The notes beneath the pieces were generated by a model. It was given only the letters and a program-made list of their open reading frames with translations, ran no database searches and was not told the origin of the DNA. From NCBI GenBank assembly GCA_964234715.1, contig OZ174279.1: a DNA stretch of 64,000 nucleotides; one strand, written 5' to 3'. Below are positions 1 through 64,000 of this stretch, one piece after another (positions within the stretch are counted from its first letter, which is position 1; every line of letters begins with the position of its first letter). The translations under genes were made by a program, and so were the position numbers. The DNA is from Podarcis melisellensis. Taxonomy: Eukaryota.

Positions 1-217
1 CCTGCATCTCAGAGTTGAAGTTTGCTGTTGCCTCTTCTCCACATGGACAACTTGTCTTTGATTATAAAACATCACTGCAGCAGATATTTGCTTCTCTTAC
101 TCAGATCACCTATGCGGGCTGTGCAAAATGTAGACTTGAACTACAGATAGATGATAACAAGATCTACAAACAGTGTGTTAGCTGCTTACCCTCTAATGAA
201 GTGAAGATATTCTACAG
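1..217 (+). CDS. SHLD2: Shieldin complex subunit 2, internal coding exon (open at window start)
   Basis: Frame from nt 3 reads CISELKFAVASSPHGQLVFDYKTSLQQIFASLTQITYAGCAKCRLELQIDDNKIYKQCVSCLPSNEVKIFYR. This matches the recalled human SHLD2 C-terminal OB fold (..[27 protein letters not shown]..KIYYR) with its CxxC..CxxC motif. Donor AG|GTAAAA at 217/218, phase 2. Confidence 0.9.
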
Positions 218-235
218 GTAAAAAAGTGTGTGTAT

Positions 236-308
236 AATGAATGTATGTATGTATGTATGTATGAATGAATGAATGAATGAATGAATGAATGTGTAAGTGA
301 GTGAATGA
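236..308. repeat. Compound microsatellite (ATGT)n(GAAT)n
   Basis: Direct reading. Confidence 0.95.
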
Positions 309-2185
309 GAATCAGTTGACGGTAGCTGCTATGTTAATATATTAAACTGGCCCGCAGGTGTATTATTGTGAAAGGGGATACATTTTATTTATACTTCTAC
401 ATTCTCTCCATAACATTGTTTTAAAGGGAATCAATCCAGTCTGGTGAAATGCTCCCAGGGTCAGATTGAGTCAATTACGTTCACTGGGCTTGTGGTTTTC
501 TGTCACCCTACTCTTACTGCTTTGGTATAAATGAGTAGTAGAAAAACTGATAATACTTTGTGTTAGTTTTTCACAGAGGGTTGAAGGGTAATAGATTCTT
601 CTGGTAGATGAAGACGAATCCCATGGAAGGGCAAATGTACAGCTGTGTGCCTTGACATCCCCATCCTGTTGCAGCCCACAGCAATGGGCACCTTGTGGAG
701 GAGCCAAGTGTCTCACACCCCTTTCTGGGAATTACAAGATTAGCTGGCCAGGTTATAAATGCAACCTTTTAATATAAGCATTGTTTACACCATTTAAATA
801 TTGAACATGTTTATGGTGTATAAACCCGAAAGACCATCAAGTTCCCATTTAAAGTATTAGTTTAGTTTTTATGTCCTTCCCTATACCAAGCAAACAATGT
901 TGTGGTGCAACAGGATAAAAACACCTCAGTCTAACAGAAACTGTGTTTGGTCAGTGTTACAGAACTAAGTGTTAATGCATATATTTGTATAAATTACTAT
1001 TACTTCATTACAAAGTGTGATCTTTGGGTTGTTTCAGCCAAAGTCCATCCCAGTCACACAAGGACTTCAGCTTGGGCAACAGAACTTCCCCTTACACTCC
1101 TCTCTTCCAAAGGGAACCCCCAAGAACAGCTTTGGTGTACATGCAGGGGGAGGAGTTGGGAAGTTCCATTGCACAGGCAGAAACAGGATATAGAAACAGG
1201 ATGATTTCATTGGATAGAAATCTCCATTTTTATCTGTCTGTCTTGGTGATTCCCATGGTAATAAAAGTTGCTGACAGAGCTTGAGGCTGAAGTCCAAAAG
1301 GTTTATGGGTACCAGTGTAACACAGAGACCCCTGGAAAACTGTTGGAGCAGCAGTTCATTAAAAACTAGAAACAGCATCATGTTTTAAGAAGCCAATTAC
1401 CTTGCTGAAATAATTCAGCAACTTCAGTTGGAAGAGAAACCTCACAACAAACACTAGGTGGCAGTAGTGGATAGTTTATGTACGTGGGAAACCCCCGCCC
1501 CACAAAATCCACAGATGCATCTGACTTTATTATATATAGGAATAGCTGATATTTGAGGTGGTCTCTTTCAGAACTGTTAAGGGCTTTGTAGCAACTCTGC
1601 AGTTAGCATTCACATGGAGACAATTTACTGTAAAGAGAGGCAAATGGCAGGTTTGTCCATAGTCTTATACACTGAATTTTGTACAACATAATTTTGTACT
1701 TGTCTGCAAGAGAAGTATAGAAAGCCTATTATGAAAATCCTATTTGAAAGGGTTTCTTAAATGAATTTATCACCTACCAATATTTCTTTTGCCTATTAGA
1801 TTTGTTGGAAGGCAAATACTGGATCGGATTTGCATTTATGATTATGGATTCTTGTCTAGTTTAAGGAACTGCATGCAACAATTAAATTAACATGACATTT
1901 CTCTTTCCTGGTCCACTTAATTGCTCCTTAGGTTTCTACAGCTTATTTTAAACTCTGCAGCAAGGATTGAAAATAATGGCATGGCAGGCAGTTCAGAATG
2001 TAAAAGTGTGCCTTGCATCTCTCTTTCTCTCCCTGTATGTATATTAATGTCAAGTTTTTGTTTCAGGTGTGGGTATGTGAATTTACATCCTGCCTTCCGC
2101 CTCGCTCCTCCCAAAAATGGAATTTAAAATATTGTAATAGTTAAAATCTGATTGTTGTAGTAAAACCAAATAATAGTTACATCTA

Positions 2186-2517
2186 AAGGTAAAGAGACCC
2201 CTGACCGTTAGGTCCAGTCGTGACCGACTCTGGGGTTGCGGCGCCAAGGGAGCCGGCGTACAGCTTCTGGGTCATGTTGCCAGCATGACTAAGCCGCTTC
2301 TGGTGAACCAGAGCAGCGCATGGAAACTCCGTTTACCTTCCCGCCGGAGCGGTACCTATTTATCTGCTTGCACTTTGACGTGCTTTCGAACTGCTAGGTT
2401 GGCAGGAGCAGGGACCGAGCAACGGGAGCTCACCCCGTTGCAGGGATTTGAACCGCCGACCTTTTGATCAGCAAGTCCTAGGCTCTGTGGTTTAACTCAC
2501 AGTGCCACCCACATCCC
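2186..2517 (-). mobile_element. Sauria SINE with 14-bp TSD
   Basis: tRNA-derived head and ACCTTT tail on the minus strand. TSD AATAGTTACATCTA at 2172-2185 and 2518-2531. Confidence 0.9.
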
Positions 2518-3387
2518 AATAGTTACATCTACAAGCCTTTAATTTCCTGTAGTGGTTTTAACTTTATAAGAGCATGACTTTTGGTGAAATCTTTCCCAGT
2601 GACCTTATCAGGAACTGATAATGCTGTAGTTAGAAGCCAGTGTCCTGTGTTAATTATTTAGTATATTTCGAAATTAAGCATCTCAACCTGCTTCTCTTTG
2701 AAATTGCAATTTATTTGTAGTTGATTAAAAGTATTAGTGGGGGACTGAAATAGCTGCTCAGCTGCCAACCGATTTGGTTCACCTTAATTGCTTGCATACA
2801 GAGAGCGAACTGATTAAGCACCACCATTAGTCAAGTGTTTGGAACTTCAAAGCTGAGAACGTCCTTGACTCAAGAAGCCAAAAGTTAGATATGCTTGAGT
2901 ATACTTCTCCCCCCCCCTTGAATTTATTCTGAATCACATGACCTGTTTGAAGGGTCAGCTGCAAACATGTATTTATTTGTTATTTTTTAAAAAAAGCTTA
3001 GTCTTATTGCTCTACTTTTCTCCCCTCCCCCCTAGGTTCTGCCTTTGTGTATTTGAACAACAAATGGAGGTGTTCATGCCATTTAATACTAAAATAAATG
3101 AGTGGTACTGTCTTCTTTGGGAAATATAAGGTGTTGTCTTTAGGCACAGCCCTCTTTGACACTGGATGGTCTCCAAGATCATCATTTCAGTTATAGGGTA
3201 GAGAACAAGACTCATAGCAAGTTTCAGGTGCCTGTCCTTTGATATTTTCAAGTTTTTAATTGCACTATAGTTAAACTGTTTCATTTAAATACAGCTTAAT
3301 ATACTAACAGTATTAGTGCACCATAACTTCTCTCCCCTGCAGCTCCCAATAAGCACTCAACTGTGTGGTTGGGGGGATTCTCAAGAG

Positions 3388-3523
3388 CAGGCTTCCTCAA
3401 CCTCGGCCCTCCAGATGTTTTTGGCCTACAACTCCCATGATCCCTAGCTAGCAGGACCAGTGGTCAGGGGTGATGGGAATTGTAGTCTCAAAACATCTGG
3501 AAGGTCGAGGTTGAGGAAGTCTG
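3388..3523. mobile_element. Palindromic hAT-type MITE
   Basis: TIR CAGGCTTCCTCAAC/GTTGAGGAAGTCTG. 8-bp TSD CTCAAGAG/CTCTAGAG. Relatives at about 11050-11175, 19190-19310 and 23420-23545. Confidence 0.8.
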
Positions 3524-4439
3524 CTCTAGAGCAGGGGAGTTGCAATTGATAAGCTCCCCAAACTGTATTTTATTGTGGTTAACTTATAATACCTCAGAAT
3601 AACCAGATATATGTACTCCCCTCCCTACATAAGAGGCTGAGTCAAAAGAACAAAGGTATTGATTGCATTTCCCCAAAGATTCTTCCAATATAGAGATCTT
3701 CTCTCTAAGCAACAATGCAGTTGAGCTTATGCCTACGGATCCTTGTTCATCTGGAATTACAGGGGCTTGAAAATATGAGCATATAATTTTGTGGCAACCT
3801 TTTGAACAGAGGCTTTTCTTTTTAGAAATTTCACACTGTTCTTCCTAATACGTATTTTATTATTTAAAATGCCCAAATCCCTGATATTCAAGTACATGAG
3901 ATCTAGAAGGAATTAAAAATTCTTCACTTAATCATAGTTTCCCCTCTTGCTCATGTCTGGAATATCCAAATAGTGTTGCAGTCACTCTGGCTGTAAGTAT
4001 TCAGCTTCTAAAGTGTCTTATAAATATATTACCACTTTAAAATACAAGGAAAGGCTACTGAAACAATACACTAGCATATTGTGTAGAAGCAAATTTTGCC
4101 TGCTTGTTCAATCAAGGTACCTTACCGAGTCATTAAATCAAGATAATGCAAGAAAAAAGAACTTGTCATGGATAACAGTATGCAACTGAATGTGATAATA
4201 CTCTTAATTATCTTATCCTCAGGTTTAATGGAAAATTAAGCCATTAAACACAAGCACCGACAAGACACGTATTTTAAGTACGCTTAATTAGTATATTGAT
4301 TGTTAAACCCCATATTGATATTTCTTATTGTTTAGGTAGAGAATTATGCAGAAAATCTGGTTTAATATGCTGACTATTTGCTGTAATAAACCTTGACTTG
4401 ACTTAGCACTGACAGCACTTTTCCTGTTTCCCCCTTTAG

Positions 4440-4555
4440 ACCTGCACTGATGACTATAGAGGATGGGAAATGTGATGTGTCCGTTCAAGTGGCGTCAGAA
4501 CTAATGGAGAAAATGTTCCTCAATATTCCAGCAGAGTGGCTGAACAAGGCTATAG
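4440..4555 (+). CDS. SHLD2: SHLD2 penultimate coding exon
   Basis: Polypyrimidine tract and TAG acceptor at 4438-4439. Reads (R)PALMTIEDGKCDVSVQVASELMEKMFLNIPAEWLNKAI, like human RPALMTAIDGRHDV.. Donor G|GTAAT at 4555/4556. Phases fit both neighbouring exons. Not in the ORF track. Confidence 0.9.
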
Positions 4556-4573
4556 GTAATGCACTATGAATTA

Positions 4574-4807
4574 CAGTGGTACCTTGGATTACATATGCTT
4601 CAGGTTACAAACGCTTCAGGTTACAGACTCCACTAACCCAGAAATAGTACCTCGGGTTCAGAACTTTGCTTCAGGATGAGAACAGAAATCATGCTACGGC
4701 GGAAGCAGGAGGCCCCATTAGCTAAAGTGGTGCTTCAGGTTAAGAACAGTTTCAGGTTAAGAACGGACCTCCGGAACGAATTAAGTACTTAACCCGAGGT
4801 AACACTG
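4574..4807 (+). mobile_element. Tc1/mariner (Tigger/pogo-like) MITE, family A
   Basis: TIR CAGTGGTACCT..AGGTA(A)CACTG flanked by a TA TSD. About 230 bp, with several near-identical copies in the window. Confidence 0.88.
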
Positions 4808-5956
4808 TATTTGTGTAACTGAATAAAAAAAGCAGACAAAACTTAGTGGTTAAATGTTTGCGGCTATTCAACTTCTACCTATGTGAAGTGGGATTTCTCC
4901 CTAATGCCAGTCCTTGAAAAAAAATCCTCATTAAACTTAAACTGGGAGAGGTTTATTCAGGTGTTTCTCCGACAGAGACATACCAACTGTTCTGGGAACT
5001 TTTTCCACCCTGGGGGCAGAGGCCTGGTTTGCACGCTCCATTAAACCGTAGTTTGCTGCTCCTGGCTCTGCCATGTGTGGGGGGGAAACAAACCAGCCTG
5101 GCTTGTTGCAACATGCAAACACAGGTGTCATGGGTAGGTAAGTTGAGGGTTATGTGGTCTGGGAGGGTAAACTGGGCCATTGGGAACGTCACTCCGTTTT
5201 CTAAATATATTGCAGCCTGACAATCTTAGAGCTCTTATCTTGTGCTTATCCCCGTCTCAGGCCTCTTTCCTTTGCTTTTCACAATATCTTGGCAGGCAGA
5301 TATTGGCTCTAGCATGAGAAAAAAATGGTATAAAACAACATTTGCCTTTTGCCCCTTTGCACCCCTGCTATCTTGTTTTACTTTGGCTTGCTTTTATAAC
5401 AAAAGCACACAAACCAGCTTTGGCCTTGAGGTGTGGTCACAAATGAGGAAGGAGTAAAGCACTCACGAGCACCAAACCATAGTCCAAGCAATGGTTTGAT
5501 GTTATGTGTTGACCAGGCTGTAGATTAGTTCGCTAAGTGAATTGTTAACTACAGTTTTGCATCTTCTGAATGCCATTGAACAGTGTATCAGCCCTTCTAC
5601 TTTAGAGAACCACAGGAGAGAGGGGTGGTGCTTCTGTGAGTATTCTGCAGGCATCCACTGTGCCCCCTCATACAGTCATGGGGTTTCCTCAGTATTGACC
5701 AAGAATCCAATGTCACTCTTTTTGAACACTTATATTTTTAAATTTTAGATAGTTGTGAATGGATTACCCTGCTTTACGGAAAGTCACAAAATGCTTCATA
5801 TTGTTCTAAAAGAAAGATTATTGGGGAGCCCTGTTAGGGCCTATTTTTCCTGTTCTTGTATGAGGAGGCTTGTCCAGGTTGAATAGCTTATCTTCAGTGT
5901 AAACTGGAAAGGTGTCGTGTGATAATAATGTTTGAACCATTCATTGTTTCTTGCAG

Positions 5957-6129
5957 TGCCTTCTTTAGAGACCACATACGGTATGATAGTAGCAGATCTG
6001 TGTCATTCGCTGCTCACAGACACACAAGCATCCTATATTTTGGAAATCAGGAGCCATTTTGTACTGGATGAAAATAGCTACCCTTTGGAGAAGACTTTCA
6101 ATTTGCTGGATTTTCATCTTGATCTCTGA
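5957..6129 (+). CDS. SHLD2: SHLD2 last coding exon
   Basis: Acceptor TTGCAG ends at 5956. Reads (V)[56 protein letters not shown], containing the conserved [10 protein letters not shown] motif. Confidence 0.92.
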
Positions 6130-6458
6130 ATATATATACTGAAATGAAATATTTATTTTTAATGATTTATAAAATATCCCAGGTTTTGTATTTTTATAGA
6201 TACCCTTTGCATTATTTATGAGCAGCAATTATTTCTGTGCAAGTTCCTTCTGGTAATTATTATGAAACTAGCTTTTGTGACTAATATTGCTCTTGCCATT
6301 ATTTTTCTTCTAGAAGCAAGATTAATTATTGGGGTATTTTGAAAACATCCAGTCAACATTTTAAATGTCTTACCTAAGAAACTACTTTTCCCTACTCCAC
6401 CCTTCCATATGAACCCCAATTTTCTTACCATTTTTTACCATTGCACAGTGATATTTAT

Positions 6459-6580
6459 AATAAAATTCACTTTTGAAAGTAGATGTGTACTTCAGAGTCT
6501 GATCTTTCTTTATTCCTCTGAAGAGCCTTTCATGGGCTTGCAGATTGTGACTTCAGCTATTTTTTAACAAATCAAATAAA
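6459..6580 (+). terminator. Candidate SHLD2 polyadenylation signals
   Basis: AATAAA at 6459-6464 and 6575-6580, 330-450 nt after the stop, in an AT-rich 3'UTR. Confidence 0.45.
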
Positions 6581-6823
6581 ACTGTTGACTAACACTTCTG
6601 CATTCATACCAGAAATCTCTCATTTCCTGGATTGAAGTTAAATGTCACTACAGAATTGCAGACGTGTTCCAAAGCAAACACTTGTTTCTATAGTAACATT
6701 CAGAGAAAGAAAGAAAACAATTTAAATTATATTTCATTTAATAGAAATCTAACCACCGCCACAAAAGCAGATCCATTTATTAGGCTTGTTCTTTGTGGGG
6801 CAGGGGATCAATGTCTAAACTAC

Positions 6824-6894
6824 AGCCTTAAATTGCTTTAACAATCATTTCCTCTACCCAGCAAGCCTTAAATTGCTTTAACAATCATTTCCTC
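6824..6894. repeat. 40-bp-period tandem duplication
   Basis: AGCCTTAAATTGCTTTAACAATCATTTCCTC occurs at 6824 and 6864. Confidence 0.9.
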
Positions 6895-8860
6895 CCCCCC
6901 CCCCGGTGTATCCTTGAACCTCTAGTTGTTGTGAACTTTGGATGGTTTGTAGTGGCCCACCGACATTTCAGTCACATGAGAACAAATGCCCACAACTGAA
7001 GCAACAAGAAGTCAGCATGGGCTAAGCTAGAGACCTTTTCTCACACACTGAATGGCTCTGTCTCATGACTCCCTTGAGTGTGGGTTGTAACTTGAGGAAA
7101 AATGCAGAGCGAGATTCTGAGAAGCTTTATCACCACAATCAGAAGCAATTACTTGGCTGCCGTTAACCACTTGGCGTGCAATTTTTGCCATCTGAGTGGC
7201 TTCCCTGAATATACAAGGACTTTCCTTTAAACGTCTCTGATTGGATTCTTCCTATCCATCATGAGGCAGCTTTCAAAATGCTCAAAGGGGAGGGTGTGGG
7301 TCTCACAATTAATTGTGTTGCAACAGGCCAATGCTTAAGGGCAAACTCAGTCCTATGATAAGGAACCAGCAGAAAGCAGCCCTAAACTGACACCAACTCA
7401 CTAAACAGAGTCTAGCATCTTACGAGAAGCAGACTACAGTTACCAGAATAACACATTGGTTCAAATTGTTTTTAATCACGTAAAATGTATTTTTATATAT
7501 AATAAGAGAGAGACACCGGAAAGGGACAAGGGAAATGCATTGTTTCTAAGGTTTCACAGCACTTGTTTTAACATAATGCAAAACATTACAGACTAATAAC
7601 CAAAGCATAACTGACCTCAAGACATGACCGGTGCTTCAAGCAAAAACCAAGTAACTGCTCTCGGCTTGCTTTAACAATAAGAACAGCACATAAATAAACT
7701 TGATTTTCACTTCCTTTGTAAGAATGTAAGAGCTCTGTTGAATCTGGCGAATGACCCATCTAGACCAGCATTCTGTTCTCACAATGGCCAACCCAGATGC
7801 CCAAAAGTAGGACCTGACCTGAGCACAACTCCCCACTTTCCACCTTTCATTCCCAGGAACTGGTATTCAGAGGCATTTTGCTGCCAACAGTAGAGGTCAC
7901 ATTCCCATATGGAGTCTGTAATTTTAAAAAAAAGTTTTATTCATTTTCTCTCTTTGTTTTTGTTAGTTCACTGTTTTAATCAACTATACACACACACACA
8001 CACATATATGATGTGTTTCCCCCCAAAACCAGCTTGAAAACAAAGTGAAAAAATAAATTGTCTGGCTGCAATGTGCACACATCCCAAGTATGACTTTGGC
8101 AGATACAACTCAGAATTACAATGGAAACCAAGATTGAAGTCTGGTGTTTTCATGCTTCACATTAATTAACACTGCATCCTGCTTCAAAGGGAAGCCTGTT
8201 TCATTTCCTCATTTTCTGTTTTTCCTTCACTGAAGAATAATTTAATGATTAGAAAATATCACGAGCTGAACTCTCGAGTGAGTTACTGAAATTAAATTAC
8301 CTTTTCTGATTTTTTAAAAAGTGGCTTGCGCACGACTTTAGGAGAACATAACAAATGGTCACAGCTTGAGGGGGGTTTTTTTCTGACCTAAACAGAAAGA
8401 CTAGACTCAAACAGGAACTTTGGATAATGCTTCCCTTTTTTCTCCTTTTCACCATTTTGCATTAGCACAACACATGCACACAGCCTGGTGATTTAGCAAG
8501 CCTGCACTAGTATAATCCATGATCATGCTGCTTGTGACTGATGAAACAATCCTTTAGCCAACCTGAAGCAGAATCCATCTGAGACGGAACAGCGCAGAAA
8601 CTTTGTCCACCTGCCTCAGACCAGTGAGATAATGGAAATGGCTCTAATAAATGAGGCCAGAGATTCCAAAACCAGAACGCTGCAGATGCGGTGCCTCCAA
8701 CTAGCTTTCATAACATGCCTTCTGTGCTCAATTATATCCTTAATGCACTTACCTCCTAATACATTTGATTAATTGATATTGCTAAGGAAACTCTTAATGG
8801 CACAGTGCTTCCTAACCAAGGGTTTAAAATACAGGGATCAAGCCAGTAGAATCTTATGTT

Positions 8861-9385
8861 CTTGCCCTATTCTGCCTTGGTCAGATCTGGAGTACTGTGT
8901 CCATTTCTGGACACCACAATTTAAGAAGGATATTGACAAGCTGGGAATGTGTACAGAGGGGGGGGACCAAGATGATAAAGGGTCTGGAAACCAAGCCTTA
9001 TGAGGAACGGATGAGGGAATTGGGTATGTTTAGCTTGGTAAAGGGGAAACTGAGAGGAGATAGGATAGCCATCTTCAAACATTTAAAGGGCTGTCACATA
9101 GGATGAAGTTTGTTTTCTCCTGTTCCAGAGGCTAGGATCTGAACCAACGGATTCAATTTACAAGGAAGGAGATTCTGACTAAGCATCAGGAAGAGCTTTC
9201 GGACAGTAACAGCTGTTCAACAGTGGCACAGACTTCCACAAGAGGTGGTGGACTCTCCTTCCTTGGAGGTTTTTAAGCAGAGGTTGGATAGTCATCTGTC
9301 ATGCAGAATCTAGTTGAGATTCCTGCAGTGCAGGGGATTGGAGTAGATGACCCTCAGGGTCGCTTCCAACTCTGCAATTCTATGA
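8861..9385 (+). mobile_element. CR1 LINE 3' fragment, decayed
   Basis: Frameshifted ORF2 tail (LEYCVHFWTPQFKKDIDKL / [20 protein letters not shown]) and CR1 3' end TTCCAACTCT..ATTCTATG. Confidence 0.9.
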
Positions 9386-9636
9386 AATTTCAGTGGTCTA
9401 TGGTATATGTGGCCAACACTCTCACGCTGATTTGGGAGCTCTCCTAATTTTAAGGATCAAATTCCACTTTGCAACTGAGCAGATCTGAGGTGAAATCTGG
9501 CGCTTTTAGCAACGTTGTCAACTGTCTTGATAACTAGGTCACCCAACATCTGTGATGCTGAGAATACATCATGCTGAGACAGCACAGCAGAAAGCTCTTT
9601 GCTACAGGTATCCCTTGCAAGAGTGCTCACCACCTT

Positions 9637-9798
<162 letters not shown>

Positions 9799-9836
9799 TC
9801 ATCAGATGCTATGCAAGAATAGTATGCAGGTAACCA

Positions 9837-10200
9837 GGGACGCGGGTGGCGCTGTGGGTTAAAGCCTCAGCGCCTAGGGCTTGCCGATCGAAAGGTCGGC
9901 GGTTCGAATCCCCGCGGCGGGATGCGCTCCCGCTGCTCGGTCCCAGCGCCTGCCAACCTAGCAGTTCGAAAGCACCCTCGGGTGCAAGTAGATAAATAGG
10001 GACCGCTTACCAGCGGGAAGGTAAACAGCGTTTCCGTGTGCGGCTCTGGCTCGCCAGAGCAGCGATGTCACGCTGGCCACGTGACCCGGAAGTGTCTTCG
10101 GACAGCGCTGGCCCCTGGCCTCTTGAGTGAGATGGGCGCACAACCCCAGAGTCTGGCAAGACTGGCCCGTACGGGCAGGGGTACCTTTACCTTTACCTTT
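9837..10200 (+). mobile_element. Sauria SINE, CpG-rich and young-looking, in SYT15 intron 7
   Basis: Head GGGACGCGGGTGGCGCTGTGG.., B-box GGTTCGAATCC, tail (ACCTTT)3. TSD TAACCAG at 9831-9837 and 10200-10206. Confidence 0.92.
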
Positions 10201-10234
10201 AACCAGATGATAGTAGTGGAAAACAGCTCCTTAC

Positions 10235-10414
10235 CTTCTGCCTCTGAATCCTGGAGCACAGACAGGCTCAGGCTTGCTGTATCCAGCTCCTGCTGGTCCA
10301 CCTTGAAGCTGAAAGTCTCATTGTACAATGGATCCGAGGATGCAGGAACAACTGTGGTCTTTTTGCTTTTGATGAATTGATTATGCTTCATTAGTGACAC
10401 TTTGACAAATACAC
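10235..10414 (-). CDS. SYT15: SYT15 exon 7, C2B domain
   Basis: Reads GVFVKVSLMKHNQFIKSKKTTVVPASSDPLYNETFSFKVDQQELDTASLSLSVLQDSEAE. CAG acceptor, G|GTAAGG donor. Confidence 0.95.
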
Positions 10415-10550
10415 CTGGAATGAGGGTAAACCACTTGATATAGGTTGGAAGCATTCAGAGGAACACAAATCCACAACCCGCAACCCCTTCCCCAAGTGTT
10501 GCACCTCAAGGAACTACAGTTTGGAATTCAACCTCCGTTATCTCAGTGGA

Positions 10551-11027
10551 TGTCAGGCGGCAGAGGAGCCAACCCCCACAGCAGGTTGCCAGGAACGGAT
10601 AAGACAAGGAAAAGTTCTTACCAACTGCTTTTTATTCAATATTCACAGAGAGAAGCTTGGAAATGCAGCCTCATGGAATAATGGCGTTGCCCCGAGTGAG
10701 TCTCCACCCCTTCCCTCTCTCCATGCGTCATCATTACGGGTGCTGAAAAGCGTTCTCTGCCTTTGAGCTCTCTGCTCTCCTGCTTTCAGTGCTCGCTGGG
10801 TTCTGGGAGAGGGGGCAGGTCTGGAATGCTTTCTAAAGACACTGTGTCCATCAGCTGGAGCTTCTTGCTCCTCTTCTCCCATTATTTCCCAGCTTTTCCC
10901 CTCATCTGCCTCTGAGCTGTGACCTCCCTCAAACCCCTGTTGTAATTCTGAAGTGTCTTCTTCTTCTCTGGAAGGGTCAGGCTGGGGAGGCAGTCTCCAC
11001 CATTCCTCCTCTGCCCAGTACCTGACA
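10551..11027 (-). mobile_element. Probable solo LTR of a second family
   Basis: TGTCAGG..CCTGACA ends and an internal AATAAA on the minus strand; TSD poor. Compositionally similar degraded stretches near 40580-41060, 42380-42670 and 51990-52500. Confidence 0.5.
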
Positions 11028-11215
11028 GTGTTGATATCAGAAATATTCAGTCTTGGGTTTCCAAAACTTGGGTCTCCAGCTGTTTTTGGACTACAACTCC
11101 CATCACCCCTAGCCAGCAGGGTCAGTGGTCAGGGATGATGGGAACTATAGTCCAAAAACAGCTGGAGACCCAAGTAATGTGAAGTAATTAGGGTTAATTT
11201 CTCAAAACCCAATTA

Positions 11216-11377
<162 letters not shown>

Positions 11378-11881
11378 TCAGCTGCACTGTAAAAACTGCA
11401 CTTTATCAAGAATTTAGTATTAAGAAGCAAATCTTTTCCTCACTCCACTAAGTTTAAGAGCAGGGTTATTCTCCCATACCATGGATATTGACACCATATA
11501 TTGTCTTTGTGAACTGTAGCTTACTGCTCACAGGATTCAATTCCCAGAACCTTTAACACAGTACAGTTCCCAGGATTCTTATAGGGAAACCGTGCACTTA
11601 AAGTGTATGTTGTGGATGTGAGCAGTGATGTGCAACAGTGCCCAATAGATATTAGAGATATCTTAGGAAAAGGCGAAGAGGTTTGCCATCCAGGCCTGCT
11701 CATTTACAAATGCAGAAGGAATATGTAGTGCTTGTCATTGGCACCAGGAGTTTGGTTCCTTTCCTCACCTCGCTTTTCCTGTTAAGGGGCAGGTTCATGC
11801 ACAGACTGAGCACATGCAGAAAGGAAAAGTCTGATGCGCTCCCAGGAGGAAAGGGCATTAAGGATACTAGTTGATCTGGAA

Positions 11882-12018
11882 CAGGTGGGAGGGGAACCTT
11901 TGGCCTTCCAGATGTTGCTGAACTTTTTCAACCACCCCTAGCCATGGGCCATGCTTGCTAAGACTAATGGGAATTGGAGTTGAGCAACATCTGGAGAGCC
12001 AAAAGTTGCCCACACCTG
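11882..12018. mobile_element. Palindromic hAT-type MITE
   Basis: CAGGTG..CACCTG ends; TSD ATCTGGAA/ATCTGGAG. Confidence 0.75.
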
Positions 12019-12027
12019 ATCTGGAGC

Positions 12028-12599
12028 CATAGCTGTCAAGTGTCCCTTATTTGAAGGGACGGTCCGTTATTCCAGCGCCATGTCCCGCTGCTGTCCCTTA
12101 TTGATGGATGTCCCTTAAATGTCCCTTAAATTTCAAAGGAAGCAGCTCCTCTTCCTCCCTCCCTGCCGGCCAGGGAGGAGGGAGGCTCCAACTGTGTTGC
12201 TTGGCTGTGTTGCTCACCCAATAAGAAGTCTAAGAACGACTGGGGGGTGGAGGTTGCATGCCTTGTGTGTGGATAGTTAATGCAAGCTGAGGGGTTTTTT
12301 GAATGCTGGACGCCATTTTGTTGCACGTGCTGCTGCAAACATTGCAGTGCAAAGCCAGGCCGGGGAGCCATCTTAAGTTGAGGCTGCATAGGCCTTGTGG
12401 TGCATGTGATTCAGATTCTATTCAGTTGAACCTCTGGTTACAAAGTTGGTTGGACAGTGTTCTCGAAGCTACCAGCATGAGTTTGACCAGATTGCAGGAG
12501 GACAGGAAGACTGGAGTGCCTGGAACAGGTGAGGCTGCAGGTCCCTTATTTTCAAGGCTGCTGGTCCCTTATTTTCAAATCTGTAAGTTGACAGCTATG
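12028..12599. mobile_element. Non-autonomous hAT element containing a Bov-B fragment
   Basis: TIR CATAGCTGTCAA/TTGACAGCTATG, perfect 8-bp TSD TCTGGAGC, subterminal GTCCCTTA repeats at both ends. Confidence 0.88.
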
Positions 12600-13437
12600 T
12601 CTGGAGCTTTAAAAGAAAAGTCTGGGATTCTAGCCCCCACAGCCCCTGAGGACTCAACACTGAGGACTCATAACATCAGCTAGTGCAAATGGAGTCGCAC
12701 CAGATCTGTATCAGCTTTGGATGGGCATCTGAATATTGCTCCAGAAAACTGACTGTGCACACAGCTCCCAATCCAGGAAGGAAATCTGTGCAGATATATT
12801 TCCCTTAGAGATTGTGTTTTTATTTCCCTCTGCTCCAAAACTGTACAATGTGCATTTATTCTAGCCTTTTCTCCCACTCTCTACTGCCATTTCAAATTTA
12901 TTAAGGAACAATCTCTCCACTCATAATAGAGCTGTTCAACCTCAAAAGCACAAGAAAAAAAATATTTCTACTAGGATCTCTGACCTCCTGAATGCTTATT
13001 CTCAGGTTACTGCTTTCATTTATGGGGAGGGGGCTGCTCTCACTTTAATTCTGACTGATTAAATTTGCAGCACAGAAAGGGCTTAGTTACCATGTGAATT
13101 CATGTGAGGGCTGGTTATCTAGGGGTGAGCCAGGAAACAGTTCCATCCTGTTGACTTCGATGGAGCTGAACTTTGGGTGGGACCATAAAATGCTTATCAT
13201 TTCTTGGCCAGATCATGCCAAATGACAATTGCAATATCTGCATTTTGAACTGTACCCTTAAGCTATACAAATCAGGCTATACAAGAATCACAAGGTGGCA
13301 ATCTTAATTACATGGGAGAAAGTACCACTGAACTCAATGGGAAGTACATATGTGTAGGATTGCCCTGTGTTTTTACAGTTTCTTAGCTCATCCCATCTGA
13401 CAGTTTAGTGTGTGCTGAGTTTTCTAGAACACCCCTA

Positions 13438-13773
<336 letters not shown>

Positions 13774-14096
13774 TCAGTTATCAGGCGTATGGGAGGCAAG
13801 AATCTACAACATCACATCAAAACAGGAGCAGCGTAGGCTATTTTGCTGCCTGAGGCAAAGGACAAGATGGTGCATTCCCCATTCTGCGCACAAAATCAGA
13901 CAAGACTGGTAGTTGCATTTTACTTCAGCACTGGTTGAAGGAACAGAGTCCTCCACCACACTGTAGGGCAGAAAGCTAGCTTGGGGTTGTAGGACAGACC
14001 ACATGACACACAGTTCTAGCCATGCTCTGCCCCTCAGAATTTGCCACCCGAGGCAGTTGCCACACTTTGCCTCACGGGAGGGCCAGGCCTGCATCA

Positions 14097-14459
<363 letters not shown>

Positions 14460-14552
14460 TTAAGAAGATCAGATCTACAAAATGAAATGTTCCTGTACAA
14501 ACCTGCACGTCTCTGCAAACTGTGAAACTACAGTGAATGTATTTTTATGTTG

Positions 14553-14556
<4 letters not shown>

Positions 14557-14600
<44 letters not shown>
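14557..14600. repeat. (TTA)n microsatellite
   Basis: Direct reading. Confidence 0.95.
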
Positions 14601-14601
<1 letters not shown>

Positions 14602-14850
14602 ACGAGTAAGACTATGTGTTGACCTTTTGGCACAACGGTTTAGATTCAAACTGTAACAACACTAGGTTCATCTGGGGGGAAACTTGATGCCTTTTATGCA
14701 TTATTCCTTCCACCAACAGTATACAGCCTCCACAACCTTTCACTGGTCCCACAACAGACCCCCATCTGTAGTTAAGACAAATTCCAATTCTGCTTCCAGA
14801 TTTCTAACACTCTGTATTCCAGTTTACTCATTCAAATAGTATCAACCTAC

Positions 14851-14993
14851 CTAAGGAATGGAAAGAAGATCGAGGCCCAGAGTCAGGGGTGACATAGAGG
14901 TCACTATCCTCCTGAATTTGTTCTCCATTTATCATATCAATCCAAGCTTGCCTGTGAAATTTTGGTGGGACGATGAAGGGGACGCTTTTCGTC
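14851..14993 (-). CDS. SYT15: SYT15 exon 3, spacer region
   Basis: TACAG acceptor. Reads TKSVPFIVPPKFHRQAWIDMINGEQIQEDSDLYVTPDSGPRSSFHSL (human VPFVVPP). Donor G|GTAGG. 143 nt, phases 2 to 1. Confidence 0.9.
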
Positions 14994-15416
14994 CTGTAGA
15001 AAGGACAACTACCAGAGTCAGTCATATCAAGCTAGCAAAAAAGGTGTAAAATAAACTCATTGTTTGATTTAAATATGCGCTTAAATTCCTCCGCTGAAAT
15101 CGGTAGACGATCTTGGTTTCAGATGGAACGTGACCATTGTTTTCTAGACATTTTCTACGGCTGCATTATCATTTATACACATGCACACATCTAGCGGAAA
15201 TGGAAAGAATACGGTAAACAAATTAAATGTTTTTTTAAACAAAAAAAGAGTTCCTTGGTTTTAAGGAACTATTTTTTTTTATTAATAAGAAAAACAGTTA
15301 AGACAATAAGCAGTGCAACCCTTCTACCCTAAATCAGAATAATTTTTAAAGGGAGTGGGAGATGATCAGGTTTCCCCCCACATAAACAATACATTTCATT
15401 TAGAATTTGAACTCTG

Positions 15417-15462
<46 letters not shown>

Positions 15463-15469
15463 ATCTATC
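15417..15469. repeat. (TCTA)n microsatellite
   Basis: Direct reading. Confidence 0.95.
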
Positions 15470-17186
15470 ATCTTAGATCTTCAAGTGTTAGCTGTCGTGC
15501 GAAAACAGCACCCTCATAAAAAAGAGAATACTTGGAGAAAGTCTGATGTGTACAGAAGTATCAAAAGTATTTTGGGGGGGGGAACCTAAGAGGGGAAAAG
15601 ACCCCACACCACACCAAGAAGAGCCCGATAAAGACTGACCATGCTCAGGACAGGATGCTAACTGACTGTTGGAAGGAAGAATGGAAAACTGAGGGGAGGG
15701 GGGAATGGAATGGAGGCATACCACACTGCAACAATCCACTTATTGTTACCTGAGTGATGCTGGAGCCAGAGGTGGGACTAATGTCCTGATCCACAGGCCC
15801 TAAGGAGGTCCTGTGTGAGTGAGGTGCAGGGATACCAAAGAAGGATGTCATAAAGGATGTCAACTCATAGCAGCCTTTATGAGCAACTCATAACAGCATT
15901 TACTTACATTTGAGATGCCTCATAAACTCTCATGGCAGTTTAGTTTCAAACAAAATATGTCTTTACATATCCCTATCTAGTCTTAATTCTATATAAAACA
16001 TTTTGGTTAGTTTCTTGTTAATTTTGTGTTCACATTTTAAAAAAGATGTTTCTTGTATTAGTTTGTTTTTCTACTAGCAATAGTAGGAAACACATCCACG
16101 TGTTCTGTCAGTGTAGTATTTCCCCCCACCCCAAGCAGAGGAATTAGTCATTTAATAAATTACTCTCTGTCATCTTATATGGGCAAATGTGAAACACTGA
16201 GATACAACTTAGCACATTAAAAAGTGTATGTTGCTGTTTTATTGAAAGTAGGATTGTCATGCCAAGAGCAGTGGAATAATGTGTGCTATTGTGTGTGCTA
16301 TTGTGTGTGCTATTGGGTTGTTGTTTTACATTTGTGGTTTTACATTTTGATTTATTCTGTGAACTGCCCTGAGACCTGCGGGTATAGGGTGGTATATAAA
16401 ATAAACAAAACAAAACATGTTCAATTCCAGTTCTTTATTAGAAGAAGGAGTGCACTTACAGCACAGACTCAGGATAGACACCAAAGCAGCAAGAGGTTGT
16501 AATGACTTGCCCAAGAAAGCATCTATGCATCATTACCTTGCACAAAAACAGCCTATGTCAATTTGGCCAGAACCTCCTATCAGTTCACCTGCTGATGAGG
16601 GCATAGGTGGCATGTATCAAAATCTCACGACTAGCTCCCGTCCCTAGTCCAATCACCAAGCTTCCCAAATCCACAGATAAGCAGGGCATCAAAGCAAGCC
16701 AAAGCACATATCAAAGCAAGTGAATAAATAAATATATGTAAGCTCATTCTTTCAAATATTTCAAATATTCTTTCAAATATATGTAAGAATGAGCTTACAT
16801 ATATTTATTCACTTGCTTTGATATCAATTATGGTAGTTTCGGGGTTATCTTGACAGCCAAGATGGCGTTTGCAGGCCTTCCGGAACATTTTCATCATCAT
16901 CATCATTTTCCATAGTGAAAACAATGTTCAAGGTGGCTTACAGAATGGCAAGATTTACATAATTACTAACTTAACAAAAGTCATAAACAATAAATAAAGC
17001 ACATCAAAAGGTACACATTTTCACCATTTGGTTCTACACAACCAGTGGCAAAGATAATTGGTTCATAGGATCTATAAACAGTGGATCACTGGAATGGGTT
17101 AGCCACTGACAATCTGGGTCTCTTGTTGCATGTTCTGCCCCATGGTTTAGAATCTGATAACTGACAGCAGACGTAAAAATAAAGTA

Positions 17187-17368
17187 CAGCGGTACCTCTG
17201 GTTACGAACACTTCAGGTTATGAGCTCCGCTAACCTGAAGTAGCTGCTCCTGGTTGCAAACTTTGCCCCAGGATGCAAACAGAAATCACACACCAGAAGG
17301 ATAAGAATGGTTTCAGCTTAAGAACGGACCTCTGGAACAAATTAAGTTTGTAACCAGAGGTTCCACTG
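17187..17368 (+). mobile_element. Tc1/mariner MITE, shorter diverged relative of family A
   Basis: TA|CAGCGGTACCTCTGGTTAC..GTAACCAGAGGTTCCACTG|TA. Confidence 0.82.
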
Positions 17369-17390
17369 TAAAATAAAATACACTATTTAC

Positions 17391-17568
17391 CTTGCAACAT
17401 GTGGCTCCTGCAGACGAATTGGGGCCTGGACTGGGGAAGCGGGATTAGTAAGTTCTTCATAAGAAGCCTTGAAGTACACGTTCTTCCAAAAGAGGTATAC
17501 TGCTATCCCAAGAAGGAGCAATAGAAGGATGCCTCCGACCACACCTCCAGCAACAGCAGCTACTTGTT
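17391..17568 (-). CDS. SYT15: SYT15 exon 2, N-terminal transmembrane segment
   Basis: CAG acceptor. Reads EQVAAVAGGVVGGILLLLLLGIAVYLFWKNVYFKASYEELTNPASPVQAPIRLQEPHVAR. Donor AG|GTAAAT. Confidence 0.92.
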
Positions 17569-18139
17569 CTGATTGAGCAAAACACACACACACACCAACA
17601 CTTCAGTGAGCAAAAGATTTCAGATGTTCATTTTACAATGGAAGCTTACATTTAGAACATGGAACTTCCAGACTGTCACTATTTTCAGGTGGGATTCATT
17701 CACAAGCCAGGAGATTCAGGCTGCATAATTAAAGTTGGTTAACGTTTCTTGTGCGGTGAGAGTACCAAATTATGGTTTAATGTGAATGAGCAGCAGGCTG
17801 GTACATGGCAGTAGAGTCACAGGAATTGGGTCGTTCTCTTGTATGCAAGGCCCCAACCTCGGCTACAACAGTGTAGTAGCAGAATCAGTTCACCTTCCAT
17901 GCGTAGCACAAATGTCTAGGTGGTTTAATGATGGACATCTACTTGCAGAGAGTTCCCATAAGGCACAGCCTGCCACACTAAAGGCTCAGTCCCTCACAAA
18001 AGCCAGCTGAACCTCAGGGCCATGGGGAGCCACCAGAAATGCCCTATCTGAAGATCTTGGTGATCAAGGAAGAGCATAAGAGAACTTTGTCATGTATACT
18101 TCCACCCAGAGATGCCAGCAGGGAGCATAGATTAATGTA

Positions 18140-18368
18140 CAGTGGTACCTTGGGTTACATATGCTTCAGGTTACAGACTCCGCTAACCCAGAAATAGTGC
18201 TTCAGGTTAAGAACTTTGCTTTGGGATGAGAACAGAAATCGTGCTCCAGCGGCGCAGCAGCAGCAGCAGGAGGCCCCATTAGCTAAAGTGGTGCTTCAGG
18301 TTAAGAACAGTTTCAGGTTAAGTATGGACCTCTAGAACAAATTAAGTACTTAACCTGAGGTACCACTG
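18140..18368 (+). mobile_element. Tc1/mariner MITE, family A
   Basis: TA|CAGTGGTACC..GGTACCACTG|TA. Confidence 0.9.
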
Positions 18369-19309
18369 TACAATAATAAGATACTGTTTAGGCCTCTCAA
18401 TGGCTAAATTTCAAGTTTTACATAATATTTTTTTAGCCACTTGCAAATGAAGACACAAATTCACGTAAGATTTGCATACACTTTGTGCCACGTGCTGTGT
18501 CTTCTTTTCCAAGTGGAAGCGAGGGCCCAAACATAAATCAAGAGTCCACACAGCAGTAATAAGGTGTCTGGTAGACAGAATGAGCAGTGGAATAATCCCT
18601 CTGCCTGTACCATTAGCTACAATATCTGTGACAGTACAGCATAATACAGCCTGCCCTGTGTGCGCTTGAAGAGGTGCAGAACTTGACATTTACGCAAGTG
18701 TGACGTGACCAATTCTTTGCCCACAGCTTAATCATATCCTTAAACATATCTGACCCACCCATGTGGCTCAAGGCCAAGCTGCACTTTAATTCACGGTGGT
18801 GCAATTCCGGAGTAAATTTGCAGAGTCCAAGCAGAAGTGCTTAGGATTTACGCCACTGGCAATGAAAGCAGCATTTGGCTCAATGGTTTTTAAGAGCAAG
18901 TTTGCCCTATCTGATCCAAGAATGAGGCGTTATAAATCAGGAAGGCAGCTAGCACTAAAAAATGATGTGGGAACTTCTGTGCAGAGGGGGAAATGGGCAT
19001 GACCTCTTTTAAAAACCCGCATGTTGTTGAGAAACAGGGCATTGTTTTGTTATTCACTGCATATTTCCCCAAGCAAAGTGACGTTCCAAGAGCATTGCTG
19101 CGTTTTCCTTCTGGATGGGAATTCTGCAGTATTTGGCAACATCCGTTTATTTGCAAATATGCGCACTGGGCATGGAGGAGGAGACAGGCAGCAGCAGCCT
19201 TCGGCAGAACATCAGTTTCCGGATGTTGTGGGACTACATTTCCCATCTGCCCCAGCAAGCACCACCAATCGTCAGGGATGATGGGAGTTGCAGTCCAACA
19301 ACATCTGGA

Positions 19310-19805
19310 GGGCATCATAGCTCATCTGCTTTGCACGGAGAAGGTCCTAGGTTCAATTCCTGGAATATTCAAGGGGGCTGGAAACATGCCCTGTCTAAAA
19401 CCCTGGAGAGCCTCTGCCAGGCAGTATGGACAGTTCTGAGCTCAATGAACCAATGGACTATGAAATATACTTGGAGTCAAGAGTGGATTTCATGCTCTTT
19501 ATTCAGCTCATAGTGGTGAGGAGGAATGGAAGTTCCCCCACAATATCTGCTTTATATACATTATTTACACAATGGGCTGCACATGATTGGCTAATTCCAG
19601 GATTCTCCTGTAGGTCAATCAAGTTGTGGATTCACTTCCACCTGGAGCTGGATTGGGTGGCTCCTGCGGACCAATCATACTGCTGAATTGTTCTAGGACC
19701 AATCAGACTGCTGCATTTTGGATCCTATTGTTCTAGGACCAATCAGACTGCTGCATTTTGGATCCTATTCAACTCAGTACATAACAGACTTGGTATAGCT
19801 TCTCA
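19310..19805 (+). mobile_element. Squam3-like SINE interrupted by the solo LTR
   Basis: CTGCTTTGCACGGAGAAGGTCCTAGGTTCAATTCC..AAACCCTGGAGAGCCTCTGCCAG..ACCAATGG resembles the recalled Squam3 consensus. Confidence 0.6.
19461..19786 (-). mobile_element. Solo LTR, same family as 30431-30876
   Basis: TG..CA ends, TSD GACTA/GACTT, near-identical to the other copy apart from array length. Confidence 0.85.
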
Positions 19806-20084
19806 TGACCCTGTGAGAGTCCATTGCTATACCCCAAAGGAGAGTAAAAATATGCATGAGCTGGTATATAGTGTTTAGGATGTTGGACTTTGGTCAGGGG
19901 CCACAGTCCAAATCAACTATCAATTTCACTGGCTGAGCTTGGCCCGCTCACCGTCTAAGCTGATCGTTTTCTCTGGGCTACGCTTTCAGAATAAAGATTT
20001 GCTTGTGCCACACCAAACTTTTTATTGAATAGAAATACATTGCAGAACGAAAAGAAACAATTCATAGAAGTGCTTGATTTCTAA

Positions 20085-20416
20085 GAGGGGTCAGCAAACT
20101 TTTTCAGCAGGGGGCCGGTCCACTGTCCCTCATAACTGGTGGGGGGGGGTCGGACAATATTTTGAAAAAGATAATAATGAACGAATTCCTATGCCCCATA
20201 AATAACCCAGAGATGCATTTTAAATAAAAGCACACATTCTACTCATGTAAAAACACCAGGCAGGCCCCACAAATAACCCAGAGATGAATTTTAAATACTG
20301 TAAAAGGACTCATTCTAGTCATGTAAAAACACGCTGATTCCTGGACCGTCCGCAGGCTGGATTTAGAAGGTGATTGGGCTGGATCTGGGCCCCAGGCCTT
20401 AGTTTGCCTACCCATG
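20085..20416. mobile_element. Non-autonomous hAT (Charlie-like) element
   Basis: Ends GAGGGGTCAGCAAACT..AGTTTGCCTACCCATG. TSD ATTTCTAA/ATTTATAA. Internal duplication of about 70 bp. Confidence 0.78.
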
Positions 20417-23400
20417 ATTTATAACATAGCACACAACTGCTTTATAATATGATCACGGGACATTTGGAAAGTATGAAACAATGCAGCTACATAAGAACAT
20501 GACTCTTTCCTAAAATATAATATTGATTGTCCTGGAATCTTCTTGCCACACTTGCCATTCTCTCCTGCCACACTGTTTGAGAACCACTGGTCTAAGCCTG
20601 CCTAACAGAAGGACCGTGTGCCAGGCCAGGCCAGGCCTGCCTTTCCATTCCTTTCCCCTGCCCCTAAGTCACAGCACTGGCAATTACCAGTCTTGCAATG
20701 GTATCATCTGCGAAAATAATAATAATTCTGCACCTGCCCTTCCTGCTCCACTAAACCACAGATCACAAATCCTCCGAAACCAACTACAAAAGTCAGAAGT
20801 GTGCATACTGATTGACCGAACAACCAAAGCCAATGCTTCCACTTCTTGTAATAACCCTCATATCTGGGTTTCAAATCATATCTGGGTTTTCAGGCCCCTG
20901 GCATGTCCTGTTTAAATGTTTGGATTTTAAAAAAATGTGCTTTATTTGGTGCCAATTTCTCCTCCAGCATTGCTCCAGCCAAGGGAGGGGAAGTAGCTTT
21001 GTACCTGTCACAAGGCAACCAACCAATCAGAAGTCTTCATAGATGGGGGAGCATAGGCAAATCTGTCTACAACTGTCTTATACTGTCCACGGGAAGAATG
21101 TGTTCCTCCTAAATCTCAGAGGAAGGCTGAATCCCTGACCAAGGCTCATGCCTCAAGCAATGCTCACCTGCACGACCATTCTGTCAAAAACCACTTTTCA
21201 ACTCCAAACTGCCACTTTATCCTTTCACATCCTGCTGGATTCTAGCTTCAATGCCATCTTGCATGGGAGATGTTTCCTGGCGGATAGCAGTTTTCAACCT
21301 TAATGAGCTGTTAAGAACAATGGGCTGTTTTCCAGATATTGAGAAAACATCATTAAGCACCAGCAAGCAATTCACTTAAATAAAATATGATCACTTAATA
21401 GCTGTTCATAACATCTCGCTTCGTGATCCAGGATGCTAGCTGTTCGAAAAGTTTTAATGGTTAATGGTGGGCATCCAGCGGCAGGGCATGTCAAAGGGAC
21501 TTCTTCCGTTCCCGCTGCTCTCCTCTTCCTCTATACAAATGGACACAATAATTGGGAATGCTCAACAGCTTTTATCAGGCATTAGGTGTTAAAGCACACT
21601 TTAAATACCCCAGTCCATGCCAGGGAACCCACTCAAAAGCTCTCCTGCAAATAGTAAGTGCAGTCCTTTCTTCACTTGTTCAGGCATGGCCATCCCTTTT
21701 CTAGCAGCTCTGACTCAGCCGTTTTCTCAGGGAGGCACGAAGAAGGTGGAAAGCCTCTTGATGTTCCCTTCCTGGACCGTCCCAGGCTTGCAGGTAAGCA
21801 AACGTTTAGGTAAAGGGGTTGAGATCTGCTTCCCTGTTTGTCCTTACCCCCTTCATGGGCTCAGGATGCCTCTTTCCTTCACACAAAGGCTTGATGTCAC
21901 TAGCCATCCAGGTTCCTCCTCCAGGAGTCCTCTCCATCCATCTCTGGCTTGAGAGGAGCTCCAACTTGCCCCTCTCTTGCCACCTCTTTTCCCTTCATCA
22001 AGAGATCGTTTTATCAAAGGATGCAAGACGTTTTAATGCCAATTTGTGCAGCTGCATCTTACTCTACCGGAGTCTCTGCCAGCAATCCAGCGGAAGCCAG
22101 AGCTGATTTTGAATCCGAGTAGGTAGGAAATGTAAGGTATAGAGGGGTGGTCCCTAGTGGTCCTTCACACTTGATTTAGGCTAAAACCCTATACCCGCTT
22201 TCCTGGTAATAAATCCCCTTGAACATGATGTTGGCTACGTCTGTGTTGACATATATAGGGTTGTACTGTTAGCATGTAGTGTGTTACTTCATAGAATTGT
22301 AGAGTTGGAAGGGACCCCTAGGGTCATCCACCCCCCTGCAATGCAGGAATTTCAACACATGGTCCCTCATCCAATCTGCAGCCATACCAGACCCTGCTTA
22401 GCTTTGCAAAGGTGCTAGCAGTTTTAGGGATGAATTTGCACACATACTGTATTTCTGTTTCTGCTCCGTTCCAGGCAATAGTTAGGTAATACGTGTTGTT
22501 GTTGTTTTAATTTAAAAGGGTCCATTTTGTTCACACAGTTTCTTGCCCTGCGGCAATACCCTTTCCATGGACTTTGGGATGATCCACACCACAATTTTAT
22601 ATCTATTGTGTATTCATTTATCTGCTTTGGCCTCTCATCCCAAACTCCTGTAAGCTGAAGTCTGCATATTCTCAAGCTCATTGACAATTTGCTGCCTCGT
22701 CATGACATCTGAAATCAGCTGCCTGAGCAACCATCTCACTCTGCCTAACAGTATGGCCGGCTCTGCTTTGAAGCCGTTGTTAACGGGCTAGAAGACAAGG
22801 ACGTTTTAAAGCATATCTTTAACTTAACAAACAAATCATTGTCTTGAAATGAGTGAAACATGGGTTCCCTACAGAATGAAGGGTGGGATCCTGCAGAGTT
22901 CCCCCACCCAAAAACGATTTTCTTCCCACTTCCCCATCCTCAAGAATAGCATCTCTAGCCTCAACAAGCCTCTGGCTGGCAAGGAGACCCTCCTCTCCTC
23001 CTCTTTGGGCTCAGGGGAGGGGGTCTCCTTGTGAGCCACTAGGACTCTCCAGGGTGCTCCCCATTATAAGTAATTTCGTGTATGCTCCCAGGGGCCCAGA
23101 ACGGAACCCCCATGTAAATCAGGAGTCACTTATACTAGTAGTGTAAAGGTCTATTTGAGGTGAGTTCTGGCACCTTTTCTTCTAGGAAAAAAAGCACTGC
23201 CAGCACATGATGCAAGGGGGAGAAACAGGTAGCATTGAAAACTACAACAGCTGCACAGGCTTTATTTGTTCTACGTTATCAAAGGGGTGTTTTAGTCCAC
23301 CCTTCAGGCATGTTCCCAGGACAGTGTACGTAAAAGCACTGCAAGAATTCAAATACAGATGCAACATCCTGATAGACAAAAATGACAGCAAAGGTTCTGG

Positions 23401-23775
23401 GATTCTCTCCTTCTAACCCAAGGGTAGGTGACCCGTGGCTTTCCAGAAGGCATTACACCACAGTTCTTATCATCCCTGCCCATTGGCCACGATGACTGAG
23501 GCTGATGGGGACTGGAGTCCAACAAATATCTGCAAAGCTAGCCCTGTTCTAATCTAAGGTTTCTTGAAATAGGATGCTCCAGACCCTAGACAGGTGAAGC
23601 GGGTGGGTTTGGAATGTATCTGTCGAAGCTGCTCTGAAATACTGTGGCTGTAACAGCTGGGTTACAAAATTCCAAAGCACAAAGCCCAGTGGTCCATTGC
23701 CTCTATCTCCAGTAGGTGTAGAGAAGCAGGAATTTCAGCAGGTTCAGCTTGTCATGTTTTTTTTTTTGGGGGGGA

Positions 23776-23922
23776 CAGTGGCATAGCGTGGGTTGTCAGC
23801 ACCCGGGGCAAGGCAAGTAATTTGCACCCCCTAACCCGTGGATTTGCGCCCCCTAACCCTAACCCCCAGATGTTGCGCCCGGTGCGGCCGCCCCCCCCTG
23901 CACCCCCCACGCTACACCAGTG
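23776..23922. mobile_element. GC-rich hAT-type MITE
   Basis: TIR CAGTGGCATAGCGTGG/CCACGCTACACCAGTG; G-run TSD (GGGGGGGA). Confidence 0.75.
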
Positions 23923-24500
23923 GGGGGGGGAGCTACTTCTGATCAGTTTCTTGCTTCTGCATACCTCTCCGTGATACAGGAACTCTCACCTCCCTTGCAA
24001 GTTGCGCCTGGCCACAAGATGAAAAGTGCATGGTGTGCAACTTTTAGTATTCGTTATTGCGACGGTTTTCTGCCAAAGAGCTCTCAAAGCATCTGACAAC
24101 CATGAAGTGCCTACTTTAATGAAACAATATCATACCATATTAAAGCAGATTGGCAGCTTAATCGTTGCACAGGGAGATTAAACCTGGCTGCTGGCATTCC
24201 ACCAGGGAGACATCGGCACCTCCAAAGAGGTTGTCTTGGCTGAAATTCCAGGCATTTCCTAAGCACAGGCAAATACAGATCTCACCTGCTCCCCCTACAA
24301 CACCTCTTTCAACAGCATTGCCCAAGCCAGTGACACTTTCAAAGACAGGAGCTTCATGACTCCAAATGAAGGAACCTTGTGGTCCCTTACAGCTCCAAAA
24401 TTCTATGAAAGTTGCACTGCGCTCTCCTCTTCCTTCACCCCCTTCTCCAGTCGCAAAATTGCCCCAGCTGTGCACCACAGCTCCATGTGCCGCTACTTAC

Positions 24501-24507
24501 CAGACAT
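24501..24507 (-). CDS. SYT15: SYT15 coding exon 1 (ATG TCT G)
   Basis: Minus strand reads gacccATGTCTG|GTAAGT, a perfect donor. Phase 1 joins exon 2 to give MSEQVAAVAGG, compared with human MAEQLALVIGG. Confidence 0.8.
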
Positions 24508-25265
24508 GGGTCCTAGGAATACAGAAGCGATACTTTCTCTCTCACGGATGTTCCAGCTGTGCAGCCCAGAGCTTCATCATTCCCATCTACCCAACAGAGC
24601 TTTCAACTCTCGGAGTCCTTTCTTCCTAGCAGCTGTTCTTTTCTCCCTCTTCTCTGGGGCAGTTGCATCTGGGCTGGGGCTGGCAGTAGCAGCAAATAAA
24701 AAAATAAATAAAAGCCCAAGCAAACCCCCAACGTCTCTCCTTCCCTGACAGCCTCAGGTGCCAGCTGATAACTTTTTCCCACATGGATCTGGATCACCTG
24801 AGATTAGAAGGAGGGAGGCAGCAAGGACTGGCTGCACTGCACAGCTCCTTACTTCTCCTCCTAGTCTCCCTGTGGATGTTGAATAAATAAACAGCTCCTC
24901 CTCCTGGTCACCAAGTTGCTCCTTGAGATTTCAAAGGCTGCTGAGACCTGGCAAGTCTAAGGAATCTAAGAGAGGGACAATGTAAGTGGGCCCTGCCAGC
25001 AGCCACCCCTTCCTTCCTGGAAAGCACAGGGTTGGCATCCTCAGAGCATCCTGACAAAAAACATTGGCATGGAGGGGACAACTGCCAGAAGCGTAACTTG
25101 CCTTGCCTTGTATTTTGAAACAAAGCCTCTGAGGCCCTTTTGGGATATGCTGTTTGGTTTTTCTCAAGTAAGTGGAAAAATAAGAGATTCTTTGATGGTT
25201 TGACGTAACCTTGATCCAGGCTAAGCGGAATGGAAGCAGGATTTCCTCCCATGCCCTTTCTCCAT

Positions 25266-25573
25266 AGTAAAGGAGCCCTGGACAGTTAAGTCCAGTCAAA
25301 GACGACTATGGGGTTGCGGTGCTCATCTCACTTTCAGGCCGAGGGAGCCAGCGTTTATCTGCAGACAGCTTTCCGGGTTATGTGGCCAGCAACAGGACAC
25401 CGTGACGGAAACCAGAGCGCATGGAAACACTGTTTACCTTCCCACGGCAGCTGTTCCTATTTATCTACTTGCACTTTTTGGTGCGCTTTTGAACTGCTAG
25501 GTTGGCAGGAGCTGGGACAGAGGAATGGGAGCTCACCCCATCGTGGGGATTCAAACCGCCAACCTTCTGATCT
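25266..25573 (-). mobile_element. Sauria SINE, diverged
   Basis: Shares the core CCTATTTATCTACTTGCACTTT..GAACTGCTAGGTTGGCAGGAGCTGGGAC with the other copies. Confidence 0.8.
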
Positions 25574-28285
25574 GACTCCACCATCTTCAACATGCAGAAG
25601 CCAATCGCATCCGCTGATGAAAGGACATCTTCCACTGCACCATAGCAGTTATGTTCTACATCTACTGGTGGAGGCAGTGTACTTTTGAATGCCAGTTCCT
25701 GGGAACTGAAATTGGAGAGAGAGCACTGTTGCAATCAAGTCCTGTCTGCAGCCTTCTTGTTACCTACTATAAGAACAGGATACTGGACTAGATGGGTCTT
25801 TGGCTAGACCCAGCTGGGTTTTCCTAAGGGCAGCAGGTCATATACGCCACACCAGGGGCTATGTTGCTCCCCTCCAATATTTCAAACAATCAAGGAATGG
25901 TGGAGGCCAAGTGTGGAGCTGAGTGTGGCTTGGCTTCCATGGCTGGCTCCAGCTGCTGTTAACCCTATAAATCGGCAGCTGGTGGCGCTTGGGCCAAACC
26001 GTGCTCTCCACTGCCAACCTTTGAGGCAAAAGAGATGTGTGGCCAATGAGAAGCACCTGCTCCAAAAGGAGTTGGGCGGAAGTTGTCGCCTTGGCCTGCT
26101 GCTGCCCCCACTCCCTTCTCAAAGTGGCCCTCCAGTAAAACAGCTTGCTGACTAGGGCCACGGAAGAGCAATTCGTCTGAGTCTTTTACATCAGGCATCC
26201 ACAGCGGAAAATCCGGCGTTGGGAGAGCCTCGTAAAGTTTTAAAGCTTGACAGTCATCTCCTTACAGTGGCATTTGTACAGAAGACGTACCAACAGCACC
26301 GCCTCGTGTCGTTCTGAAATATTGCACCCACCCAAAAATGAGGGTTAAAACAAGGAAACAAACAAATACGGAGCAGGCAGTTTTTCCTATGCCAGATCCT
26401 AACAAATAGCCAGCTAGAAATCTGCATCAGGATATTGCTACTGTCAATAAAACAATTATTTAAGAAAAGGCATTCTTGAAACACTGGGCTGAACAATTGT
26501 TTTGTGAGCTTCTTCCAGGCTCAGTCTGTGCCTGGGACCTTTCCCTGCCTATTCCCTTGATGGTTGCCTCAGTTGCCTCCTCTGCTTGCATATATGTTCC
26601 TGTTCTTCCAAAATTGCTGTGAACTTGGAGAATCTGTGATGGGAGCAAGAACAGAGACTCCCTGGTTAAAAAGGAAGGAGGCAGCAAAGGAAACAGAGAG
26701 AGAGAGAGAGAGTGAGTTGGTGGTGGGGAGTTTATCTTTTAAATGTTGCTAGACTACAATTTATTATTGCATTTATGGTTCACCTTTTTATTCCAGGAGC
26801 TCAAGGTGAGGTAGGTGTAGGGAGAGTGACAGAGAGAGAGCAGAAGAGAAAGACTGGCCCAAAGTCATGCAGTAAGCTTTGTAACTGAACAGGGATTTGA
26901 GCTCTGGTCTCCCTGGCCCTAGTACAACCCTCTAACCACCAGACCAAACTGGCTCTTCAGTGCCATGTCAACCCTGACCACTGGCCAGCTGGAGAGTGCT
27001 TGGTGCTGTACGAATGTGGAAAATGTCCTCATCAGGTTGCATGGTGAGAGGAGAGTGCAGTCACAGTGAGCCACAAAGGGCCACTGACATAAATCATCTA
27101 TCTTAAACAATAATAAGGTATTTATTAATGAAATTGCCTTGTTTCCAGAAATAACTTTAAAAAGAAATACAAATAAACCTAAGGTTGTCAAATAATGGAC
27201 AAATTCTGAGTTGCTTTAGTAGGTGGAATCTAGGTCATGATGGTTTGTAATGGCCCAATTGAATTTTAGTCCATATGTGTTCAGTTTCCTTTTCATCAGA
27301 GATAAGATGAGATGTCTACTCCTTAACACAATAACTTTCATTTTTATTCTTCTTCCACCCATGCGAAAGAATTTCAGTTCTCAGCTGAGGGACGTTGCTT
27401 ACAAAAGGAGAACAGAGACATGTTTTAAAAAATAATAATCATGTATTAATCTCTGTTATGATTGTAAGGGGAGGTTATATAAAACTGATAGATTAAAGCA
27501 AGATTTGCTTGCATAAATGCAGTGAACTGCGCTTCAATCTGCCACAGAGGCAACCCTGCAGATTATCACAGGCCAGGGTCAGCTTGCAGTCCCAGATCAC
27601 ATTGTAATGCTACCCTATCCATGAAACATTGTTACCTCTAAATGACTGACCAGCAAATGTATAGGCACACTGACGGTTGTGGCATAATACCATCCTGGAA
27701 CTGGTATTATTGGGGATACAGGCAGGTTATGCTTCTAAATATTTAGCATAACCTTAGCGTAAGTTCTTAAACTTAACAAGAACTTATAATAAGACTAAAC
27801 CTTAACACTATAGCATACAGAACAGAACACCACACCAGAACAAAGAGTTAGAAAGAGAAAGTGTGAAACCCAGGCTCCTCCTGGCCTGACTATTATAGTC
27901 AACATGATCTTGACACAAAGTATAACAGAACCAGTTTAAACCAGCTGTACTCAGCTTCCCAGAAGGAATAACCCAAACAAGAGCCTTCTGCTTGCTTCTT
28001 TCACATAGAAAGAAACCAGAACCCTCTTGAACTAAGCAGAACAGGCAAGACCTCTACACACCAAATCAATACTTTCTGTACTAAGAAATGCAAACTGACA
28101 ATTTCGTCTCTGTCTGACCCTTGGAACTTTCTCCAGGCCATTACTCCTCTCCCCAGGCCACAGATAGGAAAGGCACAGAAGGGCATATTCAGCTCCTGGG
28201 GCCTGAGGTTTCTCACCCCTGCTGCATAGAGAGGTGTGGTTAATTGAAGTGATGTATATTGAATAAATCTCCAATGAGCCACAAA

Positions 28286-28589
28286 GGAAATCTTAAGAAA
28301 ATCAGCCCTGAGTGCTCACTGGAAGGACAGATCCTGAAGCTGAGACTCCAATACTTTGGCCACCTCATGAGAAGAGAAGACTCCCTGGAAAAGACCCTGA
28401 TGTTGGGAAAGATGGAGGGCACAAGGAGAAGGGGACGACAGAGGATGAGATGGTTGGATAGTGTTCTCAAAGCTACCAACATGAGCTTGACCAAACTGCG
28501 GAAGGCAGTGGAAGACAGGAGTGCCTGGCGTGCTCTGGTCCATGGGGTCACGAAGAGTCGGACACGACTAAATGACTAAACAACAACAA
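28286..28589 (+). mobile_element. Bov-B (RTE) LINE 3' fragment
   Basis: ISPECSLEGQILKLRLQYFGHLMRREDSLEKTLMLGKMEGTRRRGRQRMRWLD; (CAA)n tail; TSD AGCCACAAA at 28277-28285 and 28590-28598. Confidence 0.92.
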
Positions 28590-29225
28590 AGCCACAAAAC
28601 TCACTGGAAAATATTGTTGTCAGCCTTTCTCTCTTGACTGACCTACCTCCCAGGGTTGTTGTGGGACTAAGATGGGTGACATGTTCATTCCTCCGCTCTT
28701 CAAAGACAGGCATTGTTCATTGTAAATAAATAAAGACACACATTAAGTGAATATATTTTTTTAAAAGAACTAATCTTAATTGCTCATCAAGAAAATATAG
28801 TGTACGAACACATCCCATTGAAATCAATGGGACTTAAGGTTTCAGTTAAATAAATTGATTCCAAGATTAAAATTCCTGAAATGTAAGGATCTACAATAGC
28901 CCTCAAATGTTGCTTTGGGCACCTCGTTGCACAAATTTTGCACCTGTACTAGAGAAAAAAAGGCAATTTACTTGTGGTAAGATTCTGCAAAAATTGAAGG
29001 TGGGTATTATGGTACCTATTTATTTATTATGATTAAATATAAAGGTATAATGAGGCAAATAAATGTTGGACTTAAATTGGTTCCTATGAAAAACAGGCAT
29101 GTACACAGATCTACCTCAATATCGTAGCAGGAGTAAAGCTGAAATTAACCTGTTCCTCTGTGCCATGGTCCCAGTGGAAATTCCTCTCCAGAACCTACTG
29201 TTTGTCTTGCTATTTGCGCTGATTA

Positions 29226-29467
29226 CAGTGGTACCCCGGGTTACATACGCTTCAGGTTACATACACTTCAGGTTACAGACTCTGCTAACCCAGAAATAGT
29301 ACCTCGGGTTAAGAACTTTGCTTCAGGATGAGAACAGAAATTGTGCTCCGGCGGCGCGGCAGCTGCAGGAGGCCCTATTAGCTAAAGTGGTGCTTCAGGT
29401 TAAGAACAGTTTCAGGTTAAGAACAGACCTCCAAAACGAATTAAGTACTTAACCCAAGGTGCCACTG
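29226..29467 (+). mobile_element. Tc1/mariner MITE, family A
   Basis: TA|CAGTGGTACC..GGTGCCACTG|TA. Confidence 0.9.
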
Positions 29468-30332
29468 TATTCTTCCTCCCTTCTGGAGGAATTAGCAGTT
29501 TCCAGGGGGCCATAACATGTGTGTGTGTGTGTTAATTCCCTGCTCCTCCCTATGCACTGCACTCCCCAAAATGCTAGGTTGTTGTTGTTTTTTTTTAAAA
29601 AAGATATGTAATTGCAATTGCACTTTTAATGCATAGTTTGGTCCTGATTCACAATGAAACCCTATTGCTCCCCCCCCCTTGTGAGCCTTTTTTTTGTGAC
29701 TAAGTCTGGCTGGATTGTGCTCTGCATATCCACGGGGTGGCAGTGCTGTGCTAATCATCTACAACAATGTTGTTGTGGGTTTTTTTTTACAACTACTGTA
29801 TTTGTTTTGCTATTATTATTTAGCACAATGTGCTTTTATTTTTTAAAAAAAATCACCAGCTTCATCCTCACAGTGTCTCTGGGAGTTAGTGAATGAGTAG
29901 TCCCATTTTACACGTGGCAGACTTGACCTTGGAAGAGAATGACTCAGTTACATGGAATAACATTCGAATCTGATCTGATGCAGCGTGTGTGACCCTTTGT
30001 GTCCAGATAGCAGCCTGGTTTTTGTCCAGGAGCACTAACACAGATGCAGCATATGGATTCATGGCTGCCAAGTTGCAACCTCCAATTCCCTCTGTACCTT
30101 TCAGCCTCTTACTGAATCAGAAGATGGGGCAGCTACAGTTTTTATGCATCTCCTCTCCCCACCCCCAATAATTTTGTCTCTCTTCTCTGGTGTGACCTGG
30201 CAACCTTAAGGCACCAACTAGCACAGGATTTCTGTTCAACTGAACCTGCCTTGTACAGAATGAGACCAATAGTTCATGTAGCTCAGTATTACCTCCACCA
30301 CCTGGCTGGGGGCAGGAGTATTTTACAGCCTA

Positions 30333-30972
30333 ACAGTAAGAGCTGTTTGACAGTTGAACAGACTCCCTCAGAAGGTGATGAATACTCCTTCCTTGCAGGT
30401 TTTTAAGCAGAGGTTGTGATGGTCATCGGTTGTTATGTACTGAGTTGAATAGGATCCAACATGCAGCAGTCTGATTGGTCCTAGAACAATAGGATCCAAA
30501 ATGCAACAGTCTGATTGGTCCTAGAACAATCGGATTCAGAATGCAGCAGTCTGATTGGTCCTAGAAAAATAGGATCCAAAATGCAGCAGTCTGATTGGTC
30601 CTAGAACAATCGGATTCAGAATCCAGCAGTCTGATTGGTCCTAGAACAATGCAGCAGTATGATTGGTCTGCAGGAGCCACCCAATCCAGCTCCAGATGGA
30701 ATTGAATCCACAACCTGATTGGCCTACAGGAGAATCCTGGAATTAGCCAATCATGTGCAGCCCATTGTGTAAATAATGTATATAAAGCAGATACTGTGGG
30801 GGAACTTCCATTCCTTCTCACCACTATGAGCTGAATAAAGAGCATGAAATCCACTCTCGATTCCGAGTATATTTCATCGGTCATGGAAGCTTAAATGAGA
30901 TTCCTGCATTGCAGGGGGTTGGACTAGATGTCCCTCGGGATCCCTTCCAACTCTACCATTCTACGATTCTAA
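30333..30972 (+). mobile_element. CR1 LINE 3' fragment interrupted by a solo LTR
   Basis: CR1 3' sequence on both sides of 30431-30876, ending ATTCTACGATTCTA. Confidence 0.8.
30431..30876 (+). mobile_element. Solo LTR with 40-bp CCAAT tandem array
   Basis: TG..CA ends, 5-bp TSD TCGGT, TATATAAA at 30779, AATAAA at 30834. Confidence 0.87.
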
Positions 30973-31903
30973 CCTGGAGATGCTGAGAATTGAATATGGG
31001 ACCTCCTGGATGCAATGCAGACCCGCTGGGCTATGGCTCATGAAGCTTTTGAGGTATTTTAAAGGAAATTCACCAAAATCTACACTCCTGACATGGGCTG
31101 TCATATGTCCAGATTTCCCCAGACATTTCAGCAATTTTCGTCCGGACAGTTTGCAATGGTCAAATCATGGCTATGTCCAGGATGTATGGCAGCCCTAACC
31201 ACTTGCAATTAGAGCCCAGACTTATCAGTGCAAAATTTAGCATGAGAACCAGCAGGGTCCCCATTTGGATGGTGGCTATAGGGTGGTGGTGGTGGTTCAG
31301 TGTGGCTGATGTTCTCAAGGCAATATTAATGGACCAAGATGTTCCAAACTGTATAAAGTTAAAATTAGCAACATAGCCTTTTGACAATAACATTAAAACA
31401 CTTTCAATATGCCTCCCTCCCGGACTTGATTAAAATTAATCGTGGCAGGTGGAATTCAAGCAAACAAGCAATGTTGCCCACAAAATGGCATCTCTTTTTT
31501 TTCTTTTCTGGAAGCCTACATTATTTTCACTTTATAAATCAGACTTTTTAAAAACACACCAAGCCTGCCTCAAGGCGAACGTTAAGTGGTGCAAGTGCAA
31601 TTCTACCAGCTTAAATGGGTTTGGGCTCTAATGTGAATGGTAGAAGCTTTCCCATGCTCTTCAGATCACAGAGCCTGGGGCCATCATGAGCCAGCACACA
31701 AGCAGGGCCATGACTGCTGTGACCTTCGTAAGAGACAACTGGGTGGTAAGTTTTTTGCTTACCCAGAGTGCATGCAAAGGGAAGATGCTGGAGTATGAAG
31801 GCCATTAAATTCAAAGATCAGGTGGCAATCAATGGGGTGAAAGTAGTCCCTTTTCAAAGTGAGGCCAAGAACTAAACCATCACAATAAAACAATCTGCAC
31901 ATG

Positions 31904-32376
31904 CAGAAGGACACTGACAAACTGGAACGTGTCCAGAGGAGGGCAACCAAAATGGTCAAAGGCCTGGAAACGATGCCTTATGAGGAACGGCTAAGGGAGC
32001 TGGGCATGTTTAGCCTGGAGAAGAGGAGGTTAAGAAGTGATATGATAGCCATGTTCAAATATATAAAAGGATGTCACATAGAGGAGGGAGAAAGGTTGTT
32101 TTCTGCTGCTCCAGAGAAGCGGACACGGAGCAATGGATCCAAACTACAAGAAAGAAGATTCCACCTAAACATTAGGAAGAACTTCCTGACAGTAAGAGCT
32201 GTTCGACAGTGGAATTTGCTGCCAAGGAGTGTGGTGGAGTCTCGTTCTTTGGAGGTCTTTAAGCAGAGGCTTGACAACCATATGTCAGGAGTGCTCTGAT
32301 GGTGTTTCCTGCTTGGCAGGGGGTTGGACTCGATGGCCCTTGTGGTCTCTTCCAACTCTATGATTCTATGATTCTA
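31904..32376 (+). mobile_element. CR1 LINE 3' fragment, open ORF2 C-terminus
   Basis: [49 protein letters not shown], followed by an (ATTCTATG)n tail. Confidence 0.93.
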
Positions 32377-33054
32377 AGAACCACATGGTGAAATTATTCC
32401 TGGAATGTACTATTCAGACTGGAGGGGAATTTTTTCAGCGGGTGTCAGGGTGGGGGTGGGGGAGAAGCCTCATGTCAAAATGCTTCTATGTAATGTGCAC
32501 ACTCAAAACCAGCATGTTCGGAAACAGGATGCAGGCTAGCCTTTTCCACGTCGTGCTGGTTTTGCTTGTATCTGTACATTGCATAAACGAACTTTCAAAC
32601 ATTTCATCCCCCATTCACATTCTGAAGTGGTACTTACTGTCCAGCATCAAGATACATCATGTGAATCTGCTGATCAGGTAGCTCAGTTATAAAGTCATTT
32701 ACTAGATTACAGGAGCAGCGTGGCTGTGGTCCCCAGTGATACAGCAGCTCCCAAAGCTACCTCAATAATGAGGAATAAAGTGAAAAGCCACCTACCATAC
32801 AAGGATGGCATGACTAGATTAGGGAAACTAACTGTGGGTATGCTCTCACATCTATTAAGGTTGCCGCTAATCCAAAATTTAATGATGTTTTATTTCTCAC
32901 TGGACTCCTTCGTCCCTATAACCATGTGAACTCTTTTCATTCATTTTACCATTCCTGATTATTCTGGTTTTTCCAGTTAAAAATGCCTATTTATTCATTT
33001 ATATATTCTGCTTCCTCCCCAGTTCCTTCTTTTTAGGGAATTTCCACCATAAAA

Positions 33055-33283
33055 AAGGTAAAAGGACCCCTGACCATTAGGTCCAGTCATGACCAACTCT
33101 GGGGTTGTGGCGCTCATCTCGCTTTATTGGCTGAGGGAGCTGGCGTACAGCTTCTGTGTCATGTGGCCAGCATGACTAAGCCATTTCTGGCGAACCAGAG
33201 CAGTGCACAGAAACACCATTTACCTTCCCGCCAGAGCGGTACCTATTTATCTACTTGCACTTTGACGTGCTTTCGAACTGCTA
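33055..33283 (-). mobile_element. Sauria SINE, 5'-truncated
   Basis: Tail and body match the other copies; the tRNA-like head is missing. Confidence 0.88.
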
Positions 33284-33995
33284 AATAACAGTCCTGCTTT
33301 TACGGCATGCATTTTAGACTAACAAATGCCTCACTCCAACAGCACCCGTGGCTGGGAATGAAGAGAAGGATTCAAATTAAGAGAATATGACATTACAGAT
33401 CCAGCTGTCCTTCACTTTATCTTAATTGAGGCTTTTGAGCAAGCCTTTGGGGCATGGCAGGAGTGTCCCCATGACATGCAGTTGTCATATTTTATGGTGA
33501 AGTGTGGTTTAGGAAATTTTGCTTGTAAGGTGGTTTTACAAACGTTGTTAGCTGCTCTGTGTGCAGAAGAGTACAATGCAATAAAATAAATTGCCTCCAC
33601 CTTCAAATTCAGTTCTGCTCTACTGTAATATTTTCTTTCCTCCCACCTATCCCCTGAGGCTGACAAGACGAGGAGGAGGACAAGAAGGTGTAACTTTCAG
33701 CATTGCATGGGAGAGGGAACTTCAGGAGAGGCCTGCTTTTTCTCTCAGCCCTTCAAACTGCCTCTTCTGCACAAATATGAAATGGACAGGAACGCCAACG
33801 TCCTTTGCAGCCAGCCACCTGGATATACTCTGAATTGACCCAATTATTATTATTATAATAATTATTTTGAATTGCCTTTTACATGCACCTCAAGTCAATT
33901 TACAAATATATCTAAGGCTAAGAATAGTTTTTTAAAGGGTGCAAAAAACCAGCTAAAGACAGCTGCTCATTTTGTGCTGTTTTTAAACCTAAAGC

Positions 33996-34129
33996 CAGTG
34001 CTTTTTTCCTTAAAAAATGTTTAGGGGTACTCTCATTTTCCTATTCATATTGAAATACTGACCCTCAATGAGGTCAGATTCACAAAATGTTTAGGGGTAC
34101 CCCTGCGTCCCCCCCAGAAAAAAGCACTG
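33996..34129. mobile_element. hAT-type MITE
   Basis: TIR CAGTGCTTTTT/AAAAAGCACTG; internal repeat AAAATGTTTAGGGGTAC present twice. Confidence 0.7.
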
Positions 34130-34399
34130 CATATGGCAGAGACCTTTCCATCCGGCTGGAAAAGCTAGCCGAAACAAATGTCTTCGACAGTTTCCAGAAA
34201 GTAGGGATCATGGGTGCCCATTGTCTTTTGACAGGGATGCTGCCACTCTGTGAGCATGGGCGCCCGGGCTGAAAGCCCTGCCACGGAGCAGGCTTCCGAT
34301 ATTTTAGGGACGTGAGAGAAGAGCTCTCCTGCAAAACACAGCGACCTCCTGAGAATATGAAGGACAAGGAACACTTCTCATTATCCATAGAGCTGGCAT

Positions 34400-35600
34400 C
34401 GAACATTTTTTCTGCATGAGGCGAAGCTGCAAATGCACCCCTGCCTCCTGTGACTGTGCCCATCACAGTTATTTTGGCACCCGAGGCCGAAAACCCCACA
34501 AGCCGCCTTCCCCTTCGGTGGCGGTAAAAGGCGATAATAAATAAAAGAATGAAGCAGCTCCTTGCCCTTGGATGAGAGCCCAAATCAGCTCCCTGAGGCG
34601 GCCCTCTCCCTCTGCTTAACGGTAGAGCCGGCCCTGTCTGTGCCGCTTCCTCCGTACACACAAACACACACCCTTTCTTCTTTTATATATATGTATATAT
34701 ACATACAAATATGTGCCCCTTTATCCTTTCCCTGACCCTTTTCTTCCTCCCTGCCTTCCTCCCTCTCTCCTCCCCTCAGCTTGCACAGGCCCAGTAATCA
34801 GATGAGGCAACCGGATTATCTCTAGTCCCTCGGCTGCCAGTCTCCATTTTGTTTCCTCACAGCCTTGGGGGTGGCAGGCACTCCCAAAGTGGCTCACCTG
34901 GAGATGTGAAGAGGGGGAAAACACACACACAACACCTCGGGCTATTTATTATTATTATTTTATTTTTTTTCCCCTCCCGCGCGCCCTCTTCCCTTCTCGC
35001 TTCGAGGGCTGTTTTGCCGCCTTCCCTCAGCCTCATCCCCTGGTGGCCGTTCCCAAAGGGAGACTTCGAGCAAGAGATCGCGCGCCATTCCGGTCCTCTC
35101 TCTCTTCGCCTAGCGAGCATCCTCATCCTTCGTGGGAATCCCCCAAGAGCTGGAGGCGTCTGCGGCCTGGATGTGAAACCTCCGTGACTTGGAGGGAAAG
35201 GTAAGGTCTGCGGAGGCCGGCGGCGCTTGTTTCCCTCTGCCCTCTATCAAAGAGGGAGAAACCTCGTCGGAGAAACCTCTCTTCTTTTTTTACACACAAA
35301 GCGTGCGCTTGGAAAGGGGCTGTCGAGGTTTTCCCAGGGAAACCTAGCAGTGACTGCCTTAGCCATGATGGGCTTCCTTTTCCCAGCGGTGGCGGGAAAA
35401 AAGAGCCCCTTAAGACGCCAGTAAGGAAACTCGCCGGATTCAACGCGGATTCACAAGTGTCTTTTCTCGACCCCCCTTGCCAGATGTGTGCCAGCTTTTG
35501 CTTAACTATCCCTTTCGTCCCGTGGAGGATTTCCAAAGTTTGATTTGTGCGTTTCAGGTTGTCCGCCTCTTGTCCTCATCTTCGTCCCAGCTTAGGCCAC
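34400..35600 (+). promoter_or_regulatory. CpG island; probable GPRIN2 promoter and non-coding first exon ending at donor 35200/35201
   Basis: The strongest non-repeat CpG/GC-rich stretch in the window. Strong donor AAG|GTAAGG at 35201. The GPRIN2 CDS is preceded by an acceptor, so an upstream exon is required (inferred intron about 20.3 kb). Confidence 0.65.
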
Positions 35601-37498
35601 TGTGGGGGGGGGGGTGTACTTTGCACATGCTCAGGGGCACCCTCGTCTGCTTTTGAGGGTTCCAGAAAACACAGGTTGTGGGACTGAGTTAACACCCCTC
35701 TGGTGCTGGGCCATGCGGCCGGAGTCAAGTCTCTGCTGTGCTTGTGTTGTATAGTGATTTTGTTTCCATTCTTTAATGTTTTAGGGATGCTCAGCTGGGG
35801 CGCTGGAGGTTATATGCTCTACCTGTTCTATTTGTTGTTTATTATTATTATTATTGATTGATTGACTTTATATACCACTCTGTACCCCAGGGTCTCTGGG
35901 TGGTTCATAGAATAAGATCAAGATATAAAACCACAAAATACATGATAAAAATAAAAATAACAACCCACTAGCCCCCCCCAAAAAAACACATTTTAAAAGA
36001 GCACAGGATGTTGAAGTATTGCTGTTGAATGTGGTCTGTGTGAAGTGGGAGGGAACAAGCACTCCCTTTTTTTGCTATGGGGTCGCAACCAATAACCTTT
36101 GAATTGCCCCAGAATTATCATCAAGAGATACGCTGTGCCAGGAGTGCCAACGTGGCCCCACGATTGGGGGATGCCCAGGCCATGGGTGCTGTGCAGCATG
36201 CATGGCCCTGGCACCAGAATTTCTGGGAACCCGGCCCCTTCATGGGGAAATTTGTGGGTGCTCGGGCACCCAGGGCCTCAGGGACTTGGGACCTATACAC
36301 TGTGCAAATATTAGTGCTGTACATTTTGTTACGCCCCCTTCTGGAATGAAAATTGACACTTCCACGTTGTTTCTTCCTTAGATGGAATTCACTAAAGTTT
36401 TGGTGCTTTTTTAAAATGGCAATCTGGAGATGGATCTCTGAGATCTTTGTATTGTTGACTTTAAATGAGAGAGAGTTCTTTTGCTGGTGGGGAAATGTAG
36501 TCTATGACGGCAGATACTATAGATGGGAAAATGTATTGATTGTGCACTGGCAGGGGGTGTGCATTCAGTTACTGCCCTGTGTGTTTCTTTAACCAGCTTT
36601 GGCTTAATTGCTGGAACCAGGAAAAAAACAATATTGGGAGGGCTCATAAAGAGCAGCAAGCATGATGCGTGAATATGTGTCGTTCTAAATACATGGGTCC
36701 AACAATGGGGGTTGGGGGTGTGAACTGGTTATCTGGGAGCAGGAGGACAACCCCTCTGGGTCCCAGCATTGGCTCCTCTGCTTTTAAGGGCAGTGTGGTT
36801 TGCAGAGATTTAGCAAGCAGAGCTTTCCCAGCATAGAAAGCATATGGTGGGAGAGAGCATATCTGCTTAATCTGGGTGCAAGCACAGAGCTGGTAAAAAT
36901 GTTGGCAACCCTACATGCAGTTTGCTCTTGAATACACTGCATGCACACACACTCGTTGCTCCAAAAGGTGCAATACTGCAAGATTTTGCAGTTTGTGTTG
37001 TGCTCACTAGAGAACTGCAGGAGAAAAGTCAAACACGTTTTCTTTAGGAAAATTGCACCTTTGAAATGTTAAATTATAGGAAAGAGTTGTTGCTGAATGC
37101 AACAGGCAACTTTCCAAAAGATACCTGTATTAGTAACCAATGAATTTTTAGGTCAAATCTTACAGCTGTTTTGTGCCTAATAGGCTGAATCTACACAGAT
37201 ATTTTTTTAAAAATGCTGTGAAAATGCCTTTTCAAAAAAAACATAAAGTATATATGGGATTTGCCATTAGCTTATCAGCACCATCTAGTGTCACATTTGT
37301 ATAATGCATTTAAAACACACTTAAAATGTTGTATTTGCAGCTGTATAACTGAGTACATAATAAAGACGCCCAAACGGTACTTTAACAGATAGTTAAGGAG
37401 GCATCTTGGAAGTGAAAGCCATATATAAAAGTGGAAAAGGGGCTACCATTACAACAAAATTATATGCATATTTACTCAGCTTTCACTGGTGGAACATA

Positions 37499-39357
37499 CA
37501 GTGGTACCTTGGGTTACATACTCTTCAGGCTACAGACTCAGCTAACCCAGAAATCGTACTTCGGGTTAAGAACTTTACTTCAGCGCGGGGACCCTCAAAA
37601 ACCATGGGCGCTGAAACCCATGGACATGGTGACTCGGCTGGCACCTTTTGCGCCCCCCCGACCCGCGAAGGAGCCTTTTTAAAGGCTGCGGAACAGGTGA
37701 CGGGGGGGGTGCTTTGAGTCCTCCGCTTCCCCTGCCGAGCGAAGCCGCTTGCCATTCGATGGAGAGCGCTGACTTCTTCCATTGAAAATCTGGACTTAAA
37801 AGAATAACCCGTGAGTAATTGGAACCTGGATTAAAAAGGGAGAAAAATAATTTTTTTTTAAAATTCGGAGCGAGCGGGGGGAGGTGCAAAAAAGGAAGTC
37901 AACCTCCCCCCTGTTGTAGAGGAGCTAAAGCAAAGGATTTGACAACTAAGATCGAGCGCAACCTTATTTTGATAAAGTTACTAAATTCCGCGATGGAAAA
38001 TTATAAGACTGGGCTGGAGGAGAAAAGTGGAATCTGAACTGAAATGAACCCCCCCCCCCCGAAACCCCGGGAGCGATCTGTGAGAGTGCCGGGAGAGGAG
38101 AAAGGTTTTGACAGCTGTCAAAGGAGATGTCAAGTGGAAGAGTAAAAGAGAACTTTGTTACGAGGACTTTGCTGGTTACATTTGTTATAAATTGGATATA
38201 AATTGTTTAAAATAAGGAACAATAAGTTACTTTGACTGTTGGGTGTGATCTGGAAGGAAACAGAGTTACTATAATCCCTCTAGAGGAGCTGTGGGACATT
38301 ACAAGTATTGTTGGCATGGAATTGGAAAAGGACTTTTTATCTCCTGGGAGACTGCAGAAATGGAACACTATTTTGTCTACAGAGGTCTACACACTAAAGG
38401 AGACAATAGATTTATCTATTGAAGAATGGAAGGGACTTGACGTAATGTTTTGTACATGAATAACAAAGCCTCTGCAGAGGAATTAGAAGCTTTTGGAATT
38501 AGAACATTTGTGCAGTAGAGCAGGGGGGGGGGAAGGAAGAGAGAGATCAACAAGAATAACAAGAACAACAAGAATTGGACATTTGGGACATTCAGATCTG
38601 AAAGGTCTAAAGAAATAAAAAATGGAGTTTTTACTCTTAAATACAAAGATCTGGATGGAAAAAATGGACATTTTTGAATTAGACTCCTTCCAAGATTGGA
38701 CATTTGATACTAAAGATGATTAAAAAGACGTCAAAGATTATTAAAAAGACGGCAAAGTGGATTGGTGAAGAACTATGGTTTAGATCTGGGAGCTCCAGGA
38801 GGACGGCAGACATTGATGGACATTGGGAACGCAACCGGGAAAGGGGGGGAGGGAAATTTGGAATCCAAAGGGTGTTAAATTATATTTTATTCTTTTTCTA
38901 TCTTTTTTTGATTCTAATCTGTACTGTATATTAAAGAGGGGAACTCGTGGAAGGGACTAAGTCGATTTTAGGGGATGGGAAAAAATCTTGTCTTTAAATT
39001 GGGTTAATGATAATAAGTTTAAAATTTGGGGTAAGAACTTGTTGAATCTATGTGAAAGAAGTGGAATACAAGAGGGGGAGGGGAGGGGAAGTCCTGGAAA
39101 GATGTTCATGAAATTAAGGTTTTGATTGTGGATGCTTTTTTTTTCCTTTTCTTTTTCTGTTGTATTTGAAAATCTTTAATAAATATTATTTTTTAAAAAA
39201 AAGAACTTTACTTCAGGATGAGAACAGAAATCGTGCTCCGGCGGTGCGGCGGCAGCGGGAGGCCCCATTAGCTAAAGGGGTGCTTCAGGTTAAGAACAGT
39301 TTCAGGTTAAGTACGGACCCCCAGAACGAATTAAGTACTTAACCCGAGGTACCACTG
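37499..39357 (+). mobile_element. Tc1/mariner MITE family A, split by a 1.6-kb insertion
   Basis: Left part 37499-37583 and right part 39201-39357 rejoin into one complete MITE with a TA TSD. Confidence 0.9.
37584..39200 (+). mobile_element. Non-autonomous non-LTR retroelement, probably L1-mobilised
   Basis: 16-bp TSD AAGAACTTTACTTCAG at 37568-37583 and 39201-39216. TT/AAGA target site, CpG-rich 5' end, AATAAA at 39178-39183 followed by an A-rich tail. No RT-like ORF. Confidence 0.8.
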
Positions 39358-39812
39358 TATTCAAAATCCTGTAATAAGTCAAGATTGAAGCAATATCATG
39401 CTCCCCCTGCCACAATTATCATTTTTTCATATTTTTTAAAAATGTTACTTTTAATACGTATATTCTACACATTTTTTTATTTCCAGGAAAGATATTATTT
39501 TTAAGAGGATGGTGGCAATTAGTATTCCACTGGGGATTAGAGAGGCCAGATGCAAAGAAAGACAGGACTCTCCATGCCACCTTTAATAGCAGAATTCCAG
39601 CAGATGCAGCTTAATGCTCAGAGGTGAGAAGAGCTGTGCTACCAAAATTTCTCCTCTCTATACAACTACTAAAGGTACAGGAGTCTTCTTCTTTTGCATT
39701 TGGGCATCCTAGTGAGGATTGTGGTGCTTATGTGGTTTCTAGATTAACCTGACAGCAGCTTGCAAAAAGTAACTTTTTTATTTTCCAATGCTTCCATTAT
39801 AACTTTGCTGGA

Positions 39813-40088
39813 NNNNNNNNNNNNNNNNNNNNNNNNNNNNNNNNNNNNNNNNNNNNNNNNNNNNNNNNNNNNNNNNNNNNNNNNNNNNNNNNNNNNNNNN
39901 NNNNNNNNNNNNNNNNNNNNNNNNNNNNNNNNNNNNNNNNNNNNNNNNNNNNNNNNNNNNNNNNNNNNNNNNNNNNNNNNNNNNNNNNNNNNNNNNNNNN
40001 NNNNNNNNNNNNNNNNNNNNNNNNNNNNNNNNNNNNNNNNNNNNNNNNNNNNNNNNNNNNNNNNNNNNNNNNNNNNNNNNNNNNNNNN
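39813..40088. other. Assembly gap (N run)
   Basis: Ns; falls where the Bov-B 3' tail is expected. Confidence 1.
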
Positions 40089-40515
40089 ACTCTTCGTGAC
40101 CCCATGGACCAGAGCATGCCAGGCACTCCTGTCTTCCATTGCCTCCCACAGTTTGGTCAAACTCATGTTTGTAGTTTCAAGAAAACTGTCCAACCATCTC
40201 GTCCTCTGTCGTCCCCTTCTCCTTGTGCCCTCCATCTTTCCCAACATCAGGGTCTTTTCCAGGGAGTCTTCTCTTCTTATGAGGTGGCCAAAGTATTGGA
40301 GCCTCAGCTTCAGGATCTGTCCTTCCAGTGAGCACTCAGGGCTGATTTCCTTCAGAATGAATTGGTTTGATCTTCTTCAAAAGCATCAATTCTTCGACGA
40401 TCAGCCTTCTTTATGGTCCAGCTCTCACTTCCATACATCACTACTGGGAAAACCATAGCTTGAACTATACGGACCTTTGTTGGCAAGGTGATGTCTCCTC
40501 TTTTTAAGATGCTGT
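40089..40515 (-). mobile_element. Bov-B (RTE) LINE 3' fragment running into an assembly gap
   Basis: Reverse complement of the same Bov-B ORF tail (MLGKMEGTRRRGRQRTRWLD). Confidence 0.9.
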
Positions 40516-41814
40516 ACCTAATGTCAATTTAAACAAGAGGCTTACTTTTAATTTAACAATGGTATATCTCTATCTTCTACATAATGGTGGTTAAGAGACA
40601 GGGCTGGCTCATGCATGAGTCAAGGTGAGGTGACTCCCTCAGGCCCAGGATCCAGAGGGCCAACAGATCCAGCCTCCAATAGATGAATTGCCTGCTGCTG
40701 CTGCCGCTACTGCCACTGCAATAGCTTTGGTGTGCTCCTTGGAGGTTGGATCTGCCACATCTTTGGCAGCCCCCTCCCCCCATGCCACCTCTATAGCAGC
40801 TTCTTGGCAAATAGGAGGTTCTGCTGGTCTCCCACCCCTAGAGAAGAAATGGTGGAAGGCTGCCGCTTGGGGTCTTCTGGGCTCTGCATCCACCTGGCAT
40901 GATTCAGAGCAGGCCCCTTTCCCACCACAATGGTCTTTGATTCCCACTTCAACCATTGGGTAATGTTGACGTGATTCCCCTTCCCCTTGTTTCTTCACTC
41001 ACCCTCTTGTTCCCAATGTAGATCTTTATTCTTCCCCATGTTCACTTACTCCTTCCTTGGCAGGGGGAAAGCACCATTTTGTGGTTTGCCTCAGGTGCCA
41101 AAATGTATTGGACTCACTCTAGTAAGGGGTAGTACATACACGCTCAACTCTTGACAGCTATACTCATTGGCTTGGATCTGTCAATAGGCGACTAACATGG
41201 CAGACTGAGCCTTTGTATCGTCTCAGATAACACTTGGTAGTGTAGTCAGCGCACACATCCAACTTCCAGTCATCACGCATATGGTACTCAAGTGCACATC
41301 TGCACCAAGTCTAAAAGTAAGGCTAAGCAATGCAGTGCTTTAGTGCACGTCCTTCCTAGCAGTGCAGGAGAAGGAATTTAAAAGATTTCCCAATGCTAAC
41401 ACTATGAAGCTAGGCTGTAGAGCCTACGAGGGTCCTGCAGTCACCTGTGTGGACATTGTTTCTAAACTATGTGGACTGCAGGGATCAGGTGTGTGGGAAG
41501 ACATATGCCACACAACATACTACAAAGCCCTAAATGCCCTACCTGCCAAGTTTAATAAGTACAGCATTTAACTTACTAATTTCATACTGTAGCCATGCCC
41601 ATACAAGAGTTTCTAACTTCACTGGTTCAGTAAATTAGTGCTAATCCAGAAATACAGTGAAGTAATGTTTGCAAATTGTGTGGGGTTTTCCACACTGACA
41701 TTAGTCCCATCAACTGCTGTGCTGGACTAGTGGGAATTAATATGGGCACAGCTATTGTTTAAGTAGTGTGTCTGGATACCAGCTAAAAGCTGATCTGTGC
41801 ATGCAGCAGGATCA

Positions 41815-42005
41815 GGGATGAATCTACACACCGGGGGGCGGGGGGGACACACTATTAAAAATTCAGAAATTAAATTGTTATAACAAAATAAAAAAACGCT
41901 ATGTAAAAATCACATCAATATTTTTTTTGCTCTCCACCGCCATCTGGTGTTGCATGTTTATAACACACTCAAAATGTTGTTTGTTGACTAATGTAGCTGA
42001 GTCCC
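41815..42005. mobile_element. About 190-bp interspersed repeat (possibly a PIF/Harbinger-type MITE) with a CTCF-like motif; relatives at about 37182-37356 and 63054-63241
   Basis: Imperfect inverted ends GGGATGAATCTACAC..GTAGCTGAGTCCC. Colinear similarity among three copies. Confidence 0.6.
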
Positions 42006-45000
42006 AGGTCATATAGTTTCCACCCACCTAGACTATACTATTGTGGTGGGAATATCTCTGTATATAGAAAGCTAGGGCACCAGGGAGAAGGCCAGCCTAG
42101 AACTATGCTCCATGATATGCTAGTTTTCTGTGTTCAGGATGTTGGACATTGGTGGTTCGTTTTTTGTGGGGAAGCACTCAAATATGCAATTGCTACCTGC
42201 ACTTTGAATAGCACAGTCCATTCACCACGTGATTCTGCTGCATGTGAAAATCAAGTATCAAACCCCTTTTGCTAAAAAGTCACACTTCATCTGACAGTAC
42301 CGGTGCTTGAAAAGTTAGTTTTAAACAGGAGAGTGTTATAGTTCTAGTTCACCTTGTCCAAAAAGGAACACCTGTGACTCTTCACCAGCCTGACTCGTGT
42401 CTGCATCTTGGCCTCCCTTATTCCACTCTCCTGCTTCAGCTTCTGCCCCTGATTCTGGACTTCTCTCTGCCACAGACTCTCCCAGCTCACTAAGCCATGT
42501 TACCCCTTCAACTTCTGGTACCTCCTCCTCCCAGTCTTCTCTCTCTTCTCCCTCTGACCTCTCATGGTTGCCCCACCACCAATCCCCAAGCTCTGAGCCT
42601 TCTTCCCTTGGGGGTTCCCCACTGGGTTACTCTCACCATTCCTCCTTTTCATTCTAAGCACTGGACAATATCATCTGCATTCAAGTATAAGAGATTTGTA
42701 CTTGAATACTTAATCAGGTTTCATAGTTCAAGTTACACAAGCCCTGCTCCACACACCCCTCAAGTGCTTTTGCCCAAGTGGAGGATGGAGAGTTTAAGTG
42801 TGTAGAAACCACTGGTGCCTGCATGGCTGGTTAGTGGCCTGTTATGGAAGTAAAAGTAACAGTCGCCTCCACTGTTCCATCCACATTTGCCTCTGGCTGC
42901 CATGCCCACCATTGGCATGTGGTGCCCAGAAAAGATGCCCACAAGGAAACGCAGCCCACAGGCTGAAAAAGGTCGCCCACCTTTGCTCTAAACCACCTTC
43001 CTTAACCAATGCCAACACGTGGATATTGAAACCAGGGGTCCACAGAGCTTAAACTCAGTTATCACATGCATTTCAGACAAGGGCATCTGTTAAACTTCCA
43101 TTTATTTGGTATAAATGATGGGGAAATGGGGAAGAGTTTAGGAAAAGTCAGGAAGCAGGGGTGGATATAGAACAGCATGAACGGTTCCCTCACACTGAGC
43201 TGAAGGGGGCACTGCAACCAGGATGTTGTGCATGTGCCGAGCATAAGGCAATAGGCGGGGAGGGCATCGAATTTTATCCTCACACAGGGTGCCACTGAAA
43301 TTTGAAAGAAGGCTGAGGTTGAACCAGTTCTCCAGTTGGAGGTCCTGTCTCACTTATTATTTTGAGAACAAAGGCTACACAATAAAATTGGATCGGTTTT
43401 ATATAAGTTCAACACATGCTGCCCCCTCCCCTCAAAGAATCCTAAGAATTGTTGTTGGATTCTGACAGAAGTACAATTTCCACAGGTTCGTTTGAAGAAG
43501 GGTTAATGATAAACCAGTTTTAAGTCTCCAGTGTAGATTTATTAGCCTTCCCATTAAGTCTCTGTTAGTTCCCTCCTCGCTAATAGATGGTACCTATTCT
43601 TGCCAATTCATGTTAGCACAGCAAAATGGCTGGGCAGTGCATGCCAAAACCCCTTTGTGCAGGTTGGGGTGTGTGTGTGTGGATTGGGCAGAGGTGTCCT
43701 CAGAGTTTCCACCTGCAAAGTGACGCCGGTGTCACTCTGCTAGCCTGGAGATTCCAGTGGGATCCCTACTGGCAGCAGCCCACAGAAAACCCGCAAACAG
43801 GTGCAGGAGGGGGTTGCAGCAGCCCAGAGTGCGCTGGATCCTGAGCTGGCCCCACTGGCATTGTGAGATGTCATTGGGCCTGATCTGGGTCTGGTCATTG
43901 CACCAGCTCCATGCTCCACCCCACCCACCGGCACCCTCCACCCCAACCAGCATGATTGGCAGGGCTATGGACACAGTGGTGCCCTCCCTGCTCTCTGGCC
44001 AGGGTTTAGGCTGCAGCTTTAGCCTTGTCGTACAAAAGTATAGATTTAACACAAGTAGTAAAAAACCAGATATATCATATAACTTAATGCTACTTCACCA
44101 GTACTGACACAGTTGTTAATCCAATTTAAGAATGCGAGAAGAGACCTTTTGTACAGTTGTAGTCACAGCCCCTTTTCATTGTAGCTATGGAACACCACTT
44201 CATATTCCTTGGACAGCAGCTGGTGTCAATTTAATTTACACTCAGCCTGTTCCACTTTTCTAATTGCACAAGGGATTAACTAGACAACTTCACAAAAAGA
44301 TTACAGTTTGATGAAGAGGTCTTTCATGTGGCTGCAGGTGTTCCTTTTCAACGGCACACTAGCAGGTCTCTCTTTTTTGAAACAGCAACAACCCAAGTGC
44401 GTGCACATTCAGACTTTATTGATCTCAATGCTAAGCAACACCGAAGCTCTTCTTTATCTACAGTTTCCCTTCCTACCTCTACTCTTTTTCAATCGGCAAT
44501 TTTAATGTTCACAAGCAGTAGTGGTGCCAGGTGAATTGATGTGGGGGAAATGATATTTCTCACTACCACAGCCACCACCTCTATCCAACTAATGCTACTC
44601 AGTGCTCCCTGCATAGCTGGCACTTTGATTTAATTCTTAGCTGTCTACAGCAAGCCAGGACCCACAGCTTCGCTTCTACCTCCCTGCATGATTACAAACA
44701 ATGGATAGCAGAGTTTTTTTCATTATTGCTGTTAGGTCATGACGCTTAACATTCTATATTGGTGCAACTGACTTTCTGGAGGTCTAGGCTGCTTGAAATA
44801 TCTCTTAAGATCCCATGCCTGTGGTCCACTGCTGTGTCCCGTTCTTACAGGGCTAGTGAAAGTTGGCAGTGTTTTGTTTTTTGTTTTGCTCTGACGCTAG
44901 AAGTTGGTTTTGCCAGCTGGCTTTTCCCTTTCCATTGAGGCAGCATCAGCAGTCAGTTATAGCCCTTAAACTTCATTTCTTTCTTGTGCAGTGGACTTCC

Positions 45001-45012
45001 TTAGGGTGGCAA

Positions 45013-45378
45013 GGAGCAGGGTGGTGCTGTGGGTTAAACCACAGAGCCTAGGACTTGCCGATCAGAAGGTCGGCAGTTCAAATCCCCATGACGAGGTGAG
45101 CTCCTGTTGCTCGGTCCCTGCTCATGCCAACCTAGCAGTTTGAAAGCATGTCAGAGTGCAAGTAGATAAATAGGTACCGCTCCGGCGGGAAGGTAAACAG
45201 CGTTTCCGTGCGCTGCTCTGGTTCGCCAGAAGCGGCTTAGTCATGCTGGCCACATGACCCGGAAGCTGTCTGCGGACAAATGCAGGCTCCCTCGGCCTAT
45301 AGAGCGAGATGAGCGCGCAACCCCAGAGTTGGTCACGACTGGACCTAATGGTCAGGGGTCCCTTTACCTTTACCTTTA
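45013..45378 (+). mobile_element. Sauria SINE
   Basis: Full body with (CCTTTA)n tail. Confidence 0.9.
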
Positions 45379-47516
45379 TACCCCATTCAAAGGGCTTCTT
45401 GTTAGCAGACTTCCCCCTCACCTGCCACCACCAATTCTTTACTTCCTATAGCATCTACAATGTGTTTTACAGAGTAGCATAAACAGAAGGGAGGGGCACT
45501 GAGGTGTCTGCAGTCTAATATTTCACAATGGGGTGACAAGGGTGGGGTGGGGATTTGAAAATATCAGGGCTAAGGGGAGCAATATGCCCAAATTCATTTG
45601 ACTTGGAGTGAAATATTAGACCACAGTTAGATGGAGCATCATCCAGAGAAGCAGTTTGTCTCCTAGCTTGTGTTGACTTTTACAATTGTCATTGAAGTTG
45701 AGTTAGGCTGTCCAAAGCACAGTATGCTCCACAGGCAATGATTATTGCATGAGTATCCTGGCTGGATGTTTATACTGCTTACCCCAGGGTCCCTAACTTT
45801 TTGGAGCCCAGGGGACACATACACAAATCTAAGAAACTGACGTGGACACCAGAATATACCCATTTCACAGAAGAAAAGCTGGTGCTGCTCAGTCATAAAA
45901 AAGAGAAATCAAGCAAAACACAAGTATCTCAGACCAAATGAAACATTTAAAAAAAAAATCAGGCAACACCCAACAATGACACACACACACCCCTGCCAAA
46001 AAAAACCAAACCCATGAAAAATAAAAAATATTGGGCAGGGGCCTTGGTGAGCACCAAGGTGTGTGTGTGAAGGCACTATGGTGCCCGTGGGTGCCACGTT
46101 GGAGACACTAGGATCACTCAATTAGACCATACACAGTCCTATGCAAGCCCCTCCCCCCTCCTTTAATCGCAACCATTTAGTACCAGTCATCTGCAGTTAT
46201 GACCCTTCTTGAAAGAAATATGAATCGGTAGCGGCCAATCTGGTGAGATGGAGCCCATGCAGCCCTGATCTCACACTGCCTCCCTAGTGTGAATTGCCTG
46301 GTTAGTTTTCTGCTGCAGTTCTCAAGTTGGATCAAAGCTGGCTTGGGGAAAATGCATCAAACGGCAGTATTTCACGAGAAACCACAGGCTATCTTCATTC
46401 TGGGTAATGTATGTACACAGATGCAAAAACCAGTGGTGGGAGCACATTGCAACCAGAGCAAATGGTAATTGGATGCAGACTTGTATAGGATTGCATTGTT
46501 TTTAAAAAAGGAAAAGTACCCTTTAGATAGAGATCTAAAAATAAGCAAAACCCTGGCATCAACACCTTGAAGAGGGGATTAACTCAGTTAACTTTTATTT
46601 CTTTCTCACTCTCAAGGCTTCCAAAAGAACAAATGACCACCTCTCAATATTTGTGTTCCAAAGCTTTCAGCATAATCTGTGAAGATTAATCCTATCAGAA
46701 GTTGCCTCAAGCTCAGCAAGTGCTGTATAAAAAGCTCCCTTTGCTCTCAGAATATTTAATCATATGGCAACAGAGAATATAAGGTCAGTCAACCTTTCCC
46801 CACATCTTAAACTTATCTGTTCTTCTGAAATGACAGTATATTAAACTTGATCTAAACTTCCAGATTATTCAGCAAGAAGCCCAGGTAAAGTTTTGAAAGA
46901 ACCGCCAAGAAAACTTATTGGCCTAGTAATTACTAGGGTAGCTTTAGTCTTATTTTGTTTATTTATGGTATTTGTACCTCACTCTTCATCCAAAAAGGAT
47001 CCCAGAGTGGGTTACATAAAATCAAAACAAAACATTTTGCCTTTCGAAAAAAATAAACCAAGAATTGACTCATAATACTCATCTTCAAAATATTGCAGAA
47101 TCTCACCACAAGTAAGCAGCTTTTTCCTTTTTCTTTTTTAGTACAGGTGCTAAATTTATGCAACAAAGTGTCCGAACATAAAAGAGGGCTATCACAGATT
47201 AAGGAGCCGTTTACCGCATTAGATTCAATGGCACATTTGCATCCGCCAGCAAATACTTCCTTTGGTTTCAAGGTTCTGAAAATTGAGGTGCACATTAAAT
47301 TTGATGGCACATTAGGCTTGAGTGAATACGGTATTTTTATTAGGTCATTCTGAATCCCCAAAGGTTCTGATAAATGAAAACTGAGGCTTGATATTTGTAA
47401 GCGTCTGCTCACTGTCTGTTCTTTAATTAACAACTTTCCCACAGCATTCCCAGTCAACAAAGTGTAGATATTCTCTAACATGCACCAATAACTCCTCTAA
47501 AAGTAGAATTTGCCAA

Positions 47517-47831
47517 GCTCGGGGGGAGCGCTCAACTCACTTTACTGGCCAAGGAAGCCGGTGTTTGTCTGCAGACAGCTTCCGGGTCATGTGGCCAGCA
47601 TGACTAAGCCGCTTCTGGCAAACCAGAACAGTGCACGGAAATGCCGTTTACCTTCCCGCCGGAGTGGTACCTATTTATCTACTTGCACTTTGATGTGCTT
47701 TTGAACTGCTAAGCTGGCAGGAGCTGGGACCGAGCATCAGAAGCTCACCCCTTTGTGGGGATTCCAACCGCTAGCCTTCTGATCGGCAAGCCCTAGGCTC
47801 TGTGGTTTAGACCGCAGCCCCACCCGCACCC
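47517..47831 (-). mobile_element. Sauria SINE, 3' end missing
   Basis: Body and head match the other copies in reverse orientation. Confidence 0.85.
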
Positions 47832-48441
47832 TCTGGTTATAGAGTGGTATATAAATTCTGTAAATAATAAATAAAATAATAAAATAAAATAAAGAGCTAT
47901 TCAGAGGATTTAAGTAATACGACATACATTTAAAAGGAGAGGAATCTCCATTAATCATGCCCATGATTTGGGAAACTGTTGGAATTCTAGTTCAAACCAT
48001 AATGGCTGAAACCCTTTGGTGTTTTGTTATGTTTATTTACAATGACCCTCATTGCATAATTGACTTTTTCCAAAACTTCCTTCTCGCTTTGCATAATATG
48101 GCATGATTAGCCAATTCATGTATTTTAACAGCTGCATGTGTTTTGGCTGCAACGTGGGGCTCAAACCCACATCCCTGAGATTAAGTCTCATGCTCTACCG
48201 AAGGAACCTCTTATATGTATGTTATACCCAGTTTACAGTCTCTTACACAGTATGATATGCAGGGACAAGAAGGAAGCATGTGTTAAATCAAATTGGTTAA
48301 ATCAAACAGAGATGCCCAGGTGTAACAAAAACTTTAGGCAAAAGTCCCTCTTCCCTTTTTTCATGGAGTAGTTACTAGAGGTCTTGGTTAACAGTTTTGT
48401 TTAAGAAATCGAACACATAACCCATATTTTAACAATTATAG

Positions 48442-48648
48442 CAGAGTTTTTCAAACTTTTCATATTGAGGACACACTTTTTAGACACGTATCATTTCGCG
48501 ACACAGTAATTCAGTTTTACTAGCAAACCGGGAGGGCTGCCCGCTCCCTTTGCAGCCTCGGGGGGAGCACAGGGAGCGTTCGTGCGACACACCTACACAT
48601 TGCAGCCAAAACACTAACATGTCACGACACACTGTTTGGAAAGTTCTG
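48442..48648. mobile_element. hAT-type MITE
   Basis: TIR CAGAGTTTTTCAAAC/GTTTGGAAAGTTCTG; TSD AATTATAG/AATTACAG. Confidence 0.78.
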
Positions 48649-49831
48649 AATTACAGCCTTTATACCTGTCTAGTGTGATGGATGTGGCTGGGTTTTCAGA
48701 GGTGAAAGTCAGGTCAGGTTCATCAGTCACCTTTAACTGGTTTTTTTTTGGGGGGGGCAGAATCAGTGTGCTATGTTATGAAAATTATGGGGCCAAGTCT
48801 GAGCCCTTGATGACCTGTCTGATAACCCAGCCCTGCCCAAAACGGCCTCAATATCTGTCAATGGGGAAAAATTAACCAAGTGCAAATGTTCTCAGCTGCT
48901 CTCCAGCCTTTCAGCAGTCCACCTGAATGGAGCTTGTGGAGCACAATTTGGGAGCCTCCAGTTTAAAGCTTGTTCTTCTGTTTTAAAAAAACAAGCCTGC
49001 AAGCTCTGAAATAGGATACGGGCAAATATTCTTGCTGACCTACATTTAAACACACATTGCCTTTGGTTTATTTGCTCGAACAAGATTATTTCAAGTGCAG
49101 CTAGAAGTAAGAGGAAGGTCAGTCTGAGCATTAAATAAAACCTAGTGCAGTGATTTGATTAGTAGCAATTTACCATCTGGAAGGAAGGACATTTTAAAGG
49201 CAGCTGCATTTGGAGACAAAACTTCAGGTCATTTTTGTTTTTCGTTTTTAAATTAGAGAAACTATATTACCTGTCAGGAAAACAAAACACTTGAGTAATC
49301 CTTTCGGTTACGTGTACGAAATCCTCAGGATTAGCCACCCCACCTGACACATCAGGAGCAGGGAGGGAGAAAAGTTGGCTGATTCCCATATGCTGATATG
49401 CAGCTGGCAATAGCTGATGAAACAAAACAAAAACTCAAATAGTTTTTTTGTGCGTGTCGTGTCGCCCAAATCTCATTATGAACACGGAAGGATGAAATTA
49501 TCGTGTTAGTTTGTGGCAGGGGCAGGAGGGGAATTTATCTTTGATTTTAGTCAGAGATCACCCCTCCCCACCCTCCAGCTTTGTCTTAATGCGCTGTATA
49601 AACATAACATTCCAAGAAAGATATTGGGAATGCTTTGCAAACACGAATTAAACCTTGGGGTGGATGGGTGGGAAATCTTATCCCCTTGTTGTGATTAAGT
49701 AAACAGAATCACAATTAGATTAAGGAGCCTTCAAAGTCGTACACAGGTGGCTCTCAACTTATACTGGGGTTACCTTCCGGAGATGGCACCCGGAGCCAAA
49801 ATTGTGTACAGTCAAAGTGCATTGGGTTCAG

Positions 49832-50089
49832 TGGCAGCCCGGACACTGAGACCCAGCGCCGAGAGCCTTCTGGCAGTTCCCTCATTGCGAGAAGTGAGGT
49901 TACAGGGAACCAGACAGAGGGCCTTCTCAGTAGTGGAATGCCCTCCCATCAGATGTCAAGGAAATAAGCAGCTATCCTATTTTTAAAAGACATCTGAAAG
50001 CAGCCCTGTTTAGGGAAGTTTTTAATATTTAATGCTTTATTGTTTTTAACACTTGATTGGGAGCCACCCAGAGTGGCTGGGAAAACTCA
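49832..50089 (+). mobile_element. L2-like LINE 3' fragment
   Basis: AGGGCCTTCTC..GTGGAATGCCCTCCCATCAGATGTCAAGGA..GCAGCCCTG, also present at about 53355-53560. Confidence 0.65.
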
Positions 50090-50250
50090 NNNNNNNNNNN
50101 NNNNNNNNNNNNNNNNNNNNNNNNNNNNNNNNNNNNNNNNNNNNNNNNNNNNNNNNNNNNNNNNNNNNNNNNNNNNNNNNNNNNNNNNNNNNNNNNNNNN
50201 NNNNNNNNNNNNNNNNNNNNNNNNNNNNNNNNNNNNNNNNNNNNNNNNNN
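50090..50250. other. Assembly gap (N run)
   Basis: Ns; falls where the L2-like 3' tail is expected. Confidence 1.
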
Positions 50251-51236
50251 TCCTCCAGGTACCTTCCCCCTTTTCCAATTTCTTTTGCCAAGTGCAAAAA
50301 GCTGAATGTGCGCAAGTTAAATGCCCACAAGGTGCAAATTACCTGTAGTGAAGTACTGATCAGTTTTAAAATAGACTAAATTCCTGTTTTATTATTCAGA
50401 TTTTTGTGGGGAAGGAGGCATGTTTCATAATTTTTAAATTGAGGGCTTGAAATGATATTGTTGATGGTTTATCCCTTCTCAGTAGTTTGTCCAGACTGTA
50501 AATATGCTGCATAGAAGTCTGGACAAGCTATTAAATTACAAGGCCTAGCCTGGTAGGTTTTGACAGCAGTGGGGTGTGACTTACCCCCTATTCCCTGCAT
50601 GCACAATTTGTGACCTACAGAAAATGAACGGAATCACCACCCAATGAATTTCATGGCTCAATATCATCTCTCTCCCCACCCCCTTTGTAGTTTCTAGAAA
50701 GTTTTTAGAACTCCATACACGTCGAGCAGACTTTTCTTATTTTCAGGTCCAGAGCACAAGAAATACTTGTCCCCCCTTCCCCCCCCCCGGTACTTGTGTT
50801 AGAAGAGATGTATTATTTAAATAGTGGTGAAACTGAGGTTTGCATAATCGAGAGATTTCGGTGCAGTTCACAAATTGTGGATTCTTTTGCACACTTCTTT
50901 CATCACAAGCAATGCTTCCCAGAAGTTGCTGGTTGTAATCAGGGTGTCTGTAATGAGCTTACGAACAGATAAGAACCTAGATACAGCAGCCTTCTACCAG
51001 AGCCAATCTTATAAGCAAATTAAAATCACACTGCCCTTCTTGGTGTAAAACGAGGCATGTGGTTGCCTTGGTGTTAAAAGTGGAGCTCCTTGCCCTCTAT
51101 TATTTCTGCACAGGCTTCTGTCTCATGGATGCTGCTGTTATAAAGTCAGTAATTGTTTCTGGAAGGAGGTCTCAGTAGTCTCCTTAGATGTGGCAGGCAA
51201 ACAGTTTCCTGTGAATCCTCTGTGGATGCTGAAAAT

Positions 51237-51461
51237 GGTGGTACCTCGGGTTGAGTACTTAATTCGTTCCGGAGGTCCATTCTTAACCTGAAACTGTTCT
51301 TAACCTGAAGCACCACTTTAGCTAATGGGGCCTCCTGCTGCCGCCATGCCGCCAGAGCACGATTTCTGTTCTCATCCTGAAGCAAAGTTCTTAACCTGAA
51401 GGACTATTTCTGGGTTAGCGGAGTCTGTAACCTGAAGCGTATGTAACCCAAGGTACCACTG
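51237..51461 (-). mobile_element. Tc1/mariner MITE, family A
   Basis: Reverse-orientation copy; one TIR end degenerate, the other GGTACCACTG|TA. Confidence 0.88.
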
Positions 51462-53354
51462 TATTGGTTTCTTGACTTCTAGCAGGCTTTGCCCACCATT
51501 TTGTTTACCTGAGTTTCCCACACTTTTTCGGTTCATATGGAATGGGGAAATTTTATTTCCAATTGGTTGAAATTTGGAGGGCTTCCCAGCATTTAAAGCC
51601 ACAATCTTCTACCAGTTGCATGGGGTGGCTAGGTGATGCTCACTCCAAAACCCCACAGGAGAACTCAAGCTAATGGGATCATTTTGTTGGATGGAGCCCA
51701 GAAGATTTGGCATAGAGTTTGATGGGAAACCAGATTTCAGAGCTCAAGTGTTTCTGCTTGTGGGTGTCAGGGGTGCTTCTCAGCAAAAGCAATGCACATA
51801 GCAGATAGTTAACGATTTATTGTCAAAGATAAGACTTGCAGTCAGTTCTGCAGCTTTGGATATCTACACACACCAATCCCAATCTCAATCCCGATTTTCC
51901 TGGGACATCCCGGAATTACAGAAGCCATCCCAGCTTCTGATTTGATCCCATAATGTCCCATTTCCCCCCTCCGGCACTGCCGCCACTGAGCTTGAGGAGG
52001 AGGATGAGCCAGCGCTTGCAGTGCCGCTGTGCTCTCACACGAGTGTGGCGCCAAAAGACATTCTCATCCGAGGAATGTTGGAGGGTATGTAGTCTTATGG
52101 CTAGACAGCTATTCCCAGGTCCATGCTCTATGGAGCAGTTGCAGCAACTGGGGACCACTCCCCCTCCTCTGGTTTATATACCTTCCCCCAATGGGCTGCA
52201 CGCATGTAGCCGGAGACTAAGCCTACATGGAAGCTGCCTCTGCTCTTCCCCCTTCAGTTCTCTCTTGGCTCTGGGAGGCAGTGGTGCAGGGGAGGGTGAG
52301 GAAGCACCTAGCCCTTCACTTGTGTGCCTGTCTTTTCTTCCTCCAGCCCTGACATGCCCCATGCTTCTGATTCTTGCCTCTTGGCTGGTATAGACTCCCC
52401 ACAAACCATTGCCCCCCTCTAGTGAGTCAGACTCCGGCTCCCTTTCCCCCCATGGCACACTTGTCAGTGTCCTCCTGCCAGTCCCTGCCAGTGGGGCTCC
52501 CAAGACTAAAAGAAACTCATGCCTAGAGAAAAATAACTTTAGACAAGCCATTTGTGGGGTGAGAATAGTAAACCCTCCTACCTTACCAGAATAAAGCAAC
52601 AACACTTGCAGTAAGTTACTTGAACTTGGGACGAGGGGGAACTCTTGAGACCTGCCAAGCTCTGTCCTAAATATCTGTACCAGCCTCTGACCTCTTGCCT
52701 ATTTTACTTCTGTGGTGCCATGCAATATACAGAGGGAAGTACTATCCTATAGGGATGGCCATGGAGATTCTGCTCTAAGGCCAGTCTATCTGCTTGGGAG
52801 TTAAGACTAAGGAACGTAGAGCACAAAGTAACTCTCCCTTTGTGCAACCAGCTCTCCAATGTCTGTAGCCTGTTGGCCTGACTTTGCACGTATTAAAAAA
52901 GCAGCGACTTTGCAGTTTGATCAATCTGTTGTTCTTACAGGCAGAACCTCAAAAGATTAGCCATGTGTTGTTGTTTATGAGCATCTCTCAAATGCTTTAT
53001 GGGTTGTTTGTATTTATTGTTGTATATACACACTCTTTCAAAAATAAAACAGGCTGTTAAATTTTTTAAAATCACATATGAATTCAAATATCTACAGGTG
53101 TGGAGTATTCAGGTCTTGTTTGAATGCAGTGAAAGTGGATTAACAGCTGAAAAACGCTCAGATGTGGGCAAGCCCAAAGCCTTCTCTACCAAAGCCAGCT
53201 TCTAAGCTGGGTATGAAATGCATCAGGATGGATGAACTGTCCTCGTGAATAGGATAGGGAACCAGGGAAGAGGGCCTTATTTGCATATGTGGACCTGAGT
53301 GAAAACTATCTACAGTATCCCCCTGCTGGCCCAGGGTGAGAACTTCAGTACATA

Positions 53355-53557
53355 ACAAGGGCCTTCTCGGCAGCGGTGCCCTCCCTGTGGAATGCTCTCC
53401 CACCAGATGTCAAGGAGATAAATAACTATACAACTTTTAGAAGGCATATGAAGGCAGCCCTGTATGGGAAGTTTTGAATCTTTGATGTTTTATTGTGTTT
53501 TTGTATGTGTTGGAAGCCACACAGAGTAGCTGGGGCAACCCAGCCAGATTGGCAGCA

Positions 53558-53601
<44 letters not shown>
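53355..53601 (+). mobile_element. L2-like LINE 3' fragment with (TTA)n tail
   Basis: Same family as 49832-50089; ends in a (TTA)n microsatellite. Confidence 0.65.
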
Positions 53602-53602
<1 letters not shown>

Positions 53603-54827
53603 GCATGAAGGGGCATGCTGAGTAGAGGAGAAGCTGAAGCAAGGAAGGCAGGTTGGGAGGAAGAGAAGGCAAGGAGAAGATGGGCGTCTATTACCCCTTC
53701 TGGCATCACCACCCAACACTTTGGCCTATCTATGAAATTTCCTAAGCCTTTACACAACGGGGGTGAAGAATGGATGGTGGCCTGTCAGGTGTTGCTGGTC
53801 TACAGTTCTCCCCATCCCTCTCTATTGGCCATGCTGGAATGAAGTTGATACTGGAGTTGGAGTTGAACACCTGGAAGCCGGACTAGCAGGTTCCAATCCC
53901 TGCTATACACTTTATAAAATATACAGCAAATTTATTTCTTGAAAATAAAAAGGGGTTTTTATTGGTTTCTGCTGTCTGGATATTGTTTTTGTTCCAGTGT
54001 GTTTAATCTTTCATGTCGAGATGGAAAACGTGGCTCTTTATCTGAAGCGTCAGTCAAATACAACTTTTAGTTTAATTCTTTAAAGATGAACTTTGCCAGT
54101 GCTTACTCTTGAATAAAAGATTAGCACTGGTGCATTGCTAGGCTTTCCTAAGCTCTTTGTCGACAGCAACACACGCTCTAAAAAATCTCCTCCCAATTCT
54201 CCATAATTTAATTAAATCCTTATGTATTTCATCTACCTACTTTCCATTTTCCAAATTGCTATTCAGACCCTGCAGGTTATTCAGAGTTCCTTTGAAAAAA
54301 CAACAACAATTTTTTTTTTACAAGATTGTCCAGGGATTTCAGTAATTTGCCACCAGATCAACATCAGCAAGCAAAACAGAAAATCTAATAATAATTCAGA
54401 TTCTATATTTACTAGTACATTAAATAGGTCACTGCTTTAATCATAACTCATAGAGTAGACACACACGCACACATGCATTTGTTGGTTTCAAGCAAAGCAG
54501 TTCAGTGCAATTAGCAAACGCATTTCAGATCCGCTTCTGAAGCTAAGCCAAAAATAGTGGATGTTAATTCCATTTCTATCCTAATCCTTCTTCTGCTTGT
54601 CTAATGTTTTGGTACTCATAAGTCATAACATGTCCACTTCAAATTGCATGTTTCCTGTTTGCTGTGCCCAAATACAGATTTGTTGCAGATTTCCAAACAT
54701 AAGTACCATATTAAGAGTGAATTCAATGTTAATATTATTATTTTTTGCTTGGAAACTGGTTTCATAACACTGCGATTGGTTGTGAACCTGTCAGCCGTGG
54801 AACTAAATGTAGTCTCCACACAGGAGT

Positions 54828-54857
<30 letters not shown>
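54828..54857. repeat. (CA)n microsatellite
   Basis: Direct reading. Confidence 0.95.
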
Positions 54858-54861
<4 letters not shown>

Positions 54862-55187
54862 AATCTTACTCCTAAGTGAATATTCTCCTATCATGTTGCC
54901 TCCATGGCACGAAAGTTCCACCTTAATATATTTAAGGGATTATATCCTACCTTTTGACTTAAAAAGCTGTCAAGGTGGCTTTCAGACTAATTTGTAACCA
55001 TCAAAAAAGCAGCTGAAAACAAACAACAAAATTAAAAACAGCTGAACACTAAAATATAATTTAAAACCTGAAAAAACAGGTGGGTTTTTCCTGGCATCTA
55101 AAAAGAAAAGTCTCTTGCAAAATAGAAGCTTTTGACTTGTTAAAATGCCAAATAAGTAGCAGGGATTACGACATATGTGAGCTGTAG

Positions 55188-55280
55188 TATGGTTGCATAT
55201 ACACTATACATTTAAATATACTATACATATATGGTTGCATATACACTATACATATATGGTTGTATATACACTATATATTA
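55188..55280. repeat. Imperfect minisatellite of about 25 bp
   Basis: ATGGTTGCATATACACTATACAT repeated about three times. Confidence 0.8.
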
Positions 55281-55507
55281 CATTTTCCACACCTCCCACA
55301 AAATCCTAGGAACAGTGGTTTGCCCCTCTCATAGCATCCCCAATAAACTACAGTTCCCAGGACTATTTGGACAGGGGATGTGAGTACAGTATATGCACGG
55401 CCTTGGGTGTGACTTTATTTTAGAACCTGCGCAAAGCTGTTTTAACACGTGAGCTGCTTTTAATTGTCTCTTTTTCCCCCTTTCTTGCCCTAGAACTCTC
55501 CAGTGCC

Positions 55508-57271
55508 ATGGAAACAAACAGCCACCAACTCCACCCCCATCAGGAAACCTTGAACTCTGTTTGCCACAGCACTCTCAACCTGAACTATCACCCTCTCTCA
55601 AAGAGCTCCACAAATCTGGCCGGCGTTGGGCGAGTGGGTTCTGAGGAGGGACACAACAGCAGGCAGGAGCTGCGAAAGAGCCTCAGCAGCTCTGCCTGCC
55701 AAGCCCAGGCGAGGGAGAACGACCTGGGAAGCACACCTAGCTCTGCATGGTCTTCAACCCGCTCGGAAATTGCATCCACTCTCCGAACTGTGAGCAGCCT
55801 GTCTCCAAGCGACAGTGTGCAGAGCACCACCAAAAGCACAAACCACTTCCTGGGTGTGGAGCAACCCCCAGCTTCTGCGGGAGGGGTTGGCCCTAGGACA
55901 CACACCAAGAGCAGTACCGCTGAGGATGTGTCCGCAACCTGTGATGCAAATCCGCAGCAGTTGAGCACGATGGAAGCACTGGGTGCTGCTGTCCAGAGAA
56001 GCCTTTCTGACCTAACGTGCAGCTGTAAGCAGCAGAGCTCCACTCCCCACATGGAGACAAGTGCCACATACTCTGCTATGCGCTCCAGCAGCAGTTACGG
56101 GGCTGCGGCAGGCAGCGTAGCATTCCCAAGACCGAGATATGGATCAGACACGTGTGAAAATGCCCCCAGTTTCCAAAGTCACATGAGTCGGGCCCCAAGT
56201 TTGCCTCGAGACCAAGATGTGCCCACTAGTGTCTTTGACAATGGTGCTGTATCGCAAAACGTTTTTGCGGACCCTGGAGCGTATCACTCAGCTGTTCTTG
56301 GGCCGCATATGCCTGGAGACCACTTCTCAAACAGGGCTATGTACGCCCAGGGTGGAATTGTGTATAGCAACTTTGCAGCTGGCATGTACCCACCTGGCAT
56401 GGTGGCCATCCATAATAGTACTGCTCTTCCTTACGGTATGAGGCCGGAGTCTTCGATGAAGATGGAGGGCACTGTCCCGGCCTATTGCCATTCCTTGCCC
56501 ATCCCTTCCCTTCAGTTCATCCCAAGGTTGGTCTGCTCAGTTAGTGAATCGGGGAAAGGACAAGTGACCCCCGGGTACTGCCAGTCCTTGCCCGCTGCTG
56601 AAACGGCAACGCTTCCAAAGCTCGTGTCGTCCGTGAGTGAGTCGGGTCTGGATGCAAAGCGCATCCTGCGCTGCTGCAGTGTGCGTGGGGAGCACATGAT
56701 GCACATGCAGCCTTGCATGCAACCAAGCAGGGCCCAAGAGGAAATGAAGACGACGTACGTGGTGTTGAATAGCCGCCAGGACGGCGTCAACACTGTCCTG
56801 AAGACCAAGGACACAGGGACGATGACCTCCATGAATGACCTCACCCGGGGATTGCAGCCCCTTCTTGAGTGCAGAGATGTAGAGGTACAAACCATCCCAA
56901 CGAAGGAATGTAAATCTGCAGCAACGAGCCCCTCGGTCGCAGCAGAAGGCCACCCTCACGTGTTCCCAGAGGTTAATCTGGAGCCCGAGGCAGAGGGTGA
57001 GAAGTCTCCGGTGAGGGAGGTGAGGTGGGACGATGAAGGCATGACATGGGAAGTGTATGGTGCGGCTGTAGACCCCGAGGTCCTTGGCTTGGCCATCCAG
57101 AAGCACCTTGAAATTCAGATAGAACAGTTTCAGACTGAACCGGAAGAGATCTCTAGGAAAAGTACTGAGGAGCTGCCGGCTAAACAGGAAAAGAAAACCT
57201 CTTTCAGAACAATGATGCATTGCCTAAGAAATCCAGGCTGCTGTGCCCGTTCCAGCACAGCAGTGGAATAA
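55508..57271 (+). CDS. GPRIN2: G protein-regulated inducer of neurite outgrowth 2, single coding exon, 587 aa
   Basis: GRIN C-terminal domain SPVREVRWDDEGMTWEVYGAAVDPEVLGLAIQKHLEIQIEQ, plus PKLVSSVSESGL, HVFPEV and a C-terminal CC. Strong Kozak GCCATGG. Acceptor (polyY + TAG at 55491-55493) just upstream. Neighbourhood with SYT15 and SHLD2 fits recalled synteny. Confidence 0.95.
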   Translation: METNSHQLHPHQETLNSVCHSTLNLNYHPLSKSSTNLAGVGRVGSEEGHNSRQELRKSLSSSACQAQARENDLGSTPSSAWSSTRSEIASTLRTVSSLSPSDSVQSTTKSTNHFLGVEQPPASAGGVGPRTHTKSSTAEDVSATCDANPQQLSTMEALGAAVQRSLSDLTCSCKQQSSTPHMETSATYSAMRSSSSYGAAAGSVAFPRPRYGSDTCENAPSFQSHMSRAPSLPRDQDVPTSVFDNGAVSQNVFADPGAYHSAVLGPHMPGDHFSNRAMYAQGGIVYSNFAAGMYPPGMVAIHNSTALPYGMRPESSMKMEGTVPAYCHSLPIPSLQFIPRLVCSVSESGKGQVTPGYCQSLPAAETATLPKLVSSVSESGLDAKRILRCCSVRGEHMMHMQPCMQPSRAQEEMKTTYVVLNSRQDGVNTVLKTKDTGTMTSMNDLTRGLQPLLECRDVEVQTIPTKECKSAATSPSVAAEGHPHVFPEVNLEPEAEGEKSPVREVRWDDEGMTWEVYGAAVDPEVLGLAIQKHLEIQIEQFQTEPEEISRKSTEELPAKQEKKTSFRTMMHCLRNPGCCARSSTAVE

Positions 57272-59455
57272 ACTTTCCCAGCAGACTGCAAGACTGGCTT
57301 GTTTTTTTAAAAAAATAGTTGCAGATAAACACGGGTATACAATATGGAGTCCCTTTGGAATCAAACTGGAAACTGTGAGCTGGTCTAAAATAGAACTCTG
57401 CAAGGCAGAGGCTCCAGGGACAGTTTTTAGTACATATATCCCTGATCTACATGTTACTCAGAATGAAGTAGTAGAATTTTGGACTGTTTCATTTCAGATT
57501 ACAGGTGGGGTTGGGCTCTTGTTTTTGAATGCTCTTCCACATGAATAAACCCTAACAACATGCATTGAACTAGCTCATGAGAGAGAGATAACTGTGTTAA
57601 ATCTTCCTCCCTGCTGTGCTAGTTTGCTACACTTAAAGAGTGTTTTTGAGGATGTGTGTATTGTTTTTAGGGGGGGGCACTCAGTTTAATCAGTTGTCTT
57701 AAAGCTATGGACTCATGTCTTCCTGACCCCTTCCTTGCTGCATAGTTTAAATATGCTTAAGTGAAATAAACAAATAAAATACTACTATTCCTCAACCTGT
57801 AGCCTAAAGTGCTACAGAATTATATAAATTGTTAAAATATATTATTCTCTTCCTCTACCCTCAGCTTGAAGAGGTCAATAATTGTACCACTTTATTTTGA
57901 GTAATCTGTAGATCTATTAAAAGAAAAAGAAAGCCCAAATACCTGCATTTTATATATGGTATTGCTTTATCCAGGTGATCTAGCTCTGAATAATACTTCA
58001 AGCAAATACTGTGTTTTTCTGAACGACAGCTTGAAGCACATCATTGTATTTCCCTGTACATGTATGAATTGTAAGAACCTTTTTAAAACCATGTATAGAG
58101 AGAAAATACTGACTTAGTGGTCCCTGCATTTGTCTTACTGCAACATTGTACAGGTAGTTTTAAATACTAGAATTCCATTTTATACCTTTTACACAGATGG
58201 CATGTAGTAATTTATGAAAGCACATAATTGAGTACACTCCTTGTTACTAGATAGCTTATTGAATTACAATGCTGTGTACAATAAAACCTGTGACTTCAGT
58301 GCAATTAGTCTTTCCTCTAGACCGGATGCACTGCAGATCATTGTGCAGTTGGCACAGCTCTTTGCAGAACATCACATCCAGTTTCTTCAGCCATGAGGAA
58401 TTGCATCCTAAATACACAGGGGAGTCAGTGCTTACACTGTTACCAAGGCACAACTGTACCAGTGTTACCAGAGAAGAGTCACAAATGCCTGGTTTACTAT
58501 GAATTTTAATCTCAGGTTAACCTGTCATTATGCGACATGGCTACTTTTGTTTTCCTGGCATTAAATGTAATTGTCCTCTTGAGCTGATGTCCACCAGACT
58601 GAAACAGGTGGCAGTTGATGAGGAAAGCCAGCAAGGCAATGTGTCTGCTAATTGGGAAAAGTAAATAAAACAGATGTTTCCTTATTTTGCATATTGCAGG
58701 TCATTTGGTTATTAATTGTGTTGCTCTTACGTGTACAGCAGAGTTTCTCCAGGGGTGTTCCTGCTGCTTTTTGAAAAGCATTAAAGCATAAAGGATTTTC
58801 AAGGGGGGATTTAGGAAGTCAAAAAACCCACCCAGACACTCATCTATGTGCTGGCTGCATTTGTACATAACGCTAAACCATGGTTTATGAGGGTGAGCCT
58901 CAGACATGCATGCTTCCATTACACACACACCGGCCTAAGGTTGGCAGTGGGGAAGAATGGGGGTGGGGAGACCTTTACCTCCATTTTTGACTAACCACAA
59001 GATAAAGTTATGTCTGAACCTAGACAGACTGTGGTTTAGTCATAACTATGGTTTACTACAATGCACTAAACGCCAAACTGTGGTTTATAAAGCTGGCCAA
59101 AGTTAAGATTAACCACAATTTAGGGTTCAGACATAACCCTAAGCTATGGTTAAATTGGAAGCTTTCCATCTCTTCATGACCCTCCCAGAAGGAGGGAATA
59201 CACGTGCCTGAATTTTGCACAGGCTCACAGTCATCCCACCAAGCCATGGCTACCTAAATGTTGAAAATAGCAGATACTTTTTAAAGCCCCATCCCATAAA
59301 AACATGGCTCTGTTTATGCATTTCTGAAGCCTAAGGATGGCCTTTTAGAAAAATAAATGTTCTGAACTGGGATGCTTACTGGATTAATACTTTTTCAGTC
59401 TCCTCTGATGTGTGAAATTATTTGATGTAGATAAACAAGTGATGACCTTTCAGAA

Positions 59456-59805
59456 GGACGCGGGTGGTGCTGTGGGTTAAACTACAGAGCCTAGGACTTG
59501 CCGATAAGAAGGTTGGCGGTTCGAATCCCTGCAACGGGGTGAGCTCCCGTTGCTCGGTCCCAGCTCCTGTCCACCTAGCAGTTCGAAAGCACATCAAAGT
59601 GCAAGTAGATAAATAGGTACCGCTCTGGCGGGAAGGTAAACGGCGTTTCCGTGCACTGCTCTGGTTTGACAGAAGCGGCTTAGTCATGCTGGCCACATGA
59701 CCCAGAAGCTGTACATCGGCTCCCTCGGCCAATAAAGCGAGGTGAGCGCCGCAACCCCAGAGTCGGCCACGACTGGACCTAATGGTCAGGGATCCCTTTA
59801 TCTTT
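59456..59805 (+). mobile_element. Sauria SINE
   Basis: GGACGCGGGTGGTGCTGTGG head, GGTTCGAATCC B-box, CCTTTA tail. Confidence 0.9.
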
Positions 59806-60618
59806 TTAAACAAGTAGTTCTCGATGAGTAGATTCACCTTTTCCCAGAATCCTTCAATTCTACTTGGATGGGGAGTTGCTTTGCCATCCTGCTGTTACTT
59901 TGGATGTAATTATTCTTTCTGGTTTCTCGGTTTTTGATTCACATTCTAGCCTAGCTGTGTCATAGACCTTCATCGTCAGCTAGGGCAGACCAGCCAATTA
60001 TTTAAAGGTGCAACTGAAAGGACAGTAACATAAGCTCTGGGGCTACCCCTCATGGGAGAGTGTTCCACAGGTCTTTTGGGGGGGGCACCACTCTCTCTAG
60101 CAGCCACCCAAGTATCTTTCTGTGCAAGCAGGTCGATATGGAGACAGCTTGCCTTCCTTGGTCCTAAGCCATTAAGGGCTTTAGCCCAGGCATCATATGA
60201 TCATAACACCCATAATCGTGTCACCTGCTCAGTAGGGCAGATCTCGGAAGCCATGTGGATCAGCTGATACTGATCCTCTGGCACTATAGCGGGTTTCCTT
60301 CTGCATTGCCTGTCACGGTGGGCCTTTGCAAAGGCACAGCAAGGTCCGTGCAGAGGAGCTGCCGCATTGGCGGGAAGTCCTATTGGGGATCTAAAGCATA
60401 ATTCCCATCAGCTGCCACTGCTAATGTGATGCAGTTGTTAAAGTATATTTGTGCTGTGGAGAAAACATTCAACTCCCTACTCACGTTTTTGAAAGTCACT
60501 GGGTTGCTCTGTTAGGCTTGACATTCTCTCTCTGCCTAACCTATCTCACAGGCTTGTTTTAGGGTAAAATTGGGATAACGCCCTCATATAACCTGACCTC
60601 GGAGGAAAAGGCAGGATA

Positions 60619-60844
60619 CAGTGGTACCTCAGGTTAAGTACTTAATTCGTTCCGGAGGTCCGTTCTTAACCTGAAACTGTTCTTAACTTGAAGCACCGCT
60701 TTAGCTAATGGGGCCTCCCGCTGCTGCCGTGCTGCCGGAGCACAATTTCTGTTCTCATCCTGAAGCAAAGTTCTTAACCCGAGGTACTATTTCTGGGTTA
60801 GCGGAGTCTGTAACCTGAAGCGTATGTAACCCAAGGTACCACTG
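60619..60844 (-). mobile_element. Tc1/mariner MITE, family A
   Basis: TA|CAGTGGTACC..GGTACCACTG|TA, reverse orientation. Confidence 0.9.
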
Positions 60845-61269
60845 TACAAGTTTGATCGCTTTTTAAATTGTGACCAGTGTGTACAAAGGAGCTGGGCATA
60901 TTATAGGGATTTGAAACCTGTACATGCTGACATCTTGCAAACATCCTCAGCTAGGCCCCTGAGAGTTGATTCTGAGCCTCATGGCTGTTGTGGAAGATTG
61001 TGCTCTGACTGCAACACTGTACCCGAGAACAGCGCTTTAGTTTTCCTTCTAGGCATGTGACTTTGTGAGTGTGTGTGGCAGAGTCTTCCCATCCAGCCCA
61101 TTTACTTTGAACTATAGAAACTTTTCGAGAACGTTCATCTGCGTGAATCCTGACCCAGGATTCCCTTTCTTAGTCACCCGATAATATTAGGAACTGGTTT
61201 TTATATACATAGAGATGTGAAGCCTTCACCACATCAGAGCACTGCTGAATAACTTGATCCCACTGCATA

Positions 61270-61499
61270 CAGTGGTACTGTATGCAGACGTGGTTACAGA
61301 CGCTTCAGGTTACAGACTCCGCTAACCCAGAAATAGTACCTTGGGTTAAGAACTTTGCTTCAGGATGAGAAATCACACAGCAGTGGCATGGCGGCAGTGG
61401 GAGGCCCCATTAGCTAATGTGGTGCTTCAGGTTAAGAACAGTTTCAGGTTAAGAACGGACCTCCAGAACGAATTAAGTTCTTAACCCGAGGTACCACTG
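61270..61499 (+). mobile_element. Tc1/mariner MITE, family A, left TIR altered
   Basis: TA TSD present and body matches family A. Confidence 0.88.
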
Positions 61500-62165
61500 T
61501 ATCTCCACCCATTTTTACTGATGGGGTGTTTTGTCACCCTGAAGATACCATGTCCCATCGTAGGCCCGGCTCAACCAGTTAGAAGAAGATTATATGCTGC
61601 ACTTTGTCGTTATTTCCCAACCTTTCAAAACTCACACGCAGAAAAAGGGTGGATGGAGGTTGCAGAATCCTGGGCTGCAGCTTGCGAGTCTTAGATGCAT
61701 TAATCCCATGTCTAATATGTGAGCTAAGCAGATGTCACCTGTCTGCTTATCAGACTCCTAATAAATCACAGAGCGTGCTCCACCTTCAACAATGTTTGAA
61801 ATAACTGTAGCATTTTGAGACAGAAATGAGGAAAAACTGTCCCTGGGCAAATCATAGGCAATAAGAAAATGAAGCTACCCTTTGTAGCTTGCCAACAATT
61901 TCACAGCAGCCTCTTCAGCTGCATAATCAGGCTGGCTCTTCCCCACCCAGCAACCAGCCCTCCTCCTTCCCTCTACACACGAACACTTGATGCAGTTAGA
62001 GGCAGTGTAATTTAACGAATCTGGGTCAAGAGCTGCCAGTGCATTAAATTGGCTTTACCGCCTTCATAGAAATATGAAGAAGCTTCTTCACGCCACCTAG
62101 TGTTTACCTGGTGAACAGTCATGAATTTCTAGCAAGTGACCTATAATGTTCCATAGTTCCAAATA

Positions 62166-62418
62166 CAGTGGTACCTTGGTTTACGAACTTAATCAGTTCT
62201 GGAAGTCTGTCCTTAAACCAAAGCGTTCTTAAACCAAGGCGGGTTTTCCCATAGCAACGGGGGACTCAGTTTACAAATGGAACACACTCAACAGGAAACG
62301 AAACATGTTCTGCTTCCAAGGCAAAGTTCACAAAGGAAAACACCTACTTCTGGGTTTGCAGCGTTCTTAATCTAAGTTTGTTCATAAACTGAGCTGTTCT
62401 TAAACCAAGGTACCACTG
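62166..62418. mobile_element. Tc1/mariner MITE, related family B
   Basis: TA|CAGTGGTACCTTGGTTTA..TAAACCAAGGTACCACTG|TA with a different internal sequence. Confidence 0.85.
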
Positions 62419-64000
62419 TAGTTGTTTTGGTCCACTGGAGCAAAATTCAAACGGTGAGTAAAAAAGAATACACCTTCAGCCAAGCATTGTTGAAAATGCA
62501 ATGTGCAAGCTTTTGAGTTACACAGAGCGCTTCCCCTAGTCCGAGTACAACAGCTGTGCCCTCACTGACCCAGCCCCTCTTTGCTACTCCTGACCTTCCC
62601 ACATTCAGCAGGAAGGTTTGAAGAAAGCTTTTAAGCACCGTCAACTGAACAGTTTGGAGATTGTGCTCCTATTCACTGAATGTGGGTGTAGGAAATTAGA
62701 CACAGTCCCTTTTTATTCCTTCAAGAACAGTGTGCAGGAGGCTCAATGTGTGCAAAGCATGGACATAGCCAAGGAGGGGCATGGGGGTAGTTGCCCCCTA
62801 AATGAATAAGAAATAACAAATGGAAGTTCTGTGTCTTTTTGGTGTTTGTCTAAAAACAGCTCAGCAACTTTCAGGATGTCCTGGTTTTTACTTTTTGAAA
62901 TATACCTAACATGAAGCCTGCCCACCCACCAAAATAAATTCTGGTTATGCCCATGGTGCAAAGGGGCATGGAATTGTACCCAGCTGTCCTCATCCCAATC
63001 CCATGAGAGAGTGGGAACAGATCCTGAATATGCACATAAGTTGTATGCACACAGGCTCCCAGCTACATTAGTAAAGAAACGACAAAATGAATGTGCTTTA
63101 AGCATTCAACACCAGATGGCACCAGAGAGCAGGAATAGTTTAAAACGACATTTCCCATAGGATTTTTTTTCTTTCGTTAAAACCATCTAATTTCTGACTT
63201 ATTTATAGCATGTTTTTCCCCCAGCGTTTAGATCCACCCCCTGCAATTAGGGTGCTGAATTTTGCAGGGTTCCTGACTGCAGGCATGGATGCTGATGCAG
63301 AGCCTATGCGCATGTAATTGCATATACAGAGGCATGTTCTGACATTCAGATAAAGATATGGAGATTAGAGGCAGAACTAGTGGGCATGATCCCCCTCCTC
63401 CCTCAGCACACCTATTTTAATGTATGAAAAAAGTTTGTCCCCTCTCTTAACAGGGAAAGCATCAATGGCATTTTCTTTATCATCCTCCCCCTCTAATTCC
63501 AAAATCCCTGCAATAAATCCTATCATTTTCTCCTCTGCGTATGACTGATCGCGTACACTTAGGGTTGCCAACTTTAAACTCAGCTTTGGCTCTTCTGCCT
63601 TTAACTGCAACCCAGTGCCCAGGCAGTAGCAAGCTGGAGCTTTTCACTGCAGGGAGATGAGCGTTATCTGGAGTCAGTGAACAGCTTCCTCCTGCTAATG
63701 AGGGCAGATTAATCTGCTCTTAAAAGCGCAAGAGCTGAGCCAATAAAGAAAGTAGCAACATTATCTCTGCATTCACTTCCGCATGTGGGAGTTATGGTCA
63801 ACACTTGACTAATTTCTTTTCCTGGTCAGTTGGCAATCCTTCTGTGCATACCCCATGTCTTGCAGCAGCTGCTACCTGACCTGTTTGGGCCTTTTGGTGT
63901 AAAATTGCTGATGAGAACGGCTCTCTTGCAGCCAGCCATAGAAAGGAGTGTCGCGTCCATGCAGAAGCATCTAGACCTCATTGTTTTGATCCTCTGTGCT

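Follow-up and report, generated by a model that had tools for sequence, protein, structure and literature searches.

The insert at positions 37584..39200 (+) of the 64,000-nucleotide stretch of Podarcis melisellensis DNA analysed here (the window) is most probably a 5'-truncated copy of an abundant non-coding retroelement of about 1.7 kb which, to judge from its sequence, would descend from L1 by way of a half-L1 (HAL1-like) stage and be copied by L1 proteins acting in trans. Alignment to copies fetched from the genome places the insert at element nucleotides ~95-1710 of a non-autonomous family whose ORF is dead, the closest of the copies examined being L003 (97.8% identical).

The insert interrupts a TA-flanked MITE of 231 bp with terminal inverted repeats, the left part of which lies at 37499..37583 (+) and the right part, followed by TA, at 39217..39357 (+); from its TA flanks and CAGT ends, we take this MITE to be of the Tc1/mariner type. 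The sequence AAGAACTTTACTTCAG, an exact 16-nt direct repeat with TT just before it, stands on both sides of the insert as the 5' (37568..37583, +) and 3' (39201..39216, +) copies of a target-site duplication, so that the split of the MITE by 1617 bp and the cut site TT/AAGA, both reported in the initial annotation, were confirmed. When the insert and one duplication are taken out, the resulting 231-nt empty site aligns without a gap to an intact MITE copy (214/231 identical). The MITE pattern GTTAAGAACTTT.CTT gave 18 hits in the window and the fetched loci, of which 17 have G at the variable position and only the insertion site itself has A, as expected of a private variant. Given the gapless alignment of the empty site to an intact MITE and an A variant confined to this one of the 18 hits, the MITE predates the insertion, as had been proposed. 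Three independent copies, namely L132, L058 and the window copy (37568), have landed at AAGAAC in members of this MITE family, and the duplication of L132 is nearly the same as that of the window copy.

A search of the source genome with the insert, suggested in the initial annotation, returned 35 other near-full-length matches with 88-98% identity among the 40 scored of 2092 candidates, and an exact 31-nt head pattern was found 509 times in the genome (0 for the reversed control). Forty heads were fetched in list order, those already in hand being skipped; 39 of them proved to be elements of 1.63-2.0 kb, each with its own duplication, and the 40th (L065) was a short element with a full L1 nested inside. 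The 69 copies assembled in this way fall into nine clusters that are 65-87% alike, with nearest-neighbour identity reaching 99.7%. An exact duplication of at least 13 nt flanks 58 of 68 copies, 56 of these duplications measuring 14-21 nt (mode 18), and the cut sites of the 68 copies show a preference for a pyrimidine at -1 (n = 50), A at +2 (n = 41) and A at +4 (n = 45). Both the duplication lengths and the target preference match those of L1a, an intact L1 family of the same genome, for which 16-21-nt duplications were found at 12 of 20 loci (7 others lacked a duplication or a recognisable 5' end, and the remaining hit was spurious). When the ORF1 and ORF2 of L1a were compared by tblastn with the 69 copies, nothing was found, no ORF2 hit being better than E 4. 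The view of the insert as a member of a multi-copy family without RT, bearing L1-type insertion marks, is thus borne out by the 509 heads, the individual duplications and the lack of an ORF2 match.

A target duplication and an A tail are common to processed pseudogenes of host mRNAs and to ordinary 5'-truncated L1s, and the insert could in principle be either of these; the probability of this is negligible, as the copies are dispersed by the hundreds and have one common start, no ORF2 remnant was detected by tblastn, and the homology to L1 is at the 5' end, which is not what a 3' fragment of an ordinary L1 would show. The family shares with HAL1 an L1 5'UTR, the lack of ORF2 and multiple copies with independent L1-type duplications and an A tail, and it shares with bipartite non-autonomous LINEs the retention of the parent LINE's 5' end with nothing encoded. 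The head of a SINE comes from a small RNA; that of the present element is an L1 5'UTR. In three ORF-dead copies of ~2.0 kb (L045, L048 and L061), the region of the ORF remnant is duplicated internally. Sequences of organisms A, B and C cover the family with an identity of at least 90%.

All other fetched copies (29/29) continue 5' of the window copy with shared sequence, and in 28 of the 29 a common start is reached ~92-94 nt upstream, at GACTTCCGG, the remaining copy (L017) stopping at -42. The initial annotation, according to which the insert keeps a promoter-like 5' end, had to be corrected on this point, since ~94 nt are absent from its start. The head of the element, missing from the window copy, contains what we presume to be ETS- and YY1-like words. 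The 5' part that is present, at 37584..38306 (+), is an L1-derived 5'UTR (nhmmer E 4e-90 to L1b, a broken L1 at locus L086, and 7e-46 to L1a), with a homology to autonomous L1 5'UTRs that is strong over element nucleotides 2-447 (to about window position 37935) and weak further on. The first 500 nt of the insert have a CpG observed/expected ratio of 0.84 vs 0.33 in the remainder, in agreement with the CpG-rich 5' part of about 500 bp noted earlier. The motifs GTGAGT at 37811 and AATAAA at 39178, listed there, are likewise present, as is the peptide text, at 38226-38459. The GTGAGT motif (37811..37816, +) occurs in 68/69 ORF-dead copies, 20/23 ORF-bearing copies and 3/3 L1s checked; as it is inherited from the L1 5'UTR, this donor-like motif is not specific to the window locus. 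Downstream lies a decayed ORF, probably derived from ORF1p (38307..38800, +), with ATT at the ancestral start and with frameshifts, stops and deletions common to the subfamily. What had been called broken ORF-like text is a true ORF remnant, matching the ORF of related subfamilies, and the insert is collinear with the ORF-bearing elements (E 1.5e-171 and 5e-63). The 3'UTR (38801..39200, +) consists of a G-rich and then a T-rich tract, AATAAA (39178-39183) and a short A tail; of the 3' end described initially the AATAAA stands, and the A tail is only ~6 nt long. The final ~30 nt of this region resemble the 3' end of L1a, and comparison of the 3'UTR with L1 by nhmmer gave E values of 3.5e-4 and 0.45, these ~30 nt being the only part clearly shared with L1a.

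The assignment of the host gene to the GPRIN family was upheld by a match of its single coding exon (55508..57271, +) to PF15235 (E 1.8e-30). The insert is in sense orientation to this exon and lies ~2.4 kb downstream of the putative donor of the first exon (35200/35201), exon 1 being predicted from the sequence. No RNA record with this sequence was found, a result uninformative as to expression. A look for empty-site orthologues over window positions 36600-39709, another of the checks proposed, yielded one contig of another organism (organism C) that joins 37499 to 39357 with ~40 letters between, and owing to this joint we consider it an orthologous site with neither the MITE nor the insert. 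Joints that skip the insert with short sides correspond to other MITE copies and were not used as empty sites. The sense orientation, the donor-like motif and the AATAAA would fit a recruitment of the window copy by the GPRIN gene, either for an alternative first exon or for polyadenylation; we deem this very unlikely, given that the first ~94 nt are absent from this copy, that the motifs are family-wide, and that the contig just mentioned spans the site with neither element. The window copy is probably an inert intronic passenger. Next to a masked stretch, a frame at window positions 39744-40376 (-) reads like what we assume to be the C-terminal end of an RTE/Bov-B-type LINE.

Autonomous L1s of the same genome were also characterized. 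L1a (loci L065 and L091-L110) possesses endonuclease (EN) and RT domains, and its ORF1 gave 113 scored matches at 95-100%, which suggests that the L1 family of L065 is very young. At L065 (G000:C2:7398214-7405314), a full-length L1 of 6.18 kb is nested at +710 in a short element, with its own duplication and with ORF1 (361 aa) and ORF2 (1246 aa) both open. This locus was considered as the autonomous parent of the family and rejected, as it is a short element plus a nested L1 with an unrelated head. Among 60 sampled heads (40 + 20), no L1 with the family's own 5' end was found. As no sampled L1 shares this 5' end, the driver L1 can only be proposed indirectly, and L1a is plausibly the driver of the family and not its parent. 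Pfam PF02994 had no match in the genome, a result that is uninformative here. The lizard L1s and the family are alike in that their first ~450 nt are homologous, with the same predicted fold and the same donor-like motif, and in that their duplication lengths are the same and their last ~30 nt similar. In contrast to the family, the L1s are 6.2 kb long and have an ORF1 of 361-368 aa and an ORF2 (1246 aa in L1a), and the 5' ends of the two are at best ~70% alike.

A variant head led to a subfamily of ~1.9 kb with a 212-codon ORF, the protein of which matches at least 151 loci (46-100%), most of them without stops. The fetched ORF-bearing elements with definable ends (of 40) are composed of a 5'UTR of ~780-870 nt, an ORF of ~200-225 codons, a 3'UTR of 430-670 nt and a duplication. 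Most ORF-bearing loci were picked by protein search, and such sampling for open frames inflates the lack of stops; of 97 heads matching a pattern taken from ORF-bearing copies, the first 24 were inspected, and a frame of at least 180 codons was present in 18 of these (14/20 of those not protein-picked). In a representative protein library, 13 proteins match the ORF, 10 of which come from Logan assemblies. Protein hits bear Podarcis labels, as would be the case for a lacertid host. The C-terminal ~55 residues of P0030, a predicted Podarcis protein from a cluster labelled Env-like, correspond to the family ORF, probably through an annotation running into a neighbouring insertion. Three shorter elements flanked by target-site duplications, L154, L157 and L089 (1327, 1139 and 1441 nt, respectively), are derivatives of ORF-bearing subfamilies with large internal deletions; splicing was rejected as their origin, since the breaks are not at the donor motif.

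The comparison of the ORF with L1 ORF1p that the initial annotation had called for resulted in a full-length collinear profile match. A model of lizard L1 ORF1p (15 sequences) comprises a coiled coil, an RRM and a CTD, and has the human ORF1p trimer as its top match (E 3.9e-7). The profile alignment of the ORF with lizard L1 ORF1p gave P 70%, which rose to P 95.4% (E 1.7e-8, 196 columns) once the members were more diverse; the latter alignment extends from the start of the coil to the first half of the RRM and, after a gap of ~44 residues, into the CTD. In a control with shuffled columns, the maximum was 20.6 vs a true score of 41. On this basis, descent of the ORF from L1 ORF1p is very likely. 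According to another reading, the family would be a bipartite L1 derivative composed of a 5'UTR and a 3' end, its middle having been captured or formed de novo and its ORF resembling ORF1p only by coiled-coil composition. Several results are in keeping with this: the homology past the coiled coil is weak by itself (score of 26 for the post-coil part alone vs shuffle maxima of 18-20, P just 14-15%), the DNA-level comparison of the family with L1 ORF1 yielded nothing better than E 0.002, and support was lacking from Pfam (no significant match for the ORF), from Atlas (no hit) and from the fold, as the AlphaFold model of the ORF was of low confidence (pLDDT 47.6) and had no RRM. A word-based search for homologues of one ORF was likewise without a hit. 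We nevertheless regard a captured middle as improbable, because the collinear profile match covers the full length and grew stronger with added diversity, its score lies above the shuffle maximum, and the ORF occupies the position of ORF1, directly after the 5'UTR. The homology to ORF1p surfaced only through the ORF-bearing subfamilies, a direct tblastn with the 69 dead copies being empty. P0031 was tried as a bridging protein and discarded, its alignment to ORF1p being confined to 59 coiled-coil columns (P 26%). Since related subfamilies keep an ORF, with an incomplete RRM, whose profile aligns with that of L1 ORF1p, the lineage is, by these sequence comparisons, HAL1-like.

Maximum likelihood (ML) estimates of dN/dS for the ORF are 0.64-0.65, with a lnL 22.8 better than for a dN/dS of 1; a Nei-Gojobori ratio of 0.48 was set aside in favour of the ML values, as that method ignores transition bias. 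By region, the two ends have a dN/dS of 0.51 and 0.41, a value of 1 being rejected for both, and the middle has 0.91 and 0.78, residues 46-150 being near 1. On the internal branches of the ORF-bearing subfamilies it is 0.67 vs 1.27 and 1.22 in the other frames, and codon positions one and two are equally variable. Judged by these ratios, selection on the ORF is weak. The ORF of the older subfamilies may have been open for the sake of translation itself (ribosome association or RNA stability), the protein being non-functional and the loss of the ORF changing little. This possibility, to which we give limited credence, is compatible with the origin proposed above; the deletion, in the alignment, of half the RRM together with a portion of the CTD and the near-neutral residues 46-150 speak for it, and the low ratios at the two ends of the ORF, each rejecting 1, speak against it.

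One tree was built from the first 460 nt of L1a, L1b and at most four copies of each cluster, the window copy not being among them. Here the ORF-bearing subfamilies form a ladder, and the ORF-dead subfamilies are nested in it as a single clade (99/96) whose tips are the shortest. A tree of the remainder of the element, with the window copy and no outgroup, again separates all dead copies (100/100). As the sister group of the dead clade differs between the two trees, recombination in the family is suggested. In the window's subfamily, Ile at the ancestral start and a stop within 50 codons are found in 28 of 30 copies, the other two having no motif match. The internal branches of the dead clade have a dN/dS of 0.97, with 16 stops vs 13 expected (tips, 0.70 and noisy), and 3 of the 69 dead copies keep a frame of 134-156 codons of the 3' half, devoid of the N-terminus. 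Read from the shared loss of the ATG and the shared stops, together with a dN/dS of ~1, the ORF of the window's clade is lost once, in presumed master elements. The dead clade also holds the youngest copies (shortest tips, identity of up to 99.7%), and exact heads of the dead type number 509 vs 97 and ~15 for the ORF types, counts that show recency more than total number since exact patterns favour young copies. Heads of the ORF type are concentrated towards contig ends, 32 of the 47 on C1-C10 lying no more than 10 Mb from an end (9.5 expected), and also on C19; ORF-dead heads on C1 show no such clustering (5/37 vs ~5 expected). The initial proposal of an L1-dependent, HAL1-like family therefore stands in that the family has no RT, is multi-copy and is related to HAL1; as ORF1p is no longer encoded by the window copy and its clade, this clade is not HAL1 if the term is taken strictly.

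The 5' end of the element has a predicted RNA fold of ~290 nt that is shared with the autonomous L1s. One of its helices is the conserved CCATGGG/CCCATGG hairpin (37602..37623, +); this small stem, already pointed out in the initial annotation, has 97% of its cells paired in a set of 34 heads, three of them from L1s, and compensatory changes were observed in 6 of its 8 pairs. For the fold of the first ~290 nt as a whole, 24 of 51 pairs, hand-selected from the 70 predicted by RNAalifold, have compensatory changes vs 13.4 in shuffles (95.7% paired), including 8/11 pairs of a long-range helix; these figures are not probabilities, since one alignment served both to derive the structure and to score it, and its sequences share ancestry. 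Folded one at a time, heads give this architecture as well (z -6.1 for L003 and -3.4 for L1a), and neither the insert nor the full head matched Rfam at E values of up to 1. The 94 nt missing from the window copy take away one arm of the outer helices of the predicted fold. Of the cis signals that the element may have retained apart from the promoter, the covarying 5' fold is the likeliest, and it may be related to recruitment, translation or the promoter.

In the course of events that we envisage, an L1 would have lost ORF2 and kept a shrinking ORF1p, and the ORF would then have been lost entirely in one branch. Transcription of full-length masters by Pol II would start at the internal L1 promoter, AATAAA would direct polyadenylation, and the ORF2p of an active L1, probably together with its ORF1p, would nick YY/A-rich sites and reverse-transcribe the element RNA; ORF1p, if needed by the ORF-dead elements, would also be supplied in trans. 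At the window site, reverse transcription would have halted ~94 nt short, inside the older MITE. We further offer, as a speculative extension, that the full series from L1, through half-L1s whose ORF1p shrinks, to a non-coding 'long SINE' transcribed by Pol II might be preserved in one lizard genome, and that the non-coding end might have overtaken its coding ancestors because the ~290-nt structured head shared with L1 suffices for the recruitment of L1 proteins in trans.

HAL1 (half-L1) elements of mammals were reportedly described by Bao and Jurka in 2010. In the available portions of the literature they are given as ORF1-only derivatives of L1 (PMC5753468, PMC4859970, PMC13756887). A literature search to which Repbase, Dfam and most subscription journals were external yielded no paper on lizards that describes a family of non-autonomous L1s, HAL1-like or other; the consulted part of PMC5203782 contained nothing on the subject. 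The consulted parts of two sources have HAL1 needing its own ORF1p and name non-L1 clades only as the origin of ORF-less bipartite LINEs (PMC3627910, PMC5786205). Because coding and non-coding sisters coexist here with intact L1s, both the need for ORF1p in cis and the role of the structured head can be addressed with natural variants. In addition, the covarying fold suggests that the 5'UTRs of lizard L1s contain an RNA element unmatched in Rfam, and the hundreds of young insertions of fixed length should be useful as markers; automated annotation probably mislabels them as L1 fragments.

As far as the accessible text of the cited papers goes, the lizard lineage resembles mammalian HAL1 in being L1-derived and without ORF2, in being made of a 5'UTR, one ORF1-derived ORF and a 3' tail, in its L1-type duplications, and in the retention of coding capacity over long divergence by its ORF-bearing subfamilies; it differs in its host and in the lizard ORF, which has ~210 aa and lacks half of the RRM. 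For guinea-pig HAL1, the excerpts at hand conclude that ORF1p is required in cis (PMC3627910), whereas the window's clade would have amplified with no ORF. RIME, NARTc, Bov-A and the Vingi derivatives, as presented in part of a review that gives RTE, Ingi, Vingi and R2 only as sources of ORF-absent bipartite LINEs (PMC5786205), are similarly non-coding, with a LINE 5' end and a 3' tail, and are presumed to be Pol II transcripts moved in trans; unlike them, the lizard family is derived from L1, is 1.7 kb long and would have arisen by ORF decay and not by one clean deletion. The ORF1-only reporter ORF1mneoI, an RNA of L1 5'UTR and ORF1 moved by ORF2p in trans, is comparable in this respect, but according to the part of the report available it needs a functional ORF1p (PMC11260458), and the window's clade encodes none. 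By the sequence comparisons made here, the ORF-bearing subfamilies have the properties of HAL1 that were examined, and the window's clade, which has lost the coding one, is best described as working like a non-coding parasite of L1.
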